The notes under the pieces: generated by a model
What the model saw: the letters and a program-made list of their open reading frames with translations, nothing else
Databases searched by the model: none
Told to the model about the DNA's origin: nothing
Made by a program: the position numbers and the translations under genes
Origin: a virus
Length of the DNA: 64,000 nucleotides
IMG/VR virus record: IMGVR_UViG_3300010885_031189
Location: 1 to 64,000 of that record
Reading direction: 5' to 3' (one strand)
Part shown: positions 1 to 64,000 of the stretch, piece after piece
Numbering within the stretch: the first letter of the stretch is position 1
How the letters are laid out: the number at the start of each line of letters is the position of its first letter

Positions 1-2178
1 AGCAGTCCGGGCAATACATTCGGATGGCAGGCAAACTTAAAATCAGCCGCTTTTGCTAAACAAATGATTGATAAAGGTGTCACTGATATTGAAGCAATCA
101 GTGATGCTATTCATAAAGGTTGGAATGTAACAGCACACGCATTTGTTCAGAAGCCTGAACAATTTGATGATACTGCTAAGTTACAAGCTGCTGGTAAATT
201 AGAAGCAAAACTTAAACAACGAGCACAGTTGATGAAACAAAATTATGCTGAATTGCCAGAAGATGAAAAAGAAAAAGATCGGGTTGTTGCCCGTGCATTG
301 TTACAAGCATTAAAAGGTCAATCAGGTGTGGCGGAAGCAACTGGTGACAAACGGTTTGATTCTACTTTGGCAAACATTATCAAAGGTGCTACGCCAAACA
401 CACCTGAGAGATTTATAAAAGATATTAAAAATGTAGCCAAGATTAAATATAAATTCCAAGTAGGAGATTGGGTAACAATTGACCCTAACGAGACTGCCAA
501 GTGGCCCAGCAGTGGCATGATAGGTCGTATAAGTAGATTTAGCTCCGATGGTGACGCCGTAGTAAATGTAAATCCAAGTGGCGGTGCCAGTGGTGGTAAC
601 TCAAGTGGTACACATACCTCAGTGCCTACTTCAATGTTAGAAAAATTAGCTGTGAATTTAGATGAACCAGGTGTGTCGGAAGCATTAGATAAAGAAGGTG
701 ATTATCATGTATCCGTTCAAAAGGGAAAATTCTTGCCATCTGATCGTGGCGGCGGTAGTGATGAGAACCTCAACTATTTGCATGATCTAATGAATATTAG
801 CGGAACTGGTGGCGGTCCTATGTTAGTAACCATCTCCGATCCAAGAATTGCTACAGAAGTTGCGGCTATGTACGGTGGAAAGGTACTAAAAACTCGCTAT
901 GGAACTTATAGAATAGTTCAAAGTAAAGGACAGAATCAAAAAACACCAACACCAGAACCCGAATTGGTAGGTATGCGTGAGGACGGTGTGGCGGAAGGCT
1001 CTATAACTCCCGATGTCACCGTTAAAAAAATAAGTGACGATGGAAATGAAAAAGAATGGCATATATTTCGCGGCAAAGAAATGATTGGGTATGTAATAAA
1101 GAATCAGCCCGAGTTTGCTGATGGTCTATATATTGCTCATGGGCATGGTCCAGGTCGTGCTTTTGACAAAGAGTTTACGGGTTTAAAACCAGCCGTAAAT
1201 TATATAACGAGTCTAAAAGAAGGTGTGGCGGAAGACTCTTCATCACTTGATGAATATGAACGTAGATTGGCTAGCATACAATCGTTAAGATACAAAGATC
1301 CGCCGAAATATGCAATAGCGTATAAGGAGTTAATCACGGCTATGCCCAAAGAACATGCAGCACATGCTACTAATGTGCAAAAAGGTTCATATTCTTCCGG
1401 GGAGCGCGGATCAGGTACTGGTAGTATCGGGCGCGTATCAGAAGACTCAGCACAAGGTACTGCAAATAAAAAAGCTTGGGATAAAGGTCATGAAGCTGGT
1501 TACACCGGCAATGAAAAATGTCCATGCAAGCCAGGTTCTGCTGAAGAAAAAGCTTGGAATGCCGGTCATAAGGTTGGGCGGGATGAACGAAGCCATGAAA
1601 GACATGGTGTTAAAGAAGGCAATATGAAATCATCTGAAAATAATCCAACTGGCCCTAGTTTTGCTGGTGGTAAATTGAAGGGTACTGATTCTGCTGCTCA
1701 AGCTAAAAACAAATACGTAGGAGAAGACACAATGCCATCTGTTAAACTAATGCGTAATATCGCTGAAGGCTTGGTTAGAGTAGATGATGTAGTTCTAAAT
1801 CGTCCAGTTTACGGTAAACCAACTGATCAAGATCGCAGAGCAGTATATCGTATGGTTAGAGAATTTGCTGATGCCGGCATTGATTATAATGATGCAGTCA
1901 TTGAACTTGTTGAATATTTCAAACATGAATTGTCAGAACTAGCAGTTGCACCAACTATTCCAGCGGTAGGTGGACAACCAGCTACCACTACAGCACCTAC
2001 TGGAACACCAAGTAGTACAACTGCAAATACAGCAGCAAAAACACCAGATACTGTTAGTTCTACTAATGTTGTAAAACCACCAGTAACTCAACAAGGAGTT
2101 GATGCTTTAGCACAAATGGTTAAGAATGCTGGATTAAGCCCCAGTCAGATCAGCTATTTAATGTCACAGGCAAAATAA
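1..2178 (+). CDS. Modular polyprotein-like protein, probable internal head/injected protein (5'-truncated)
   Basis: Frame is open from base 1 (SSPGNTFGWQ...), so it starts before the window. Unrelated modules are separated by GVAE/GVSE/RVSE/GVKE/YVGE/NIAE motifs that resemble T4 gp21-type (I/L/V)-x-E cleavage sites. Confidence 0.6.
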   Translation, partial: SSPGNTFGWQANLKSAAFAKQMIDKGVTDIEAISDAIHKGWNVTAHAFVQKPEQFDDTAKLQAAGKLEAKLKQRAQLMKQNYAELPEDEKEKDRVVARALLQALKGQSGVAEATGDKRFDSTLANIIKGATPNTPERFIKDIKNVAKIKYKFQVGDWVTIDPNETAKWPSSGMIGRISRFSSDGDAVVNVNPSGGASGGNSSGTHTSVPTSMLEKLAVNLDEPGVSEALDKEGDYHVSVQKGKFLPSDRGGGSDENLNYLHDLMNISGTGGGPMLVTISDPRIATEVAAMYGGKVLKTRYGTYRIVQSKGQNQKTPTPEPELVGMREDGVAEGSITPDVTVKKISDDGNEKEWHIFRGKEMIGYVIKNQPEFADGLYIAHGHGPGRAFDKEFTGLKPAVNYITSLKEGVAEDSSSLDEYERRLASIQSLRYKDPPKYAIAYKELITAMPKEHAAHATNVQKGSYSSGERGSGTGSIGRVSEDSAQGTANKKAWDKGHEAGYTGNEKCPCKPGSAEEKAWNAGHKVGRDERSHERHGVKEGNMKSSENNPTGPSFAGGKLKGTDSAAQAKNKYVGEDTMPSVKLMRNIAEGLVRVDDVVLNRPVYGKPTDQDRRAVYRMVREFADAGIDYNDAVIELVEYFKHELSELAVAPTIPAVGGQPATTTAPTGTPSSTTANTAAKTPDTVSSTNVVKPPVTQQGVDALAQMVKNAGLSPSQISYLMSQAK
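325..1234 (+). repeat. Four dispersed in-frame copies of 13-bp GGTGTG(G/T)CGGAAG
   Basis: Copies at 325-337, 670-682 (one mismatch), 985-997 and 1222-1234, all in the same codon phase (G-V-A/S-E). Confidence 0.9.
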
Positions 2179-2180
2179 TC

Positions 2181-3041
2181 ATGTATGTATTGGAATTGTT
2201 TAATGGTGCCGAATCCCCGAGTCCTCGGAGGAAAGTGTCACTTACAAATATAAAAGAAGATAGCACTATGCCCGATGTTACTGATCAACCTGTCACACAA
2301 TCCAATCCTGAAGACAAAATAACATTAGATGTTCCATTGCTTATTCGCATCATGGAATATGCCCGAGAGGATTCAAAGACTGATATGGACTTACATGATG
2401 TTGCTGAACGCTTGATTGCATTAAGCGCAAATGGTAACACATTAACTATGAGTGATTATGAATCAATTGTGGGTGGTGAAGCTGATATTGAAGAAGGATG
2501 GTCCGACATAAAAAGTGGATTGAAAAAAGGTCTTGCTGCTGGAGTATTAGGTGCTGCAGCATTGGGCGCCAATGCTGGTGGTGTTTCATTACCTAATTCA
2601 GGTGGTAGTTTCCCTCCAGCCGCACAACAAACATTGAATCAGCGTGTTCAAGCTATGAAAGATGCTGAGGCTGCAAAAACTGGTACAGGTAATGCACAGG
2701 CCGCAGACCTAAGTCACTTCAATACACAATATCTACAACAAGTAGCATCCGGCGAACATCAAAGACCCCTTGTTAGCGCAGACGATGCTAAAGCAGAACT
2801 ACAGTTAAGAGCAAACGGTAAACAACAAACTGTTACTACGGAACCTAGTACTAAACCAACAGGACCAACAGGGTTTAGTAAAGAATATCTACAAAAGGCA
2901 GCTGATACTAATCGTACTGGTAGATACCTGATTAGTGTTGAAAAAGCACAAGAACTATTAAAGCAACGTGTTGAAAAAGAAAGTGTATCTGAAGATATCA
3001 CTAGTTTCAAAGACTTAGTTGGAAAAATGAGAAGATTGTAA
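2181..3041 (+). CDS. Hypothetical modular protein, probable internal head protein
   Basis: 286 aa with IKE/IEE/VSE junction motifs, a Gly/Ala hydrophobic segment (GLAAGVLGAAALG) and an internal duplication (FNTQYLQQVA.. / FSKEYLQKAA..). Confidence 0.5.
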   Translation: MYVLELFNGAESPSPRRKVSLTNIKEDSTMPDVTDQPVTQSNPEDKITLDVPLLIRIMEYAREDSKTDMDLHDVAERLIALSANGNTLTMSDYESIVGGEADIEEGWSDIKSGLKKGLAAGVLGAAALGANAGGVSLPNSGGSFPPAAQQTLNQRVQAMKDAEAAKTGTGNAQAADLSHFNTQYLQQVASGEHQRPLVSADDAKAELQLRANGKQQTVTTEPSTKPTGPTGFSKEYLQKAADTNRTGRYLISVEKAQELLKQRVEKESVSEDITSFKDLVGKMRRL

Positions 3042-3049
3042 GATAAATA
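3042..3049 (+). promoter_or_regulatory. Late promoter-like GATAAATA
   Basis: Matches the T4-type late -10 box (TATAAATA) just before ORF 3055; a gp55-like sigma is encoded in this window. Confidence 0.55.
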
Positions 3050-3054
3050 TTGAT

Positions 3055-3354
3055 ATGGCTAATACGGTATATGATAATTCATTAGTTCCAGTTGGATATT
3101 CTAACTGGAATGCATACCTCAATTCATTTCCAAAAATTGAACGAGGCGCTATCAAATGTGATGAAATAGCAGAACCTGAACGTAAAAAATTAGGTACTAA
3201 TAGTTATCGTGTTAATAATAATTATGTAGGAACCGTGGCACCTGTTACAGCAAGACCCTGGACAACTTCAACATTAGAAAATATAAACTTTATCTCAGAA
3301 GAAAATGATGACGTTCTAACAACTGAGGATGATAATCCTTTTATAATGGAATAA
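3055..3354 (+). CDS. Hypothetical virion-associated protein
   Basis: 99 aa ORF behind a late promoter motif, acidic C-terminus (LTTEDDNPFIME). Confidence 0.5.
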   Translation: MANTVYDNSLVPVGYSNWNAYLNSFPKIERGAIKCDEIAEPERKKLGTNSYRVNNNYVGTVAPVTARPWTTSTLENINFISEENDDVLTTEDDNPFIME

Positions 3355-3357
3355 AAA

Positions 3358-4101
3358 ATGGCAATTAAAATCAGTCAGTTAACCCCACTTCCTACAGCTA
3401 CTACAACTACACTATTTCCTGTAATTCAAACAGGTGTTAATTATAGAGCTTCTTTTGGAAATATAGTATCATTCGTCAGTAATAATTTAACCAGCCTTTC
3501 TGGTAATTTATCTGTTAATATTCTATCTAGTACTAACAACGGGAACGGGACAAACTTTAAAGTGGGCGATGATGCTTGGATTGGTGATGTTAATATATCC
3601 AATACGCTTGCTGTCCGAGGTGTTCAAGATGCTGGACAGGGTTATATTATTTTTGGTAATGCTAACAATACCACATACATCGGGCGTAACGGAACTGGCC
3701 CTATTACAGCAACAGGAAACTTCGCAGTAACTGGTACAACGACAGTTAAGAGTATAAATGAAGCATTTACACCAAAAACTGGAGCCACTGGGGTAATAGC
3801 GCATGATTATAGTGCCAGTACTATCTTTAGTCACTCGTCCATTGCGGCTGATTTTACTGTAAATATAACTAATTTAACACTGCCTACATTAAATACTACC
3901 AATATTACATTAGTATTAACACAAGGGGCAACTGCTTATATACCATCTGCTTTACAAATTGCAGGTGCAGCACAATCCATTAAATGGCAAGGCGGAAGTG
4001 CTCCAACTGGAAATGCTAATAAAACAGATATAGTATCATTTAGTATTATGAATAATGCTGGTACTTATACCGTACTAGGTCAATTAGTGACATTTGGATA
4101 A
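3358..4101 (+). CDS. Virion fibre/adaptor structural protein
   Basis: MAIKISQL N-terminus, Thr/Asn/Gly-rich body and a C-terminal beta domain (TLVLTQG...IKWQGGSAPT...DIVSF). Confidence 0.55.
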   Translation: MAIKISQLTPLPTATTTTLFPVIQTGVNYRASFGNIVSFVSNNLTSLSGNLSVNILSSTNNGNGTNFKVGDDAWIGDVNISNTLAVRGVQDAGQGYIIFGNANNTTYIGRNGTGPITATGNFAVTGTTTVKSINEAFTPKTGATGVIAHDYSASTIFSHSSIAADFTVNITNLTLPTLNTTNITLVLTQGATAYIPSALQIAGAAQSIKWQGGSAPTGNANKTDIVSFSIMNNAGTYTVLGQLVTFG

Positions 4102-4104
4102 CAT

Positions 4105-5007
4105 ATGCCATTTCTTGGATCATTTTCAGGTACTTTCGCAAAACGAAGTGGTGGACAATCATCCCTACTAATTGAAGTATTACTTGTTGCTGGTGGCGGT
4201 GGCGGTGGCGGTGGAACTTATGGTAATGCAAACGGTGGTGGTGGTGCAGGTGGATTTTTATACGCGGCTAGTCAATCAATTCCACACGGTAGCTATGTAG
4301 TGATGGTTGGAGGTGGCGGTGCAATGGGAACGGCTGGTGGAAATGCGTCCATTTCTGGTTCTGGAATGTCGTCTATTACTGCGATTGGTGGTGGTCGAGG
4401 CGGTGGCGGATCGTCAGGTGATGCCACCACTGGCGGGTCAGGCGGCGGCGCTAAAGGTGCCGGTAGCAACGGCAATGGATTTCCTTGGGGAGTGGGAATA
4501 AATGGACAAGGAAATCGTGGTGGTAATGGAGATGCCTGGGCATCGGGTGGACGAGTCGGTGGTGGTGGTGGTGGTGGTGCTAGTGGTGTGGGAACAGATG
4601 GAGGTCCTCCAGGAGGGAATGGTGGACCAGGATCACCCAATCCAATAGCTAGTTCTACGGTTGGACAACTTAATACTGGTATATACTATTTAAGTGGCGG
4701 TGGTGGTGCTGGCGGTTCTGATTGGGAACATCGAAATGGTTATGGTGGTATTGGGGGTGGTGGTAATGCAGGAGTATCTGGAACAGTCAATACTGGCGGC
4801 GGCGGCGGCGGATCGACTACTAATGGAAGTACTTATTCAGAAGGCTCTGTAATAACAGGTCCTGGTGGCTCAGGCGTTGTTATCATTCGTTATTCATCTG
4901 CATTTCCTGCATTATCATCAACATCTGGTTCGCCCAGCATTGTAGTAGCCAATGGATATCGTACATATACCTGGACTACTACAGGATCATATTCACTAAC
5001 TTATTAA
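4105..5007 (+). CDS. Glycine-rich domain protein (putative fibre/adhesin)
   Basis: VLLVAGGGGGG...GGGGAGG...GGSGVVIIRY pattern typical of phage glycine-rich domains. Confidence 0.75.
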   Translation: MPFLGSFSGTFAKRSGGQSSLLIEVLLVAGGGGGGGGTYGNANGGGGAGGFLYAASQSIPHGSYVVMVGGGGAMGTAGGNASISGSGMSSITAIGGGRGGGGSSGDATTGGSGGGAKGAGSNGNGFPWGVGINGQGNRGGNGDAWASGGRVGGGGGGGASGVGTDGGPPGGNGGPGSPNPIASSTVGQLNTGIYYLSGGGGAGGSDWEHRNGYGGIGGGGNAGVSGTVNTGGGGGGSTTNGSTYSEGSVITGPGGSGVVIIRYSSAFPALSSTSGSPSIVVANGYRTYTWTTTGSYSLTY

Positions 5008-5024
5008 GTTATGCAAACAACAGG

Positions 5025-5120
5025 ACATCCTTAGGACCGTGGTAGTTACTACCATGTAGATGTGGCCGGCTGCTGGCCTGAAGAGTAACTATTCGCTACA
5101 GTGAAATTCAAAAGTGAGCA
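5025..5120 (+). ncRNA. Candidate structured RNA, family not assigned
   Basis: GC-richer intergenic segment with nested stems ACATC/GATGT, CGTGGTAG/CTACCATG, GGCC/GGCC, TGAA/TTCA and ACT/AGT. Confidence 0.55.
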
Positions 5121-5130
5121 ATTATTTTCC

Positions 5131-5772
5131 ATGAACGACTTACACTTAACTGATAATTCACTTGACCCCATTGGGTACTTCAATAAACCAATAGGTAAAC
5201 TACTGTTTATTCCAACAGCTAGTGATATAAATCTGTTTGACCAAAACGGTTATGATCTTACTGATCTTGAAAAACATTATTATAGGTCAAATCAAACCTC
5301 AATGCAACCTCATCGGTATCGTACTGCAGCTAAATCAACTTGGATGACTCAAGCTGAAAATAAAATTTCTGGCGCAGTATTAAATCATGCCATGCTATTA
5401 CAGCGTAATGGGTATCAAGGTGAGGCACTTAAACAAATGGAATACTGGGCAAAAACTCTACCATTAGTATATAAAGTAGCTAAAATCCGTCCTAAATGGG
5501 GATTTGATTTCAGTATGGACTATGTTGATAGTAACGGAAATACATTTGAAGTTCTTCACTATGAATATGACCTATTTGATTATCAACAAGTACAGGATAA
5601 ATTAAACAAATATCAACCCCAATTCTTGAACTGTGATTGGGACGATGCTGCTAAAAGTATATTGGCACATAAGGATAAATGGTTTCACTTGGATTTCTTC
5701 CCCCAATCCAAATGGAAATGTGATTACTTTGGGATTGACAGCGAGAACTTCGGTCACGTTATCTGGTCTTGA
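5131..5772 (+). CDS. Hypothetical protein
   Basis: ORF track gives GTG at 5101, which lies inside the predicted RNA structure; ATG at 5131 is preferred. Confidence 0.65.
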   Translation: MNDLHLTDNSLDPIGYFNKPIGKLLFIPTASDINLFDQNGYDLTDLEKHYYRSNQTSMQPHRYRTAAKSTWMTQAENKISGAVLNHAMLLQRNGYQGEALKQMEYWAKTLPLVYKVAKIRPKWGFDFSMDYVDSNGNTFEVLHYEYDLFDYQQVQDKLNKYQPQFLNCDWDDAAKSILAHKDKWFHLDFFPQSKWKCDYFGIDSENFGHVIWS

Positions 5773-5775
5773 GTA

Positions 5776-5804
5776 TTGACTTAACCAGTCAATTACTGTA
5801 TAAT
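5776..5804 (+). promoter_or_regulatory. sigma70-type promoter
   Basis: TTGACT-N17-TATAAT. Confidence 0.8.
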
Positions 5805-5830
5805 GATTCTTTAACTGTAAAGGAAATATA

Positions 5831-6091
5831 ATGACAGCACGAATGTTTAGTGGCGATCAAAAAATCCGTCTCGTTCAAATCATTAATGAAGGTATCAATG
5901 TTCTCCAGGAAGTTGAAGACTTGACTGCCGGACTTAATGAAACCATTAAGGCTATCGCTGAGGAAATGGAAATCAAACCAAGTATCCTGAAGAAAGCAAT
6001 CAAAATTGCATCCAAGAGTACTCTAGGTGAAACTAATCGTGATAACGAGGAATTGAACACCATCTTGGAAACTGTTGGCCGAACTCTTTAA
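5831..6091 (+). CDS. dsbA: DsbA-like double-stranded DNA-binding protein
   Basis: 86 aa helical protein (IKAIAEEMEIKPSILKKAIKIA) resembling the T4 DsbA/GapR-like family, just upstream of the DNA polymerase. Confidence 0.6.
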   Translation: MTARMFSGDQKIRLVQIINEGINVLQEVEDLTAGLNETIKAIAEEMEIKPSILKKAIKIASKSTLGETNRDNEELNTILETVGRTL

Positions 6092-6102
6092 GGAGCAATA
6101 GT

Positions 6103-8814
6103 ATCAGCTACATTGATTGTATTTTTGATAAAGATAAGGATGCTATACAGGTAGTCGAACGGGATAAACAAGGCAAGCGAGTCTTTACTCAGTATCCCGT
6201 GAACTATACACTGTATTTTCCTGATCGTAAAGGTAAACACCGAACTATCTATGGTACTACTGTTAGTAAATTCACAACTAAAAGTCGGACTGAATTTGAG
6301 AAAGAACGCAGAATTCATTCTGGCAAAACACTCTTTGAAAGTGATATCAATCCTATCTTTAGGTGTCTAAGTGAAAACTATTTAGGGGTAGATGCTCCTA
6401 AGTTACATACTTGCTTCCTTGACATTGAAACTGACTTCTCTCAAGAAAAGGGATTCTCTCCGGCCAGCGAAGCATTTAATTCAGTCACTGCCATCTCAAT
6501 GTACTTGGATTGGCTAGATCAACTAGTCACCCTAGTAATTGCACCATCACATATGAGTCCCGAAACTGCACAAGAAATTGTTGATCAGTTTGGTAATTCA
6601 ATCCTATTCACTAATGAAAAGGATATGTTTGATGCATTTTTTGCATTGATTGAGGATGCTGATGTACTAACTGGATGGAACTCTGAAGGATACGATATTC
6701 CATATATGGTGAATCGTGTCACTAGGGTAATGAGTAAAGATGATACTCGCAGATTTTGTTTGTTAGGGCAACTACCTAAACCAAGAACTTATGAACGATT
6801 TGGTAAAGAAGAAACGACCTATGACTTAGTTGGTAGGGTACATATGGATTACCTACAACTATATAAAAAATATAACTACGAAAGTCGGCATAGTTATAAA
6901 CTTGACACTATTGGTGAAATGGAAGTAGGAGAGAACAAGACTGCGTATGAAGGAACTCTTGATCAATTGTATAACAAGGACTTCAACAAGTTCATTGAAT
7001 ACAATCGTCAGGATACAATGCTATTGGTAAAGATTCACAATAAACTACAATTCCTGGAACTTGCTAACCAACTTGCACATGAAAATACAGTATTGTTACC
7101 TACCGTTATGGGGTCGGTGGCAATGATTGAAATGGCGATCATGAATGAATCTCATGCTCGCGGTATGGTAGTTCCAGATAAAAAACGAAAGGGTAAAAAT
7201 GATAATGAACAACAAGCAGCAGGTGCCTATGTTGCTACTCCCAAAAGGGGCATCCATGAATGGGTCGGTGCGACGGACATTAACTCACTCTACCCCTCAG
7301 CTATCCGTGCTCTTAACTTGGCCCCGGAAACCATTGTTGCCCAGGTCAGACAAAATTTAACTGATAAGTACATGCTTGAAAAAGGCATGAAACTTGCCAG
7401 AGAAAAAGCTAGACATAAAGAAGGTGATGATGATGTCACTGGTAGTGTTCTTTGGGAAGGACTTTTTGGTAGTTTAGAATACACTGCAGTAATGAATCAG
7501 GATAGAGGAACAATCCTCACCGTTGATTTTGAGGACGGTAGATCAGTTGAAATGAGTGCTGCTGAAGTTTGGAAGATGGTATTTAATAGTAACAATCCAT
7601 ATATCATTAGTGCGAATGGTACAATATTTACCCACTCACATGAAGGTGTAATTCCAGGGTTATTAACCAAGTGGTATTCTGATAGAAAGATCATGCAGAA
7701 GAAGATGAAAGAGTCTACTACTACTGAAGATAGAGATTTTTGGGATAAACGTCAACTTGTCAGAAAAATTCTATTGAATAGTGCATATGGGGCAATTTTG
7801 AATGAGCACTGTAGATTTTATGATAAACGAATCGGTCAAAGTGTAACTCTGAGTGGTAGGCAAATTGTTCGTCATATGATGAGTAACATCAATGAGTGCG
7901 TCACTGGTGAATATCAACATGATGGTGCTGCTATCGTATATGGTGATACTGACTCATGTATTTTCTCAGCATGGCCTATGGTAAAAGATGAAGTTGCGGC
8001 TGGTAAGATGGAATGGAATAAAGAAATTGCGATTGGATTGTATGATTCATTAGCAGATCAGGTCAACATTGGATTTCCTGCATTTATGGAACAAGCATTT
8101 CATTGTCCACGAAAGAATGGTGAAATTATCAAAGCCGGTCGGGAATATGTGGGTGATCGTGGTATCTTTATTACTAAAAAACGCTATGCTATTAATATCT
8201 ATGATAAAGAAGGAAAGCGTCAGGATAAAGATGGAAAGACTGGATCAATCAAAGCAATGGGTCTTGATTTGAAAAGGGCAGATACGCCTAAATATATTCA
8301 AGAGTTCCTATTAAATGTATTAACTATGGTACTTGCTGGTAAAGGACGTGAAGAGGTAATTGAAACTATCAAAACTTTCAAATTAATATTAGAAAAACAA
8401 CCAAGTTGGAGTAAAGGTAGTCCTAAATCAGTAAACAATCTTACCATGTATGGAGACAAGGAAGCACATAGTAAGACTGGTAGAGCAAATATGCCAGGGC
8501 ATGTTAGAGCAGCATTAAATTGGAATTTTTTACGAAAGATGAATGGTGATAACTACAGTCAAAAGATTGTTGATGGAATGAAAATTGTTATTTGTAAATT
8601 AAAATCTAACCCATTGGGGTTTACTTCAGTTGCATATCCCACTGATGAACTAAGATTACCCACATGGTTCTGTGACTTACCATTTGACGATAAATTAATG
8701 GAAGCTACCTTAGTAGATGACAAGATAGACAATTTATTAGGTGTATTAAACTGGAATGTGTTGTCGGATACTAATATCAATACTACCATTGGTAATTTGT
8801 TTAGTTTCTCATGA
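6103..8814 (+). CDS. gp43: Family B DNA polymerase (T4 gp43-like)
   Basis: Exonuclease FLDIETD; polymerase motifs DINSLYPS, KILLNSAYG, YGDTDS, KKRY. Start placed at ATC 6103 behind SD AAGGAG (ORF track start is GTG 6199). Confidence 0.95.
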   Translation: MSYIDCIFDKDKDAIQVVERDKQGKRVFTQYPVNYTLYFPDRKGKHRTIYGTTVSKFTTKSRTEFEKERRIHSGKTLFESDINPIFRCLSENYLGVDAPKLHTCFLDIETDFSQEKGFSPASEAFNSVTAISMYLDWLDQLVTLVIAPSHMSPETAQEIVDQFGNSILFTNEKDMFDAFFALIEDADVLTGWNSEGYDIPYMVNRVTRVMSKDDTRRFCLLGQLPKPRTYERFGKEETTYDLVGRVHMDYLQLYKKYNYESRHSYKLDTIGEMEVGENKTAYEGTLDQLYNKDFNKFIEYNRQDTMLLVKIHNKLQFLELANQLAHENTVLLPTVMGSVAMIEMAIMNESHARGMVVPDKKRKGKNDNEQQAAGAYVATPKRGIHEWVGATDINSLYPSAIRALNLAPETIVAQVRQNLTDKYMLEKGMKLAREKARHKEGDDDVTGSVLWEGLFGSLEYTAVMNQDRGTILTVDFEDGRSVEMSAAEVWKMVFNSNNPYIISANGTIFTHSHEGVIPGLLTKWYSDRKIMQKKMKESTTTEDRDFWDKRQLVRKILLNSAYGAILNEHCRFYDKRIGQSVTLSGRQIVRHMMSNINECVTGEYQHDGAAIVYGDTDSCIFSAWPMVKDEVAAGKMEWNKEIAIGLYDSLADQVNIGFPAFMEQAFHCPRKNGEIIKAGREYVGDRGIFITKKRYAINIYDKEGKRQDKDGKTGSIKAMGLDLKRADTPKYIQEFLLNVLTMVLAGKGREEVIETIKTFKLILEKQPSWSKGSPKSVNNLTMYGDKEAHSKTGRANMPGHVRAALNWNFLRKMNGDNYSQKIVDGMKIVICKLKSNPLGFTSVAYPTDELRLPTWFCDLPFDDKLMEATLVDDKIDNLLGVLNWNVLSDTNINTTIGNLFSFS

Positions 8815-8821
8815 TTCACTA

Positions 8822-8850
8822 TTGACTATTACTCGCGATTATAGTATAAT
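8822..8850 (+). promoter_or_regulatory. sigma70-type promoter
   Basis: TTGACT-N17-TATAAT. Confidence 0.8.
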
Positions 8851-8884
8851 CGTTCTTAACTTAACCAACTAAAAGGAAATAAAA

Positions 8885-9610
8885 ATGAAAAGTATCTTAC
8901 AAAACATTATCGCATATACCCATAATCTAGGATTTGTTAATCTAGTAAAAATAACAGGAACTGAAGATTCACTTATCCTATCTGCAAAAGCAGAAGATAG
9001 TAGTATACTTGTCACTGGTACGTTTAATGACCCATGTGCCGAGATAATGGGTGTTTTTGGTATGCCTAATTTATCGAAACTAAAGACGATCTTATCATTT
9101 GATGATTATGATGCAGATGCAAAGATTGAAATTATTAGGAAAGCTAGTGACAATAATCCTGAAAAAATTCACTTTGAAACAAAGGGTGGTGATTTCGTCA
9201 ATGATTATAGGCTTATGGCAACGAACTTTGTTGAAGAATTAATCAAGCCATTCCAATACAAAGGAAAAGGATGGGATGTTACATGTGAGCCTACTGCAGC
9301 TAGTATATTACGTCTAAAGAAACAAGCTCAAGCTAATAGTGAAGAAACTACTTTTAAAATTAAAGCAGAGGATAATAATCTAATGTTTTATTTTGGTGAT
9401 GCAGCAACTCATAGTGGATATTTTGTATTCGCAACTAATGTTGAGGGAACACTAACTAGGGATTGGCAATGGCCCATTAATCAAGTAATAAGTATCCTAA
9501 GTTTACCTGGTGACAAACTATTCAGGATCAATGATCAAGGTGCAGTAGAAATTGTTATTGATAGTGGACTCGCTGTCTATAGTTATTTTATCCCAGCACT
9601 AACTAAGTGA
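8885..9610 (+). CDS. gp45: Sliding clamp (gp45/PCNA-like)
   Basis: 241 aa, directly after the polymerase; FGMPNLSKLKTIL segment and C-terminal YSYFIPA resemble gp45/PCNA-fold clamps. Confidence 0.65.
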   Translation: MKSILQNIIAYTHNLGFVNLVKITGTEDSLILSAKAEDSSILVTGTFNDPCAEIMGVFGMPNLSKLKTILSFDDYDADAKIEIIRKASDNNPEKIHFETKGGDFVNDYRLMATNFVEELIKPFQYKGKGWDVTCEPTAASILRLKKQAQANSEETTFKIKAEDNNLMFYFGDAATHSGYFVFATNVEGTLTRDWQWPINQVISILSLPGDKLFRINDQGAVEIVIDSGLAVYSYFIPALTK

Positions 9611-11079
9611 GTAACAGAGCAATGGAACGAGTGAATTTATCTGCACAACAACAATCTGATTGGGCATTGTTCTTACCCGCCATTAGCTCTTTTTACATTG
9701 CTGGCCTAGGCAAACAAATAAAGGGCGAACAATATTTTCCACAAGCCAGGATACCACAAGGTATTCCTGATCTTGAATCACTAAACTTCTTGAACAGTAC
9801 CAAAGGATTGTTTACTTATAAGTGGGGTCTGTATAGTGCAGGACATGCCAATATTGATCCCACTGATCCTGATAGTAGTGAAACTATTATCCGTGAAAGA
9901 GAAGCTGGAACTTTTATGTTAGGTGATAGTGGTGGGTTTCAGATTATGAAAGGACAATGGCCTGGTGATTGGAAAGATCCGTCATGTCCAAAAGCAATGA
10001 AGAAGCGTAAAGCTGTTCTTAAATGGATGGATACTTATATGGATTACGGCATGGTACTTGACGTACCTAGTCAAACCATTCGTAATCAACATTTGTATGA
10101 TAAACACGGTATCAAAACAATTGGTGATGCTGTTACTGCTACTCATATCAATAATGAATATTTCATTAATAACCGTAACGGCGAATGTAAATTTTTGAAT
10201 GTATTGCAGGGGCTTACTCATACACAAAGTGATGAATGGTATGCTGAAATGAAGGATTATTGTGATCCCATTAAGTATCCAGGGAAACACTTTAATGGTT
10301 GGGCGATGGGTGGTCAAAATAAAATTGACATCCATTTGTTTCTTAAACGATTAGTAAATATCATTCATGATGGATTGCTAGTACAGGGTAAGCATGATTG
10401 GATTCATTGCCTTGGTACAAGTATTCTAGAATATGCTGTTATCTTTAGTGATGTTCAACGAGCGATTCGCAAATACCACAATCCAGATGTTACTATCAGT
10501 TTTGATTGTGCTACTCCTTTCTTTGCTGTATCTAAAGGATTGATATACAATACTACTTTGATGGAACATAATAAAAAGTGGACATATACTGAAGAAAAGA
10601 CTGCTGAAAATAAGAAATATGCAACAGACCATCGTAAGTTTAAGGATGCTGTATTGACTGATGCTATTCATAAGGTATTTCATGATAGTCCAATTACTGA
10701 TAAGCTATTGATAAGTGATGTATGTTATCGTGGTGTAGGGTTCCTTGGTCAACATGGTAAAGAAACCAAAACAAGTTGGGATACATTGTCATACACTTTA
10801 ATTCAGGCACATAATGTATACAAACATATGTTGTCTGTGCAAGATGCTAATCGTAGATATGATAGTGGTATTATTCCTAAGATGTTAATAGATGGATCAT
10901 TTGACAATGTAAATTGTGCTGAATTGATAGATGAAATCTTCTCTATTAAGGACAGACAGAAAAGTTTAGACTTGGTTGATCGTCATAGTAGGTATTGGAT
11001 GCAAGTAAAAAGTGGACAAGGCTATAGCGGTAAAAAAGCAATGAACTCACTTACTATGTTTAATGCATTATTTGTATAA
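9607..11079 (+). CDS. dpdA: tRNA-guanine transglycosylase-like protein, probable DNA 7-deazaguanine transglycosylase
   Basis: TGT motifs LGDSGGFQ, VLDVP, VLQG, GWAMGG, IHCLG and SFD; clustered with folE/queD/queE. Confidence 0.8.
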   Translation: MSNRAMERVNLSAQQQSDWALFLPAISSFYIAGLGKQIKGEQYFPQARIPQGIPDLESLNFLNSTKGLFTYKWGLYSAGHANIDPTDPDSSETIIREREAGTFMLGDSGGFQIMKGQWPGDWKDPSCPKAMKKRKAVLKWMDTYMDYGMVLDVPSQTIRNQHLYDKHGIKTIGDAVTATHINNEYFINNRNGECKFLNVLQGLTHTQSDEWYAEMKDYCDPIKYPGKHFNGWAMGGQNKIDIHLFLKRLVNIIHDGLLVQGKHDWIHCLGTSILEYAVIFSDVQRAIRKYHNPDVTISFDCATPFFAVSKGLIYNTTLMEHNKKWTYTEEKTAENKKYATDHRKFKDAVLTDAIHKVFHDSPITDKLLISDVCYRGVGFLGQHGKETKTSWDTLSYTLIQAHNVYKHMLSVQDANRRYDSGIIPKMLIDGSFDNVNCAELIDEIFSIKDRQKSLDLVDRHSRYWMQVKSGQGYSGKKAMNSLTMFNALFV

Positions 11080-11082
11080 ATA
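11075..11082 (+). promoter_or_regulatory. Late promoter TATAAATA
   Basis: Exact T4 late consensus upstream of the collagen-like gene. Confidence 0.65.
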
Positions 11083-11104
11083 TAGTTAACGATGGAAGAT
11101 TAAA

Positions 11105-11686
11105 ATGGCAACTATAATAACAACAAAGGGAGCAACCGGAGCTACTGGTGTCCCTGGACCGAGGGGTGTGGCAGGATCTGTTGGACCTGCCGGAGTTGGA
11201 CTAAAGGGTTCCACTGGTGCTGGTGCTACTGGAGCCACTGGTATTCCAGGATCACCAGGTGGTGCTACTGGTGCAACAAGTATTATTCCTGGTGCTACTG
11301 GAGCCACTGGTATTCAGGGTATTACTGGTATTACTGGGGCCACTGGACTATTAGGTGCTACTGGTGTAATGACAGAAATGATATACGTCCTGGGTAATGC
11401 AGGATCAACATTTACACCAAATTATAGTCTGGGATCTATCCAATCATTGACTGCTAATATGAATTTTACATTATCAGTCCCAAGTAACATCCCAAATGGT
11501 GGGTCATTAACATTGATAATAACACAAGATGCTACCGGCTCCAGGCTAATGACAGCAAATACTGCATATAAGTTTGCAGGTGAAGGATTCAAGACGTTAA
11601 GTACCGCTGCAAATTCAATTGACATGATAAATATTTTTCGTGCTAGTTCAGCATATTATGTTACATTAACAACCGGGTACAAATAA
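11105..11686 (+). CDS. Collagen-like (Gly-X-Y) fibre protein
   Basis: GAT/GIT/GPA triplets over the N-terminal ~85 aa, followed by a beta domain similar to the C-terminus of ORF 3358. Confidence 0.8.
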
Positions 11687-12357
11687 TGCCGATCGGTGCA
11701 ACTAGGCTAGGGTATCGTTTTCTGCCTATCCCACCAGCAGATGGAAGTGGTCCCCCGAGGCCACAATACTTTAATAGTAGTTTTGAAGCCGGATCAAATG
11801 GTTGGACCGTTATAAAAACTCGTATAATATTAAGTAGTACTACGATTTTAGGATATCCTGTTCCGGGCACTGAACCAACTCCTGTACAGACTATTACTAA
11901 GTCGAATGGTAGTGTTGCTGCATATTATTCTGCTATAGAAAAGATAGATGTAGCATCTTATGGTGGAACTAGTTGCTTAAAACTATTCAGTGACACGTTG
12001 TCCACAAGTGTTGCAGGCGCCACGGTGTATGGCCCAGCAGTATATTCAAATGTGGCAGTAATTGCTGAAGTAGGAGATTCAATAACATATGCATGGAAAG
12101 CAGTTTCCGGTGGAGATGCTTATAGATCGCTAGCTTATCTTATTGATAAGAGAAACGGCAGAATTATTACAATGTTTACTGCTGCTGGTCTTAGCGTAAA
12201 TGCTGCTACTGTTTGGCAAACACAAACCAGAATTTTTCAAGAAGGTGAGGCAGGCGAATATCACTTTGTATTTGTCAGTGGTTCACAAGATTCTACTAAT
12301 GGAAAAATACTTGGTGCTAGTCTGTTAATTGACAACGTTGCAATAATAAAAGCATAA
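11686..12357 (+). CDS. Putative carbohydrate-binding/jelly-roll virion protein
   Basis: NSSFEAG..GW start and LLIDNV end typical of CBM-like beta-sandwich domains; translationally coupled to the collagen gene. Confidence 0.5.
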   Translation: MPIGATRLGYRFLPIPPADGSGPPRPQYFNSSFEAGSNGWTVIKTRIILSSTTILGYPVPGTEPTPVQTITKSNGSVAAYYSAIEKIDVASYGGTSCLKLFSDTLSTSVAGATVYGPAVYSNVAVIAEVGDSITYAWKAVSGGDAYRSLAYLIDKRNGRIITMFTAAGLSVNAATVWQTQTRIFQEGEAGEYHFVFVSGSQDSTNGKILGASLLIDNVAIIKA

Positions 12358-12449
12358 CGAAAATCATTGGAACTAACGGTCACTCTTGTATATGATCTAC
12401 CTACTCATCAAGGATGGTTCGCTTAAAAACCAATAGGATGAGGTCACTC

Positions 12450-12478
12450 TTGACTTGTCATTAAATTTAGTGTATGAT
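12450..12478 (+). promoter_or_regulatory. sigma70-type promoter (likely leaderless transcript)
   Basis: TTGACT-N17-TATGAT with ATG 7 nt after the -10 box. Confidence 0.65.
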
Positions 12479-12484
12479 TGTGGC

Positions 12485-12964
12485 ATGACTACAATCTTAT
12501 CCCCAATGCAAACTAATTTTTTCATTGAATCATCTTCAAAAACTCTATTCGTCGTAGGAGTACATCCATCTTCTATAGTAAGAGAATGGGCCATTAGAAA
12601 AGATATCTCTATTATTTCTTTTGGCTATAACCATAGTTTTTGTACTCTAGGTGTCAATGACTCTGAAGGGTGGATTAAATGGGAAAATATGATATTGCCT
12701 CTTCTTCAAGAAGGATGGAAATGTTCACTAGAACTAGATGTAAAAGATGTTGAAGGTCTACATGAAAATGGTTTCTGTGAATTCAATAACTTTACTCCGA
12801 TCATTAGTGTAAAAATTCCTTATATTAGTTTACTCAACTACAATACTACTGTAAAAATTGATGAACTCGGTCAAACAAATCCTGGAATTTGGAGTCACCG
12901 ATTGCATTCACTGATGGATATTAAATCTTTCACAACTGAGCCTATCACACAAGAATTAGTATGA
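12485..12964 (+). CDS. Hypothetical protein in the DNA-modification cluster
   Basis: ORF track start TTG 12455 overlaps the promoter, so ATG 12485 is preferred. Confidence 0.6.
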   Translation: MTTILSPMQTNFFIESSSKTLFVVGVHPSSIVREWAIRKDISIISFGYNHSFCTLGVNDSEGWIKWENMILPLLQEGWKCSLELDVKDVEGLHENGFCEFNNFTPIISVKIPYISLLNYNTTVKIDELGQTNPGIWSHRLHSLMDIKSFTTEPITQELV

Positions 12965-13221
12965 TGTCAACTAGTTCTGTACAACTTACTATAAATGATT
13001 ATCAGTATTCAATTCTTAATGATTTGATTCAACAGGTTATCTTGGTAGGATTAATAGCAATAATAATAATGTTAATTATTATTGCAGTTTCAGTATGGGA
13101 AAATAATAAAAATAATGAACAATTGAAAAAAGTTATTGATGATCAATCCAATAAAATACAGGACCTAACTATCCAAATTTCAAAAATAAAACCTACTTCT
13201 GATCCATTCGGTAAAAAATAA
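12961..13221 (+). CDS. Small membrane protein with coiled-coil tail
   Basis: Hydrophobic run VILVGLIAIIIMLIIIAVSVW followed by heptad-like sequence. Confidence 0.6.
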   Translation: MMSTSSVQLTINDYQYSILNDLIQQVILVGLIAIIIMLIIIAVSVWENNKNNEQLKKVIDDQSNKIQDLTIQISKIKPTSDPFGKK

Positions 13222-13224
13222 CTA

Positions 13225-13253
13225 TTGACTATACTTGAATTTTCAAGTATAAT
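13225..13253 (+). promoter_or_regulatory. sigma70-type promoter with palindromic spacer
   Basis: TTGACT-N17-TATAAT; TATACTTGAA-TT-TTCAAGTATA at 13230-13251. Confidence 0.8.
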
Positions 13254-13280
13254 ATACTCTCTTCAACATTCAACCAAATT

Positions 13281-13739
13281 ATGATTCAAGACCAACGAGA
13301 ACAAGCATTAGCAGATCGTAGATCAGCTATTTCATTCAAAGCAAAACGCATGGTTTGGATTACTTTCCGCAAGGAAGGTATTCATTGCTATCCAGCAGCA
13401 GCAACTGATCCCGCCCTTAAAACAGGAGACGAATATGATGTTAGCTTTCTAGGGACTCCACATCGTCACATCTTTCATTTTAAAGTGGCAATCGAAGTGT
13501 TTCATAATGATCGTGATATTGAATTCATTCAATTCAAACGGTGGCTTGAGAATCTTTATTCACAAGGAACACTAGAATTGAATCACAAAAGTTGTGAAAT
13601 GATTAGCGATTCTCTATATGAGGTTATCGCTACTCGCTACCCGAAACGGGACATCAATATCACAGTCAGCGAAGACGGTGAAAACGGTGCAACTATCAGC
13701 TACAAAACACATCAACCAATTCAACAACTAGCTATCTAA
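13281..13739 (+). CDS. dpdL: QueD-paralogous T-fold protein, DpdL-like (putative CDG decarboxylase)
   Basis: LGTPHRHIF (LxxxHRHxF) replaces the QueD CxxxHGH motif; SCE and VSEDGEN T-fold motifs; a canonical queD is present separately. Confidence 0.6.
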   Translation: MIQDQREQALADRRSAISFKAKRMVWITFRKEGIHCYPAAATDPALKTGDEYDVSFLGTPHRHIFHFKVAIEVFHNDRDIEFIQFKRWLENLYSQGTLELNHKSCEMISDSLYEVIATRYPKRDINITVSEDGENGATISYKTHQPIQQLAI

Positions 13740-13762
13740 CATAGCATAATAAGGAAATAAAA

Positions 13763-14002
13763 ATGGCCCGCGATAATAAGAAGTACCTAGTTATGAAACC
13801 TGAAGTTTCACGCATTTTTGATGATCTAGTGCGATATCAAGAATTTTGCATTGAATATGGATTTGTCTATGATGAGGCCCATCTAGGCAATGAATATAGT
13901 CCATATGGTGACTATCTACGCAGTCAACAAGGCCGTCTACCCCGTGATAATTGGGGCTGGATGGTTCGTCAAGGTCGTAAGAACTTTAACCAAGAGCATT
14001 GA
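13763..14002 (+). CDS. Hypothetical protein
   Basis: 79 aa ORF with SD AAGGA. Confidence 0.65.
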   Translation: MARDNKKYLVMKPEVSRIFDDLVRYQEFCIEYGFVYDEAHLGNEYSPYGDYLRSQQGRLPRDNWGWMVRQGRKNFNQEH

Positions 14003-14006
14003 TTCA

Positions 14007-15182
14007 ATGCGTACCTTGTACCACATTGGGCTTGAATCTTATAAGGCCCGTTACACTTATCAACTTCAACAGTGGTATGAGGCTGTATTCAAACGCCGTA
14101 ATATTGATTACCATATCGTTGAAGGCGAAACACTAGATGATACTAAAGCTATTGTTACTGGGCAAGTATTAGATGCTCATGGGCGTAGCTATTACTCAAT
14201 GACTCAGCTTGCACAATTAGTCAAGCTAATGAAACAGGGGAAACTTAATAATGAAGATGTTATCCTTTTTGAAGACATGTTCACTCCAGGTATTGAGAGC
14301 GTACCTTACATTCTCAATCAAGTGGACCCTGTTCATCGTCCTAGGGTTTTTGTTCGTTGTCTTGCTCAATCCATTGATCCTGATGATTTCGTTCATGTTT
14401 GGGGTATGTCAACTTGGATGGGTCACTATGAAAAAATGGTTGACTCATGGGTAGATGGTGTTCTTGCTACCAATGAAGAAATGGTAATGCATATGAAAAT
14501 TGCTGGGTGGAAAGCACCATTGTATAACATCAGTGGGCTAGCATTCGGTAAGGCTGAAGTGCAATCACGGGTTGACTCTATCAAGCCATTCAATGAACGT
14601 AAAAAGCGAGTGGTATTCTCAGCCAGATGGGATCAGGAAAAGAATCCTGATTTCTACATGGACCTTAGTGATGCATGGTTTAATCGTCATCCTGAAAGTA
14701 CAGTTGAATTTGCAGTCTGTAGTGGTTCTACACTGAAATCAAATAATGATAGTTACATGGCTAGGACTCGTTCATATCAACAGCGAGGTCTATTAACAAT
14801 CCATGAGAATCTAGAAAAGAATGATTACTATAACATTGTTAATGACAGTCGCGTTGTGTTTAATTGCGCTTTACAAGATTGGGTCTCAAACACCGTCTCT
14901 GAAGCTGACGCATTGGGATGCAATGTTCTTTATCCTGCTTATAGGTCTTTCCCTGAAACTTTTGCCAATGATTATACTCGCTTGTATGTTCCTTGGAGTA
15001 TAGAAGATGCTCTTAATAAACTAGAACCACTATTGGATTCTCCTCATCCTAAATTAGGTGCAATTAGTAGTTATAATGATGGTACTATTGATCGCATTTG
15101 TGATATACTTGAGGGCAAGGGTGAATCTATGCTTAGAATGAGTACAGATTATCGTAAACATACAGTTGAAACAAAATACTAA
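14007..15182 (+). CDS. GT-B fold glycosyltransferase
   Basis: VVFSARWDQEKNPD and SNTVSEADALGCNVLYP...FPE motifs of GT4-like enzymes; ATG 14007 preferred over 13890. Confidence 0.8.
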   Translation: MRTLYHIGLESYKARYTYQLQQWYEAVFKRRNIDYHIVEGETLDDTKAIVTGQVLDAHGRSYYSMTQLAQLVKLMKQGKLNNEDVILFEDMFTPGIESVPYILNQVDPVHRPRVFVRCLAQSIDPDDFVHVWGMSTWMGHYEKMVDSWVDGVLATNEEMVMHMKIAGWKAPLYNISGLAFGKAEVQSRVDSIKPFNERKKRVVFSARWDQEKNPDFYMDLSDAWFNRHPESTVEFAVCSGSTLKSNNDSYMARTRSYQQRGLLTIHENLEKNDYYNIVNDSRVVFNCALQDWVSNTVSEADALGCNVLYPAYRSFPETFANDYTRLYVPWSIEDALNKLEPLLDSPHPKLGAISSYNDGTIDRICDILEGKGESMLRMSTDYRKHTVETKY

Positions 15183-15194
15183 AGAAAGAATATC

Positions 15195-15401
15195 ATGGCT
15201 AGTCAAGAAAAAATCAATACAAATTACTCTTTGTCTTTCGGTAGCAGAGAAGATTCAACTAATGATACTTTAATGGATGTATCTATTAGCTTTGATAATC
15301 CCAAGGACGATTCAGTTATCATTCATCGTCTTAATACTTGGCTTAAAGCTATTGGACGAACTAACATTGAAGTAATTCCAGTATCATTGCCCAAAGGATA
15401 A
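15195..15401 (+). CDS. Hypothetical protein
   Basis: 68 aa ORF filling the gap in the operon. Confidence 0.6.
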   Translation: MASQEKINTNYSLSFGSREDSTNDTLMDVSISFDNPKDDSVIIHRLNTWLKAIGRTNIEVIPVSLPKG

Positions 15402-15465
15402 ATAATATATATTGCTGCACAAAGGTGGCAATATATTAAAATTAAAACCATCACAAAGGAAGGTT
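15397..15465 (+). promoter_or_regulatory. Late promoter-like GATAAATA plus twin-hairpin folE leader
   Basis: GATAAATA at 15397-15404; hairpins at 15407-15436 and 15446-15465, both with loop ACAAAG. Confidence 0.55.
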
Positions 15466-15469
15466 ATCC

Positions 15470-16153
15470 ATGTCATTTAATAAAACAAAAACAAATCCTG
15501 AATTGGGACTACAAGTACACGAATATCTAGTTAAAATGGGAGTTGAGACTCCCACTAATCTTAATGGATTAAGTCGCACTGATAAGATTGAAATCATTGA
15601 AACTCATATGAAGAAAATCATGGAGACTCTAGGATTAGACTTATCTGATGATAGTTTAACAGAAACTCCAAAGCGTGTTGCTAAAATGTATGTCAATGAA
15701 ATATTTTGGGGGCTTGATTATGAATCATTCCCAAAATGTACAACAGTTGATAACAAGATGAAATACAACGAAATGGTTGTAGAACGAAATGTTAATGTTC
15801 AAAGCAATTGCGAACATCATTTTGTAATCATTGATGGTCTTGCTACAGTTGGATATGTTCCCAAAGATAAAGTATTGGGACTAAGTAAAATCAATAGAAT
15901 TGTAGAGTATTTTAGTAAGCGTCCTCAAATTCAAGAACGATTGACTGAACAGATTTTCCATACATTGCAATTCATTCTAGATACAGAAGATGTTGCGGTA
16001 ATGATTGATGCTCAACATTATTGTGTAAAATCGCGTGGGGTAGAGGATACAGGTAGTTCTACTGTTACTACACGATTGGGTGGTGGATTCAAAACTGACC
16101 TGGCCGCCCGTACTGAATTTTATCAAATAGCTAGACAAGGTTGTGCAAGATGA
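15470..16153 (+). CDS. folE: GTP cyclohydrolase I
   Basis: ETPKRVAKM, SNCEHHF, GLSKINRIV, RPQIQERLT and HYCVKSRGV motifs. Confidence 0.97.
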   Translation: MSFNKTKTNPELGLQVHEYLVKMGVETPTNLNGLSRTDKIEIIETHMKKIMETLGLDLSDDSLTETPKRVAKMYVNEIFWGLDYESFPKCTTVDNKMKYNEMVVERNVNVQSNCEHHFVIIDGLATVGYVPKDKVLGLSKINRIVEYFSKRPQIQERLTEQIFHTLQFILDTEDVAVMIDAQHYCVKSRGVEDTGSSTVTTRLGGGFKTDLAARTEFYQIARQGCAR

Positions 16154-16293
16154 TTAATATCATACTTATAATAATTATTATTGCAATTATCATCGCTATT
16201 ATTAGGTTGACTCCAGTGAGTAAAAAATCTATGTATTGCACTGGTAATTGTGAACAAGGTCGTAAATGTGACTGTAAGCAGGATACATTATGA
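16150..16293 (+). CDS. 47-aa membrane microprotein with Cys cluster (not in ORF track)
   Basis: MINIILIIIIIAIIIAIIRLTPVSKKSMYCTGNCEQGRKCDCKQDTL; ATGA overlaps with both folE and queD. Confidence 0.7.
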   Translation: MINIILIIIIIAIIIAIIRLTPVSKKSMYCTGNCEQGRKCDCKQDTL

Positions 16294-16766
16294 AATACCT
16301 ATCAACTAAAGAGTATTCAAACATTGCCCCAGTAGCATATCGTCAATGGCGGGCTGATAGTCATTGCAATAAAATTCACGGATATGCACTATCATTTAAG
16401 TTTGAATTTGAATGTGATGAACTTGATGTAAGAAACTGGGCAATGGACTATGGTGGTCTTAAACCACTCAAATCCTTCCTTAAAGAACATTTTGATCATG
16501 CGTTCCTGTTAGCTCAAGATGATCCTAACTATGCTGATATCAAAAGATTAGGTGATCTAGGATTAGCCAAAATAACTGAAGTTGAAAAGACGGGATGTGA
16601 AGGCTTGGCTGATTACCTTTACAAGTATGTAAATGGAATCTTTCTTCCTGACTATGGCAAATCAGAAGCTGATAGATTGTGGTGTTGCAAAGTAGAAGTA
16701 AGAGAAACTCCTAGCAATATGGCAATGCGGATGGGACATAGAGAAGACAACGAAGAGTTGTTTTAA
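16290..16766 (+). CDS. queD: 6-carboxy-5,6,7,8-tetrahydropterin synthase
   Basis: HCNKIHGY, MDYGGLK, FDH, GCE and VEVRET motifs. Confidence 0.9.
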   Translation: MKYLSTKEYSNIAPVAYRQWRADSHCNKIHGYALSFKFEFECDELDVRNWAMDYGGLKPLKSFLKEHFDHAFLLAQDDPNYADIKRLGDLGLAKITEVEKTGCEGLADYLYKYVNGIFLPDYGKSEADRLWCCKVEVRETPSNMAMRMGHREDNEELF

Positions 16767-16767
16767 C

Positions 16768-16796
16768 TTGCATTTACTATGTAATCATGATATAAT
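16768..16796 (+). promoter_or_regulatory. sigma70-type promoter
   Basis: TTGCAT-N17-TATAAT; -10 box flanked by a 9-bp inverted repeat. Confidence 0.7.
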
Positions 16797-16822
16797 ATGA
16801 TTACACCACCGTGAGGTACATA

Positions 16823-17095
16823 ATGAATAAACAAACCCAAGAAGTAATGTCAATTCTGGCAGAAGAATGTGCTGAAGTTATTCAAGCTATTTCTAAGTGC
16901 CAACGATTTGGCATTGACAATTTAAAGCCGGGTAAACCAAAAACTAACAGAGAACATCTTGAAGAAGAGATTGGTGATCTATTGGCTATGGTAGATATCC
17001 TACATGAACTAGACATTGTTTCATGGACTAACCTTGATGAGGCCAAAGAAGCTAAGATTGAAAAATTGAAGAAGTGGTCAACAATTTATGAGTAA
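16823..17095 (+). CDS. MazG-like nucleotide pyrophosphohydrolase
   Basis: EECAEV...EEEIGDLL (ExxE...ExxD) motif; ATG 16823 follows SD GAGGT. Confidence 0.8.
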   Translation: MNKQTQEVMSILAEECAEVIQAISKCQRFGIDNLKPGKPKTNREHLEEEIGDLLAMVDILHELDIVSWTNLDEAKEAKIEKLKKWSTIYE

Positions 17096-17954
17096 AATTA
17101 AAGTAAGCGAACTATTTTACAGTATCCAAGGAGAAGGCCGTTTCATGGGAGTGCCAAGTGTATTCCTAAGAACTTTTGGATGCAATTTCACTTGTGGTGG
17201 ATTTGGTATGCCTCGCGGTGAATTAAGTCAAGAGCGTATCAAAGTTGCCGCATTAGATGCCTTCGGTCCATACTCTAATTACAAAGAACTACCACTTGTG
17301 AGTACAGGTTGTGACAGTTATGCATCCTGGGATCCTGCATTCAAGCATCTTAGTCCTATGCTTGACACTAACACTATTGCTGATAGCATTTGTGAAATGT
17401 TGCCCTTCAAGGAGTGGCGTGATGAACATTTAGTTATCACGGGTGGAGAACCATTATTGGGGTGGCAACGGGCTTACCCAGATTTGATTGAGCATCCAAA
17501 GATGAGTGGGCTAAATGAAATTACATTTGAGACTAATGGAACTCAGCCGTTAACTGACGAATTTACCAAGTACCTACAGACATGGAATCAACGCCAATAT
17601 CCGCATGGTCCTGGTGGAGAAATTACATTTTCAGTCAGTCCTAAACTACCCTGTAGTGGTGAGAAATGGGAAGATGCTATCTGTACTGACATTGTACGCA
17701 GTTATGAAAATATTGGATATGCTTATCTAAAATTTGTAGTTGCTACTGAAGAAGATGCACAAGATGCCTTGAAGGCTACTGCTGAATATAGAGCTGCAGG
17801 GTTTAAAGGTCCTGTTTATCTAATGCCAGTTGGGGGTACGGAAAAAGTTTACGAGATGAACAATCGTAATGTAGCATTATTTGCGATTAAGCATGGACTG
17901 AGATACAGTGATAGACTTCAAGTCCCACTCTTCAAAAATGAATGGGGTACGTAA
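17088..17954 (+). CDS. queE: 7-carboxy-7-deazaguanine synthase (radical SAM)
   Basis: ELFYSIQGEG, FLRTFGCNFTC...GCDS, ITGGEPL, FETNGT and SVSPK motifs. Confidence 0.93.
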   Translation: MSKIKVSELFYSIQGEGRFMGVPSVFLRTFGCNFTCGGFGMPRGELSQERIKVAALDAFGPYSNYKELPLVSTGCDSYASWDPAFKHLSPMLDTNTIADSICEMLPFKEWRDEHLVITGGEPLLGWQRAYPDLIEHPKMSGLNEITFETNGTQPLTDEFTKYLQTWNQRQYPHGPGGEITFSVSPKLPCSGEKWEDAICTDIVRSYENIGYAYLKFVVATEEDAQDALKATAEYRAAGFKGPVYLMPVGGTEKVYEMNNRNVALFAIKHGLRYSDRLQVPLFKNEWGT

Positions 17955-17966
17955 TTTAGTCTCATC

Positions 17967-18791
17967 ATGAAGAAAATATTAATCACAGGAAACTCTGGAT
18001 ACATTGGTTCACATCTGTCCTTACTATTGAGTAACAAGTATGAAGTACATGGTCTAGATCGCAAGAAACCTCAAGTAGAAGTAGCAAAGCATCATTTGCT
18101 TGATATAAATCAACCGATTTGTATTCCTGATCAATATGATGTTGTTATTCACTTGGCGGCATTAGTCAATGTGGGTGATAGTCAACGAATACCTACTGAC
18201 TATTACACTACTAATGTATTTGGTACTGTGAGTGTATTGAAAAATGTAATTAGCAACAGTTTTATTTTTGCTAGTACTGGTGCTGCCATGCAGTGTAGTA
18301 GTGCATATGGTATTAGCAAAAGGGCTGCTGAAGATTGTGTACGAGACCTTTGTACATTGTACCATCGTCACCACACGATATTCAGATTTTACAATGTAAT
18401 AGGCAGTGACGGCTTCATGCCAACTAATCCTGATGGCCTGATGTACAATCTTATGAAGGCTCCGGAACATGGTAAGTTCACGATCTACGGCAATGACTAT
18501 AACACTCCGGATGGTACTGCCATACGAGATTATGTTCATGTCAATGAAATTTGCAATTCAATTGAACAAGCTATAGAGAATCCAAGTAATAGTGTAGAAA
18601 ACCTTGGACATGGAATTGGACACAGTGTAAAACAGATGGTTGACTTATACAAGAAAATCAATCAAGTTGATTTTGATGTTAGCTATATCGGGAGACGAGA
18701 TGGTGATTTGGAGACGAGTGTATTAGATCATCCATCACCGTACATGGTACAATCATACAACATAGAAAGACTACTTACAGTAGTAAATTAA
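17967..18791 (+). CDS. galE: NAD-dependent epimerase (UDP-glucose 4-epimerase-like)
   Basis: ITGNSGYIGSH, YGISK (YxxxK), FRFYNV, TPDGTAIRDYVHV and RRDGD motifs. Confidence 0.85.
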   Translation: MKKILITGNSGYIGSHLSLLLSNKYEVHGLDRKKPQVEVAKHHLLDINQPICIPDQYDVVIHLAALVNVGDSQRIPTDYYTTNVFGTVSVLKNVISNSFIFASTGAAMQCSSAYGISKRAAEDCVRDLCTLYHRHHTIFRFYNVIGSDGFMPTNPDGLMYNLMKAPEHGKFTIYGNDYNTPDGTAIRDYVHVNEICNSIEQAIENPSNSVENLGHGIGHSVKQMVDLYKKINQVDFDVSYIGRRDGDLETSVLDHPSPYMVQSYNIERLLTVVN

Positions 18792-18800
18792 AGGAAAATT

Positions 18801-19193
18801 ATGTTCAATAAATTAAAAAATCTTTTTTCATCAGCCAATCCTGTCTCTGATGTAGATAAAATTGTTCCTGTATTTGATGTGAGTTCAACTGAAAAGAGTC
18901 CTAAAGAAAGGGCCGAGGAATTGGGTGAACCTTACATTGCTGTGATTTCTGTTGATTTAGATCCTGATAATATTGGCAATGGTTCCTTTGAATTAGATTG
19001 GAATGATAAATTTATTGCGAATTTAGTTCGGGCAGGATATCAAGGTAAAACTGATCAGCAACTAATTGACCAGTGGTTCAATGGAATTTGTCGTAACATT
19101 ATAAACGAGACATTTGCGCAAGAGCAAGCTGATCCAGATAATAGACTAATAAACAAACGAGATTTAGGATCAGGCCGATCAGAAATAAGTTAA
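18801..19193 (+). CDS. Hypothetical phage protein
   Basis: 130 aa ORF with SD AAGGA. Confidence 0.7.
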   Translation: MFNKLKNLFSSANPVSDVDKIVPVFDVSSTEKSPKERAEELGEPYIAVISVDLDPDNIGNGSFELDWNDKFIANLVRAGYQGKTDQQLIDQWFNGICRNIINETFAQEQADPDNRLINKRDLGSGRSEIS

Positions 19194-19208
19194 ATTTTAA
19201 GGGGCTGT

Positions 19209-19277
19209 TGTTGTAAAAATACAACAGCCTCAATTAAATTTTTTTTATCTTGACAACCTCCACAAAGGCTGTATAAT
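19209..19277 (+). promoter_or_regulatory. Palindromic TGTTG-N8-CAACA box plus sigma70 promoter
   Basis: TGTTGTAAAAATACAACA at 19209-19226; TTGACA at 19250 and TATAAT at 19272 (16-nt spacer). Confidence 0.7.
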
Positions 19278-19311
19278 TAAGTCTTCACCAACCAACTGAC
19301 GGAGTAATAAC

Positions 19312-21141
19312 ATGACTCGTGAATTCTCTTGTGCATTAAAGATGGACAAAGAAGACCAAGAAATATTTTTGCATGATAATGTGATTGGAGAAGCTATAAT
19401 TTCTCTTACCACTGGCAATAAACATATGCTAGTATGTAATGCAAACACAAATGCTGGCAAAACATTTGTTATTGCTAACTATTTGGTACCTAGTTTAGTT
19501 AGGTTGAATATTCCTAATGTTAAACCCTTGCGAAACTTTATTATAATTGCACCACCAACAGAAGTGCGTGATGATATTAGGAAAACATTCAAAAGCATGA
19601 ACTACAAACAGATTGATGGTAAGACCGTCGCTGTCTATCAAGAAAAAGATTTAATTGAAGTGGCTCAAGGATTTAGCAATCTTAACGGTGACATCAACAT
19701 TCTAATTGTGACTAATGCATGGTTCAACATGAACTATGATCTTATTCATGATAATGATCATATTAAATTTGATTGCGTCATCAATGATGAATCCCATTAT
19801 GCGAACGGCGTGCCTCATGTCGTTGATATGAAAATTTCAACTGGCTCTCAAAATAATAACGCACCACTTGTAACTTTCAATAATCTTGCAAACATGAGAA
19901 AAGCCGGTGCGCTAGTAATTCAATATAGTGCTACCCCAACTGTCAGTCAACAAGGTTTTACTCATTATGGTGGACTGGCATATAAACAATTGCCGGTTAT
20001 GCCCTTCAATTACTTGAAGGCACCATTTGTGCATTTCGTATCATCAACCCTAGAGGATAGTTACAGTACAATCACTGACTGGTATAGAAATCAGGTTAAA
20101 GTTATTTCTGACTTACAAAATAAAATTACTCCTGCTACTTGGAACCTAATTTCAAAAGATAGTCCGATACGCAAGATGATGCCAGCAGTATCTATTCGTA
20201 TTGGTGCAAATTCTGCGAAGAAAGAGCGTGGTAAAACATGGGACCAGTTACAAAAAACTATTCAATCAGATTGCACTACTGAAGGGTGGGATCTAGTAGA
20301 CTTAGTAGATAATTTAGAGTATGCCGGTACTCCGGTCAAGAAAACAATAGATGCTATTGACTTGGCTAATAGTAAGGCTAACGAAAATCGTCCTGCTATG
20401 TTTATTGTCAAGAATAAGCTCCAGATGGGAGCTAATATTCCACGATTAGCAGTTACTGGAGTTGTTCGTATTCCAAGTCAAGAAATTGCCGAAAATAACT
20501 GGGTTCAGTATTATGCAAGAACAAGCCGGCTGCCATATTTCCGCAGACATGATCTGGCGCGTGACTACATTTATAATTTGCCAATCAGCTATGAACAAAA
20601 AGAGTTGATTTGCTTATTGTATGTATATATGAGTAGTGCAATCTGTATTATGTTGATTGAAAGTTCATTGCTGGATGATAAGGTGGTCGCAGCTTACAGT
20701 GAAGGAAAGAAGTCAATTACTGCAGGACTCGCGTATTTTCTAGACCATCTTAAAGATGGGCATCTTAATTCTAAGCAGTTTGGTTCTACCATAATGGCAA
20801 ATAGTAGATACAAAGATTATATCAAAGCTACATTTTGTGAGCATTGTCCGACCGGAGATAATGGTCTCGCTAAGTGCTTGATGAATCTATATGAGGCTGT
20901 CTGCTCAGACATTGAGCCAATGGAATTTGAACAATTTATGGATGTAGCATGTAATATATATGATATTGACCATAAAGATGGTAATAGGCATAACAATGAA
21001 ATCGGCAACTGGAGTCCCGGGTGTTCTAATTTTCACCGAATCAAAACATTCATCCAAGGAGATTTTCTAAACAGGTATCAGGATGGACAACTTTTGGCAA
21101 GGCTTATTCCTGGCAAAGAAATCAAGTTGACATTTGCATAA
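19312..21141 (+). CDS. SF2 (DExH) helicase/ATPase-like protein fused to a C-terminal HNH nuclease
   Basis: Walker A NAGKT, DESH, SATPT, QYYARTSR; C-terminal CEHC and DIDHKDGNRHNN..N...CSNFHRIKT. Confidence 0.75.
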   Translation: MTREFSCALKMDKEDQEIFLHDNVIGEAIISLTTGNKHMLVCNANTNAGKTFVIANYLVPSLVRLNIPNVKPLRNFIIIAPPTEVRDDIRKTFKSMNYKQIDGKTVAVYQEKDLIEVAQGFSNLNGDINILIVTNAWFNMNYDLIHDNDHIKFDCVINDESHYANGVPHVVDMKISTGSQNNNAPLVTFNNLANMRKAGALVIQYSATPTVSQQGFTHYGGLAYKQLPVMPFNYLKAPFVHFVSSTLEDSYSTITDWYRNQVKVISDLQNKITPATWNLISKDSPIRKMMPAVSIRIGANSAKKERGKTWDQLQKTIQSDCTTEGWDLVDLVDNLEYAGTPVKKTIDAIDLANSKANENRPAMFIVKNKLQMGANIPRLAVTGVVRIPSQEIAENNWVQYYARTSRLPYFRRHDLARDYIYNLPISYEQKELICLLYVYMSSAICIMLIESSLLDDKVVAAYSEGKKSITAGLAYFLDHLKDGHLNSKQFGSTIMANSRYKDYIKATFCEHCPTGDNGLAKCLMNLYEAVCSDIEPMEFEQFMDVACNIYDIDHKDGNRHNNEIGNWSPGCSNFHRIKTFIQGDFLNRYQDGQLLARLIPGKEIKLTFA

Positions 21142-21155
21142 ACATCTGCTATAAT
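21127..21155 (+). promoter_or_regulatory. sigma70-type promoter (likely leaderless transcript)
   Basis: TTGACA-N17-TATAAT with TGn extension; ATG 7 nt downstream. Confidence 0.8.
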
Positions 21156-21161
21156 AAGTCT

Positions 21162-22157
21162 ATGAACAAATTTCTACTCATTGACCTGGCTAACACTTTC
21201 TTCAGGGCTAGACATTCGGCTCATAGAGCTTCAAGCTCTGAAGAACGAGTGGCTTTCGCTTTGCACGTGACTCTGAGTAGTATCAACAAATGCTGGCGGG
21301 ATCAGAAAGCGGATCATGTTATTATATGCTCGGAGGGAAAATCGTGGCGCAAAGCTTTCTATCCCCCATATAAAGCGAATCGTGCTGTAGATAGAGCCGC
21401 TGCAACTGAATCAGAACAGGCGGAAGATAAACTTTTTTGGGAAGCGTTTGACCATATGAAAACCTTCTTAACTGAGCGTAGCAACTGCACAGTATTGCAA
21501 CACGCCCAACTAGAAGCGGATGATCTTGTCGCAGGGTGGATTCAATCGCACCCTGCCGATTCGCATGTCATTGTCAGCAGTGATACTGACTTCTATCAGC
21601 TACTTGCGCCAAATGTCAAACAGTATAACGGTATCGCAGATGAACTGCATACCCTTGAGGGAATCTTGGATCGTAAAGGTAAACTAGTCATTGACAAGAA
21701 GACAAAAGAACCTAAGAAGATTCCGGATCCTAAATGGATCCTGTGGGAAAAATGTGTGCGTGGCGATCCAACGGATAATATCTTTAGTGCATATCCGGGC
21801 GTGAGGACTAAGGGCAGCAAAAATAAAGTAGGGCTTGAAGAGGCCTTTGCCGATAGAGACAAGCGCGGATATTTTTGGAACAATCTCATGCTACAGCATT
21901 GGACAGACCATGATGGGAAAGAACACAAAGTGTTAGACGATTACCGTCGCAATGTTACTCTAGTAGACCTGTCTGCTCAACCTGATGAAATAAAAGCTAT
22001 TCTAGCAGAGTGCATATCCACTAATAGTGTAGCTAAGAAGAAACCAATGGTAGGTGCACAATTCCTAAAGTTTTGTGGAAAATTTGATCTAGTGAAGGCT
22101 AGTGAGCAGGCTGAAGCATACGCCAGTTGGCTAGGTGCTTCGTATAATTGTAAATGA
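21162..22157 (+). CDS. rnh: RNase H / 5'-3' flap exonuclease (T4 rnh-like)
   Basis: LLID, SWRK..YPPYKANR, LEADD, SSDTDFYQL and GDPTDNI motifs of the FEN/5' nuclease family. Confidence 0.9.
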   Translation: MNKFLLIDLANTFFRARHSAHRASSSEERVAFALHVTLSSINKCWRDQKADHVIICSEGKSWRKAFYPPYKANRAVDRAAATESEQAEDKLFWEAFDHMKTFLTERSNCTVLQHAQLEADDLVAGWIQSHPADSHVIVSSDTDFYQLLAPNVKQYNGIADELHTLEGILDRKGKLVIDKKTKEPKKIPDPKWILWEKCVRGDPTDNIFSAYPGVRTKGSKNKVGLEEAFADRDKRGYFWNNLMLQHWTDHDGKEHKVLDDYRRNVTLVDLSAQPDEIKAILAECISTNSVAKKKPMVGAQFLKFCGKFDLVKASEQAEAYASWLGASYNCK

Positions 22158-22164
22158 GAAAAAT

Positions 22165-22620
22165 ATGTTGAAAGCAAGACCAGTTGTTACCAATAAGTTT
22201 TGGGTCGTAGAGAGCGATGGTAGGCAAGTTGCTACTATTCAAGCAGCCGAAGACGGGGTCGTATTGGTAGAAGGAGAACATCGTGAGAAGTTTGCCACCC
22301 TCAAACTTTTACGTTCCAAGTATAACATCAGTTTAGTACAGACTCCTGTGAAACCTGTTTCACCGGTCTATGAACATGCAGTTCATGACTATCCATGTGA
22401 TACTGCACCATTCAATCCAATATTTAATATTCAACAGAAACTTCCGTTGTACACTAAGAGTGCCAAGAGTAAGAGTTATTACTGTGCTGGATATTACTTG
22501 ATTAAGTATGATGCTGAATGGAAGATTGAATTTTGTCCAAAAAGAATTTTGCTTATTCGGCATCCTCGTAAGGGACCTTACCATAGTATAGAAGAAGCCC
22601 AATCAGCGGCTACTAAATAG
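22165..22620 (+). CDS. Hypothetical protein
   Basis: ORF; ATG 22165 preferred over the overlapping start at 22135. Confidence 0.65.
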   Translation: MLKARPVVTNKFWVVESDGRQVATIQAAEDGVVLVEGEHREKFATLKLLRSKYNISLVQTPVKPVSPVYEHAVHDYPCDTAPFNPIFNIQQKLPLYTKSAKSKSYYCAGYYLIKYDAEWKIEFCPKRILLIRHPRKGPYHSIEEAQSAATK

Positions 22621-22648
22621 TAGACATATTGAAGATTCAAGGGATAAC

Positions 22649-22948
22649 ATGAGCCGACCTAAGCCAGTGGTGATACTAGAACACCTAAATAAAACAAACT
22701 ATAAATGCGATCAAGTCCTAAGCAGTGAGGGAGTATGGGCCGTATACTATGATAACAAGCCCATCAATTTAAAGGCCCAAAATATCTTAGTAAGCTATCC
22801 TGGCGCAAAATATCGCAAAGTTAGTTTTTCTAATCCTGGTCATTCTATTAACTTAGCTAAGAAACTGAATACTCAATTCAAAACGGATAAATTCACAGTA
22901 GTGTTATTGTCACAAGGACATACGGTTTATTCTGCAAAATCACAGTGA
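22649..22948 (+). CDS. Hypothetical basic protein
   Basis: 99 aa ORF (MSRPKP...) with SD AAGGG. Confidence 0.7.
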   Translation: MSRPKPVVILEHLNKTNYKCDQVLSSEGVWAVYYDNKPINLKAQNILVSYPGAKYRKVSFSNPGHSINLAKKLNTQFKTDKFTVVLLSQGHTVYSAKSQ

Positions 22949-22957
22949 TAGTTAACT

Positions 22958-23329
22958 GTGACTCAGCTTGAATGGACTCGTAGATTATTGAATGTATCAC
23001 CTCAGGTAAATGATGATAGAACGGCTGCGGCACATTACAGAATAAATTGGTGGTATAATCCTACTAATAAGAACAGTATGCGTCTTACTAGAGAGGGCTT
23101 CCAATTTGCCTCCTTTACGGTCAAAATACAGCACTATTCTCATACTTTAGGTGAAGAAATACTACCAAAAACACTCCTGCAGTTAGAGAAATCATTGCAG
23201 TATCCATACTACATCAAAACTTATAAAGAGTTACTTGTATTTGATGAAGCTACATCTTTTACATTAATATTATATAATAACAATTTGCAGCAGTATCTAG
23301 ACAATATACAAAAATTTAATAGTGTCTAG
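22958..23329 (+). CDS. Hypothetical protein
   Basis: 123 aa ORF, GTG start, tight operon packing. Confidence 0.6.
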   Translation: MTQLEWTRRLLNVSPQVNDDRTAAAHYRINWWYNPTNKNSMRLTREGFQFASFTVKIQHYSHTLGEEILPKTLLQLEKSLQYPYYIKTYKELLVFDEATSFTLILYNNNLQQYLDNIQKFNSV

Positions 23330-23386
23330 AAAAAGATAAATAATAATGTATTCACTGAATACAAACACACACACAAGGAAAATAAA

Positions 23387-23683
23387 ATGTTTACAAACTA
23401 TCCGCAAGATATTACATCTTGCTTAACTCCTGACGCATTTATTAATGTGTTACAAACTATCAAACGTAATTTAACTGATAAGATCATTACTGATCCTATA
23501 CTTAACAAAGCAGCGCATGAGTATATTACTGCGCAGACTGAGTTTGCTAAAATATTGACCCGTAACTTCACTGAACTCAGCAAATACACTATTGATTCCT
23601 GTACCAAGAAAGTATTTACAGTTGCGGAAACAACATCAAAAACAAAAGCTCCTAAAGCAAGAGCATACTCAGACGAAGAATAA
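23387..23683 (+). CDS. Hypothetical helical protein
   Basis: 98 aa ORF behind GATAAATA (23335-23342) and SD AAGGA. Confidence 0.65.
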   Translation: MFTNYPQDITSCLTPDAFINVLQTIKRNLTDKIITDPILNKAAHEYITAQTEFAKILTRNFTELSKYTIDSCTKKVFTVAETTSKTKAPKARAYSDEE

Positions 23684-23694
23684 TAGGATACAAT

Positions 23695-23970
23695 ATGACA
23701 AACTTTAAAACACCATCAATCCCTGAAGTAAAATTTAACAAGAACGGTTACGAACTACGAACAGACATCCTGGCAATGGCTAAGGATATGGTTAGCTCAG
23801 ACTATCAATATAAGTTTCAAGGTTGGGAACTCAGTGCGCAACGTGATGAGAAAACAGGGCAACTTGTTACCACTGTCGGTATGCCTGAATTTCCCGGACT
23901 AGATAAAGTACTAGAAACGGCAGAGAAGATGTATGCATTCGTTAACGCATCTGCCCCAAAGAAGTATTAA
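23695..23970 (+). CDS. Hypothetical protein
   Basis: 91 aa ORF with SD AGGA. Confidence 0.7.
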   Translation: MTNFKTPSIPEVKFNKNGYELRTDILAMAKDMVSSDYQYKFQGWELSAQRDEKTGQLVTTVGMPEFPGLDKVLETAEKMYAFVNASAPKKY

Positions 23971-23989
23971 TCCAATTTGCTCTACAATG

Positions 23990-24013
23990 ACCCCGATCAG
24001 ATCGGGGTTTTTT
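23990..24013 (+). terminator. Intrinsic terminator
   Basis: ACCCCGAT-CAG-ATCGGGGT followed by a T run. Confidence 0.85.
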
Positions 24014-24018
24014 ACGGC

Positions 24019-24047
24019 TTGACAACCTCATCTACTTGTGCTATACT
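24019..24047 (+). promoter_or_regulatory. sigma70-type promoter
   Basis: TTGACA-N17-TATACT with TGn extension. Confidence 0.8.
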
Positions 24048-24077
24048 GAAAATATAAACCAATTTGGACTCACCGAA

Positions 24078-24326
24078 ATGTCAATTTTATTGAAATATTT
24101 TGATAGTGTTACTTATAAGCCCAAGTACTTTCTTGGTGATAGAGTTCAAGGAAAATGGAATAAGATTCCATTCGTTGGTACTGTAGCTAATGATACTGAA
24201 ATAAATGATGACGGTCCAAATGTTCATATCTTTTTGGATTTGCCTGTTACATATAAAAATACAATTCATACCATTATCACAGTCAAACATCGTGATGTAA
24301 AGAAACTTCCAATTATTAAGGATTAA
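24078..24326 (+). CDS. Hypothetical small beta-barrel (SH3-like) protein
   Basis: PKYFLGDRVQG..IPFVGTV; start moved to ATG 24078 because 24036 lies within the promoter. Confidence 0.6.
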   Translation: MSILLKYFDSVTYKPKYFLGDRVQGKWNKIPFVGTVANDTEINDDGPNVHIFLDLPVTYKNTIHTIITVKHRDVKKLPIIKD

Positions 24327-24328
24327 AA

Positions 24329-24526
24329 ATGTCAAAATATATTAGTGTTGAAATTAGTCTAGATGAATTCTCTGATGAAGAACTTAGTAAAGAATTGGCT
24401 GATCGCGGTTACCAATCTGACTCTGATATAGAATTAACCGAGATTTGGAGATTGCGTATTAATGGATTGCCATACGAAGATAAGTTAGATGTGTACTTGC
24501 GTGATACTTTAGGCAAGGCCATTTAG
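24329..24526 (+). CDS. Hypothetical protein
   Basis: 65 aa acidic ORF with SD AAGGA. Confidence 0.65.
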   Translation: MSKYISVEISLDEFSDEELSKELADRGYQSDSDIELTEIWRLRINGLPYEDKLDVYLRDTLGKAI

Positions 24527-24554
24527 TAATAAATACTAGCATTAGGAAACCAAC

Positions 24555-24725
24555 ATGAACAAAGTAATTCAACAGTTAGCCTCTGATGCAGGATTTAGTA
24601 GTACATTTGAAAATGATCGTCTTGAAAAGTTTGCTTTATTAATACTGGAAAAGTGCATGAAAACTGCCGATGAACTCGGTATGAATTCATATGAATCTAT
24701 AATCCGAAAAGAATTTAATTTATAA
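24555..24725 (+). CDS. Hypothetical 56-aa protein (not in ORF track)
   Basis: MNKVIQQLASDAG...LEKFALLILEKC; SD AGGA; fills the operon gap. Confidence 0.65.
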   Translation: MNKVIQQLASDAGFSSTFENDRLEKFALLILEKCMKTADELGMNSYESIIRKEFNL

Positions 24726-24726
24726 T

Positions 24727-24933
24727 ATGACATGTATTAAAATTGAGCGTGAAGATATTAGTGATTTTATCATTATCACTAATACCCTAAAGCGTGAAGG
24801 GTTAGTACAAGGAGAAGATTTTTCCTGGGCCTACTATCCTCCTAAGTGGGGACAAGTTGATCGGGCAAAACATGCGGTTTTTACCTTTAGGTCCGATGTA
24901 AACGCCACAATGTTTGCGTTGAAGTGGACATAG
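24727..24933 (+). CDS. Hypothetical protein
   Basis: 68 aa ORF ending ATMFALKWT. Confidence 0.65.
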   Translation: MTCIKIEREDISDFIIITNTLKREGLVQGEDFSWAYYPPKWGQVDRAKHAVFTFRSDVNATMFALKWT

Positions 24934-24997
24934 TGTTGTATTTTAACAACATCGCAATACCCGTACATTTGACAAGGGTACTGTTTTTTGATATACT
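24934..24997 (+). promoter_or_regulatory. Palindromic TGTTG-N8-CAACA box plus sigma70 promoter
   Basis: TGTTGTATTTTAACAACA at 24934-24951; TTGACA(24969)-N17-TATACT(24992). Confidence 0.75.
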
Positions 24998-25029
24998 AGT
25001 GTCTTACATTAATCAACACAAGGACTGAA

Positions 25030-26130
25030 ATGGCTATTGTTACTGAAAATCGCACTGTCACTACTACTGAAGCTCGTCGCTCATTGCTGCGTTGTTTCGC
25101 AAAGCAACGCCCAGTATTTCTCTGGGGTCCTCCTGGAATTGGCAAGTCAGATTTGGTATCTGGCATTGCCAATGAGCTTGGCGCAGTCATGATTGACTTG
25201 CGGCTGAGCCAAATGGACCCCACTGACATTCGCGGGATTCCATTCTATAATAAAGAAATCAACAAGATGGATTGGGCAGCACCAATTGAATTGCCTGATG
25301 AAGAATTCGCATCAAAGTATCCATTGGTTGTTTTGTTTCTTGATGAATTGAATGCGGCTCCTCCAGCAGTTCAAGCTGCCGCATATCAGCTTATCCTGAA
25401 TCGTGCAGTTGGCAAGTATCGTATGCCCGACAATGTTGTTCTGGTTGCGGCTGGCAATCGTGAAAGTGACAAGGGTGTTACTTTCCGCATGCCTAGTCCA
25501 TTGGCAAATCGGTTTGTCCACTTGGAAGTTCGTGCTGACTTTCCAAGTTGGGAGCATTGGGCTGTGCAAAACAAAATCCACAAGGATGTGGTTGGTTACT
25601 TGGCTTTTGCTAAGCAGGACCTGTTTGACTTTGATCCACGATCTAGCTCTAGGTCCTTCGCTACTCCACGTTCTTGGGCATTCGTGAGTGAATTGCTTGA
25701 TGACAATGACAATGATAGCAGCACTACTGATCTGGTAGCAGGTACAGTTGGTGAGGGCATGGCAGTCAAGTTTATGGCGCATCGGAAGATTTCTGGTCAG
25801 ATGCCCAATGCTACTGATATTCTGGCAGGCCGTGTCACGGAATTGAAGATCAAAGAAATTTCTGCGATGTACTCGCTAACTGTTTCTTTGTGCTACGAAT
25901 TGAAAGAGGCTTACGAAAAGTCTGTTGGTAGCAAGCAAGAAAAGTTTAACGAAATGGCAGATTACTTCTTCCGTTTCATGATGGATAACTTCACAACTGA
26001 ATTGGTTGTGATGGGAGCCAGGGTCGCTATCACAACATATGGCATCCCATTCGTTCCAAACAAGCTGAAGAATTTTGATGAATTCCATAAGCGTTTTGGA
26101 AAGTATGTTGTTGCTGCATCAAGCAAGTAA
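25030..26130 (+). CDS. MoxR-type AAA+ ATPase
   Basis: GPPGIGKS, LFLDELN, AAGNR and LANRF motifs. Confidence 0.92.
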   Translation: MAIVTENRTVTTTEARRSLLRCFAKQRPVFLWGPPGIGKSDLVSGIANELGAVMIDLRLSQMDPTDIRGIPFYNKEINKMDWAAPIELPDEEFASKYPLVVLFLDELNAAPPAVQAAAYQLILNRAVGKYRMPDNVVLVAAGNRESDKGVTFRMPSPLANRFVHLEVRADFPSWEHWAVQNKIHKDVVGYLAFAKQDLFDFDPRSSSRSFATPRSWAFVSELLDDNDNDSSTTDLVAGTVGEGMAVKFMAHRKISGQMPNATDILAGRVTELKIKEISAMYSLTVSLCYELKEAYEKSVGSKQEKFNEMADYFFRFMMDNFTTELVVMGARVAITTYGIPFVPNKLKNFDEFHKRFGKYVVAASSK

Positions 26131-26135
26131 AATAC

Positions 26136-26156
26136 AGGGGCTACGGCCCCTTTTTT
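26136..26156 (+). terminator. Intrinsic terminator
   Basis: AGGGGC-TACG-GCCCCT followed by a T run. Confidence 0.85.
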
Positions 26157-26232
26157 GTTGCATTTTTGTAACAACTTGCTTGGTGTTTTTGAACATCTAT
26201 GCTATAATGATTACTTACAAACAGGAACTAGT

Positions 26233-27495
26233 ATGACAACTACAATTACTGACAAAGAGAAATCTGTCACTATCACCAATCCAAAGATTGATGCATTGGC
26301 CCGTGAAAAACTGGTTACAGCCCGAGTTGGTCTTTTGCTCAAAGCTAGTTTTTTTGGTAATTTGGCAACACGCTTGAAATTGCTTAATGCTGATGATTGG
26401 TGTGCTACTGCAGCAACTGATGGTCGCCATTTCTATTACAATTCTGAATTTATTAATTCACTCAGCCTAACAGAATGTGAATTTCTTTTTGGGCATGAAG
26501 TTTTGCATGTAGTGTATGATCATATTGGACGGCGCGAAGATCGTAATCCTATACTTAGTAACATTGCTGCTGACTATTGTGTCAACCAGGACCTGATTGA
26601 TTACAACATTGGTCAGCGCATTACCAAAGTTAAGATTCTGTATGATCGTAAATACAAAGGCATGAGTTTTGAAGAAGTGTATGATGATTTGTATAAGAAT
26701 GCAACTAAGATCAACATGCAGGATCTGTTTGATCAAATCCTTGATGAGCATATTGGTGGTGATGCTGATGGTGGTGACGGAGTGGGTGAGGGTGATGGAC
26801 CAGGATCTGCAAAGAAGAAAAAGCCTACGCTATCTCAAGAGCAACTGAAAGAGATTAGGGATGAGATCAAAGAAGCAGTACTTCAAGCTGCACAGGCAAG
26901 TGGTGCTTGCAATCTCCCGGCTGGTGTTCAGCGTTTGATTTCAGAAATGACTGAAAGCATCATTAACTGGCGTGAGTTGTTGCTTCAACAAATTCAAAGT
27001 ACTATCAAGCAAGATTATAGTTGGATGCGTACTAGTCGGCGAAGCTGGCATATGGATGCTGTTATGCCTGGAATGATTCCAGGGGATACAGTTGATGTTT
27101 GTATTGCAATTGATACATCAGGGTCTATTAGTGAAAAAGAGCTAAAGATTTTCTTGAGTGAAATCAAGGGTATCATGGAAAGCTACACTGATTATAAGAT
27201 TCATCTGTGGTGTTTTGACACGGCCGTACACAATCCGCAAGTGTTCAATCAAGAGACTATGCATGACATTCTGGCATATGAACCAAAGGGTGGTGGTGGA
27301 ACTGATTTTGATGCCAATTGGACTTTCATGAAAGACAATCAGATTGAACCTAAGAAATTGATTGTGTTTACTGATATGTGTCCATTTGGAAGTTGGGGTG
27401 ATCCTGACTACTGTGATACAGTTTGGATTTCTGTAATGTCTGATACTATTGCACCATTTGGAATCACTGCCAAGTACGAAGACTCCCTGAAATAA
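26233..27495 (+). CDS. Metallopeptidase-like (HExxH) plus VWA domain protein (DUF2201-like), MoxR partner
   Basis: TAATDG, HEVLH, IDTSGS (MIDAS), GGGGTDF and VFTD motifs; ATG 26233 follows SD AGGA. Confidence 0.88.
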   Translation: MTTTITDKEKSVTITNPKIDALAREKLVTARVGLLLKASFFGNLATRLKLLNADDWCATAATDGRHFYYNSEFINSLSLTECEFLFGHEVLHVVYDHIGRREDRNPILSNIAADYCVNQDLIDYNIGQRITKVKILYDRKYKGMSFEEVYDDLYKNATKINMQDLFDQILDEHIGGDADGGDGVGEGDGPGSAKKKKPTLSQEQLKEIRDEIKEAVLQAAQASGACNLPAGVQRLISEMTESIINWRELLLQQIQSTIKQDYSWMRTSRRSWHMDAVMPGMIPGDTVDVCIAIDTSGSISEKELKIFLSEIKGIMESYTDYKIHLWCFDTAVHNPQVFNQETMHDILAYEPKGGGGTDFDANWTFMKDNQIEPKKLIVFTDMCPFGSWGDPDYCDTVWISVMSDTIAPFGITAKYEDSLK

Positions 27496-27505
27496 TCAAT
27501 AGCAT

Positions 27506-27751
27506 ATGACACCAACATCATCAACTGATTTTACTACGCTAGAAATTGCCGTGGAGCGTATTGATGTATTACAGAATCGTTTAATTTTGTGTGAGCAAGT
27601 ATTAGATGATATAGTAAGGTCTCTTGAGATTGCTACTGCGACAGGGCAGATGAGCCTGACTTCAAGTTTTGTTAGGTCTGCGGAAGATTATTTAACTGAC
27701 CGTATGGACTTGGCAGGCGAGAATGCAATGAGTAGTGATGATCAGGGATAA
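27506..27751 (+). CDS. Hypothetical protein
   Basis: 81 aa ORF in operon. Confidence 0.6.
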   Translation: MTPTSSTDFTTLEIAVERIDVLQNRLILCEQVLDDIVRSLEIATATGQMSLTSSFVRSAEDYLTDRMDLAGENAMSSDDQG

Positions 27752-28022
27752 CTTCCCAAATCCATTAAATGTGATGGGGTTGCGGAAAGTTGAACACTTG
27801 CCGCCCCATTTTTATTCCGTTAATTTTGATGTTGGAACAAATAGCAAGAGGATAACGGATTGGATTTGGGAACACCTTGAAGGACGGTTTTATTTTGGTG
27901 ATGTATACAGTCTGGTAGATGGTACTGGGCACGGCTACTTACAAAAGTGTGCAGCCTTTGAGATTCATAGTGAGGCTAGTTATTTTGCATTAGTTCTAGT
28001 AGATTTAAACAGTTATCAATAA
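27735..28022 (+). CDS. Hypothetical protein
   Basis: 95 aa ORF overlapping the previous stop. Confidence 0.65.
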   Translation: MMIRDNFPNPLNVMGLRKVEHLPPHFYSVNFDVGTNSKRITDWIWEHLEGRFYFGDVYSLVDGTGHGYLQKCAAFEIHSEASYFALVLVDLNSYQ

Positions 28023-28084
28023 CTTTTTTTTACAGTAATGAGGCCGCTATTAAATATAGTTATATCTTAATGGAGATTGATTAA

Positions 28085-28300
28085 ATGACTGACACAACCA
28101 AAGAAGAATCCCCAGCATCAGAGGCCCCAAACTTAACATTGCAAGACCTAACATTAGTTGTACAACTACTTCAAGTGGGAGCACAACGAGGTGCTTGGAA
28201 AGCCGATGAATTATCAACGGTCGGGGCATTATATGACAAGTTAGTAGTTTTCTTAACTGCTGCAGGAGTCATTCAGCCTAAGGCTGAGGAAAATAAATAA
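28085..28300 (+). CDS. Hypothetical protein
   Basis: 71 aa ORF with SD GGAG. Confidence 0.7.
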   Translation: MTDTTKEESPASEAPNLTLQDLTLVVQLLQVGAQRGAWKADELSTVGALYDKLVVFLTAAGVIQPKAEENK

Positions 28301-28313
28301 AAAGGAAATTATC

Positions 28314-28973
28314 ATGTATAAACATGTTGCTAAACATAACGATAAGAAAACGGTACTGTTGTGGAGACAAGTGCCCGGTGAGGACCATATGTGCTTGGTA
28401 GCATATAGTGATCTTCTTCCGCGCATCTATCATGATGCTGTAATGAAGGTACTGGAAAGTGACATGGGACAACAAGCTGAGAATTTTTCAGATGCATTAT
28501 TCCGAAGCATGATGCCAGATGGTCGCAATTGTCTTGAAGCATTACATCGTGATGGACTTATCAAAAAAGTTCCTGCGAATCAAGTTATTGTTACACCAAC
28601 AGCATCAAGCTCAGTTCGACTAGATGAGCTAAATAAAATATTGAATGAGATGGCAACCGGGCAATCTGCAATTGACCGCATGGCTAAACTTGATGGTGAA
28701 TATGGATATGCCAAGGCAAAGAAACCTACTGGTAATAAGGTAATTGAACCAGTAGAAAATACTATCCTTAATGAAGGTGTATTGAGTGATAAGGACTTAG
28801 CACAAGACAGATTAAAGCAGGCTGCTACCATGAAAGCCAGTGCTGCTCAATTAATGGCAGAAGCTGAAAGATTGGTAACTGAAGCCACCGCGTTAGACCC
28901 AACTACTACTATTGCCACCAATGACAACCCCATCCCCAAGAAAAAAGCCACGATCAAAGTTAAAAAAGATTAA
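28314..28973 (+). CDS. Hypothetical protein
   Basis: 219 aa ORF with SD AAGGA. Confidence 0.75.
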   Translation: MYKHVAKHNDKKTVLLWRQVPGEDHMCLVAYSDLLPRIYHDAVMKVLESDMGQQAENFSDALFRSMMPDGRNCLEALHRDGLIKKVPANQVIVTPTASSSVRLDELNKILNEMATGQSAIDRMAKLDGEYGYAKAKKPTGNKVIEPVENTILNEGVLSDKDLAQDRLKQAATMKASAAQLMAEAERLVTEATALDPTTTIATNDNPIPKKKATIKVKKD

Positions 28974-29265
28974 CTTTTCTGTAAGGGATAAGTGGAAACA
29001 TATCCTGAAAGATGTTGAAAAGAAAGAAATTCCAGTAACTTTTTTACAGGCTATCGCAGTGACTTTGATAGATGGTACTGTAGTTGACATTAATATCAAA
29101 GAATTAATAATGGCCGGTACTGATCCAGATGACATTGAAATCATGATTGATGCTAAACTAAAAGCACTTGATGATATCATTCATGATGTTGATTTTTTCA
29201 TCAGCATAGATGATGTTGTTAATACTGTCCAACCCGTAACTGATGAACTATTAAAAGATTTATGA
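28912..29265 (+). CDS. Hypothetical protein
   Basis: 117 aa ORF coupled to DHFR (ATGA overlap); start uncertain. Confidence 0.6.
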   Translation: MPPMTTPSPRKKPRSKLKKINFSVRDKWKHILKDVEKKEIPVTFLQAIAVTLIDGTVVDINIKELIMAGTDPDDIEIMIDAKLKALDDIIHDVDFFISIDDVVNTVQPVTDELLKDL

Positions 29266-29774
29266 TTGCAGCTATTTTCGCAGTTGACCCCAATGGTGGG
29301 ATAGGGTATGAAGGTACATTACCCTGGCCCAAGAATAGTGCCGACTTGAAATGGTTCAAAAATAATACACAAGGTCAAATTGTGGTGATGGGAAGGCATA
29401 CTTGGGATGATCCACTGATGCCAAAACCATTACCGAATCGTGCAAATATTGTAATTAGTAACCGAGCATTGGATGACTATCCCACCGTCACTGTATTTTC
29501 TGGTGATTGGTTAACATCATTGAAACTGTTACGAAATAATATCAATGACAAAGATATTTTTATCATTGGTGGGGCACAAATCCTCCAACAATGTCTTCCA
29601 ATCTTAGATAAAATTTATCTAACAAAAATCAACACTGCATATCCAAGTGATGTTACAATAGATGTAGACAGTTATCTGTCTGAATTTGAATGCACTTACT
29701 ATAGCCCAACTTCAACTTGCACTTTCACAATTTATGAAAAATTATCTAGAAGCACTACAATATATACTGGATAA
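29262..29774 (+). CDS. folA: Dihydrofolate reductase
   Basis: GIGYEGTLPW, DLKWFK, VMGRHTW, PLPNR and FIIGGAQI motifs. Confidence 0.95.
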   Translation: MIAAIFAVDPNGGIGYEGTLPWPKNSADLKWFKNNTQGQIVVMGRHTWDDPLMPKPLPNRANIVISNRALDDYPTVTVFSGDWLTSLKLLRNNINDKDIFIIGGAQILQQCLPILDKIYLTKINTAYPSDVTIDVDSYLSEFECTYYSPTSTCTFTIYEKLSRSTTIYTG

Positions 29775-30615
29775 CGGTACTGAACGAGGTGACCGTACTG
29801 GCACTGGCACATTATCTGTATTTGGTATGCAACATCGGTATGATCTTGCAAAAGGGTTCCCTGCTGTAACTACAAAAAAACTAGCATGGAAAGCTATGGT
29901 AGGTGAACTACTTTGGTTCATTGAGGGTGGTAGTTCAGAACGAAGACTAGCTGAAATTACACACGGTACTAGTGAAGGTACTACTACTATTTGGACGCCG
30001 AATGCATTAGCTCCTTACTGGAAACCCAAAGCACAATTTGATGGTGATTTAGGGCGAGTGTATGGTGTACAATGGAGACATTGGAGAGGAGTCAAGCCAA
30101 TGCATCATCCTGAAATGCCAGCTAGTGTTAATGTAGCAACAGAAGTTGATCAATTGGCTGTATTGATTTCTGGAATCAAATCTGATCCCAATGGTCGCCG
30201 TCATATTTTATCTGCCTGGAAGGTTGATGAACTTGATCAAATGGCATTGCCTCCATGCCATGTAATGAGTCAATTTTATGTTGCCAATGGTAAGTTATCT
30301 TGTCAGATGTATCAACGGTCTGCAGATTTCTTTCTGGGTGTACCATTCAACATTGCATCATATGCTCTACTAACTCATATGATTGCGCAAGTGTGCGGTT
30401 TAGAAGTAGGTGAGTTTATTCACTCTATTGGTGATGCCCATGTGTATTGTAATCATATTGAGCAGGTCCGTGCGCAGCTATTGCGTGAACCATTTCCAAG
30501 TCCTAAGTTATGGTTGAATCCTGAAATCAAATCAATTGATGATTTCAAGATGAGTGATTTTAGGCTTGATGGTTATACCAGTCACGGTGCTCTTACTGCC
30601 CCAATGGCAGTGTGA
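29734..30615 (+). CDS. thyA: Thymidylate synthase
   Basis: DRTGTGT, ELLWF, GRVYGVQWR, MALPPCH, YQRSAD, PFNIASY and GDAHVY motifs; ATG 29734 preferred. Confidence 0.97.
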   Translation: MKNYLEALQYILDNGTERGDRTGTGTLSVFGMQHRYDLAKGFPAVTTKKLAWKAMVGELLWFIEGGSSERRLAEITHGTSEGTTTIWTPNALAPYWKPKAQFDGDLGRVYGVQWRHWRGVKPMHHPEMPASVNVATEVDQLAVLISGIKSDPNGRRHILSAWKVDELDQMALPPCHVMSQFYVANGKLSCQMYQRSADFFLGVPFNIASYALLTHMIAQVCGLEVGEFIHSIGDAHVYCNHIEQVRAQLLREPFPSPKLWLNPEIKSIDDFKMSDFRLDGYTSHGALTAPMAV

Positions 30616-31016
30616 TTAGTATCTTTGAATGTTTCATCATTTGCTAGAGGTTGTAGCAAATGTATGAGCGCACCTTCTAATGCAGTGAGTGCAGTTTCTG
30701 AAGTTAGTTCGGTGTAGTAGATTGTCCATTCTTTTGGATTCATATTCGTATTATGTTCACGAAGTTGTTTCCATCCCTTAGGGTCCGTTTGATATGATTT
30801 TGTTTGGCCGTGAGCCTTAGGCCAGTGAGTATCTTGTCTATTGCGGATCCATCCTTTACCTACATAGATGGGGCGTTGTTCATCATCTTCTATGATATAG
30901 ATACCTCTAGCATTAGATGGTATTTCTTTATAGTACCGCCAAGGTAGTTGATGGATTTGTGTTTTTATGTTTAGTAATTTATTACAAATATCAATTGTTT
31001 GTAGGATTGATATCAT
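30582..31016 (-). CDS. GIY-YIG endonuclease-like protein
   Basis: GIYII..(9 aa)..IYVGKG, RNRQ..H, LEG.LI...QP.AN pattern. Confidence 0.8.
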   Translation of the reverse strand: MISILQTIDICNKLLNIKTQIHQLPWRYYKEIPSNARGIYIIEDDEQRPIYVGKGWIRNRQDTHWPKAHGQTKSYQTDPKGWKQLREHNTNMNPKEWTIYYTELTSETALTALEGALIHLLQPLANDETFKDTNHTAIGAVRAP

Positions 31017-31198
31017 GGTAATGGAATTCTTATGATATCTGATTCTGTAACGAATAGTGTAGTAGCGCCGTTACATATCCGTAGTGGATTTTCTGTAACA
31101 ATTGTGAACACTGACTTTAGCTGATAAAGATTAGCGAAATGAATGGAGGGAACAAAGGTGGGACTTATCGTACAAGTTGGTATCATTTCAACTTTCAA
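31013..31198 (-). CDS. Hypothetical protein
   Basis: 61 aa ORF coupled to the GIY-YIG gene; start uncertain. Confidence 0.4.
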   Translation of the reverse strand: MKVEMIPTCTISPTFVPSIHFANLYQLKSVFTIVTENPLRICNGATTLFVTESDIIRIPLP

Positions 31199-31204
31199 TC
31201 AAGT

Positions 31205-31236
31205 GTAATAAGTATCATCGTAATGATACTTATTAC
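31205..31236. repeat. Perfect 14-bp inverted repeat
   Basis: GTAATAAGTATCAT-CGTA-ATGATACTTATTAC. Confidence 0.9.
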
Positions 31237-31258
31237 TACTGGTGATAGGTAGAAATAA

Positions 31259-31795
31259 TTACGCAGTGATGCGGGCTATGAGAATTTTACTGATAGAAGT
31301 TGCAGTAAGCACCTTATTTGCAGGTAACAATCTGTAAGTTATAGCAGTCATAGATGAATTATCAAAGTTGATCTCACCTGACAGCACAAAAATACAAGTA
31401 GCATTAGGTTCAGAATATGTTTCGCCTTGTGGTAGAGTATAGATATCACTAGTCCAGGTAGAATTTTTATTATCCGGTGATACACAATACCTAGTAGCAT
31501 GCGGACTCACGACTTTCATTTTACTAATTAGTGTACTATCTGATGGAACACTTGCCATGTAAGTAGCGAAAGTTTCATCATATTGATCACGCCAAGTTTC
31601 TCCAACATTCATAATCCTAGAGTAATCACCTATAGAATATAATATAGACCCATTGGCATAAATGCTGCCACCTGACATTCTAGTTTGTTCAGATGGTCCT
31701 GACGCTGGATATTTCCATCGCTGTTCATCGCCTTGATATTGAACATTTTGTGATACGGTAAAACCTGCAACTTTGGTAGATGAAAATGTAAACAT
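31259..31795 (-). CDS. Hypothetical protein (possible cupin-like C-terminus)
   Basis: 178 aa; IFVLSGEINF motif; last gene of the tail fibre run. Confidence 0.55.
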   Translation of the reverse strand: MFTFSSTKVAGFTVSQNVQYQGDEQRWKYPASGPSEQTRMSGGSIYANGSILYSIGDYSRIMNVGETWRDQYDETFATYMASVPSDSTLISKMKVVSPHATRYCVSPDNKNSTWTSDIYTLPQGETYSEPNATCIFVLSGEINFDNSSMTAITYRLLPANKVLTATSISKILIARITA

Positions 31796-31804
31796 GGGTA
31801 TCCC

Positions 31805-32215
31805 TTAAATAGTAGAGTTGTCAGGCTTTGGATTAGCAGTTTTTATTGCATTTATAACATCATAAAACGGTTGTGATTTAGGTGTATCTCCGGTATCCAT
31901 AGAGTGCCATAGCATATCTAATTGTTCGTTAATACTAGGATATATACTTTTTCTAGCAATTCTGTATGCGTATGCAGATGCATCATCTGCTGGTAATGCA
32001 ACCGCTGTTGAAATTGGAGCTATTACTTTTCCACCTGGGATAATTTTCTTTGTTACAACATCAACTGCATCTGTTGTACTATCTGATTGTTCAGCTAATA
32101 AAAATTCACCCGGCCAAGGACCTACTTGAAGAGGTAGTACAGAGTCATCACATGAGCCAGTCCGTAATATAACTCCATTGCTATTATAGATTGTAAAATA
32201 GGTTTGCATATTCAT
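31805..32215 (-). CDS. Tail fibre assembly/chaperone-like protein
   Basis: R...YPSINEQLDMLWH...IKTANPKP C-terminus; follows a fibre gene. Confidence 0.6.
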   Translation of the reverse strand: MNMQTYFTIYNSNGVILRTGSCDDSVLPLQVGPWPGEFLLAEQSDSTTDAVDVVTKKIIPGGKVIAPISTAVALPADDASAYAYRIARKSIYPSINEQLDMLWHSMDTGDTPKSQPFYDVINAIKTANPKPDNSTI

Positions 32216-32236
32216 TATTTCTTAATTATTGTTACA

Positions 32237-34078
32237 TTATACTGCATAATCTCTCCATATGCGTATGATTGTCGTACAATATCCATCTTTAGCAACCATA
32301 TGCATACTGGGAGAACCATCTGTAGTTGTAATTGCTGCAGATATATCAGCGGCAGTAGCTAATGTAAATCTACCAACGCCGAATATAGTTGCGGTTTGCC
32401 AATCTCCTACTGTATTTACTCCGGCTGTACTTAAAACCTCATACACTATTAGGTCAGGAACCCAAAAAGTATACTCAGTGCCAGGATCAACCTTACTGCC
32501 ACCAATCGTTTCAGTGACATAAGACCCAGTGTTTGCAATAGTAGTTGGATTTCTAATAATAGCGGTATAACATGAATCATTTGTATCGCTACCCGCAGAT
32601 TTCACTGGGACTGATAACTCATAAAAATATGTACCTGCTTGCAAATTTATTCTATACAAATCAGTATCCACTGCACCACAATGATTATTTAATGCGGCCG
32701 CATCTAATGGAAGAGGTAGCCAATAATTAAGAGGTATGCCTGGACCTGGACCTGGACCTTTATAAGTTCTCACATAATCGGGCAATGATGCGCCGGGAGC
32801 TATTTTATTAATTGTTATTGCATCAGTAGCAATAGCTTCAGTCACTACTGTTCCATGTACTAACAAATTACCATTGATAGATACATTGCCATTCATTGCA
32901 ATATTACCACCAGTAACAGAAAATGGATTTTTACTGCCACCATCTGTAAATATTTTGAAAGTATCAGCATTTATAATAAATTCAGATGGTCCGGTTATTC
33001 CTGACAAAATCTGGAATCCTGCGATGTGTCCACCTGCATTTAAAGTAACTCCATATTTTGCAGAGACACCATTAATTGAACTTGATAGCGTTGATACATT
33101 AGAAGTTAAATTACCAACAGTGGATGTTACACCTGATATCTGGGTAGCATAAGAACTAGTTGCATTAGCTACTGCTTCTGCAAAGTCAAGTATTCCAGCA
33201 GAAGTAGTTACATTGCCTGTAGTAATACTTGCATACAGTGAATCTATGCGTGATGCTATTGCTAAATTGGCAGTTGTTTGTGTTTGTTCGGTGCTTCTTA
33301 TCCAAGCTGATGTATTAGAAGTTAATGTTGTAACATTAGATTCTAGTCCACTAATTCTAGTGCCATAACTACCAGTCGCATTAGCTACTGCCGATGCAAA
33401 ATCAAGAATTCCAGCAGTAGTAGTTACATTACCTGTTGTGACATTTGCTAATAGCGTATCTATTCTCTGAGCTATTGCTAAGTTTGCAGATGCATAAACA
33501 TAGTCAACATGACTGATCAATGCTGTTGTATTAGATTCCAACGAATTATAGTTAGCTTGCAGTGTCTCTACATGTGTTGCCAGAGAATAAGTTGCAGTAG
33601 CTACTGCTTCATAGAAGTCAGTTATTCCCGCAGAAGTTGTTACACCACCTGACGTAAGATTAGCCCCTAATGTCATTATAGTATTTGCCCATGCTATATT
33701 AGCATTTGCGAATGTATTAGATAGATAGGTAATCCAAGCAGTAGAATTACTAGAGGTGGAACTTAAATTACCAGCGAGGCCTGCTATATTTGCCATTACT
33801 GAATCTTCTGGAATACGAACATTGACCCAACCAGATGGTTTATAATAACTTAGTCTATCATTTCCAATATCATACCATGTTTGTCCTAGTAAAGGATGTG
33901 CTGGTTGAACATTACTTGCAAAATTTTCAACAAGATGTACTAAATTAGTGTTTACTGATGTACCATAATTAATAGAACCTCTACCTACTAGTGATATACT
34001 AGTTGCAGAGGTATTAATTGTCTGTTCTGGTACGGCAACTAGTAAGTTACCATTTGATCTATATATACTGTATGTCAT
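32237..34078 (-). CDS. Tail fibre with 72-aa repeats and a lambda-J-like C-terminal (DUF1983-like) segment
   Basis: N-terminal anchor (HLVENFA..P..GQTWYD), three repeats 216 nt apart, then SAKYGVTLNAGGHIAGF..SEFIINADTFKI. Confidence 0.75.
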   Translation of the reverse strand: MTYSIYRSNGNLLVAVPEQTINTSATSISLVGRGSINYGTSVNTNLVHLVENFASNVQPAHPLLGQTWYDIGNDRLSYYKPSGWVNVRIPEDSVMANIAGLAGNLSSTSSNSTAWITYLSNTFANANIAWANTIMTLGANLTSGGVTTSAGITDFYEAVATATYSLATHVETLQANYNSLESNTTALISHVDYVYASANLAIAQRIDTLLANVTTGNVTTTAGILDFASAVANATGSYGTRISGLESNVTTLTSNTSAWIRSTEQTQTTANLAIASRIDSLYASITTGNVTTSAGILDFAEAVANATSSYATQISGVTSTVGNLTSNVSTLSSSINGVSAKYGVTLNAGGHIAGFQILSGITGPSEFIINADTFKIFTDGGSKNPFSVTGGNIAMNGNVSINGNLLVHGTVVTEAIATDAITINKIAPGASLPDYVRTYKGPGPGPGIPLNYWLPLPLDAAALNNHCGAVDTDLYRINLQAGTYFYELSVPVKSAGSDTNDSCYTAIIRNPTTIANTGSYVTETIGGSKVDPGTEYTFWVPDLIVYEVLSTAGVNTVGDWQTATIFGVGRFTLATAADISAAITTTDGSPSMHMVAKDGYCTTIIRIWRDYAV

Positions 34079-34129
34079 TCTAGTTTATTTCTGTAGTTAA
34101 TATTGATAGGTACTGTGTGCATTTAATAC

Positions 34130-34137
34130 TATTTATG
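34130..34137 (-). promoter_or_regulatory. Late promoter-like CATAAATA
   Basis: Upstream of the fibre gene starting at 34078. Confidence 0.5.
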
Positions 34138-34171
34138 CCAGGTTACCTATTTCAAGAAACCTGTGTGCATA

Positions 34172-35905
34172 TTATGGAGTTTTACGTAGAATTATTAATA
34201 TTGCTCTATTGTCTGCAAATATGCCATACCCTTTATTCTCAGCAGGTACATCTTCATAATGTCCACCCATCATATCTTGAGAGCCGGTGTCATTAACAAA
34301 ATACTGATATGCAGGTATAAACACTGATTGTCTCATTCGTTGTGGAACTGTTGCCCCGGTGTTATTTACCGCAAGTATAGCTGATGAACTGGCATGCCAC
34401 GTTTGTGCGGCTGTAATAGTATTACTACCAGTATACTCTAAATTATTTAATTCTGATGTATTATAGTCTATACTATCCGATCCAATCAACAGACTAATCA
34501 TACCGCTAGGCAAATCATATTGGAAATATGTATTATCAGGTCCAGTATTTCCAACAGGAGTGTATGGTCCTTGATATATAGACCAACCACCAGGTATTAA
34601 TGCACTATACGCTGCGACACCATAATTATGTACCCCATCCCAATTGTTCCAGTGGAAGTCAGTATATACATTGCTTGGTGCATTAGCGCAGTCTCCGGTA
34701 ACCTGAGATATTGATAACGCATGAGCTAGTGGTATATTTGTTAGTACATATGGAGAAGCATCAGCGTCTGGTGTCGTTACAGGAATCGGAGTAGCTGCAT
34801 TCCAGTATACATTACGACCAGACACCCATGTTAATGTTGTCCATTTTGCAACAGTAATAGAGCATGATGCTGCGTCGGAGAAGTGATAATTTACTTTAGT
34901 ATTCTGCTGTGAATAGTTGTTTTCATGGTAGCCTGTAGTAGATGCATCTCCCGGGTAAATAGTTGCTTGAAAAGGTACGCCTCCCGATTGGGACCCAGTT
35001 CCATCATGCGAAAGAAAACTTCTAAACAAGTTAGTTCGGTTGTTCCAGAAATAGTTTGCTAGTTCAAGTTGAGTTGATCCAGGAGCTAAATTAATACCTA
35101 CACTAATCGCATTAGTTGGAACAATACCATTTAATGTCAAGGTGAATGTTTTTCCACTGCTGGTTGTAGTGAATGTGAATATAATTTCGCTAGCTCCACC
35201 TGCAGTAAAGTGTAGCCCTGTTAATGGTGCTGAATTAATATCAGCAGAAGTAACACCTGTTATAGTGAAAGGTATTGCTGTTCCATTTACAACATTAGTT
35301 GTTGCTAAGTGTATGGTAACTGTTCCACCTACATCAACCGTTGCAGCACTTCTAGATAAAGTATATGTAGGATCAGATGAAGTAATAGAAGTATCATTAA
35401 TGATAAGATTACTTGTTGCTACTATTGGACCTGAACCTGAACCAGTATGTAAATTGAATGTTGCTATTTCTAGACCTTCGGTTAAATTATCAGCATTAAT
35501 TGTTCTAGAAAAAGAAGCAGTATTACTGACTATGGAAGCAGTCCCGGTTAACACACCGTCAGTAAAGTCTGCAGTAGTAATTCCGGTACCACTTGTTGTC
35601 CAGTATACTGTACTGTTTGGAACTCCTACTGAAGTAATCGTAAATATTACAGTATCACCTTCATTTTTAGTAATAATTGTTGGAGTCATTATATAGGATG
35701 ATGCAGAGGCCCCGTGAAAATTACCAATTGATATAGTTCCTGCTGCAGGAATTGCTGTTTGAACATTGTTTGGGTATCCAACTGCACCACTGGCAGTATA
35801 TGATCCGCCTGCATAATATTCACTTATAGCTACAGGGTTAGTTCCACCAAATTCTATTTGTATATTCCCTAATGATAGTGGATTTGCGTAAACTGGTAAG
35901 GTCAC
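34172..35905 (-). CDS. Tail fibre tip/adhesin-like protein with Ig/Calx-beta-like domains
   Basis: N-terminal LSLGNIQIEFGGTNPVAISEYY; NEGDTV.FTI and ADNLTEGLE motifs. Confidence 0.6.
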   Translation of the reverse strand: MTLPVYANPLSLGNIQIEFGGTNPVAISEYYAGGSYTASGAVGYPNNVQTAIPAAGTISIGNFHGASASSYIMTPTIITKNEGDTVIFTITSVGVPNSTVYWTTSGTGITTADFTDGVLTGTASIVSNTASFSRTINADNLTEGLEIATFNLHTGSGSGPIVATSNLIINDTSITSSDPTYTLSRSAATVDVGGTVTIHLATTNVVNGTAIPFTITGVTSADINSAPLTGLHFTAGGASEIIFTFTTTSSGKTFTLTLNGIVPTNAISVGINLAPGSTQLELANYFWNNRTNLFRSFLSHDGTGSQSGGVPFQATIYPGDASTTGYHENNYSQQNTKVNYHFSDAASCSITVAKWTTLTWVSGRNVYWNAATPIPVTTPDADASPYVLTNIPLAHALSISQVTGDCANAPSNVYTDFHWNNWDGVHNYGVAAYSALIPGGWSIYQGPYTPVGNTGPDNTYFQYDLPSGMISLLIGSDSIDYNTSELNNLEYTGSNTITAAQTWHASSSAILAVNNTGATVPQRMRQSVFIPAYQYFVNDTGSQDMMGGHYEDVPAENKGYGIFADNRAILIILRKTP

Positions 35906-35911
35906 AGTAAG

Positions 35912-36718
35912 TTACCCCTTCTTTAGGATAGCGACTTCATTCTTTAATTCCTTAATTGCTTCTATTAGTAATGGAATTAATCTTTCATATTGAACTGTTA
36001 AATATTTCTCATCAATTGGTGCTGGAACAACTATTTCTGGTAAAACTTCCATAACTTCTTGCGCACTAACTCCTACTTCAGGTTTAGCGACATATCCCAA
36101 ACTTTGTGCCAATTCATTTGCAGAGTAATGAAATCCATTTAGTTGACATACTTTATCTAATGCGTTTTCTATGTTACCAATACGATTTTTCAATCTGTCA
36201 TCCGAATAGTATGCCACTATATCATTTGTTGCTCTAATTTGTCCAGCTACACCGCTAGCTGCAGTACCGACACCTAAAGAAACAACTTGTGGATTGGAAG
36301 TGTATACTGGAATACCAGCACCACCACTAGTTAATAATTGTCCTACTGTTCCTGGACCAAAAAATCCAGTAGTATTCACTGATGTTTGATATGGAACCTG
36401 ACCAGTTGTGCCATTGGCTAAATTAGTTGATATTACAGGTACACTTAATGTAGACGATATTGTCACCCATGTAGTTGCATTACGATATTTTAAAGTATTG
36501 GTAGAAGAGTCATACCACAGTTGACCTTTTAAGGGTGTAGTAGGTGCATTAGTATCTGCAAAATTTTCCAATAAGTGGACAAAATTTTCGTTTAACACTT
36601 CGCCATATCCAGCGAAGTTTTTACCAATCAATGTTAGACTAGTGAAGTTATTATCGGATGTACCGTCTTCTACTGCTACTAATAGATTATTATTAGTCAA
36701 ATTTATGTTATATGCCAT
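35912..36718 (-). CDS. Tail fibre protein with C-terminal intramolecular chaperone (peptidase S74-like)
   Basis: YSDDRLKN.I..IENALDKV..LNG, VGVSAQEV..VLPE and YERLIPLLIEAIKEL motifs. Confidence 0.85.
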   Translation of the reverse strand: MAYNINLTNNNLLVAVEDGTSDNNFTSLTLIGKNFAGYGEVLNENFVHLLENFADTNAPTTPLKGQLWYDSSTNTLKYRNATTWVTISSTLSVPVISTNLANGTTGQVPYQTSVNTTGFFGPGTVGQLLTSGGAGIPVYTSNPQVVSLGVGTAASGVAGQIRATNDIVAYYSDDRLKNRIGNIENALDKVCQLNGFHYSANELAQSLGYVAKPEVGVSAQEVMEVLPEIVVPAPIDEKYLTVQYERLIPLLIEAIKELKNEVAILKKG

Positions 36719-36739
36719 GAGATTTAAATTCCTATAATA

Positions 36740-36747
36740 TATTTATC
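36740..36747 (-). promoter_or_regulatory. Late promoter-like GATAAATA
   Basis: Upstream of the gene starting at 36718. Confidence 0.55.
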
Positions 36748-36759
36748 GTAGACTATATG

Positions 36760-37389
36760 TCAAACTTGATTGGTTAGATTGGTTAGTGTTTGTATTCTAA
36801 CTGTATAATCAATTTGAATCAATCGGTTAAGACTTTTTTGTATTGGATGGAAAACCACATGTGTTAATAGTTTGCCGGTTCCTGGTCCGGCAGCACTCCA
36901 ACCCCTGAGTCCTAATTCATCAAATACAAAAGTACCATTAGTATTTGACCCATTATCAAACGCAAATTGACCAGTAGGCTCACCATAATTCAGCAAACAA
37001 CTAACTAATATATCAGTATATACTGTGCCGGGTACATGCCTTATAGACATATTATTTCTGATGGGATCAGGATTAAGATCACTTGTATCATCTATAATTT
37101 TATAGTATGTTGGATTATACAAATTTGAATTTTGCGTATTTACATTTGCAGGTAAATAATTTATAATACCAGTGGGATCAATTGCAGTTCCACCGTTACC
37201 GAAATGCATTTCATATAAGTAATTAGTTTTTTTATTTGCCAAATTATAAGCCAATGCTTGACTCATATTTTCAAAGTGAATAGCATTCTTTTTGTCAACT
37301 AATACTGAAGGATTTTCACTATCAGTCACATCTGTGATTTTAATAAAGCCTTGAATGATTGACTGTAATGATTCGTTGGACATTCCCAT
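36760..37389 (-). CDS. Baseplate/tail structural protein
   Basis: FGNGGT, FDELGL and LLTHVVFHPIQKSLNR.I.IDY motifs; located in the structural operon. Confidence 0.65.
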   Translation of the reverse strand: MGMSNESLQSIIQGFIKITDVTDSENPSVLVDKKNAIHFENMSQALAYNLANKKTNYLYEMHFGNGGTAIDPTGIINYLPANVNTQNSNLYNPTYYKIIDDTSDLNPDPIRNNMSIRHVPGTVYTDILVSCLLNYGEPTGQFAFDNGSNTNGTFVFDELGLRGWSAAGPGTGKLLTHVVFHPIQKSLNRLIQIDYTVRIQTLTNLTNQV

Positions 37390-37409
37390 TTCTACCCTTT
37401 AAATATTAA

Positions 37410-37565
37410 TTATGCACGACTTTGAATCAAAATTTCTCCAGATGCTGGATCAAAAATTTTAATAAAACCTTGCACTGATATCCCGCTATTTTCATCTGGC
37501 ATACTTTCACTATCCTCTAGTTCGGTAACCTCGGTTGAATCAGTGCTATGTTCATTATTTATCAT
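37410..37565 (-). CDS. 51-aa protein (not in ORF track)
   Basis: MINNEH...MPDENSGISVQGFIKIFDPASGEILIQSRA; fills the gap between two structural genes. Confidence 0.6.
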   Translation of the reverse strand: MINNEHSTDSTEVTELEDSESMPDENSGISVQGFIKIFDPASGEILIQSRA

Positions 37566-37584
37566 ATAATATAACTCTATTTAG

Positions 37585-40500
37585 TTAGTAGATGTATGGT
37601 GCTACAATTGATGGTTCTGTAATGGCCTGTTGCACACTAATATCCTCAACTGGTGTCCCAGCATCATATAGATCACCTACTGAGGTACCACCACATCCTC
37701 TTGTTAATTGACCTAATACAGCACCAGACTTGGTATAATACTGTATTCTTTCACCATCAATGTATACTATACCAGGAATTAATCCTGGGGCATTCGGAGT
37801 AGGCAATGTAGTACCATCTGTGACCGTGATAATTGAATCAGTGATATGTAATGGTTCAGCTAATGTGGTTATGTTAGCATGTGTAATATTAGTGTAGAAT
37901 ATTTCTTCATTTATATCAACAAACATTCTAAATCCCATAGTACCGGTCAATGATGATAGTACTGCTATTGATACTGAATCATACATAGTTCCAGGAATAT
38001 GTTCGTCAGGCGAATGAGAATATAATTGGTTAATGAATGTTCCACCAGAAACAATAATATTAGCAGTAGAAATTCCATTTATACTACTGAATAATCCACC
38101 AAATATAGTACTATCGTCTGGAACTTGATCATCACTATCTGCTGATGAATCTACTTCAATTCCTGGAACTAATGATGTTAATACTCTAGGTGGCATACTA
38201 CTCGTAGGTTGATAACATGCCATAATTCTATCATTTGCATTATCAAAAGAACCAGAATCAACTAACTTGAATATGCCAAAGTCAAATCGGCCCGATCCAG
38301 GAGCGTCTATTGAATTAATATATCCCTGTCCCTTATATTGAACAAGTGTATTTGGAGGGTATGATTGTTCAAAAATGTCACTGTCATATAGAGAAGAATC
38401 AAATCCACCCTTTACCCAATCAACAACGCGGCTGGTGTATGAAATACGATCAAATTTTATTGTTGATTTTACTTTACGAGTTTTTATATTTGTTAATATT
38501 GGTACTGCTTGTGCCCAACGAGAGACAGGAATGTCCATCAATCCCATATAATCTCTATCAGTAATATCTCTACTTGCTTCATCATATGAATCGTATTCTT
38601 CAGGTAGAATGTCATACCCTAAGTTAACAATTGATTGTTCTGGTACAATTCTAGTTACTATTAATTGCCCTCTATACATGTAAAAATCAAACTCGCATAC
38701 TGCGATTGTACTAAGATCATCTGCTCCATTGTATATCTCAAGCCCTTTTCCTTCACCTGAAGTTGGTCTTCCTACTAAAATATATGATGATCTACGTTTA
38801 AATAGTAATTGAGCACCAAATCTTTCAGAACTAGCTCCACATCTATACATTGCTTCTTGAAGTGCAGTATCAAATATATTTAATTGAGGTTCATCATCCG
38901 TTTGTACAATAACAATGTAATCTTTGCTAGTATTATTGAGATCCGCGGTTAACTCAGCAACTTTGCTTACATCACCATATATATCATATGTTTTACTGAA
39001 TGCTAAATCTAATACACCATTATATATTCTAATACGATGTAATGTATAACTACGGGTAGCTGAATATATCAAACTTCCAGTTTCACCATCATATAATCCA
39101 GAAGCAAGAGTTCCAGTAATATCATTATAACCTCTTGATATGACTTTATATTTTATTGGTACAGTGACTGGAGTTACTCCTGTCCCAGATATTTTCACCA
39201 ATGGTGTACTAGTATACCCACTGCCTTGATTTGTGATGTAAATTTTTTGTATGCTACCATTTGATGAATTTATAGTAGCATATGCTTTAGCTCCTGAACC
39301 ATTACCATCAGTACTAATTATAGAAATGTCAGGCGATGTTATATAACCATATCCAGGAGATACTAATTCTATACTGCCTACTCCGTAAGTATGATGATTT
39401 TTCCAATCAACATATTTTGGTTTATTAAATAAGATAGCATCTTTGTTTACATATTCACCATTTGGGCTCCTGTATACATTCAAATCTGAATCGTAATATG
39501 CAGGTAAATCAAAGTCCGATATTGCAATAGGAGCATTTTCTAGTCCATAATGACTGATTATGTATTCACGGATCTTAGTTCTGTATGGCTTGATTTCATT
39601 GATATAATCAAGATAGTTATCCCATTTATCTTTGCTGTAGCTAGATGGTTGTAGTAATCCATCAATTTCTTGTTTTAATGAAATAAAGCTAGTTTTAAAT
39701 GCCCAGTCTATTGTCTGTTGCTCCGCTATAATACAATAAATCAACACAAATATCAATTTGTTGTATTCCTCCAATAATTCATCAACAAACAGGTCTTCTG
39801 CCAATCCTGATAATATATATCTAAACTCAATAAAAGAATTTCTATCAAAATAATCTACGTCAATAGTGTCAGAGTCAAATCCACTTGTCTTCCATAAATC
39901 TTGACTTAATTCAATCGTTCCATTTTCAAGACCTATTAAGCTGCGTGTATCAGCAGAAGAATACAAGTATATTTCAAATTTACCTTGCTCATTGGTTGTT
40001 ATTTTTACTATATCCCCTGCCTTAAGAGTAAGTTTATATACATCTTTTTCTAATTTCACATTATAGTTAATTTTAGTAGTATTACTGTATCCAGTGGCAT
40101 ACCAATTAACAAATTTCCAATACTTGGTCACATCAAATGCTTGAATAGTATTAAATACCCAGACCTTAACTGAATTTATTTCAGTTAATTTATATAATAC
40201 CCAATATCCATCATGTGTGCTATCACTTTTAACTAATATTATATAACCAGGACTCTTTAAACTTATGCTTATTAGGTCCAAATCTTCCTTAGTATCTACT
40301 ACTTCATCATATTTTGACTCTGCTGGAAAAGGAGCCATTGCATATAAATTATCTGATAAGGTCAAATAATTATTAATCAATTTATTTGTAACCGGATGCT
40401 GTATTAATATAGAATTTATATAATCAACTATTTTCTCAACCATAGCTAACCTGTTAATTATTAAGGTTTGTCTAGGGCGAATACTTAATCCAAGTTTGTT

Positions 40501-41391
40501 ACCAGCAGATAATTTAAAATCTGGAACTAAATTTAAAGTTGAATCTGCTCCAATTAAACTGTCTAATAGCTTTTTAATTATACGAGGCGGTACTAATCTC
40601 TTATCATTGTTTTCTTGTACTAGTTCATATTCACTATGGATAATATTTTCATTCAATGAAGTTTGATATCCTATATACAACGCAGTATCTGACTCTGATA
40701 GATATTTCCCTATGTTATATAACGATACACTATTGTCTTTCAATATGGCAGCGTATGGAATACCTTGAGTTTTTGGATTAGATATCATATCTTCCAATGT
40801 AACTACACTATGGGTTTTCGTTGGGTCTATCTTTGTATTCTTTGCTCGTACCCAATAATAATACTTACTGCTAATTACACCAGTAACTTCATTTACATAT
40901 GCTAACTCAACATACGCACTATCATCTTGATACTTTGGTATTCCATTTAAGTCAGCTTCAACATATTCTGAAGGCAATACCTCGGCCGATATCCACTCAT
41001 ATACCTCAATTGTACTACCGGGAAATAATCTACCCCAATTACTTATTCTATATGCGAGCGAGTCTTGCTCGTAATCAAAATATCTTACATTATCTAAATC
41101 CCACCAGGTCTTGCCCAATTGCAGGTCACCCCAATGGAATTCCAGGTCAATTGGCAATGTATCAGAAGTTCCAATGTTATACTTTGCAGGATCAAAATTT
41201 GTTATGTAATCTAAATCCTGTTGCGCTGTGCCTAGTATCTTTCCTTTATTTGGATCAATATAATCTAGCTTAGTAAGTAATGAATTGCTTTTTACATCAT
41301 ACAAGTATAATCCAGTGACACTGTTTAAATCAACAATGGTATCTTGATTTTTAACAGTTTTCCATCCAGAAGGAAGAGGTGTAGTTGTCAT
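37585..41391 (-). CDS. Large baseplate wedge/structural protein with an ILEI-like lectin domain
   Basis: 1268 aa; YINEIKPYRTKIRE motif, GSGYTSTP repeats, ILEI-like segment at about 38760-39120. Confidence 0.65.
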   Translation of the reverse strand: MTTTPLPSGWKTVKNQDTIVDLNSVTGLYLYDVKSNSLLTKLDYIDPNKGKILGTAQQDLDYITNFDPAKYNIGTSDTLPIDLEFHWGDLQLGKTWWDLDNVRYFDYEQDSLAYRISNWGRLFPGSTIEVYEWISAEVLPSEYVEADLNGIPKYQDDSAYVELAYVNEVTGVISSKYYYWVRAKNTKIDPTKTHSVVTLEDMISNPKTQGIPYAAILKDNSVSLYNIGKYLSESDTALYIGYQTSLNENIIHSEYELVQENNDKRLVPPRIIKKLLDSLIGADSTLNLVPDFKLSAGNKLGLSIRPRQTLIINRLAMVEKIVDYINSILIQHPVTNKLINNYLTLSDNLYAMAPFPAESKYDEVVDTKEDLDLISISLKSPGYIILVKSDSTHDGYWVLYKLTEINSVKVWVFNTIQAFDVTKYWKFVNWYATGYSNTTKINYNVKLEKDVYKLTLKAGDIVKITTNEQGKFEIYLYSSADTRSLIGLENGTIELSQDLWKTSGFDSDTIDVDYFDRNSFIEFRYILSGLAEDLFVDELLEEYNKLIFVLIYCIIAEQQTIDWAFKTSFISLKQEIDGLLQPSSYSKDKWDNYLDYINEIKPYRTKIREYIISHYGLENAPIAISDFDLPAYYDSDLNVYRSPNGEYVNKDAILFNKPKYVDWKNHHTYGVGSIELVSPGYGYITSPDISIISTDGNGSGAKAYATINSSNGSIQKIYITNQGSGYTSTPLVKISGTGVTPVTVPIKYKVISRGYNDITGTLASGLYDGETGSLIYSATRSYTLHRIRIYNGVLDLAFSKTYDIYGDVSKVAELTADLNNTSKDYIVIVQTDDEPQLNIFDTALQEAMYRCGASSERFGAQLLFKRRSSYILVGRPTSGEGKGLEIYNGADDLSTIAVCEFDFYMYRGQLIVTRIVPEQSIVNLGYDILPEEYDSYDEASRDITDRDYMGLMDIPVSRWAQAVPILTNIKTRKVKSTIKFDRISYTSRVVDWVKGGFDSSLYDSDIFEQSYPPNTLVQYKGQGYINSIDAPGSGRFDFGIFKLVDSGSFDNANDRIMACYQPTSSMPPRVLTSLVPGIEVDSSADSDDQVPDDSTIFGGLFSSINGISTANIIVSGGTFINQLYSHSPDEHIPGTMYDSVSIAVLSSLTGTMGFRMFVDINEEIFYTNITHANITTLAEPLHITDSIITVTDGTTLPTPNAPGLIPGIVYIDGERIQYYTKSGAVLGQLTRGCGGTSVGDLYDAGTPVEDISVQQAITEPSIVAPYIY

Positions 41392-41397
41392 AATATG

Positions 41398-41405
41398 TAT
41401 TTATC
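41398..41405 (-). promoter_or_regulatory. Late promoter-like GATAAATA
   Basis: In the 20-nt gap between the two giant structural genes. Confidence 0.55.
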
Positions 41406-41411
41406 CTTGTA

Positions 41412-44400
41412 TTAGATAGAATTATTACTAGTAGCACGCTTAGGAAGCGTAATATTATTTGGATTATATACTATAGCTTCCCACTGTCCATCTTGATTTT
41501 TATCTACCCATGCCATATCTCCAACTCTCCAACCATTTTTTGGTGGTGAACTAGTTACTTGACTGATAGTTGAGTACCTCATTCTGGTAAGATCAAATAA
41601 ATCTCCACTGCCCTCTATTGGATTTGTTCTTATTAAATTTACTAGAATTGAGTCAATTGCTACAATAACGGAAGTAGTACTTTCAACTACAAGAACTTGA
41701 TAAAAATTATCAAAATTGGCATCTAAACCGCTAAAAGCAAAAACATCACGCACTGCTAATCCATGTGCCGCACTCATAGTAACTGTAATCTTATTATCCA
41801 ACGCATAATCAAGTTTAGTTACAGTGTGTGGTACTTCTGTAACACGATAAACTTGCCAATCGTCATTGAAATCTTTTGCCACCCAAATTCTATAACCAGT
41901 TACAATATTAGGTAATATTGCTGATAGGGCAGCATAATTGGTCATATCAAATAACAAAGAATCAACATCATTTATATTAACATATCCTGCAGATTTTATA
42001 TCATCTTCATAATATCGGGTTGGTTCCCTGTTTAAAAATACAGATGGCTCATATTTCAACGGACTATTCAATAAATTCAACGGACGCACTATATTAACCA
42101 AATCAACACTCGTATCATTTTTGCCCAATAGTGATAATGATGATGGATTTGCTTTATATTGTGTTTCATCTAATCGTACACTGATGCTTTGGTTAGCATC
42201 TATTGCACCATATTCTCCGACACGCATTGCCCATTCTTCAAATGTAATTAAATTAGTTTGTTGCTTATTGAATTGGCTCTTTGCTAATGCAGATATTGCA
42301 TTCTGTGTTCCCTTTTCTCTAATATATCCTTGGTAGAATTTACTTTGAGTGGTTTGATTCATACCAATGTCTTCAAGATATGACCTACTTCTATACCCTA
42401 TTAATCCTTTACTAAAGGTATCAAAATTTTCATCCAATTGCTGATTATCAATATTATATATGTCAGCAAGTTTAAGTGCATTATTAGAAAAGTTTGGTAG
42501 TAATCCAGATGTTAATGCTCTATCCAATTGACTCCAATAATTAAAGTCAAATGAGTCAGCAGCAACCATATCTTGTAATGCAGTATATGATATCTTTTTA
42601 TAGGAAACAATATCTCCTTTTTTATAATCAGTGGTAGGTGACCAATTAGTAGTTACTGAATTATTATAAATAAATCCTGCTGGCGAAAGTTCACCATTCC
42701 AATTGGAAGTTTTACTTCCGGTAATCCGTAATCTATGTTGTCTGTTTCCTAATTCTGGCTTGTAAATTACATCATTGAATACTGTAACATTATCAAATAT
42801 TAATGTATGGTCATATTGAACTAATGTAATTTCGGCAAATGCTATGGTTTGTCCATATATAGCATTAATAGTTGTTACTACTGAATCTCTCACTATATCT
42901 AATGCAGTATTTTTTATAACTTCAAAATTTGGATTCAAAATTCTTGATTCATTTGGACGATTGCCAATCATATCAACCACTGAATCTGTACTAGTAAATT
43001 TCAACTCGCTACCCACTGGGCTTAATACTAAAATATTACCAGATTTCCATCCCTGTAATGTCCAGGTTAGAAATTCTTCAGCAGCAAGTACCCAATCTTG
43101 TGTCTTTCCTAAATCTGAATTGTAATTCTCAAACACAAATCCCTGTGCTATTAATATTCTCTGATAACTTACCAAAAAGTCTACAATCTGTTGTTTGTTC
43201 TTAAACTCGTATCCATACGGTACTGTAATTTTTTTATTCTGATAATCGTTATATATAACACCTCGGGTGTTTAATACTTGAATTGCATATGAACTTCCAG
43301 TAGATTGACTTGGTATTATAGTAAAATATGGTGTTTTTAAATTATAACCACTTACTGTATACCCTGAATCTGTTTTTTCTACTATTACCGCACTATAATT
43401 AATTCTTCTAATGGGAACACTCTTATTGAGATGAACCATATAATTTTCATCTGGAATAATAGTTGATTCATTTGTACTATTAGGACTATACTGATCTGCT
43501 AATACAGTGATATATTTCTTATCAGTGAATCCTGCCATTTTATGACTTAATTTTACATCTAATGCACTAAGGTAAGTTCTTACTTTTGTTGGACCGATCA
43601 TTCCAAAACTAGTAATGTAATCGGATACCCAATTTATATAACCACTTGCCCTGGTTATATTACCGTTTACTGATTCACCATTAATAACTATACTGGTAGG
43701 TGTAACTTTTTTGTTGGTTGAGTTAACTGTAAATTGTCCTATATTCACTCTTGGTGTATATCTAGATGTATCTACTAATGTACCAAAATAGACAGCCGGT
43801 TTAAGTAGTGCAATAGTTCGTTGCATTGCATATGCAAATTCACTAGTTCTTCTCCATGCTGATTCAACTGGACCTTGATCACCTATTGAGAAAGTATAAT
43901 TTAATGTGGCACTATCAAATTTACTTAATAATTGGGTAGGGTCAATTAAATTACCAGACGCATCTACTGGTAAAAAAGTGGATAAATTTGGACGAGCATA
44001 TAGCGGATTGTAACTATCTGTTACATAATTGTATCCATCTTCCAAGTCAAGCCATAGATTCAACAATCCTGAGGTGTATGGTGCTGCACCATATCTTGCT
44101 TCCCATCCTGAAGGTTTTTCTGAGAATCCAATCATTTCCCACGGATGAGTGTGAGGGCGATCAGTATCGTAAAAATACTTATATATACCTCTCCAATAAC
44201 CAATCATTGGTTGTCCATCAATATCTAAACATCTATTATAATTCCAACTAAATTCATTATTTGATTGGAAATAAGGATTACCACTATAATCTATCTTGTT
44301 ACCACCAATCCATTTCAAAAATTCAGAATTTAATACTGAATTGAATTCTGTTAATGAATATTCAGTAGTACGGAACTTGCCCGGAGTATAAGAAGCAATA

Positions 44401-47400
44401 TCAATTAGCTCAGTTTTATACTCTGCTTTTATATTATTGTAAATTCTACGCTCTAACTCAAGCAAATATACATCTCTCAAATCACCAAATGCTGGGGTTA
44501 AGCTACCATCATGACCTTGAATTACTGCAATCTCAGTTTGATATGTGTTGTCCATGTATATCTCTGGCATATATTTTGGATACAACCCTAACTTAGTTGG
44601 AGTTTCTGGAACACAATTGCCGTCAGTGCGATACTCTCTTATTTCTAATATTCCATCAACTGCCAATTCTACTGCATCAGTGATTTTTAATGAAGCTACC
44701 ACAATATTAAATATATAGTCTCGGTTAACCATCAGTTGCTGTCCATTGTAATATACAATAATTGCACGATTGCTTAATTCGGTGATACTATATAATGAAT
44801 GTAAAGCATACCCGGTTGAATATAAATTATCTGTTACATTTGTATTTTCAATACGATGACTTAATGTTGTATAATTATCACCTGAGGGTAACATATCACT
44901 ATAGTACCAGGAAAAACTACCATTCTTAACAGCATTTATTATTGACACAACTGCGTCTACACCTGCTACTGGATTAGCTGGATTTAGATCAGGTAGTGTG
45001 ACACATAATTCTAAAAATTTATTCTTAAATTTAGTGTATTCTCTGCGAGCCAAATCTATTGCATTAATGAAATTAAGATTTGAATCAATCAGGAATAAAG
45101 ATGAATACATTACTGGAGCAGAATTTTGAAGTATACTACCATTTCTATTTCTGTAATAATAATTTTTTAAAGTCTGTCCTTCAGATAACAGAGTATTTTG
45201 ACTAATATGTAATAGATGATTTCTCATCTGGCCTAATGTGACTGCTGACAATGATATATTTTTGCTATTAGCGTCTAGGTTAGTTGGAATTTGATAATAG
45301 CCTAATTTACTTACTGGTTCTCCATAAATTAATATATCAATTGTATCACCAATAGTTAGATACCCAGTATTAAACTTTACGGTATTTTTTACACCGACCG
45401 GTAACTTAGAAAAATTGGTAGTAATAAGTTTATTATTAACAAATACCTTAAAGTTAGATACATAGGCTGATGATACTTCAAGCACATCATATTCAAAATA
45501 ATTAGTTGCACCTGTATATGTGTGAGTGATCAGTTGGTACTGTTTACTTTTCTCTAATACTGTTGTCCATACTATTTTGTCACTATACTGAGTAAAGTTA
45601 AAGGCATTAAATTTAACTAAATCTGTGAATAAATTTTGACGTAAAAATCCGTTAGATATTGGAAAGGTTAGATTGCTTTTATTAACAGTGTACGTAAAAT
45701 CCTCATTGTCAAAATTATTTTTGAAGTTAATATCGCCGATAGAATTACCAACACTGGTATAACTTAATGGTAAGTTTAGTATTGGATCAACTGTTCCTGT
45801 TCCTTCAAGGAAAGAGAATATTCTAGTACCACTAAAAGTACTGTTGACATAAGTATTTTTATCAGCCAAACTAATATCATTTGCATCAATCACATCAAAT
45901 AATGGCGGCTGATTTATTGTTGTTTTAATCTGTGACTTCTGCCAAAATCCAACGGTTGGATCATTGGTTAAACTTAAACTGTTATACCAATGAGTAATCT
46001 TGGCATTAGTACCACTCAATGCCAATACTGTACTGTACTTATATGCGATTGGTAAATCAGTTGCAGCTAGTATAACTCTTGCATGATTAAATGCAAAAGT
46101 AATGGTATCTTCAGATGCTGGTGCAACCTGTTCAATATGTAATATTGTATTTGAATATATACGTTTAACTTTGCCAATATAATCAACCCGAGGAGTGTCA
46201 AAAGAATCAGTATCATTAGAAGTTTGGTCATACCCAGTGTTGGTGTATAAATGTGCTCCCTTTTTAAATTCAGTTAGAAAATTAGTACCTATACCAGTGA
46301 CAATAAAAGAACCTGCGGTTGTTGTTATTTCCCCAGTAACTCCCTCATCAGTACTATCAAAAAATGTTGCACCACTTTGATCAGTGTATTGAATTTCGTA
46401 TATTTGTCTTCTAACGGATGAACTTATGTCATTTGAAAAAATAATAGTTTGAAATTCTTCTACTACTAGTCCTAATCCTGCCAAAACATTAATTGAAACA
46501 TTATTAACTTGTGTTGATGCATTTGTTATGACTTCATCAAATAGGTCAACATTTGGTAGTGGTACTCTACCATTGTTAAACAACTGTAGATCCTGGTCAA
46601 ATTCAATAATAGGTCTGTTTGCCCGTTGGTATTGGTCAAACATTGGTATTTTGCCTAAGTAATCAGCAGTCGCAGTAATTACATCAATGTGGAACCATCT
46701 ATTTGCACGACTCCAGGCATTCAGATCAGTACATGCACGATTTATTACTATATAATCTGGTATCAATGAAGACTGAATTGGTTCATCATAATTACCTATA
46801 TCATAATTCATGATATCAAATGGAACATTACTATCGTCCGGTAATATTTCAACTGCCAATAAGGTATCTACATTCACTAATGAAATGCCAGTACCGACCC
46901 CTTCTACTATATAAGTTTTTGGCACGACAGGTAGTGTCGTAGGATCATCTGACCAATATGATTGTGGAATCACTGTATTGTCAAATGATATTCTTAGTCC
47001 ATTTGTAAATACGACACCATTGGGACTGGTATATGCGAGTTCACCAATAATACCAGTATTAATATTAATAGGTCCGTATGAATTTACTACTTGCGCAGCG
47101 TCTATAATATTAATGGTTTTAATTTGAGCACTGTTATTGGCATTTTGTAAATACAAAGCAGACAATGGAGCAGTAATATCTGGAGACAATGTTATTGTCC
47201 CACTTGAATTTTTAAAAAACTCATAGCCACCTTGAGTTTCACCATCATTAATACGCACCCGATTTCCAATTGGAAAATCTCTTACTTTTGTTAGAGTTAC
47301 TATTTCAGTATCATCAATGTTTATTTGCCAAATATCATACCGATCATCTACCGGAACAATTGTGGAAGTTGATGTAGTCCAATCTGCACCTGATGTACTA

Positions 47401-48239
47401 CTATTTAAAAATATGATATATTTTCCTATAGGAAAATCAGTATCTGAATCAAATTGAATTATGTCACTTAATAAGTTACCATCTATACTAGTAAAAGTAG
47501 CTGATATGGCATAATCTATATAATTTATCAATGGTAGATTATAATAATAATCTTGCACATCGCTGGCTGGAACTGTAAATGTTATGGTGGCGGTACCATT
47601 GTTTGTTACACCATGTATACGACGGCTTGAAACTTCCGGTAAATATTGTTTAGTACCAGTTATACCTGGTTCAGTTTGAATCCAAATATTTCCAGAACCA
47701 ACATTTAACTGATAGGTATATCCTCTAGTTAAGTTAATGCTTCCAGCCGTTGTTATATCAATAGTGCGTACCAGAGGAGTTGAATTAGGTATCTCAGCAA
47801 TAGAAGTTAAAGGAACACTGTCAGGAAAAGTTGATAACCAATAGTATTGACTAAAATTTATTAACTTGTCCAAATCTATTTTAGGATCATAATTGTAATA
47901 TTCTGAGGCAAATAATCTAGAATGATTGTCTGTTAGTCCACCATAATATCCAATTTTTGATACTAGATCAGAATAATCACTATAGAAATCTATCTCATTA
48001 CTACTATTTTTAATAGTTACGCTAGGCTCAAGTTGATAATTAGCTCTGGCAGTAGTAGGCTCTACAATATAATTGTCACCTGTTTTAAAAGTAGGAGAAA
48101 ACTTTCTTCCAATATATCCATCTAATCTCTTATAACTTGGCTCACTAACCAGTTGGTCAAGAGTTGCGTGTAAGAACTTTTTATTTGTATTACTTTGAAA
48201 TACTGCAGGAAGAAAATCTAAGGTCTTTCTGGTAGCCAT
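41412..48239 (-). CDS. Giant baseplate wedge structural protein
   Basis: 2275 aa; N-terminal LDFLPAVFQ..NKKFL..TLDQL; follows the gp6-like gene. Confidence 0.7.
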   Translation of the reverse strand: MATRKTLDFLPAVFQSNTNKKFLHATLDQLVSEPSYKRLDGYIGRKFSPTFKTGDNYIVEPTTARANYQLEPSVTIKNSSNEIDFYSDYSDLVSKIGYYGGLTDNHSRLFASEYYNYDPKIDLDKLINFSQYYWLSTFPDSVPLTSIAEIPNSTPLVRTIDITTAGSINLTRGYTYQLNVGSGNIWIQTEPGITGTKQYLPEVSSRRIHGVTNNGTATITFTVPASDVQDYYYNLPLINYIDYAISATFTSIDGNLLSDIIQFDSDTDFPIGKYIIFLNSSTSGADWTTSTSTIVPVDDRYDIWQINIDDTEIVTLTKVRDFPIGNRVRINDGETQGGYEFFKNSSGTITLSPDITAPLSALYLQNANNSAQIKTINIIDAAQVVNSYGPININTGIIGELAYTSPNGVVFTNGLRISFDNTVIPQSYWSDDPTTLPVVPKTYIVEGVGTGISLVNVDTLLAVEILPDDSNVPFDIMNYDIGNYDEPIQSSLIPDYIVINRACTDLNAWSRANRWFHIDVITATADYLGKIPMFDQYQRANRPIIEFDQDLQLFNNGRVPLPNVDLFDEVITNASTQVNNVSINVLAGLGLVVEEFQTIIFSNDISSSVRRQIYEIQYTDQSGATFFDSTDEGVTGEITTTAGSFIVTGIGTNFLTEFKKGAHLYTNTGYDQTSNDTDSFDTPRVDYIGKVKRIYSNTILHIEQVAPASEDTITFAFNHARVILAATDLPIAYKYSTVLALSGTNAKITHWYNSLSLTNDPTVGFWQKSQIKTTINQPPLFDVIDANDISLADKNTYVNSTFSGTRIFSFLEGTGTVDPILNLPLSYTSVGNSIGDINFKNNFDNEDFTYTVNKSNLTFPISNGFLRQNLFTDLVKFNAFNFTQYSDKIVWTTVLEKSKQYQLITHTYTGATNYFEYDVLEVSSAYVSNFKVFVNNKLITTNFSKLPVGVKNTVKFNTGYLTIGDTIDILIYGEPVSKLGYYQIPTNLDANSKNISLSAVTLGQMRNHLLHISQNTLLSEGQTLKNYYYRNRNGSILQNSAPVMYSSLFLIDSNLNFINAIDLARREYTKFKNKFLELCVTLPDLNPANPVAGVDAVVSIINAVKNGSFSWYYSDMLPSGDNYTTLSHRIENTNVTDNLYSTGYALHSLYSITELSNRAIIVYYNGQQLMVNRDYIFNIVVASLKITDAVELAVDGILEIREYRTDGNCVPETPTKLGLYPKYMPEIYMDNTYQTEIAVIQGHDGSLTPAFGDLRDVYLLELERRIYNNIKAEYKTELIDIASYTPGKFRTTEYSLTEFNSVLNSEFLKWIGGNKIDYSGNPYFQSNNEFSWNYNRCLDIDGQPMIGYWRGIYKYFYDTDRPHTHPWEMIGFSEKPSGWEARYGAAPYTSGLLNLWLDLEDGYNYVTDSYNPLYARPNLSTFLPVDASGNLIDPTQLLSKFDSATLNYTFSIGDQGPVESAWRRTSEFAYAMQRTIALLKPAVYFGTLVDTSRYTPRVNIGQFTVNSTNKKVTPTSIVINGESVNGNITRASGYINWVSDYITSFGMIGPTKVRTYLSALDVKLSHKMAGFTDKKYITVLADQYSPNSTNESTIIPDENYMVHLNKSVPIRRINYSAVIVEKTDSGYTVSGYNLKTPYFTIIPSQSTGSSYAIQVLNTRGVIYNDYQNKKITVPYGYEFKNKQQIVDFLVSYQRILIAQGFVFENYNSDLGKTQDWVLAAEEFLTWTLQGWKSGNILVLSPVGSELKFTSTDSVVDMIGNRPNESRILNPNFEVIKNTALDIVRDSVVTTINAIYGQTIAFAEITLVQYDHTLIFDNVTVFNDVIYKPELGNRQHRLRITGSKTSNWNGELSPAGFIYNNSVTTNWSPTTDYKKGDIVSYKKISYTALQDMVAADSFDFNYWSQLDRALTSGLLPNFSNNALKLADIYNIDNQQLDENFDTFSKGLIGYRSRSYLEDIGMNQTTQSKFYQGYIREKGTQNAISALAKSQFNKQQTNLITFEEWAMRVGEYGAIDANQSISVRLDETQYKANPSSLSLLGKNDTSVDLVNIVRPLNLLNSPLKYEPSVFLNREPTRYYEDDIKSAGYVNINDVDSLLFDMTNYAALSAILPNIVTGYRIWVAKDFNDDWQVYRVTEVPHTVTKLDYALDNKITVTMSAAHGLAVRDVFAFSGLDANFDNFYQVLVVESTTSVIVAIDSILVNLIRTNPIEGSGDLFDLTRMRYSTISQVTSSPPKNGWRVGDMAWVDKNQDGQWEAIVYNPNNITLPKRATSNNSI

Positions 48240-48252
48240 TCTTATTTACCTA

Positions 48253-51200
48253 TCAAAATGTGATACTACGATTTGATGCTGCTAAACTTTGATTTAATTG
48301 TCCAGATGTTAAGGATGTGATAATCTCTACATTATCTACTGTAGCTGAACTAATTATAATTTCATTTGCTTCTGCATTAATTTGATATAAATTACCAAAA
48401 CTCACCGTGTCATCATCAGGCACTATAATAATACTAGCAATATTTGGACTTAATACTCTATGTAAATATGCTGATAACTCACTAAAGTAAAATGTATCAC
48501 CAAAATCCCAGTTTGTTATATCAAAATAAACATTTATTGCATTTATCACTGATGTTTTAATATCAGCATCACTTATATTTAATCCAGGATTTTTCACAAC
48601 CTTAAAGGTCGCTTGTAAATTAAGTGAAGATTTATTACCAAACACCGGCTTAAACTTTGCACTTTGAAAAACAATAGTGTCACTTATTGATTTTATATTG
48701 TTTAATGTCGCATAATCAGTTTCTAATGCTATATTTGTTGGTGCAACTGGTTCTGCTACTGTGTTTGAATTATCTACAATCCAATTGCGATAATCAGTAT
48801 TATATGTAGTGGTTAACACATATAAATCAATGATATTACTGGTACTAGGATCAACCCTGCTATTACTTGGAGTTGTATGTCTATACTGATAATACAAATC
48901 TTGTCGCCCATAATATGCGATGTAATCTGATAACGGATTTCCTAATGCCAATGTACTAGACAATTGATAGAATAAATTTTCAGTTGTTGCATAAAATAGT
49001 TGTCCGGCAAAAAAATTACCTTTATTAGTTATTATCTGAGAAGTAGTAGCATAGATACTAACAATAGTTTTATTATCTACTAATTCAATATACATGAATC
49101 GATCATTTTCATATCCAACAACTGTCTTGAAAAATACATATTTACTATTATTACTGGGTAAAGGATTTACTATAAATTCAAATAATTGTGGATTATCTGG
49201 AACACCATCATTATTTGTATCAGCAAAAGTAACATAAATGCTGTTAGTACTTGCATATCCGTCAGGATCTACAATAGAATTATGTACATACCATGAAGAA
49301 TCTTGCCCCAATGGTAATACTGTATTAGGTCCAGGATTAGTCTTTAATATTTTTATATTATCTCTTATTACTTTTCCAGCTTTGCTATCAAATACATTCA
49401 AGTCTCTATCAAAAAAGAAATTTGTTTCCGCTGGACTGTGAAAAATATATTCTAATCCACGATAATAAGTAGTATATTGTTCAGATGCAGCATTATAGGT
49501 AAATCTTAATAACCAGCTATTATTTAACTGAGTTCCACTTTGGCTACCTATATTTAATAATGAAAATGTATTTTGAATAGTACTTGAAGTGGAATCTATT
49601 TTTAAATTTTCTTCGTAGATTATTCTCCATGATCCGCGTACTGCATCATATTCTAATCCAAAATTTTTATATGTGTTTATTAAGTCAACAAGTGCCGTAG
49701 TAAAAGCAGTGCTTATGTAATTTTTAAATACAGGAAATATACTAAAAACTATAGCATTAGTGGGTACTTTTACATTTAAAGTTACTGGTCCTACCCCAGT
49801 AGAAAGATTACCCACTCCGCGATTTGCACCATCACCAATTACATTAGTAACAGATGCATAAAAGAAGGTTTTATCATCCAGTCTTATTGCTTGTCCTGGA
49901 ACAAGATTGTTATTAATATCAAAATGGAAGTTTACTGGTGAAGTAAACTTTATAATTGCGCCTACTTTTAAAAATGTTGCACCTGAATTAGATGCTGCTG
50001 CGCCACCAATTAATGATGGAACATTTAATTTTTTGAAATATCCAGTTGAACTGGTTGTTCCGGACGTAGTTGAATTCCATGTCAATCCGCCCGACTGATA
50101 TGCAGGAAAATTAGCATAATAGAATTGTAATAATTCTTGAGACTTTATCACATTAGCAATAGAAGTTGTTAAAATTCTGCGTATTTCTATTGGTGATAAG
50201 AAATTAAATTTTAAATTTCTAAGGTAACTATTACGATACAATACACCATCTTCGCCGAACATATTGGTACTGCTATAATTGGCAGTGGGATCTAGTGTGT
50301 CTAAATATTTACTTAACCCAATACTAGTTCTGTTTAATGCTTTTACTTTAGATACAGAACTAAAAGTAGTATAAGGTAAAATATTATAATCTTCACCGGT
50401 AATCATGCGATTCTGAGTATAATATTGTTGAGGAGCTTTTTGCTTTATATCATCAATACTTTCTCTAGAAGATGCATTGGCAATAGTATACCCTAAACTG
50501 GCTCTGAATGTAATAGTTTCTATACGGTTAATACGACTAACATAATTAAATGATATCGTAATTGACTGCATTGAATCAGGTGTAATCTTATACCCTAGCC
50601 CATTGGCTGTTCTGTAAAAATATCTGAATTTGCCTTGTGGTATATTAGAAAATGCTCCATCACCAAAAATTAAATCAACTTGATCTCCGGCTTTGCTGTT
50701 AACTTGATATAGATTTCTAGCAGATGCACTATTATAGATAACATTTATTCCAGCAACTGCTGGGACGGCCTTCCATAAAGTTTGTAGGTTGCCATTTGAA
50801 TCCAAACTGTATAACCATCCATCCCCATTATTAATGCCATTTATATCTACATTAACTATTTTATTAGGAACAACATCAGTTATTGAGAAATCAAAACTAG
50901 CAAGATTTCCTTGCTTAAAGTAAAAGAAGAATCCTGTGTTATTACTAGAATTTCCCAAATTATCATTTTTATATAATACATTAAACACTCCACCTAATTT
51001 AGGTGAGGTCTCATAGATATATGGTTCATTGGTCGATGAAGAACTAACTGCTTCAAATGCAGTTTTTGATCCTTCAATTGAAGCGTCAAATCTATAAATT
51101 GGCAACACTGATGGAATTAAATTAATGCTATACTCATCATTGGTAATACCATTTAATAATTGTGAATTACCAGGCTTCCCTACTATTTGACTGTTAACTA

Positions 51201-51690
51201 AACATGCATTAAATATTACAGTAAATTGTTCTAGCCAATTCTCATTGGATGGGTCATTCCATGATATAGGTGTACCACTAAGATTTATACTATTACTATC
51301 ATACACATTTTCACTCGTAGATATACTATCTACTTTTAGAAATCCAGATGCAGATATTGCTCTTTTCGGATTATAACTTATTAATCTGGCTAGTTTTAAT
51401 ACACTATCTCTTCGTTCAGCCGTATCTAAAAAGTTTTCTCTAGCATTAAGGTCTGTCCTAAATGCCAAACTTTGTCCCATGAAGGCAATAAGGTCTATCA
51501 GTGCAATAAATTCGCTACTTTCAGTAAAATCGTTGAAATCTTCTGGGTAATATAACTTGAGATAATCAATCATACTCTTACGCAGAGTCTCAAAGTCATA
51601 GGTAGAGAAGTCAGCTTCTCGGAAGGTCTGATATAGTTTTTTCCAATTTTCTGCTGCTAGCAGGCTGGTTTGACGAGAAATTATAGCCAT
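48253..51690 (-). CDS. gp6: Baseplate wedge subunit (T4 gp6-like)
   Basis: DFETLRKSMIDYL, ENFLDTAERRDSVLKLARLISYNPKR and ESIDDIKQKAP..YYTQNRMIT.EDY motifs. Confidence 0.85.
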   Translation of the reverse strand: MAIISRQTSLLAAENWKKLYQTFREADFSTYDFETLRKSMIDYLKLYYPEDFNDFTESSEFIALIDLIAFMGQSLAFRTDLNARENFLDTAERRDSVLKLARLISYNPKRAISASGFLKVDSISTSENVYDSNSINLSGTPISWNDPSNENWLEQFTVIFNACLVNSQIVGKPGNSQLLNGITNDEYSINLIPSVLPIYRFDASIEGSKTAFEAVSSSSTNEPYIYETSPKLGGVFNVLYKNDNLGNSSNNTGFFFYFKQGNLASFDFSITDVVPNKIVNVDINGINNGDGWLYSLDSNGNLQTLWKAVPAVAGINVIYNSASARNLYQVNSKAGDQVDLIFGDGAFSNIPQGKFRYFYRTANGLGYKITPDSMQSITISFNYVSRINRIETITFRASLGYTIANASSRESIDDIKQKAPQQYYTQNRMITGEDYNILPYTTFSSVSKVKALNRTSIGLSKYLDTLDPTANYSSTNMFGEDGVLYRNSYLRNLKFNFLSPIEIRRILTTSIANVIKSQELLQFYYANFPAYQSGGLTWNSTTSGTTSSTGYFKKLNVPSLIGGAAASNSGATFLKVGAIIKFTSPVNFHFDINNNLVPGQAIRLDDKTFFYASVTNVIGDGANRGVGNLSTGVGPVTLNVKVPTNAIVFSIFPVFKNYISTAFTTALVDLINTYKNFGLEYDAVRGSWRIIYEENLKIDSTSSTIQNTFSLLNIGSQSGTQLNNSWLLRFTYNAASEQYTTYYRGLEYIFHSPAETNFFFDRDLNVFDSKAGKVIRDNIKILKTNPGPNTVLPLGQDSSWYVHNSIVDPDGYASTNSIYVTFADTNNDGVPDNPQLFEFIVNPLPSNNSKYVFFKTVVGYENDRFMYIELVDNKTIVSIYATTSQIITNKGNFFAGQLFYATTENLFYQLSSTLALGNPLSDYIAYYGRQDLYYQYRHTTPSNSRVDPSTSNIIDLYVLTTTYNTDYRNWIVDNSNTVAEPVAPTNIALETDYATLNNIKSISDTIVFQSAKFKPVFGNKSSLNLQATFKVVKNPGLNISDADIKTSVINAINVYFDITNWDFGDTFYFSELSAYLHRVLSPNIASIIIVPDDDTVSFGNLYQINAEANEIIISSATVDNVEIITSLTSGQLNQSLAASNRSITF

Positions 51691-51713
51691 TGTGTTGTAT
51701 AACTCAGTTTATG

Positions 51714-51721
51714 TATTTATT
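51714..51721 (-). promoter_or_regulatory. Late promoter-like AATAAATA
   Basis: Upstream of the gp6-like gene. Confidence 0.5.
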
Positions 51722-51739
51722 TTAGTATAAAGTAGACAC

Positions 51740-52117
51740 TTAATTGATAACAGATAACTGTTTAGAGTCTCGGTCAAAATTCAAGGTCATAACAGCAAGT
51801 TGATTAGTTATAACATACCTAAGGTTCAATATGATTTGAATACCATACTGATATTCAGTAACTGATAATTCATCAACTGATAACCGTGGGTCATAATTAA
51901 CGATAGTTTTAATATCATTAATTATTGTATCTTTGACCGATGATGTAAATGGATCAAACAATAGATTCCATATAATGCAACCAAAGTTTGGATTCATTAA
52001 TTTTTCACCCTTTCGGATATAAAAATGGTTAATGAGGTCTTGCTTAATCAAAGCAAAATCAGTTACTTTAAATTTACGAGTCCTATTAAAAGTACTAAAT
52101 CCAGAATAAGTAGTCAT
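51740..52117 (-). CDS. gp25: Baseplate wedge subunit (gp25-like)
   Basis: RKGEKLMNPNFGC.IW.LLFDP and YDPRL motifs. Confidence 0.88.
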   Translation of the reverse strand: MTTYSGFSTFNRTRKFKVTDFALIKQDLINHFYIRKGEKLMNPNFGCIIWNLLFDPFTSSVKDTIINDIKTIVNYDPRLSVDELSVTEYQYGIQIILNLRYVITNQLAVMTLNFDRDSKQLSVIN

Positions 52118-52122
52118 ATATA

Positions 52123-52130
52123 TATTTATG
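52123..52130 (-). promoter_or_regulatory. Late promoter-like CATAAATA
   Basis: Upstream of the gp25-like gene. Confidence 0.5.
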
Positions 52131-54222
52131 CTAGTTTTGCTAGTACATCAACTGCGTATCTTCCTCTATTGAAATAAGTTGTACCAGATGTATTGTTAGC
52201 ATCTTGTCCAGTACCGGTCTTTCTCCAAGTATTAGCTCCACCCGAACCTAATAAATGGCTAGCACTTAACATTCCAGCAACAGTACATTGATCATCTCCA
52301 TTTTTTATTCCCTGTTTTTTAACCAAGGTAGAATAATTTGAATTTAATAAGGTAAGCATTGCAGTTTCTTGCACGCCTGAATTGGATAAAAAATCTTCTT
52401 TTGAATTGATACCATCTTTGCCGCGCCAACTTGAAGGATAATTTACTGCATTATTGCCATATAACGCAAGTGCATCTTTCTTAATGTATCCCTGATCTGA
52501 TAACACTGCTGCACTGAACTGGTACTTTCCAATATAATTAAATTGATTAGTAGCTTTATAATTTCCACTGCTTTCGCTATATCCTATTTGTGTCATCAAT
52601 GCTTTAGTTTGTTCTATGGTCAATGGTCCTACTGCACTTACTGGTGTAGGATTGCTAGTGTTATTCATATAACTTTTAGGAGCGCCCTTACTAACAGATG
52701 CATTAGCTGCAGCCGTGGGTCCAGCGTCAGATGATCCACCACCAATGCATTCAATTGGGTTAATATCTTCAGTAGGAGGATCTCCTTTAGTTACATCTGC
52801 GTTTTCACTGCCTGCTGGAGTAGGTTGAACTAATGGTCCGGTTAGTGCAGCATTTGGTGTCCCTGTTTTTCTAGACCAGGGTTCATGTGTTGGAGCTATT
52901 TTAACAATACTGTTTAATGCACCAGGAGTGCTTATCCATTTGCCATCTTTAAGTCCAGTTTCACTTAATTTGTTTACTGTGATAGGCGCAGGTTGAGTAA
53001 TTTTGGGGCCTTGTCCAGAATTCAAGTTTATAGTTGATCCAGTAAATTTCAAATCGGCAGCTGAACTGAAACTTCCGCCTTCTGACGCATTTAGGTCTAA
53101 TCTTCCAGCACTAGCCAGTCCTATACTGCCAGCATACAATACTGTCTGGTTAATGCTTGTTAAGTTTATCTCTTTACTTTGTAAATTTATAGCTTTAGTA
53201 GCAGATAAGTTAAAGGTTCCACCTGCATTTAAATTAATGTCTTTATCAGCATGTAAATTTAAGTCCGCTTTTGTTCGTATATTGACACTACTAGCACTGA
53301 ATACATTTAAATGTCCGCTACCTGTCATTTCTAACCAGACACTGCCATTACTATTTCCAATGTATAGAATTTTTTCCGAGTCATTCATTAACAGTTGATG
53401 CCCACCCGCTGTTCGTAAGCGTATCAATCTGTCTTTGTCATTGGTGTCACCATCATCCATTACAAATTGATGACCACCTTTTCGTGTCATTACAGTATCA
53501 GTTGCATTTTCATTGAATGGTCGGCCTGGAGTGCTTATACCAAATACTGTACTAGGTGTTTCTCGTTGACTACTACTACTAATTGTACCTCGTACGGTAT
53601 CTTCATCCAATCCTTGAGTGAATAGAATCTTAGCTTGTTCTTCATGTAGAGGCTTCTTGAGAGCTACATATTGTGTCCAATCTACATCTACATTTTCATT
53701 GAACTCAACAACTGGCATTATTTTTTTAGCGTATAACTTTTGGACAGTTGGGTCTTTAATTTTGGTATCATCTATGTTCTTGGCCCCTGCTAAACCAGGA
53801 ACCATGTGATGCCCTAATTGATTCGGCACACATGCGAACCAATATCCTCTCATAGGATCGCCAGCTACAAAAGTACAAAGTACCAAATTTCCTATATCTG
53901 GAACAGTAAACCACATACCATAGGTATGTCTAACTGTAGTAAATGAATTTTCGGTCGGAGCTGTTTTACCTGGAATAGAATTCTGTTGAGTAGTACTACC
54001 AAAGAATGGACTAGCATAGCTTACTGTTCGCCAGTTACTGGGATTAGTTTCGTCACCTGCACCTAAGTCAGGAATCCAAATTTGAAGTCTACCCGACATG
54101 GTATAGTCAATGTTATTAACAATTTTACCGATGTATGGCCCTGAATCAAGTCGTAGACCGGGACTATCCTCTCGTCTTACATATTCCGGAACTTTTTTAC
54201 CAGAGCGTTTGTCACTAGCCAT
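52126..54222 (-). CDS. gp5: Baseplate central spike (gp5/VgrG-like) with C-terminal lysozyme-like domain
   Basis: OB-fold (GRLQIWIP, PDIGNLVLCTF), beta-helix repeats, then ESSGNY..N..YIGKYQF..AGMLSASHLLG. Confidence 0.8.
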   Translation of the reverse strand: MASDKRSGKKVPEYVRREDSPGLRLDSGPYIGKIVNNIDYTMSGRLQIWIPDLGAGDETNPSNWRTVSYASPFFGSTTQQNSIPGKTAPTENSFTTVRHTYGMWFTVPDIGNLVLCTFVAGDPMRGYWFACVPNQLGHHMVPGLAGAKNIDDTKIKDPTVQKLYAKKIMPVVEFNENVDVDWTQYVALKKPLHEEQAKILFTQGLDEDTVRGTISSSSQRETPSTVFGISTPGRPFNENATDTVMTRKGGHQFVMDDGDTNDKDRLIRLRTAGGHQLLMNDSEKILYIGNSNGSVWLEMTGSGHLNVFSASSVNIRTKADLNLHADKDINLNAGGTFNLSATKAINLQSKEINLTSINQTVLYAGSIGLASAGRLDLNASEGGSFSSAADLKFTGSTINLNSGQGPKITQPAPITVNKLSETGLKDGKWISTPGALNSIVKIAPTHEPWSRKTGTPNAALTGPLVQPTPAGSENADVTKGDPPTEDINPIECIGGGSSDAGPTAAANASVSKGAPKSYMNNTSNPTPVSAVGPLTIEQTKALMTQIGYSESSGNYKATNQFNYIGKYQFSAAVLSDQGYIKKDALALYGNNAVNYPSSWRGKDGINSKEDFLSNSGVQETAMLTLLNSNYSTLVKKQGIKNGDDQCTVAGMLSASHLLGSGGANTWRKTGTGQDANNTSGTTYFNRGRYAVDVLAKLA

Positions 54223-54225
54223 TTG

Positions 54226-56877
54226 TTATCCTAATCCCATATCAACTACATTTCCATCGCCTGCTGTACTAGTAATAGATGTAGTTGGTGCTGTTTCATC
54301 AATTTTCTGCAATGCTTGTCTGTTAAGGTCTGGGGCAACATCAATAACATTTGCTTTCTTATTCTCAGCCGCTTCTACTTTACCCACTTCTTTATTGGTG
54401 GTAGGTATAGTGGTAGTGGTGGCAGTTGTAGCATCAGTTGCATTCTGCATTTGTTGAGCTTCTCCTAACTTAACTGTCGCTGCGGCAGCATCAGCAGTTG
54501 TTTTCGGATCTGCTACTCGTTGTGTAGATTCAGTTGGTGGTGTATTTGAATCATATTTTGGTTGATCTAATAATCTAACTAAGTCAAGAGACTGAGTAAA
54601 TTGTCCTTTATCAAACGAATTTTCAATAGTTATGATACGATAAATTCCACTGAATACGCTAGTACTATATGTATCACCTTCTTTCAATCCATCCATCAAT
54701 CCAGTGTCTTGATTTAGATCAGACGGTGTTCTGAACTCCAATAATGCAAATATTTCTTGAGTGTCCATTGTTAAACTTGAATGCTTATCTATGGCAAGGT
54801 CTTGTCCCTGAGCTACCATATTACTTGGATTAAAAAATAAGTCATCTTGTTTTATAAATTCAGGATCCCCAGAAATTTTAAGTTTAACATTTATCATGTC
54901 TCCTCTACTACTTGACATCATTGATTTGTGTAAATCATTTGCGTCAATAGTTTTCTTATCTTGGGTAGCATTAGTAGTATTGGCTGAATCTGCCTGCGCT
55001 GAAACATTTTTGTACTTATTTACTGCGATTGATCCCTTCTTATCGGTATCAGTTGAAGTTGTATCTGCATTATTTTCAACTGTTGCTGCTGCTTGTACTT
55101 TTATAGATTCACCTTTGGCAGCATCTGCTGTCATTATAGTAAAAAACATACTATCAAAATCAATAGAAAAATCAAGTATTGATTGATTTAACCCAGTATA
55201 CATGTAATAATATTCTTTTACACATGTAGTAGGAAGAGATTTAGTAGCGTTTGGATATTTTTGATTAAAATGAGGAATTTTTGTAATATAATATGTTATT
55301 GATTTTTGATAAACTCTGCGTTTCTCATCAAACTTACCTAATTCTAGCCGTGGTACGATTTTAAAAGAAAATATAGGGTCATTTTCGGTTACTTCAGTGG
55401 GTGGAGGATCTTTAATTTGCTTTTTGAAAAAATCACTATTTTTTATTACTTGATTAATTACTTCAACAATAGATGTTCCTGCATTTATGCTGAAGGTCGA
55501 TGAGTCGGGTTCTACTATTCCGGTAGGCACAACATTGAATTTTGACCTAATAGCATCAGCACCAGTTCTGTTTTTCATATTGGTACTACTTGCTGGATTT
55601 CTTTTTGGATCAACTATTAATGAATTTGCTATATCATCATCAATTACAAAATTAAATTCATCTGCAAATTGTTGGTGATTATTTTTTACCAATTGTTTTT
55701 CATAACTATTAATTGCGGCAGTATAGCTATAAGTTTTAAACGCTGTATTGTTATTTGATTGTACGGCATCTGTTGCTCCTTTAAGGGTATCCGCAGTTCT
55801 CTTTCCAGCCTCTGCCGTATTACTACCTAATTCACCCATTGAATTAACTATGTTATTATTTGTGTTTGCTTCTTTAACCGCAGCATTAGCAGCATTTCTA
55901 CTATCTACAATTATAGCAGCCTGGCCTGCATCGCGAGTAGAACTAAAAAATTCTTGAATATTTTTAGCTTGCACTTCAAAGAATGCAGGAGTAGTACAAT
56001 TACTTTCTGAATAGGCAGTATGTGAGTATGGTACAGCATCAAATTGATATTCTGATCCTTTGAGGCTAGCTTTTATTTTACAATTTATTAATTTTATTGG
56101 TATAAATTTAGTCTGTTCAGTGATAGGGCCCAATGGTTGACCTTTATCACTATTCCCATAAAAATCTACCTGCAACATAAACGGAAGTTGATCCCAATTT
56201 TTTGCCTTTAATGTATCAGCTACTGCAAGTAATCGGTTCATTAATGTAATACCATATGGTTCAATTATGGTAAAGTGAACCTCTATTACATTTGTGCCTC
56301 GTGTTCTGGCATTAAATCCAATAAGTGTCATAAATTTTAAATTGTCAAAATAGAAATCTTCTATAAAATTTGCATCTCGTTTAAAATTTTCACCTTTTCT
56401 ACCAGCACTAGCTATTAATACAGTTCCCTGTCCACCATCAGTTACTGGTATATATTGATAACCAGGTACAGTAACTAACTTGTTGTATATACTAGGTGGT
56501 AGAATGTGTAAGCTTACTCCATATGTGTAATTTGCATAACCATCTAATGGATTTTCTCTACCACCATATCCTGCTATTACCTTACGAGTAACGGCTTCTT
56601 GTTTACCACCCACGTCACTCTGTGCAGATTCAGATGCAGGTTTTTTTAATAAATCAGTGTTTATTCCTAATAATCCAAGATCAGCCGTACCAGTTTTAAA
56701 CGCGGAATCTAATTTTGTTTTTTCCTGAAAAGTTATTTTTTCACCTGCAGTAGAAGCTAATTGTTCCGCAGCTACATTATTGGCAGCAGTGACTTTATCT
56801 GCTGCAGTAGTCAACGGATTAGCTGCTTGCTTACGAGCGGCAGTATCTGATGCAAAAGTTGCTGGGGTAGTTGCCAT
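54226..56877 (-). CDS. Baseplate hub protein (gp27-like)
   Basis: FTIIEPYG, KLKISGDP and FSGIYRIITIENSFDKGQFTQSL motifs; lies between gp53-like and gp5-like genes. Confidence 0.65.
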   Translation of the reverse strand: MATTPATFASDTAARKQAANPLTTAADKVTAANNVAAEQLASTAGEKITFQEKTKLDSAFKTGTADLGLLGINTDLLKKPASESAQSDVGGKQEAVTRKVIAGYGGRENPLDGYANYTYGVSLHILPPSIYNKLVTVPGYQYIPVTDGGQGTVLIASAGRKGENFKRDANFIEDFYFDNLKFMTLIGFNARTRGTNVIEVHFTIIEPYGITLMNRLLAVADTLKAKNWDQLPFMLQVDFYGNSDKGQPLGPITEQTKFIPIKLINCKIKASLKGSEYQFDAVPYSHTAYSESNCTTPAFFEVQAKNIQEFFSSTRDAGQAAIIVDSRNAANAAVKEANTNNNIVNSMGELGSNTAEAGKRTADTLKGATDAVQSNNNTAFKTYSYTAAINSYEKQLVKNNHQQFADEFNFVIDDDIANSLIVDPKRNPASSTNMKNRTGADAIRSKFNVVPTGIVEPDSSTFSINAGTSIVEVINQVIKNSDFFKKQIKDPPPTEVTENDPIFSFKIVPRLELGKFDEKRRVYQKSITYYITKIPHFNQKYPNATKSLPTTCVKEYYYMYTGLNQSILDFSIDFDSMFFTIMTADAAKGESIKVQAAATVENNADTTSTDTDKKGSIAVNKYKNVSAQADSANTTNATQDKKTIDANDLHKSMMSSSRGDMINVKLKISGDPEFIKQDDLFFNPSNMVAQGQDLAIDKHSSLTMDTQEIFALLEFRTPSDLNQDTGLMDGLKEGDTYSTSVFSGIYRIITIENSFDKGQFTQSLDLVRLLDQPKYDSNTPPTESTQRVADPKTTADAAAATVKLGEAQQMQNATDATTATTTTIPTTNKEVGKVEAAENKKANVIDVAPDLNRQALQKIDETAPTTSITSTAGDGNVVDMGLG

Positions 56878-57180
56878 TTATAATCCCAAATAAGTGGTCA
56901 ATGTGTTTTTGTTAGGAATGTATATAGTCTGTCCAGGAAAGAAATCAAATATCGGATCTTTTATTACATTTGGATTTCTAACAGCAAATACCCACCACAA
57001 TGATGAACTTCCATATAAGTCATTGGCTAACATATCAGGTCTATACTTGTATACAATACCTATTGTATACTCAACATCAGATGCTAATTTAGGTATCGCT
57101 CTATATGATAGTATATCAAGAAATGGGCCAAAAGTTGGTGTTTTATAATAAGGACTAGTTTTTGAATAGGCTGCTGACAT
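56878..57180 (-). CDS. gp53: Baseplate wedge subunit (gp53/LysM-like)
   Basis: YRPDMLANDLYGSSSLWWVF..RN...PGQTIYIP motif. Confidence 0.8.
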   Translation of the reverse strand: MSAAYSKTSPYYKTPTFGPFLDILSYRAIPKLASDVEYTIGIVYKYRPDMLANDLYGSSSLWWVFAVRNPNVIKDPIFDFFPGQTIYIPNKNTLTTYLGL

Positions 57181-58055
57181 TATATAAATCCTCCTTGCTT
57201 GACCAGTCTACCAGCAGCAAAATCTTCTAAATTAAACTTAGATATAACCTTTTTGCTATATACTGGTTGTAATGTTATTGATAGACTACTAGTGACAGGT
57301 AATCTGGTAAAATCAGAATCAACTGGGATAGCAATATAATCAACATCAGGAGATAATGTATGTTGAAATTGGGTAATAACACACGGTACATGTGGGAAAT
57401 AATGACTACCGTATCCATCTAAAAATACCATAGGTGGTGGATTTCCTCTATGATCACCACTACCAAAAAACATTTTAGTAGCTGCTCTAAAAAAGTATAT
57501 ACATGCTAGTAAATATGCCCCTTCTGTTTCATTTTGAACAGTAAAATCTCCTGCTATGTTTATAGCTTGTACTTCACTATTTTCATACGCTTGTGCAGAA
57601 TAATTACTATGTGTAAATTTCTGTACACCATATGAAGCAGTATGTACTACTGTTATATTAGGGGTATATGGAAAAATTACCCCACTCGTCGATTGTAATG
57701 GAGCCATCACTCCACTTGATGCACTATTATACAATAACCCTGATGCTACACTTATTTTAACACGCCAATCATTGGCATTATTTGATGATGTAATTTTAAG
57801 TGGGGGTGGTGAGCGAGTGCCACCACCACGAACTAACCCATTGCTAGATAATCTTTCTGCTACTAGATCGGCCTGATCTGGTATGCCGCGAGAACGCAAG
57901 GTTACAGGAGCGAACGGGTCTCCGCTGCCGTCAAGACTGGAATAATCGAGGCCCCCTCCACTTGCAAAATCTGTTGCAGATGTCCCTGCTGATTCGTCAC
58001 TATCCCATGATCCATTTCCACTTCCTACTACAGTACCATCATACGTTATTGGCAT
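57180..58055 (-). CDS. Tail tube initiator/baseplate-tube junction protein (gp48/gp54-like)
   Basis: VIFPYTP.I, GNPPP...L.GYG...F..VPCVIT motifs of the tube-initiator fold. Confidence 0.6.
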   Translation of the reverse strand: MPITYDGTVVGSGNGSWDSDESAGTSATDFASGGGLDYSSLDGSGDPFAPVTLRSRGIPDQADLVAERLSSNGLVRGGGTRSPPPLKITSSNNANDWRVKISVASGLLYNSASSGVMAPLQSTSGVIFPYTPNITVVHTASYGVQKFTHSNYSAQAYENSEVQAINIAGDFTVQNETEGAYLLACIYFFRAATKMFFGSGDHRGNPPPMVFLDGYGSHYFPHVPCVITQFQHTLSPDVDYIAIPVDSDFTRLPVTSSLSITLQPVYSKKVISKFNLEDFAAGRLVKQGGFI

Positions 58056-58089
58056 ATTTATATTCCTAGAAACATAGTTTCCTATATTA

Positions 58090-58097
58090 TATTTATG
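58090..58097 (-). promoter_or_regulatory. Late promoter-like CATAAATA at the head of the baseplate operon
   Basis: Divergent from the gp55 promoter. Confidence 0.55.
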
Positions 58098-58130
58098 AAG
58101 AACGAAATATGCTTAGTTTATAGCAAAAGG

Positions 58131-58160
58131 TTGACATTTGGTATCATTTTATGATACTAT
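58131..58160 (+). promoter_or_regulatory. sigma70-type promoter with palindrome
   Basis: TTGACA-N18-TACTAT; GTATCAT-TTT-ATGATAC at 58141-58157. Confidence 0.65.
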
Positions 58161-58187
58161 TGTAAATACTTCATCTAGGGAGATACA

Positions 58188-59081
58188 GTGAAATCAAATT
58201 ATCTAAATAATAAAGACATACTAAAAGAAATTCATAGAAGCAAATCTACTTACTGCTCCTTTATATCAAAAGACTTAGCCGACTATGATATTATTATCCA
58301 TTCAATTAATAACATCACTCAAGAAACAGTTGATCAGGCTAGAATTAATAGGGCAGATCGGTTATCTAGGCTAGCACTTGATGCCGCAAATGCATTAGGT
58401 GAAAAAAGAAAATTAGAGGAATTTGCAATCGATCCAGATACTGTTCTATCCACTGATGTAGTAATACGATTGATGACTTGGGATCATGTCCCAATTGATG
58501 ATATCAAAACTAAAAAAGCTGAGGCTGCTCAGGCTGAACTTGAAGAAAATGAACCAGTTCATACTGAATATGATGATGATGATGAAGTAGAAACAAAACT
58601 GTCTCCCTCAACTACTAGGTATGTAAAATGTAACTTCCCACCATTTCAACATTTTAAAGTTGATACCACTAATACTCCAATTTGTGTAGGCAAAAGCCAT
58701 TGGACAGGTGATCTAGTCACCGGTAGTTGGAGTCGTGATCACGGTGCTATGACAAAAACATTAGCCATAATGTTCATGAAACTATGTGAACGATATGCCA
58801 CTCGTAGTAATTGGCGCGGGTATACTTATAATGATGAAATGCGTAGTCAGGCCCTATTACAATTAAGCCAAATCGGATTGCAATTTGATGAGAGTAAATC
58901 AGCGAATCCTTTTGCATACTACACTGCTGCAGTGACCAATTCTTTCACTAGAGTGCTAAATATAGAGAAGCGTAATCAAAATTTGCGTGATGATATATTA
59001 GAAATGAACAACGTGAACCCATCTTATACGAGACAGGGTATGAGTTCAGGAATGCACTATGGTGACGGAGATCATGATTGA
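58188..59081 (+). CDS. gp55: Late transcription sigma factor (T4 gp55-like)
   Basis: NYLNNKD, NWRGYTYNDEM and FDESKSANPFAYYT....NSF motifs; upstream of gp47/gp46 as in T4-like phages. Confidence 0.88.
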   Translation: MKSNYLNNKDILKEIHRSKSTYCSFISKDLADYDIIIHSINNITQETVDQARINRADRLSRLALDAANALGEKRKLEEFAIDPDTVLSTDVVIRLMTWDHVPIDDIKTKKAEAAQAELEENEPVHTEYDDDDEVETKLSPSTTRYVKCNFPPFQHFKVDTTNTPICVGKSHWTGDLVTGSWSRDHGAMTKTLAIMFMKLCERYATRSNWRGYTYNDEMRSQALLQLSQIGLQFDESKSANPFAYYTAAVTNSFTRVLNIEKRNQNLRDDILEMNNVNPSYTRQGMSSGMHYGDGDHD

Positions 59082-60792
59082 CGAAATAGCTAGACTACAA
59101 AAACTAAAGCGTCTAACAATGGACTTGTTATTCAAGTCTGTTGTTTGGAATAAGCTTTCATTATACAAAAGTGAATACATAACTGATCCTCGTCAGATAT
59201 TGTATCATGCTTCTATTGATTCATTGATTGTCCCTACTTGTTTTTGTGGGGGCTCATTAAAATGGCACCCTGACAAAAGAATGTATAGATCATTTTGTTC
59301 AACGAAATGCACTGCCATTGGAACTATAGAAAAATCTAGAGTTACTAATTTAGAAAAATATGGCAGTCACTATACACAAACCTCTGAATACAAAGATAAA
59401 GTAAAACAAACCTCTTTGAATAAATTTGGCGTTGACCATTATAGTAAAAGTAGTGAGTTTTCTCAACGAATAAAAGAAACCAATTTAGCTACTTATGGGG
59501 TTGAACATCCATCCCAAAATATAGAAATACAGAAAAAGATAGTAAAAAAGTTTATTGAAAACTACGGTGAAACTAATCCAATGTTAGTTCAATCTGTAAA
59601 AGATAAAATTGAAAAAACAAATATAGATCGGTATGGTTTCAAAAATGCTGCTCAAAATACACAGGTTCAACTAAAGACAGCAGATACTAATCGTAAGAAA
59701 TATGGTGTAGGTAATGCCATGCAAAATAATACAATTTCTAATAAAGCCATCTTAACTAGAAAACAGAATTACTATAGTGAAGATGTATTAGCTAAATTAT
59801 CCAATCCTACTTGGCTTTCTGAACAAAATGAAACAATGAGCATTGCAACTCTAGCTACTAAGTTAGAAGTAAGTTCAAGTAATCTATGTAAATATTTTCA
59901 CAAGTATGGTATTGAAATTAAACAACATAGTACTACTGAACTAGAACAAAAAATGGTAGATTATTTTGTGGGCAAAGGTATAAAGGTTGAATTGAAAAAT
60001 AGAACTCTTATATCCCCTAAAGAAATTGATCTGTACTTTCCAGATTTAAAACTAGGGATAGAAATAAATGGATTTTATTGGCATTCCGAAGAATTTCAAA
60101 AAAATAAGTTCTACCATTTGAATAAGTCCATTGCTGCAGAACAAGCAAATATAGAACTATGGCATTTCTGGGATTGGGAACTTATTGATCATTGGGATAT
60201 AATTATTAGTAAAATTGAACATAAAGCCAATCTTAGTAAAAGACTATATGCTAGAAAATTAAACATTAAACTAGTTGATGCCAAAGAAAAATTATCGTTC
60301 CTACAAAGAAATCATATTCAACAGGATTGTGCCAGTTCAGTGAATATAGGACTATATGATAATGATCAATTAGTAATGATCGCTACTTTCGGAAAAAGTA
60401 GATTCGCTAAAAAAATGGATTGGGAATTACTGCGTCTCGCAGCAGAACAAAAAACTTCAATCGTAGGTGGTGCTTCTAAATTGTTATCCGAATTCGTTAA
60501 TAATCATATGCAATCAGGAGAAAAGTTAGTAAGTTATTGTCACCGGAGATTTAGTACCGGAAATGTATATAAGAAATTACAATTTGAACTGTCACATACT
60601 ACCAGCCCTGGATATTGCTACAGTAGGCGTGGGTTACCAGCCGGATCCAGGAATAAATGGCAAAAACATAAATTAGAAAAGTTGTTACCGGTGTTTGATA
60701 CCACATTATCTGAATCTCAAAATATGCAAGCGAATGGTTATTGGAAAGTTTGGGATTGCGGACAATATGTTTTCACTTATACTAAGCCGTAG
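59074..60792 (+). mobile_element. Free-standing homing-endonuclease-like gene (Zn finger + TNxxKYG repeats + PD-(D/E)xK-like + GNAT-like C-terminus)
   Basis: CFCGG..CSTKC, six repeats of about 24 aa, EIDLYFPDLKLGIEINGFYWH; inserted between gp55 and gp47. Confidence 0.7.
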
Positions 60793-60796
60793 TAGT

Positions 60797-60825
60797 TTGC
60801 AATTCATATTACAATCTGATATAAT
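60797..60825 (+). promoter_or_regulatory. sigma70-type promoter (likely leaderless transcript)
   Basis: TTGCAA-N17-TATAAT with TGn extension; ATG 7 nt downstream. Confidence 0.7.
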
Positions 60826-60831
60826 AGCTAG

Positions 60832-61848
60832 ATGAGTAATTTATTCAAAAAATCACTAGTTATCACGGATATACATTTCGGCCTAAAGTCAAACAGTATC
60901 TTACATAATGAAGACTGTTTGGCTTTTATCCGATGGGCTACTAAATTAGCAAAAGAACAAGGATGCGAATCCTGTATCTTCATGGGGGATTACCATAATA
61001 ATCGGGCTACTGTAAATGTACAGACTCTTAGCTATTGTATGCAAGGACTTGAACATCTAAGTGAAAACTTTGACCAAGTATTCTTCATCCCTGGTAATCA
61101 CGATCTGTTCTTTAGAGATAAACGAGATATTCATAGTTCGGCTTGGGCTAAACATCTTTCAAATGTAATTATCTGTAATGATTGGTTCAAATCAGGAGAT
61201 GTTACCATTGTGCCGTGGTTAGTTGGTGATGACTTCAAACAAATACCAAAAGTGGATACTAAATACACATTCGGACACTTTGAACTACCACATTTTTATA
61301 TGAATGCTATGGTTCGTATGCCTGAACATGCTGGTATTCAACGAGAAGACTTTGTTAATACGCAACATGTGTTTAGTGGGCACTTTCATAAACGCCAATC
61401 TCACCAAAATATCACTTATATTGGAAACTGCTTTCCACATAACTATGCGGATGCAGGAGATGATGATAGAGGATGCATGATTTTAGAATGGGGTCAACCA
61501 CCAGAATTCCATGCTTGGCCTGATCAACCAGTATATCGCGTATATAACCTAAGTGATGTACTTGAGAACACAGATAAGCTATTATTAGCTGGAATGCACG
61601 CCCGTGTAAACTTGGATATTGATATTTCATATGAAGAAGCATCTTTCATTAAGGATACCTTCATGGAAACATACAAATTGAGAGAAATTAAACTGATAGC
61701 TCACCAAAACAATTCACTAGATGGTAATATGTCACTAGGAAATATCACTTTCCAAAGTGTAGACCAGATTGTATCTGAAAACTTGACTTCAATTGCTAGT
61801 GAACATTATGACCCTAAGGTATTACTGGACATTTACCGAAATCTCTGA
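60832..61848 (+). CDS. gp47: Recombination endonuclease subunit (Mre11/SbcD-like)
   Basis: TDIHFG, GDYH, GNHD, GHFE and SGHFH metallophosphoesterase motifs. Confidence 0.93.
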   Translation: MSNLFKKSLVITDIHFGLKSNSILHNEDCLAFIRWATKLAKEQGCESCIFMGDYHNNRATVNVQTLSYCMQGLEHLSENFDQVFFIPGNHDLFFRDKRDIHSSAWAKHLSNVIICNDWFKSGDVTIVPWLVGDDFKQIPKVDTKYTFGHFELPHFYMNAMVRMPEHAGIQREDFVNTQHVFSGHFHKRQSHQNITYIGNCFPHNYADAGDDDRGCMILEWGQPPEFHAWPDQPVYRVYNLSDVLENTDKLLLAGMHARVNLDIDISYEEASFIKDTFMETYKLREIKLIAHQNNSLDGNMSLGNITFQSVDQIVSENLTSIASEHYDPKVLLDIYRNL

Positions 61849-63614
61849 TGCTAAAAATCAAATCAATAACTGCTAAAAATTTCCTGTCAATTGGTAATGT
61901 TACACAAAGCGTAAATTTAGATCGTACTGACTTAACCCTAATCCTCGGTGAAAACTTGGACTTGGGTGGAGATGACTCTGGTTCTAGAAACGGAGTAGGA
62001 AAAACAGCTATATTACATGCAGTAAGCTATGCTCTGTATGGCGCTGCTCTAACTAGTATCAAAAAAGACAATCTTATCAATCGTACTAACGGGAAGAATA
62101 TGCTTGTTACGGTTGAATTTGAAAAAGACGGAATAGAATATCGCATTGAACGAGGACGTAAACCAAATGTCATGCGATTCTATGTGGGCAGTGTAGAACA
62201 ACAAGTTACAGATGAAAGTCAAGGAGACAGTAGAGAAACGCAAACTGTAATTGAGCGTTTACTTTGTATGAGTCATACAATGTTCAAACATATTGTTGCT
62301 CTTAACACTTATACTGAACCTTTTCTAAGTCTAAAGGCCAATGAACAACGGGAAATCATTGAACAACTACTTGGTATCACATTATTGAGTGAAAAGGCCG
62401 ATCTTTTAAAAGAACGAGTTCGTAATAGCAAAGATTCTATCACTCAAGAAGAGTTCAGGATAAAAGCAACCAATGATGCGAACAAACGAATTGAGGAACA
62501 GATTACTGCACTCAAGCGCAGACAAACAATGTGGTTAACCAAGCATACTTCTGATTGTTCAGACTTAGTGGCCGCGTATGATCAATTGAATCAAATTGAC
62601 ATTGATGTAGAAATTGCTTCCCACAAGTCACTAGCTCTGTATAATCAAAAGAAAACAACAATCGATACCATTGTTGCTTCTTCCAAAAGGACAACAACTG
62701 ATTTGGCTAAGGAAGAAAAGACCTCGGCTAAGTTGGCATTGGAAATTACTTCGTTGCAAGATCATAAGTGTTATGCTTGTGGTCAGGATATGCATGATCA
62801 AACACATGAAAGTGTGTTAGCTGCAAAAATCAAGCTACTAGATGAATCAAATTCTCAAATTGCAACCTACAAAGAACAAATTAGTGCATATGCTAGTGAA
62901 ATTTTAAAATTAGGTGATATTGGTATTGCACCGACTGTATTCTATGATTCGGAGTCTGATGCAGTTGAACATAGATCAAGCTTAGCAAGTTTACAAACTC
63001 AATTGAATACAAAAAATGCAGAGATTGATCCGTATGCTGATCAAATTTCAGAAATGATTAGAACTGCCCTTGAAGTTGTTAGTTATGATACAATTAATTC
63101 ATTGACTAGTATGAAGGATCATGAAGAGTTTTTATTGAAATTATTAACTAACAAAGATAGTTTTATTCGTAAGAAGATTATTGATCAAAACTTGTCATAT
63201 TTGAATCTACGACTAGGATATTATCTAGAAAAGATTGGATTGCCGCATCAAGTTGAATTCCAGAATGACCTAACTGTTAATATTACTGAACTTGGACGAG
63301 ACCTTGATTTTGATAATTTGTCCAGGGGAGAACGTAACCGTTTGATATTGAGTTTAAGTTGGGCATTCCGAGATGTATGGGAAAGTTTGTATCAAAGTAT
63401 TAATTTGTTATTTGTTGATGAGTTAGTAGATTCAGGGTTAGATTCAAGTGGAATGGAAAGTGCATTAGCAATTCTAAAGAAGATTAGCCGAGATAGCAAG
63501 AAAAGTGTGTGGCTAGTAAGTCACCGAGATGAATTAGTGGCCCGAGTAGAGAACATCCTTAGAGTAACCAAGTCTAATGGATTCACTACATATGGGTCAG
63601 ATGTAGAGATTTAA
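61848..63614 (+). CDS. gp46: Recombination ATPase subunit (Rad50/SbcC-like)
   Basis: KNFLS, NGVGKT, zinc hook CYAC, LSRGE, LLFVDE and VSH motifs. Confidence 0.95.
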   Translation: MLKIKSITAKNFLSIGNVTQSVNLDRTDLTLILGENLDLGGDDSGSRNGVGKTAILHAVSYALYGAALTSIKKDNLINRTNGKNMLVTVEFEKDGIEYRIERGRKPNVMRFYVGSVEQQVTDESQGDSRETQTVIERLLCMSHTMFKHIVALNTYTEPFLSLKANEQREIIEQLLGITLLSEKADLLKERVRNSKDSITQEEFRIKATNDANKRIEEQITALKRRQTMWLTKHTSDCSDLVAAYDQLNQIDIDVEIASHKSLALYNQKKTTIDTIVASSKRTTTDLAKEEKTSAKLALEITSLQDHKCYACGQDMHDQTHESVLAAKIKLLDESNSQIATYKEQISAYASEILKLGDIGIAPTVFYDSESDAVEHRSSLASLQTQLNTKNAEIDPYADQISEMIRTALEVVSYDTINSLTSMKDHEEFLLKLLTNKDSFIRKKIIDQNLSYLNLRLGYYLEKIGLPHQVEFQNDLTVNITELGRDLDFDNLSRGERNRLILSLSWAFRDVWESLYQSINLLFVDELVDSGLDSSGMESALAILKKISRDSKKSVWLVSHRDELVARVENILRVTKSNGFTTYGSDVEI

Positions 63615-63705
63615 CTGTTTATGCGGATGAACAATAAACCTAAAATAGTAAATGAAACCGATTGATTTAGCACCAATCACCCCGCATAAGCAGTTACTTT
63701 TTTTT
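63612..63705 (+). other. Long stem-loop followed by a T8 run (terminator-like or small structured RNA)
   Basis: TAACTGTTTATGCGG / CCGCATAAGCAGTTA 15-bp stem (one G.U) enclosing 55 nt. Confidence 0.55.
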
Positions 63706-63751
63706 AGCAGTGATGTAGGAACGATAAGTACTTCACGATGAGAATTTATAA

Positions 63752-64000
63752 ATGAGTGGATCAAAGAGTAAGAACAAAGGCAATTCGTGGGAACGCACTG
63801 TTGCCAAATTTCTATCTGATTTGTATTCCGCTCCGTTTATTAGAACTCCCCATAGTGGAGCATTCATTGGAGGCATGAACTCAATAAGAAAGCAATCATT
63901 GAGTGAAAGCCAAATCAAGAATTTCAAGGGAGACATTATACCCCCTGAAACTTGGAAAAAGTTTAACTGTGAAGCAAAGTCGTATGCTGACTTTCCGTTT
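63752..64000 (+). CDS. Holliday junction resolvase-like PD-(D/E)xK nuclease (3'-truncated, not in ORF track)
   Basis: MSGSKSKNKGNSWERTVA...SGA...GDII...CEAK, an Hjc-like pattern; runs off the window. Confidence 0.75.
   Translation, partial: MSGSKSKNKGNSWERTVAKFLSDLYSAPFIRTPHSGAFIGGMNSIRKQSLSESQIKNFKGDIIPPETWKKFNCEAKSYADFPF

Follow-up and report, generated by a model that had tools for sequence, protein, structure and literature searches.

In an uncultured giant lake phage of T4-like type, a single open reading frame (ORF) encodes a string of unrelated small modules joined by the linker Gly-Val-Ala-Glu, and 12-18 nucleotides of the sequence behind this joint, CAA GGT GTG GCG GAA GGC (QGVAEG), recur hundreds of times, invariably in frame, in long ORFs of related viral contigs. 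The ORF opens the window, the whole 64,000-nucleotide stretch of DNA that was analyzed (positions 1 to 64,000 of IMG/VR virus record IMGVR_UViG_3300010885_031189). We consider it probable that the product is a head-cargo polyprotein, in which the (Q)GVAE↓(G) junction (the arrow marks the putative cut) acts both as a joint in the DNA and as a protease site; the ORF would then represent the 3' three-quarters of the gene.

A 13-nucleotide repeat joins unrelated modules

A position search located the 13-mer GGTGTGGCGGAAG three times in the ORF and the variant GGTGTGTCGGAAG, with a single mismatch, once, all on the plus strand, in frame and at spacings of 345, 315 and 237 nucleotides (Table 1), just as an earlier reading of the letters and their translations (the sequence-only reading) had described. 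The copies read GVAE or GVSE, and their sole difference, GCG to TCG, is indeed non-synonymous. A count over both strands of the whole 98,319-bp contig returned these four copies (one with the mismatch) and no others. The observation that they share GC-rich codons in an AT-rich genome also holds: the contig has a GC content of 36.6%, and GTG accounts for 10.6% of valine codons and GCG for 6.8% of alanine codons, so that GGT GTG GCG GAA would be expected for only about 0.3% of GVAE tetrapeptides.

Every sequence considered here is a metagenome assembly, and chance repeats or chimeric assembly at the repeat could in principle mimic such a gene. We regard this as extremely improbable. Dinucleotide-preserving shuffles give an expectation of 0.03 copies with at most one mismatch, and four copies were reached in 0 of 100 shuffles; the k-mers usually used in assembly are longer than the repeat; the same architecture is found in independent samples (L002, L003 and L004); and of 103 independent matches to the motif, 99% are in phase within an open frame.

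Table 1. Features of the polyprotein gene and its downstream neighbor
Feature	Position	Strand	Remarks
Polyprotein ORF, 5'-truncated (contig begins inside the gene)	1..2178	+	725 codons plus stop
Module M0, helical domain, weak RyR-domain likeness	1..324	+	Commonest module of the family
Junction 1, GGTGTGGCGGAAG, GVAE↓A	325..337	+	End point (337) of many M0 alignments with DNA of other contigs
Module M8	338..669	+	DNA homology to L010 across 323-682
Junction 2, GGTGTGTCGGAAG, GVSE↓A	670..682	+	Mismatch GCG to TCG, non-synonymous
Module M2	683..984	+	97% DNA identity to L003/L004 across 669-998
Junction 3, GGTGTGGCGGAAG, GVAE↓G	985..997	+	GMRE just before
Module M15	998..1221	+	DNA homology to L019 (982-1238), L062 and L018 (987-1238)
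Junction 4, GGTGTGGCGGAAG, GVAE↓D	1222..1234	+	SLKE just before
C-terminal block, four junction-like sites	1235..2175	+	Site DNA diverged from the 13-mer
Junction-like sites in C-terminal block	RVSE 1432-1443, GVKE 1606-1617, YVGE 1714-1725, NIAE 1756-1767	+	
Downstream gene	2181..3041	+	Product begins MYVLELF, like the T4 Alt N-terminus

The four blocks between and around the copies, of which the intervening ones had been called unrelated to one another, show no significant mutual similarity by blastp. Modules are about 55-130 amino acids long in the window, and the family median is 98 amino acids. All six further junction-like tetrapeptides that had been listed are present, GMRE starting at nucleotide 970, SLKE at 1210 and the other four in the C-terminal block. 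The N-terminus of the window polyprotein lies outside the contig; the orthologues P0001, P0002 and P0004 (828-1190 amino acids) carry an extra N-terminal block beginning MKFL(R/N)EG, and P0002 has an additional module of about 110 amino acids inserted at GVKE↓G.

Silent sites of the junction are conserved across relatives

Among related loci, an 11-mer from the junction occurs 137 times in 96 loci, always on the gene strand, in frame and in ORFs of at least 254 amino acids, and an exact 17-mer is found in at least 120 IMG/VR stretches. With up to two mismatches allowed, 189 sites are in frame, versus 2 and 1 in the two other frames. The codons GGT GTG GCG are used at 99 of the 122 GVAE sites in 81 non-redundant ORFs. 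As a control within the same ORFs, invariant alanine and glycine columns of M0 are encoded by a mixture of codons (GCG in 0-12%), whereas at the homology-anchored junction directly after M0, GTG is used in 24 of 28 cases and GCG in 23 of 26. The suggestion that conservation operates at the DNA level is thus borne out by sequence comparison, in that silent sites are fixed at the junction and free in the adjacent conserved module. The junction is a clear case of selection or homogenization acting on silent sites within a coding region. The fixed silent sites could also have another function.

One such alternative is that the 13-18 nucleotides have a sequence-specific function that fixes the silent sites, exchange being its consequence; they could be recognized by a phage nuclease, by a nickase or by an unknown recombinase, or could act in the mRNA, for instance by causing a Shine-Dalgarno-like pause from one domain to the next. 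GTG and GCG are conserved more strongly than any silent site of the neighboring conserved module, which would fit this, as would the many homing-endonuclease-like genes in the genome, yet we judge it quite unlikely. No conserved neighboring enzyme gene, such as a recombinase or nuclease, was found across about 90 loci; the neighbors vary and include genes for DNA polymerase, terminase and a ClpA-like ATPase. The motif and its flank pair moderately with the canonical anti-Shine-Dalgarno tail (top 0.2-8% of ORF windows), but such pairing is not specific to the motif and leaves GCG GAA unexplained. Silent and tolerated replacement positions of the junction show similarly low variation, which is the expectation for young or homogenized copies. 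A G-quadruplex (GG-N3-GG-N-GG-NN-GG) was rejected as well: the G-tract bases at positions 2, 6, 7 and 9 are among the most variable.

Modules are exchanged at the junction

The window has the module order M0-M8-M2-M15-M3, P0001 has M7-M15-M2-M8-...-M3, and P0002 has M7-M0-M8-M17-M2-M3. In blastn comparisons, homology of M8, M2 and M15 stops 0-4 nucleotides from the 13-mers. The M8 homology in L010 runs from junction 1 to junction 2 amid different modules, the M2 tract in L003 and L004 is bounded by junctions 2 and 3 with different flanking modules, and M15 homology to L019, L062 and L018 is bounded by junctions 3 and 4. At the protein level, 37% of alignment (HSP) ends fall within 5 amino acids of a junction, versus 4% at random. 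Both the blastn boundaries and the relatives' proteins thus agree with the prediction that the repeat is where the set of modules and their order change, and the comparison shows that phages gain, lose and permute modules, and exchange them with one another, at these 12-18 nucleotides. Shared modules are 97-99% identical, compared with 85-86% for the syntenic DNA-polymerase region, a difference that points to lateral exchange. Within the family, M0 was the only module seen in tandem duplicates (4 of 151 proteins).

Two of the points against the preferred reading concern exchange. A tract at 1455-2495, which includes the first 315 nucleotides of the downstream gene, has 98.9% identity with L002-L004, and neither of its breakpoints, 1455 and 2495, lies at a junction. 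In addition, 13-18 nucleotides is short for RecA/UvsX-type recombination.

The sequence-only reading had likened the repeat to an integron. No tyrosine or serine recombinase, integrase or resolvase was found in the contig or in five larger relatives (57-86% complete, all genome fragments), and PF00589, the IntI-type tyrosine recombinase, is absent from the same set; this disfavors the sequence-specific alternative as well. The 13-mer is neither self-complementary nor attC-like, and all 137 copies of the related 11-mer are direct, with 0 of 137 on the opposite strand. With no integrase and no attC-like structure, 'integron-like' fails as a mechanism and holds by analogy only. Genes for SbcCD/gp46-47-type recombination are present, and exchange would likely proceed through the phage's own homology-driven recombination, or through template switching on short identical repeats, with no dedicated site-specific recombinase involved. 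Frequent exchange, selection for exchange, or both would keep the silent positions fixed.

The junction resembles a prohead protease site

Across the 189 sites, the bases that never vary are T5, which encodes the hydrophobic P3 residue, and G10 and A11, which belong to the glutamate codon. After M0, x-[VMIL]-x-E is retained in 157 of 174 proteins despite drift of the DNA. The junction matches the gp21-type specificity (hydrophobic-x-Glu), with valine dominant at P3 rather than the leucine or isoleucine of canonical T4 sites. A gene for an S77 prohead protease (phrog_207, 3e-57; Pfam Peptidase_S77, 86 bits against a cut-off of 27) is located at positions 71488-72126 of the genome, between portal (phrog_213), a scaffold-like gene and MCP (phrog_138), and such a protease is found in four of the five larger relatives. 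The MCP propeptides retain LLE↓G, ILE↓N and (H/L)LAE sites.

T4 Alt is cleaved at ITE-6 and LTE-619 (PMC5694885). Its N-terminus reads MELITELF; matching members of the present family begin MIIDELF, MILNEFF, MNFKELF or MFITELF. Of the family ORFs, 27 of 78 start with this Alt-like signature, compared with 43 of 741 other ORFs (p = 3e-12), although the MKFL(R/N)E↓G start of the window orthologues is less Alt-like. Taken together, the constraint on P3 and P1, the S77 protease, the MCP propeptide sites and the Alt-like family N-termini lend indirect support to the protease-site reading, and the junction looks like a cut site of the phage's head-maturation protease.

The same joint could instead serve an uncleaved 'beads on a string' protein, in which GVAE is a flexible linker and a DNA joint for domain shuffling within a single chain, whether or not that protein is virion-associated. 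Shuffling at the joint needs no cleavage, and the preference for valine at P3 departs from the classical T4 sites. The AlphaFold2 (AF2) linker prediction is equally compatible with such a chain: all four window junctions lie inside stretches of pLDDT below 50. Because the AF2 model is of low overall confidence (mean pLDDT 54.7 for the 725-residue fragment, confident only in M0 and amino acids 415-460), this linker reading is itself weak. A mere linker, moreover, would not hold an exact hydrophobic-x-Glu while its other positions and the DNA drift. Modules occur in any order, and stand-alone genes terminate at the junction position; M0, for instance, is also found as a separate 147-amino-acid gene, with a short N-terminal peptide ending in LNE and a stop at the expected junction position. 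These features, along with the Alt-like family N-termini and the S77 protease in the genome, make the uncleaved chain unlikely.

Under the preferred reading, that of a cleaved head-cargo polyprotein, an N-terminal tag like those of Alt and the IPs would direct the precursor into the core of the prohead, and Val-x-Glu would be the site at which the S77 (gp21-type) protease cuts it into separate small proteins during head maturation. The released proteins would then enter the host together with the DNA, in the manner of IPI-III and Alt of T4. We further propose, tentatively, that the 12-18-nucleotide word may be dual-coded, serving as a cargo cut site and as a selected recombination joint, and that a whole clade of giant lake phages may draw on one pool of more than 100 in-frame cassettes. 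On the same tentative footing, the injected arsenal might be re-dealt far faster than core genes diverge, in a form of exon-shuffling-like evolution within phage genes that operates without a dedicated recombinase. With one word acting as protease site and crossover, modules would be addable, droppable and movable with frame and processing intact.

Comparison with known systems

In T4, gp21 removes a capsid-targeting sequence or N-terminal propeptide from IPI, IPII, IPIII and Alt, which are injected with the DNA (PMC3012670, PMC5694885). Here, too, an S77 protease is encoded in a head module of T4 type, short N-termini in many family members resemble MELITE↓LF of Alt, the putative cargo is small, diverse and fast-evolving, and the sites end hydrophobic-x-Glu. 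Unlike the T4 proteins, many modules are here fused in one ORF with internal sites between them, P3 is mostly valine, and processing and packaging are predicted from sequence. PHROG and Pfam searches gave no homology to IPI, IPII, IPIII or Alt, the sole Pfam match of the ORF being a weak RMF-like stretch at amino acids 489-530 (E = 0.0049, 17.3 bits, below the cut-off of 27.9). As the IP/Alt class is a functional one, missing sequence homology does not exclude membership.

PeSL cassettes of T4-type phages are shuffled as modules, and form mini-circles, by way of the conserved motifs at their flanks; analogous elements occur at the IP loci of T-even phages (PMC2839356, PMC4122927). PeSLs are intergenic, about 100 bp long, and contain an early promoter and a terminator stem-loop (PMC2839356). 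As in PeSLs, variable cargo lies between short stretches of conserved DNA that act as crossover points, with no dedicated recombinase known and the phage's own recombination system invoked. Unlike PeSLs, the junction is 12-18 nucleotides long, lies within an ORF between unrelated flanks, lacks promoter and hairpin, and also encodes a peptide signal.

In the gp38 adhesins of T-even phages, exchanges between phages occur in or near glycine-rich motifs (PMC3157838). These too are in-frame conserved motifs between variable segments, but they form the core of one folded domain in a fixed order, whereas each segment here is an independent domain, unrelated to the others and bound to no order.

Integron cassettes depend on attC and IntI, the R64 shufflon on sfx and Rci, and VENN of CdiA is a pre-toxin motif of polymorphic toxins. 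All three, like the present junction, provide a common short joint for swapping unrelated modules at a defined place. In contrast to them, the junction repeats are direct and in frame, with many joints per gene rather than one. The integron differs further in having IntI, an attC palindrome and cassettes that are separate ORFs rather than parts of one, and the shufflon in having inverted repeats and an Rci-type recombinase.

A literature search found no published description of this junction. The polyprotein would be a variant of an already known kind, T4 internal-protein cargo combined with motif-mediated shuffling. Against host defenses, a phage relies first on the head proteins that it injects; those of T4 are encoded by single genes that are shuffled via flanking regulatory motifs, and the same shuffling logic appears here compressed into one reading frame. 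If this is confirmed, a start like a capsid-targeting sequence together with QGVAEG joints would provide a simple rule by which packaged cargo could be recognized in giant phages that are uncultured, and would give access to a large set of small proteins with a probable role early in infection. The arrangement would also be a natural template for packing several foreign proteins into capsids of T4 type.

Folds of individual modules

The ORF has no blastn match among GenBank phages, a PHROG search of the ORF and its neighbors returned nothing for the ORF, and a PDB sequence search gave zero matches. Most modules are without recognizable function, and their description as effectors was an assumption.

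More than 300 proteins contain M0, with 70-90% identity and without a fixed place in the chain, and a stand-alone copy is modeled by AF2 with a pLDDT of 89. The Pfam RyR family (PF02026) gives weak matches to 26 of 38 M0 members; the best has E = 0.012 and reaches about 15 bits, below the cut-off of 27.4. Fold searches with M0 gave no significant match; the top Foldseek rows are RyR repeats (E about 0.5), with VIA-align Z scores of 4.0-4.3. Structural leads for M8 in the Atlas (TM about 0.5) suggest a KOW/SH3-like barrel, a lead only, and the Atlas model of M15, likewise a lead only, resembles complete viral proteins of 93-122 amino acids. Judging from its N-terminal sequence, the product of the downstream gene is probably another head-cargo protein.

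A repeated in-frame junction

ORF 1-2178, a string of protein modules, is open at the contig start and thus lacks its N-terminus. It contains GGTGTGGCGGAAG at positions 325, 985 and 1222 and a one-mismatch copy at 670 (junctions 1 to 4 by position), all in frame and encoding GVAE or GVSE. Shuffled sequences give a chance expectation of 0.03 for such matches, and the rest of the contig has no further copy on either strand. GTG makes up 10.6% of valine codons and GCG 6.8% of alanine codons in this genome, so that about 0.3% of GVAE tetrapeptides would be expected to carry the junction codon string. The four blocks flanking the 13-mers show no relatedness among themselves. The sequence-only reading had described in-frame copies in GC-rich codons between unrelated blocks, and this observation holds as written.

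Conservation across the family

A HMMER search of 1.8 billion representatives found 389 relatives, nearly all matching only residues 1-112, the first module (M0), which lies at any position in relatives of 150-1400 amino acids. The best 150 of these 389 contain GVAE 252 times, more often than any other tetrapeptide, and usually within QGVAEG. A set of 96 related loci, some of which overlap and which total 1.06 Mb, contains 137 copies of the 11-mer GGTGTGGCGGA; every copy lies on the strand of its gene and in phase, and the ORFs concerned are all 254 amino acids or longer. In frame, 189 sites have at most two mismatches, whereas the two remaining frames have 2 and 1 such sites, and the extended consensus is CAA GGT GTG GCG GAA GGC.

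Among 81 non-redundant ORFs, GGT GTG GCG is used at 99 of 122 GVAE sites. As a control, invariant alanine and glycine columns of the highly conserved M0 in the same ORFs have mixed codons (GCG 0-12%), whereas the junction after M0, placed by homology and not by motif, has GTG in 24 of 28 cases and GCG in 23 of 26. Silent sites of the junction are thus held or continually reset, while neighbouring ones are randomised. An independent scan of IMG/VR found the exact 17-mer in at least 120 stretches. Among the matches listed (103 in 80 loci), 99% are in phase with a frame that stays open for 100 amino acids or more, versus 1-2% for the other frames, and only 1 of 82 ORFs with the 17-mer contains M0. 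In larger relatives, at least two separate genes contain the motif.

Module exchange at junctions

Breakpoints were mapped by comparing the window ORF with all loci in blastn. The DNA homology edges of modules M8, M2 and M15 fall 0-4 nucleotides from the 13-mers, and their partner contigs carry other modules on the flanks. Module order differs between the window, its orthologues P0001 and P0002, and the related protein P0003 (see table). Family-wide, 37% of internal protein HSP ends lie within 5 amino acids of a junction versus 4% at random, and 30% of internal DNA HSP ends fall at the motif versus 3%. The pool of 167 internal modules (median length 98 amino acids) forms 109 clusters.

The phage of loci L002-L004 is syntenic with the window, and its DNA-polymerase region is 85-86% identical over 5.3 kb. 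The polyprotein parts common to both are M2, at 97%, and 1455-2495, at 98.9% identity, which suggests that modules moved recently between diverged genomes. Breakpoints 1455 and 2495 lie off junctions. The 98.9% identity ends, at 2495, within gene 2181-3041 and at no GVAE-type site; this gene encodes 286 amino acids in the window versus 146 in L002-L004. In P0002, an extra module is inserted at GVKE|G, where the DNA has diverged from the 13-mer, so diverged sites mark module boundaries too. The homology edges at the 13-mers and the differing module orders support the earlier interpretation, drawn from sequence, that modules would be gained, lost and shuffled at the repeat.

Features and module orders of the polyprotein, Alt-like ORFs and head cluster
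Feature	Coordinates	Partner or annotation	Context
M8 homology	323-682	L010	bounded by junctions 1 and 2
M2 homology	669-998	L003, L004; 97% identity	bounded by junctions 2 and 3
M15 homology	982/987-1238	L019, L062, L018	bounded by junctions 3 and 4
Order, window			M0-M8-M2-M15-M3
Order, P0001			M7-M15-M2-M8-M16-M17-u-u-M3
Order, P0002			M7-M0-M8-M17-M2-M3
Order, P0003			M10-M2-M18-M3
Alt-like ORF	window 2181-3041	MYVLELF	downstream of ORF 1-2178
Alt-like ORF	own genome 78101-79357 (L015:14101-15357)	MLIIELF	beyond window
Portal		phrog_213	head cluster
74-aa ORF	own genome 70336-70560 (L015:6336-6560)	starts MFITELF	head cluster, between portal and prohead protease
Acidic protein		274 aa	head cluster
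Prohead protease		phrog_207; Pfam Peptidase_S77, 86 bits	head cluster
Scaffold-like protein		rich in hydrophobic-x-Glu sites	head cluster
Major capsid protein		phrog_138	head cluster

Recombination and known systems

The neighbourhood holds no conserved gene that would hint at a dedicated enzyme, and neither a tyrosine nor a serine recombinase was found in this contig or five relatives. All junction repeats are direct, so that homology-driven exchange or template switching at these repeats is the simplest explanation, in which the phage's own machinery would act. Homology of <50 bp reportedly suffices for T4-type recombination, and PeSL motifs work on the same principle (PMC2839356). The description 'integron-like' serves as an analogy only; on defining features, the system is neither an integron nor a shufflon nor a PeSL.

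The closest known system is the packaged cargo of T4, IPI-III and Alt; for shuffling, PeSL-type and IP-locus elements and the in-frame glycine-rich motifs of gp38 are close analogues. Unlike in all of these, many cargo units are here fused within a single frame, the joint measures 12-18 nucleotides and is internal to that frame, and one word apparently carries the protease site too. A literature search found no publication on this junction.

Protease-site reading

Over the 189 sites, positions 1-12 have 4, 32, 11, 13, 0, 21, 18, 10, 17, 0, 1 and 16 mismatches, respectively; most fixed are the middle base of the valine codon, which keeps the residue hydrophobic, and the GA of glutamate. The pattern x-[V/M/I/L]-x-E is kept at 157 of 174 M0-anchored junctions (variants include GMAE, DVAE, GVSE, GVEE and EIAE), so hydrophobic-x-Glu outlasts decay of the DNA word. 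In T4, gp21 cleaves Alt at ITE-6 and LTE-619 (PMC5694885) and removes N-terminal propeptides of internal proteins (PMC3012670). LLE|G, ILE|N and (H/L)LAE|(T/S) are retained in the capsid propeptides of this phage and of four relatives. Cleavage at the junctions is the most economical reading of these patterns, taken with the N-termini and stand-alone modules described below, and is moderately likely. All four window junctions lie in stretches with pLDDT <50 in an AF2 model of the fragment (a poor model, mean 54.7), which points weakly to cleavage. That the product of ORF 1-2178 would be cut by the protease, packaged and injected is plausible.

Family N-termini read MIIDELF, MILNEFF, MNFKELF, MKINEILTE or MRITEIITE; that of Alt in the T4 record is MELITELF. 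An Alt-like N-terminal signature occurs in 27 of 78 family ORFs versus 43 of 741 other ORFs of the same loci (p = 3e-12). In this genome it is borne by both tabulated Alt-like ORFs and by the 74-aa ORF, which occupies the place of core proteins gp67 and gp68 in T4.

Module identities

M0 also occurs on its own, as a 147-aa gene in about 15 loci. The short N-terminal peptide of its product ends in LNE and is poorly modelled, and the stop codon lies at the expected junction position; a junction-bounded module is thus a natural small protein. M0 is helical, with weak RyR-domain likeness, and M8, as modelled, may be a KOW/SH3-like barrel. Between RVSE and GVKE sites, residues 489-530 (1465-1590) resemble ribosome modulation factor (W..G...G..G....CPC......W..GH; Pfam RMF E 0.0049, 17.3 bits, below the cut-off of 27.9). 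Modules in relatives include GNAT, cytidylyltransferase-like and LysM domains. Hypothetically, the modules could be 'effectors'.

By eye, polyproteins of the related loci L101 (G005:C1:1-14000) and L102 (G002:C1:124000-142000) contain ParB/sulfiredoxin-like modules (DGHHR / DGNHR) and an N-terminal nucleotidyltransferase-like block (GGFHPFHAGH). In 19 related loci, the M0-bearing gene has in its vicinity a ClpA/ClpB-like AAA+ 'ATP-dependent protease' gene (phrog_4871, E 4e-242; e.g. L014:3899-6202).

The phage

The window forms the initial 64 kb of an IMG/VR viral contig of 98,319 bp (GC 36.6%), whose completeness of 28%, as estimated by CheckV, would correspond to a full genome of some 350 kb. 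A T4-type head cluster lies beyond the window, and genes for a T4-like DNA polymerase and an SbcCD/gp46-47-type recombination nuclease lie inside it. Larger relatives (197-303 kb, 57-86% complete) share its protease and, at 78-79% identity, its capsid protein. Of two large homing-endonuclease-like genes (phrog_3339), one (window 59059-60792) adjoins the SbcCD-like genes and the other (own genome 74563-75996) immediately follows the major capsid gene. A tail-fibre-like gene (3358-4101, phrog_9017) precedes one for a very glycine-rich 300-aa protein (4105-5007, phrog_2295, E 1e-27), opposite which runs a long proline-rich shadow ORF.

Follow-up and report, generated by a model that had tools for sequence, protein, structure and literature searches.

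A structured RNA of giant lake phages with conserved loops complementary to ribosomal RNA

Many uncultured giant lake phages carry a short RNA of three hairpin domains, the stems of which covary while its loops are almost invariant and antisense to ribosomal RNA. The known means by which phages take over translation are proteins and tRNAs, and to our knowledge no phage or bacterial RNA has been described that recognises rRNA itself by base pairing. The RNA reported here is real, widespread among giant lake phages and undescribed in the literature and catalogues searched. Its complementarity to host rRNA is statistically supported at the level of sequence and without precedent in the literature searched, where queries on phage RNAs antisense to rRNA and on the loop sequences returned nothing relevant; the RNA probably serves the phage for direct pairing with the RNA of the ribosome. 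Judged from the sequences, this antisense relationship of the conserved loops is the most telling property of the element, and it was absent from the first-pass annotation of this DNA. The comparisons described below establish the structure, conservation, strand, copy number and complementarity of the RNA.

The window, by which we mean the whole stretch of 64,000 nucleotides that was analysed, comprises the first 64 kb of a 98-kb IMG/VR record (IMGVR_UViG_3300010885_031189), estimated at 28% of the genome. The DNA polymerase of the phage is 44–48% identical to those of Sinorhizobium phage Phosso, Agrobacterium phage Atu_ph07, Xanthomonas XaC1 and Serratia BF, a similarity that places it, on the evidence of this one protein, among the jumbo relatives of T4. 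The placement agrees with the presence of ATAAATA late-promoter-like words before many genes.

Covarying stems and near-invariant loops

The element occupies most of a 123-nt intergenic spacer between two co-oriented ORFs (Table 1). The covariance-model match extends from 5017 to 5121 and corresponds to an RNA of about 105 bases, within a family that ranges from 80 to 111 nt. Its architecture consists of three successive hairpin domains (5017–5120), namely P1 with or without P1a, P2 and P3/P4; P1a is missing from the short members of the family. Every stem that the first-pass annotation had drawn was recovered at 5025–5119, in the positions it had assigned, and the ATG of the downstream ORF (5131) sits 11 nt past the end of the tail.

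Table 1. Coordinates of the RNA element and its flanking ORFs in the window
Feature	Position	Strand	Sequence	Remarks
Upstream ORF	4105–5007	+		glycine-rich, tail-fibre-like; Pfam Gly_rich_2, E = 1.9e-18; phrog_2295; stops 9 nt upstream of 5017, where the model begins
5′ leader, single-stranded	5017–5024	+	consensus (U)AAAGAAC	semi-conserved; in many cases shares bases with the stop codon that precedes it
P1 helix	5025–5029 with 5059–5063	+	ACATC with GATGT	encloses the conserved CCUUAGGAC and the optional P1a
Unpaired segment	5029–5037	+	CCTTAGGAC	
Conserved segment	5029–5040	+	CCUUAGGACCGU	exact antisense, 12 nt, of E. coli 23S 1919–1930 (3′ strand of helix 69 and junction to helix 70)
P1a, optional 8-bp hairpin	5038–5045 with 5049–5056	+	CGTGGTAG, loop TTA, CTACCATG	one G–U pair
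P2 hairpin	5064–5067 with 5075–5078	+	GGCC, loop GGCTGCT, GGCC	99.2% paired; GC, CG and AU swaps
Segment in P2	5067–5077	+	CGGCUGCUGGC	exact antisense, 11 nt, of 16S 517–527 (530 loop)
P3	5079–5082 with 5107–5110	+	TGAA with TTCA	85.9% paired; all four Watson–Crick pair types used; encloses P4
P4	5088–5090 with 5100–5102	+	ACT with AGT	97.4% paired
Loop 3	5091–5099	+	ATTCGCTAC (RNA AUUCGCUAC)	5092–5099 exact antisense, 8 nt, of 23S 1930–1937
3′ tail, invariant	5111–5119 / 5111–5120	+	AAAGTGAGC / AAAGUGAGCA	3′ boundary of the element
Downstream ORF	5131–5772	+		conserved hypothetical, 213 aa; no SD site

By folding energy the element is ordinary. Its MFE of −27 kcal/mol corresponds to z = +0.30, with 118 of 200 shuffles folding equally well or better, and the minus strand gives z = −0.15, neither strand being more stable than shuffles when folded as a single sequence. 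Comparison with its relatives, however, clearly sets it apart from chance. In an alignment of 98 sequences, itself fitted to the covariance model, 84.9% of the cells at modelled pairs are paired compared to 57.4% in shuffles, and the covariation score amounts to 0.627 compared to 0.187, neither value being reached in any of 500 shuffles; sliding the partners by one to three columns reduces covariation to 0.02–0.07. Fifteen of the 16 modelled pairs vary on both sides. Covariation among homologues was one of the checks that the first-pass annotation had proposed, and compensatory changes indeed keep the stems across 139 distinct homologues; in P1, for example, they include ACAC/GUGU, ACUCG/CGAGU and AUUUGG/CCAAAU. 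Stems are thus 85–99% paired with two-sided changes, whereas the loops and the 3′ tail hardly vary: conservation is 90% or higher for CCUUAGGA, GGCUGCU and AAGUGAGC, and about three quarters of the members contain AUUCGCUAC.

The transcribed strand can be read from the same alignment. Across the helices, G–U and U–G pairs (76) outnumber A–C and C–A oppositions (23), and all instances are co-oriented with the flanking genes, from which it follows that the plus (gene) strand is the one transcribed into RNA. A minus-strand reading, in which the product would be a sense mimic or decoy of rRNA, is rejected on both counts. A pseudoknot between the tail and loop 3, which the first-pass annotation had considered, is disfavoured and has to be rejected as a family feature, the tail being the same in variants that carry another loop 3. 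It would comprise 6 bp, two of them G–U (counted by hand), and lies beyond the reach of covariation because both partners are invariant.

The family was assembled by two routes. Loci gathered via the neighbouring 213-aa protein (L002–L081) already showed the element with compensatory stem changes, and a pattern scan of IMG/VR added at least 120 further loci (L082–L200). Because the scan pattern included the words CCTTAGG, GGCTGCT and AGTGAG, their invariance in L082–L200 is by construction; L002–L081 are free of this bias and conserve the same words equally well. A covariance model built from 14 sequences returned 144 matches, of which 139 are distinct, with one match per locus, so the family is abundant, with at least 139 distinct copies in IMG/VR phage contigs. 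A search of the 98-kb record for extra copies left a single real one, and two complete genomes with terminal repeats, of 353 and 355 kb, hold two copies and one copy, respectively. The second copy in the 353-kb genome (G001, 76943–77017; L329, 1500–1575) is divergent, scoring 33.7 bits, and with CCUUAAAC as loop 1 and GGUCGCUACC as loop 3 its complementarity to 23S rRNA is reduced.

Outside the virus records one genuine copy was encountered, on a 14.5-kb MAG contig labelled Lishizhenia; the scan of bacterial and archaeal genomes employed an overly loose pattern, and nearly all of the 120 matches listed are fortuitous. Five cultured jumbo relatives (Phosso, Atu_ph07, XaC1, Serratia BF and Vibrio 2.275.O) gave no covariance-model match under stricter filters, and blastn searches of GenBank phages with the 1.2-kb region or the motif yielded nothing real.

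Complementarity of the loops to ribosomal RNA

The complementarity was noticed post hoc, and was then tested on the sequence of the E. coli rrnH operon, which serves as the rRNA reference throughout. The three exact antisense matches of the window listed in Table 1 all fall in invariant loops, and that of loop 3 covers 23S 1929–1937 in most members. Across the family, 136 of 139 members are antisense to 23S rRNA over 9 nt or more without mismatch inside 1917–1937, and 138 of 139 have such a match inside 16S 517–529. The longest exact antisense match per member measures 10–15 nt in all 139, and the sense orientation gives nothing comparable. P1a contains AGUUAC, which is complementary to the 5′ strand of helix 69 in 23S rRNA, and GUUA(C/U) is found in most of the members that possess P1a. 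The most extensive complementarity occurs in variant-2 members, which carry CUACCUUAGGA(C)CGUUAU.GUUAC; here 22–23 of 24 nt are antisense to 23S 1909–1933, a stretch that spans most of helix 69 plus the junction.

Statistically, the complementarity to 23S rRNA exceeds chance and that to 16S rRNA is marginal. In local alignment to antisense 23S the window scores 32 and a variant-2 member 36, and none of 500 shuffles reaches either value; the score of the short form is reached by 13 of 500 (p ~0.03) and that of the third variant by 5 of 500. The 16S match alone is reached by 17–95 of 500 shuffles, and sense-orientation controls are not significant. When the three longest antisense matches are summed, 5 of 3000 shuffles reach the value of the window and none of 3000 that of another member (L060). 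Two further comparisons carry little weight: a control with random phage DNA as the target was flawed by a pool that contained the motif itself, and RNAduplex against whole rRNAs, a test poorly suited to the question, returned long imperfect duplexes (z −0.4 to −2.1) that are indistinguishable from those of shuffles.

The arrangement of the complementary words is informative in its own right. Of 38 variant-2 members, 30 have the complement of GGUAG (23S 1929–1933) directly adjoining loop 1, whereas all 91 variant-1 members have it in loop 3, the order being permuted. Its retention in two layouts argues for selection on the target rather than for shared descent of a layout or of a captured sequence. 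A rare third variant of loop 3, UUACGCCA, is antisense to 23S 1971–1978, approximately 35–50 nt downstream of the other 23S targets, and this proximity likewise argues for selection on the target over an inherited captured sequence. Searches of E. coli rRNA produced no convincing complement for loop 3 of variant 2, AGUCGUGC, nor for the invariant tail, the best match of which is 7 nt long (23S 1099–1105).

The helix/loop 70 region of 23S rRNA, to which these complements point, is located at the subunit interface, is single-stranded, can be reached in the free 50S subunit but not in the 70S ribosome, and is needed for subunit association; it is also the target of MazF-mt6 and MazF-mt3 (PMC5408214).

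Genomic context

The context of the RNA favours a self-contained module. Among 137 instances, no conserved sequence or promoter-like signal was found upstream of the position equivalent to 5017, and the stop codon of an unrelated ORF mostly lies within about 10 nt of the element. From the lack of a conserved upstream promoter we infer that the RNA is probably co-transcribed with the late (tail-fibre) genes that precede it. The neighbours differ on both sides among members, and three situations recur downstream. In about 60% of the instances an SD-less ATG lies 2–30 nt past the tail and opens the reading frames of many unrelated proteins; SD-less starts are common throughout this phage. The RNA otherwise leads into a promoter of the sigma-70 or MotA-box type, behind which lies an SD-led gene of about 86 aa, or into a bidirectional terminator with convergent genes, and these two situations together account for about one third of the instances. 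Terminators follow the RNA in few members only, where they constitute the bidirectional ends of the convergent genes. The downstream proteins (144, 213, ~215 and 355–430 aa, among others) are unrelated to each other; one of about 235 aa we take, from our own reading of its N-terminal sequence, to resemble a fatty-acid desaturase.

The 3′ boundary is sharp. In three relatives (L002–L004) the RNA is 100% identical to that of the window, and identity with L002 stops exactly after GAGC. Straight after the tail, and before the same start codon, L002 (2737–3000), L003 and L004 carry an insertion of 265 nt, which opens with the hairpin CGCATTTC-TGA-GAAATGCG; the 213-aa protein next to it is 95% identical to that of the window. 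The varied downstream context and this insertion speak against the RNA being a leader or riboswitch of the 213-aa gene. The first-pass annotation had allowed for the segment being translated as part of the downstream ORF, but it is not translated. Homologues of the downstream protein start at ATG 5131, a close relative has quite different DNA directly upstream of the same ATG, and an in-frame GTG at 5101 is not kept as a start codon among the homologues.

Relatives of the 213-aa protein are encoded in 285 viral stretches and share many invariant Trp, Asp and His residues. Many loci with the gene have no RNA match within 3 kb, and the gene is hence not a constant neighbour of the RNA. The protein matched no Pfam or PHROG family, and Atlas leads stay below 0.9 and are to REase-fold toxins only. 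Its AlphaFold2 model is confident (pLDDT 85.6, pTM 0.81), has no Foldseek match and a best VIA Z of 3.7, and suggests that the protein may represent a new fold.

Just past the 213-aa gene, a near-consensus sigma-70 promoter (TTGACT-17-TATAAT, 11/12; 5776–5804) drives an SD-led gene of 86 aa (5831–6091; phrog_12534/phrog_639, transcriptional regulator). In many relatives the equivalent of this promoter, or a TGCTT MotA-box-like version of it, directly follows the RNA. T4-late-promoter-like (G)ATAAATA words are located at 3042–3049, 36740–36747 (−) and 41398–41405 (−), and similar ATAAATA words precede the ORFs starting at 11105, 51690 (−) and 52117 (−); they lie only 5–25 nt upstream of the SD-less starts of structural genes, and such a word also follows the RNA in many relatives. 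Their total count is not above chance (7, with 7.07 expected), but judging by their positions late mRNAs may have very short leaders or none.

Elsewhere in the window, a gene for an AAA (MoxR-like) ATPase is followed by one with DUF2201_N metallopeptidase and VWA-like domains (25030–27495). Residues 468–509 (1465–1590) of ORF 64–2178 show a sub-threshold Pfam match to ribosome modulation factor (RMF), for which the cut-off is 27.9 bits; the whole protein scores 17.4 bits (E = 0.0048) and the piece taken alone 22.2 bits (E = 1.5e-4). The RMF-like piece is a lead only, and would give this phage a second element directed at the ribosome.

Possible function of the RNA

We give an even chance to the reading that the element is a loop-presenting antisense RNA that pairs with the large-subunit rRNA of the host. 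It would act as a 3′-UTR, or as a small RNA processed from the late-gene transcript, and its exposed loops would nucleate base pairing with host rRNA in the manner of loop-presenting antisense RNAs. Loop 1 (CCUUAGGAC) and loop 3 (AUUCGCUAC) would engage adjacent 23S stretches, 1919–1930 and 1929–1937, at the base of helix 69 and in helix/loop 70, and the P2 loop might pair with the 16S 530 loop. The RNA would most likely bind large subunits while these are free or immature, or else nascent 23S rRNA, since the 23S region concerned is reachable in the 50S subunit but not in the 70S ribosome and is needed for association; such binding could hold back subunit joining or maturation, or mark particles for phage use. 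Pairing in vivo and its consequence are what we infer from the complementarity. Several observations speak against pairing with rRNA: in the mature ribosome parts of the target, namely the stem of helix 69, are paired; no convincing rRNA complement accounts for the tail or for loop 3 of variant 2, two conserved blocks at the least; and as the phage needs working ribosomes, a plain inhibitor would have no obvious advantage.

Short and stable antisense RNAs that carry their recognition bases in hairpin loops are exemplified by CopA/CopT of plasmid R1 and RNA I/RNA II of ColE1, and loop-displayed complements are the way in which natural antisense RNAs start pairing. The phage RNA resembles these systems in that its recognition bases are unpaired in fixed loops and its stems vary and covary, in the YUNR-type words of loops 1 and 3 (CUUA and UUCG), and in the loop-nucleated duplex that it would be expected to form with its target RNA. 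CopA and RNA I are, however, encoded opposite the target gene, fully complementary to it and directed at an mRNA or a primer, whereas the phage RNA would act in trans through several short complements in permuted order, with host rRNA as its apparent target. Much like trans-acting sRNAs derived from 3′-UTRs, it lies right behind a coding gene, has no detectable promoter of its own, is sometimes followed by a terminator and displays seed-like segments; the seeds of known sRNAs pair with the translation-initiation regions of mRNAs, whereas those of the phage RNA are complementary to 23S helix 69–70 and possibly the 16S 530 loop. The region of the ribosome is the same as that targeted by MazF-mt6 and MazF-mt3, reachable in the free 50S subunit and not in the 70S ribosome, where the action of MazF blocks 70S formation. 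The two toxins are protein endoribonucleases that cut UUCCU at 1939–1943 (PMC5408214), while the phage RNA is complementary to the sequence just 5′ of this site, with no cleavage implied.

A structured RNA of this kind could also present its loops for another job altogether, such as protein docking, tertiary contacts, the processing or 3′-end stabilisation of late operons, or a new type of self-cleavage, the rRNA match being incidental or a relic of captured rDNA. We regard this as fairly unlikely. The tail and loop 3 of variant 2 would fit it well, being invariant and without rRNA complement, as would the position of the element flush behind the upstream stop codon, which together with the missing conserved promoter recalls a 3′-UTR or processing element; a terminator after the element in some genomes and the marginal 16S match point the same way. 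Against these stand the antisense similarity to 23S, which beats 500 of 500 shuffles and reaches 22–23 of 24 nt, the complementing of one 23S stretch in two different layouts, and a frequency of one copy per 350 kb that is unlike that of a general terminator or processing signal; for self-cleavage in particular, no match to any known ribozyme family was obtained. The rRNA pairing might alternatively serve in cis, by tethering the terminating ribosome or its subunits for a restart on the next gene. Calicivirus TURBS motif 1 and BYDV-like 3′ cap-independent elements offer an analogy, as they too are viral, display an rRNA-complementary stretch on a local structure and lie between or after ORFs. 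These elements are eukaryotic, complementary to small-subunit rRNA and strictly cis-acting on a nearby start, whereas the phage RNA is mainly complementary to the large subunit and often has no downstream ORF. Such a tether would account for the complementarity itself, for the upstream stop codon mostly within about 10 nt and for the SD-less ATG shortly past the tail in about 60% of the instances. Tight spacing is nevertheless expected in a compact phage genome, and the frequent SD-less starts of this phage require no special device. About one third of the instances lead instead into a promoter with its own SD-led gene or into a terminator with convergent genes, and in L002 the identical RNA lies 265 nt from the ATG, which together make the tether quite improbable.

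The first-pass annotation had recognised a real and ordered multi-stem RNA of no assignable family and had offered ribozyme, riboswitch and small RNA as candidates. The RNA itself stands and, of the three, the small RNA fits best; a riboswitch, or any ligand- or protein-sensing leader that controls the 213-aa gene, is largely refuted by the context and we hold it to be highly improbable. Its attractions are a tail that ends 11 nt before an ATG without SD site in the window, and an aptamer-like multi-stem shape with invariant unpaired bases. Across the family the downstream genes are nonetheless unrelated, many members precede a promoter or terminator, many loci of the 213-aa gene are without the RNA, and a close relative has 265 nt inserted behind it; there is no covarying expression platform and no SD site to sequester. 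The guanine-derived ligands that had been put forward (preQ0, CDG or GTP) fare no better, for the RNA occurs once or twice per complete genome and, where mapped, not beside 7-deazaguanine genes. A GTP cyclohydrolase I (E = 2.5e-61) and a weak radical-SAM match, at 15470–16153 and 17088–17954, are consistent with a 7-deazaguanine cluster in the window, about 10 kb from the RNA and not linked to it. Rfam, to which the first-pass annotation had pointed, assigns no Rfam 15 family to the window at gathering thresholds. At E up to 10 (4900–5250) it finds only a chance snoZ119 outside the element (15.3 bits, with a 70-bit cut-off), and no known self-cleaving ribozyme class (hammerhead, twister, pistol, hatchet, HDV-like and others) is matched. 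ARAGORN detects 0 tRNA or tmRNA genes in the window, and no boxes of rRNA-modification guides (box C/D RUGAUGA and CUGA, or H/ACA) are conserved in the family consensus. An H/ACA-type guide was rejected on the ground that two 23S complements in permuted order are unlike a pseudouridylation pocket.

If the loop-presenting antisense RNA does pair with host rRNA, it would constitute a new way of controlling ribosomes. The 23S helix 69–70 and the 16S 530 loop line the decoding and subunit-interface region, and a bolder version of the same reading, which we think unlikely on the sequences at hand, holds that the RNA would be a natural anti-rRNA device on both sites that either sequesters or re-programmes subunits by itself or guides a phage nuclease or modifier to them. 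Such a device would be the first instance of RNA-guided targeting of bacterial ribosomes by a virus. As the RNA is short and its proposed target universal, these ideas are testable on E. coli ribosomes despite an uncultured host, and the RNA could serve as a natural template in the design of RNA-based ligands of the ribosome. Should the rRNA idea fail, the element still represents a well-supported new class of structured RNA in giant phages.
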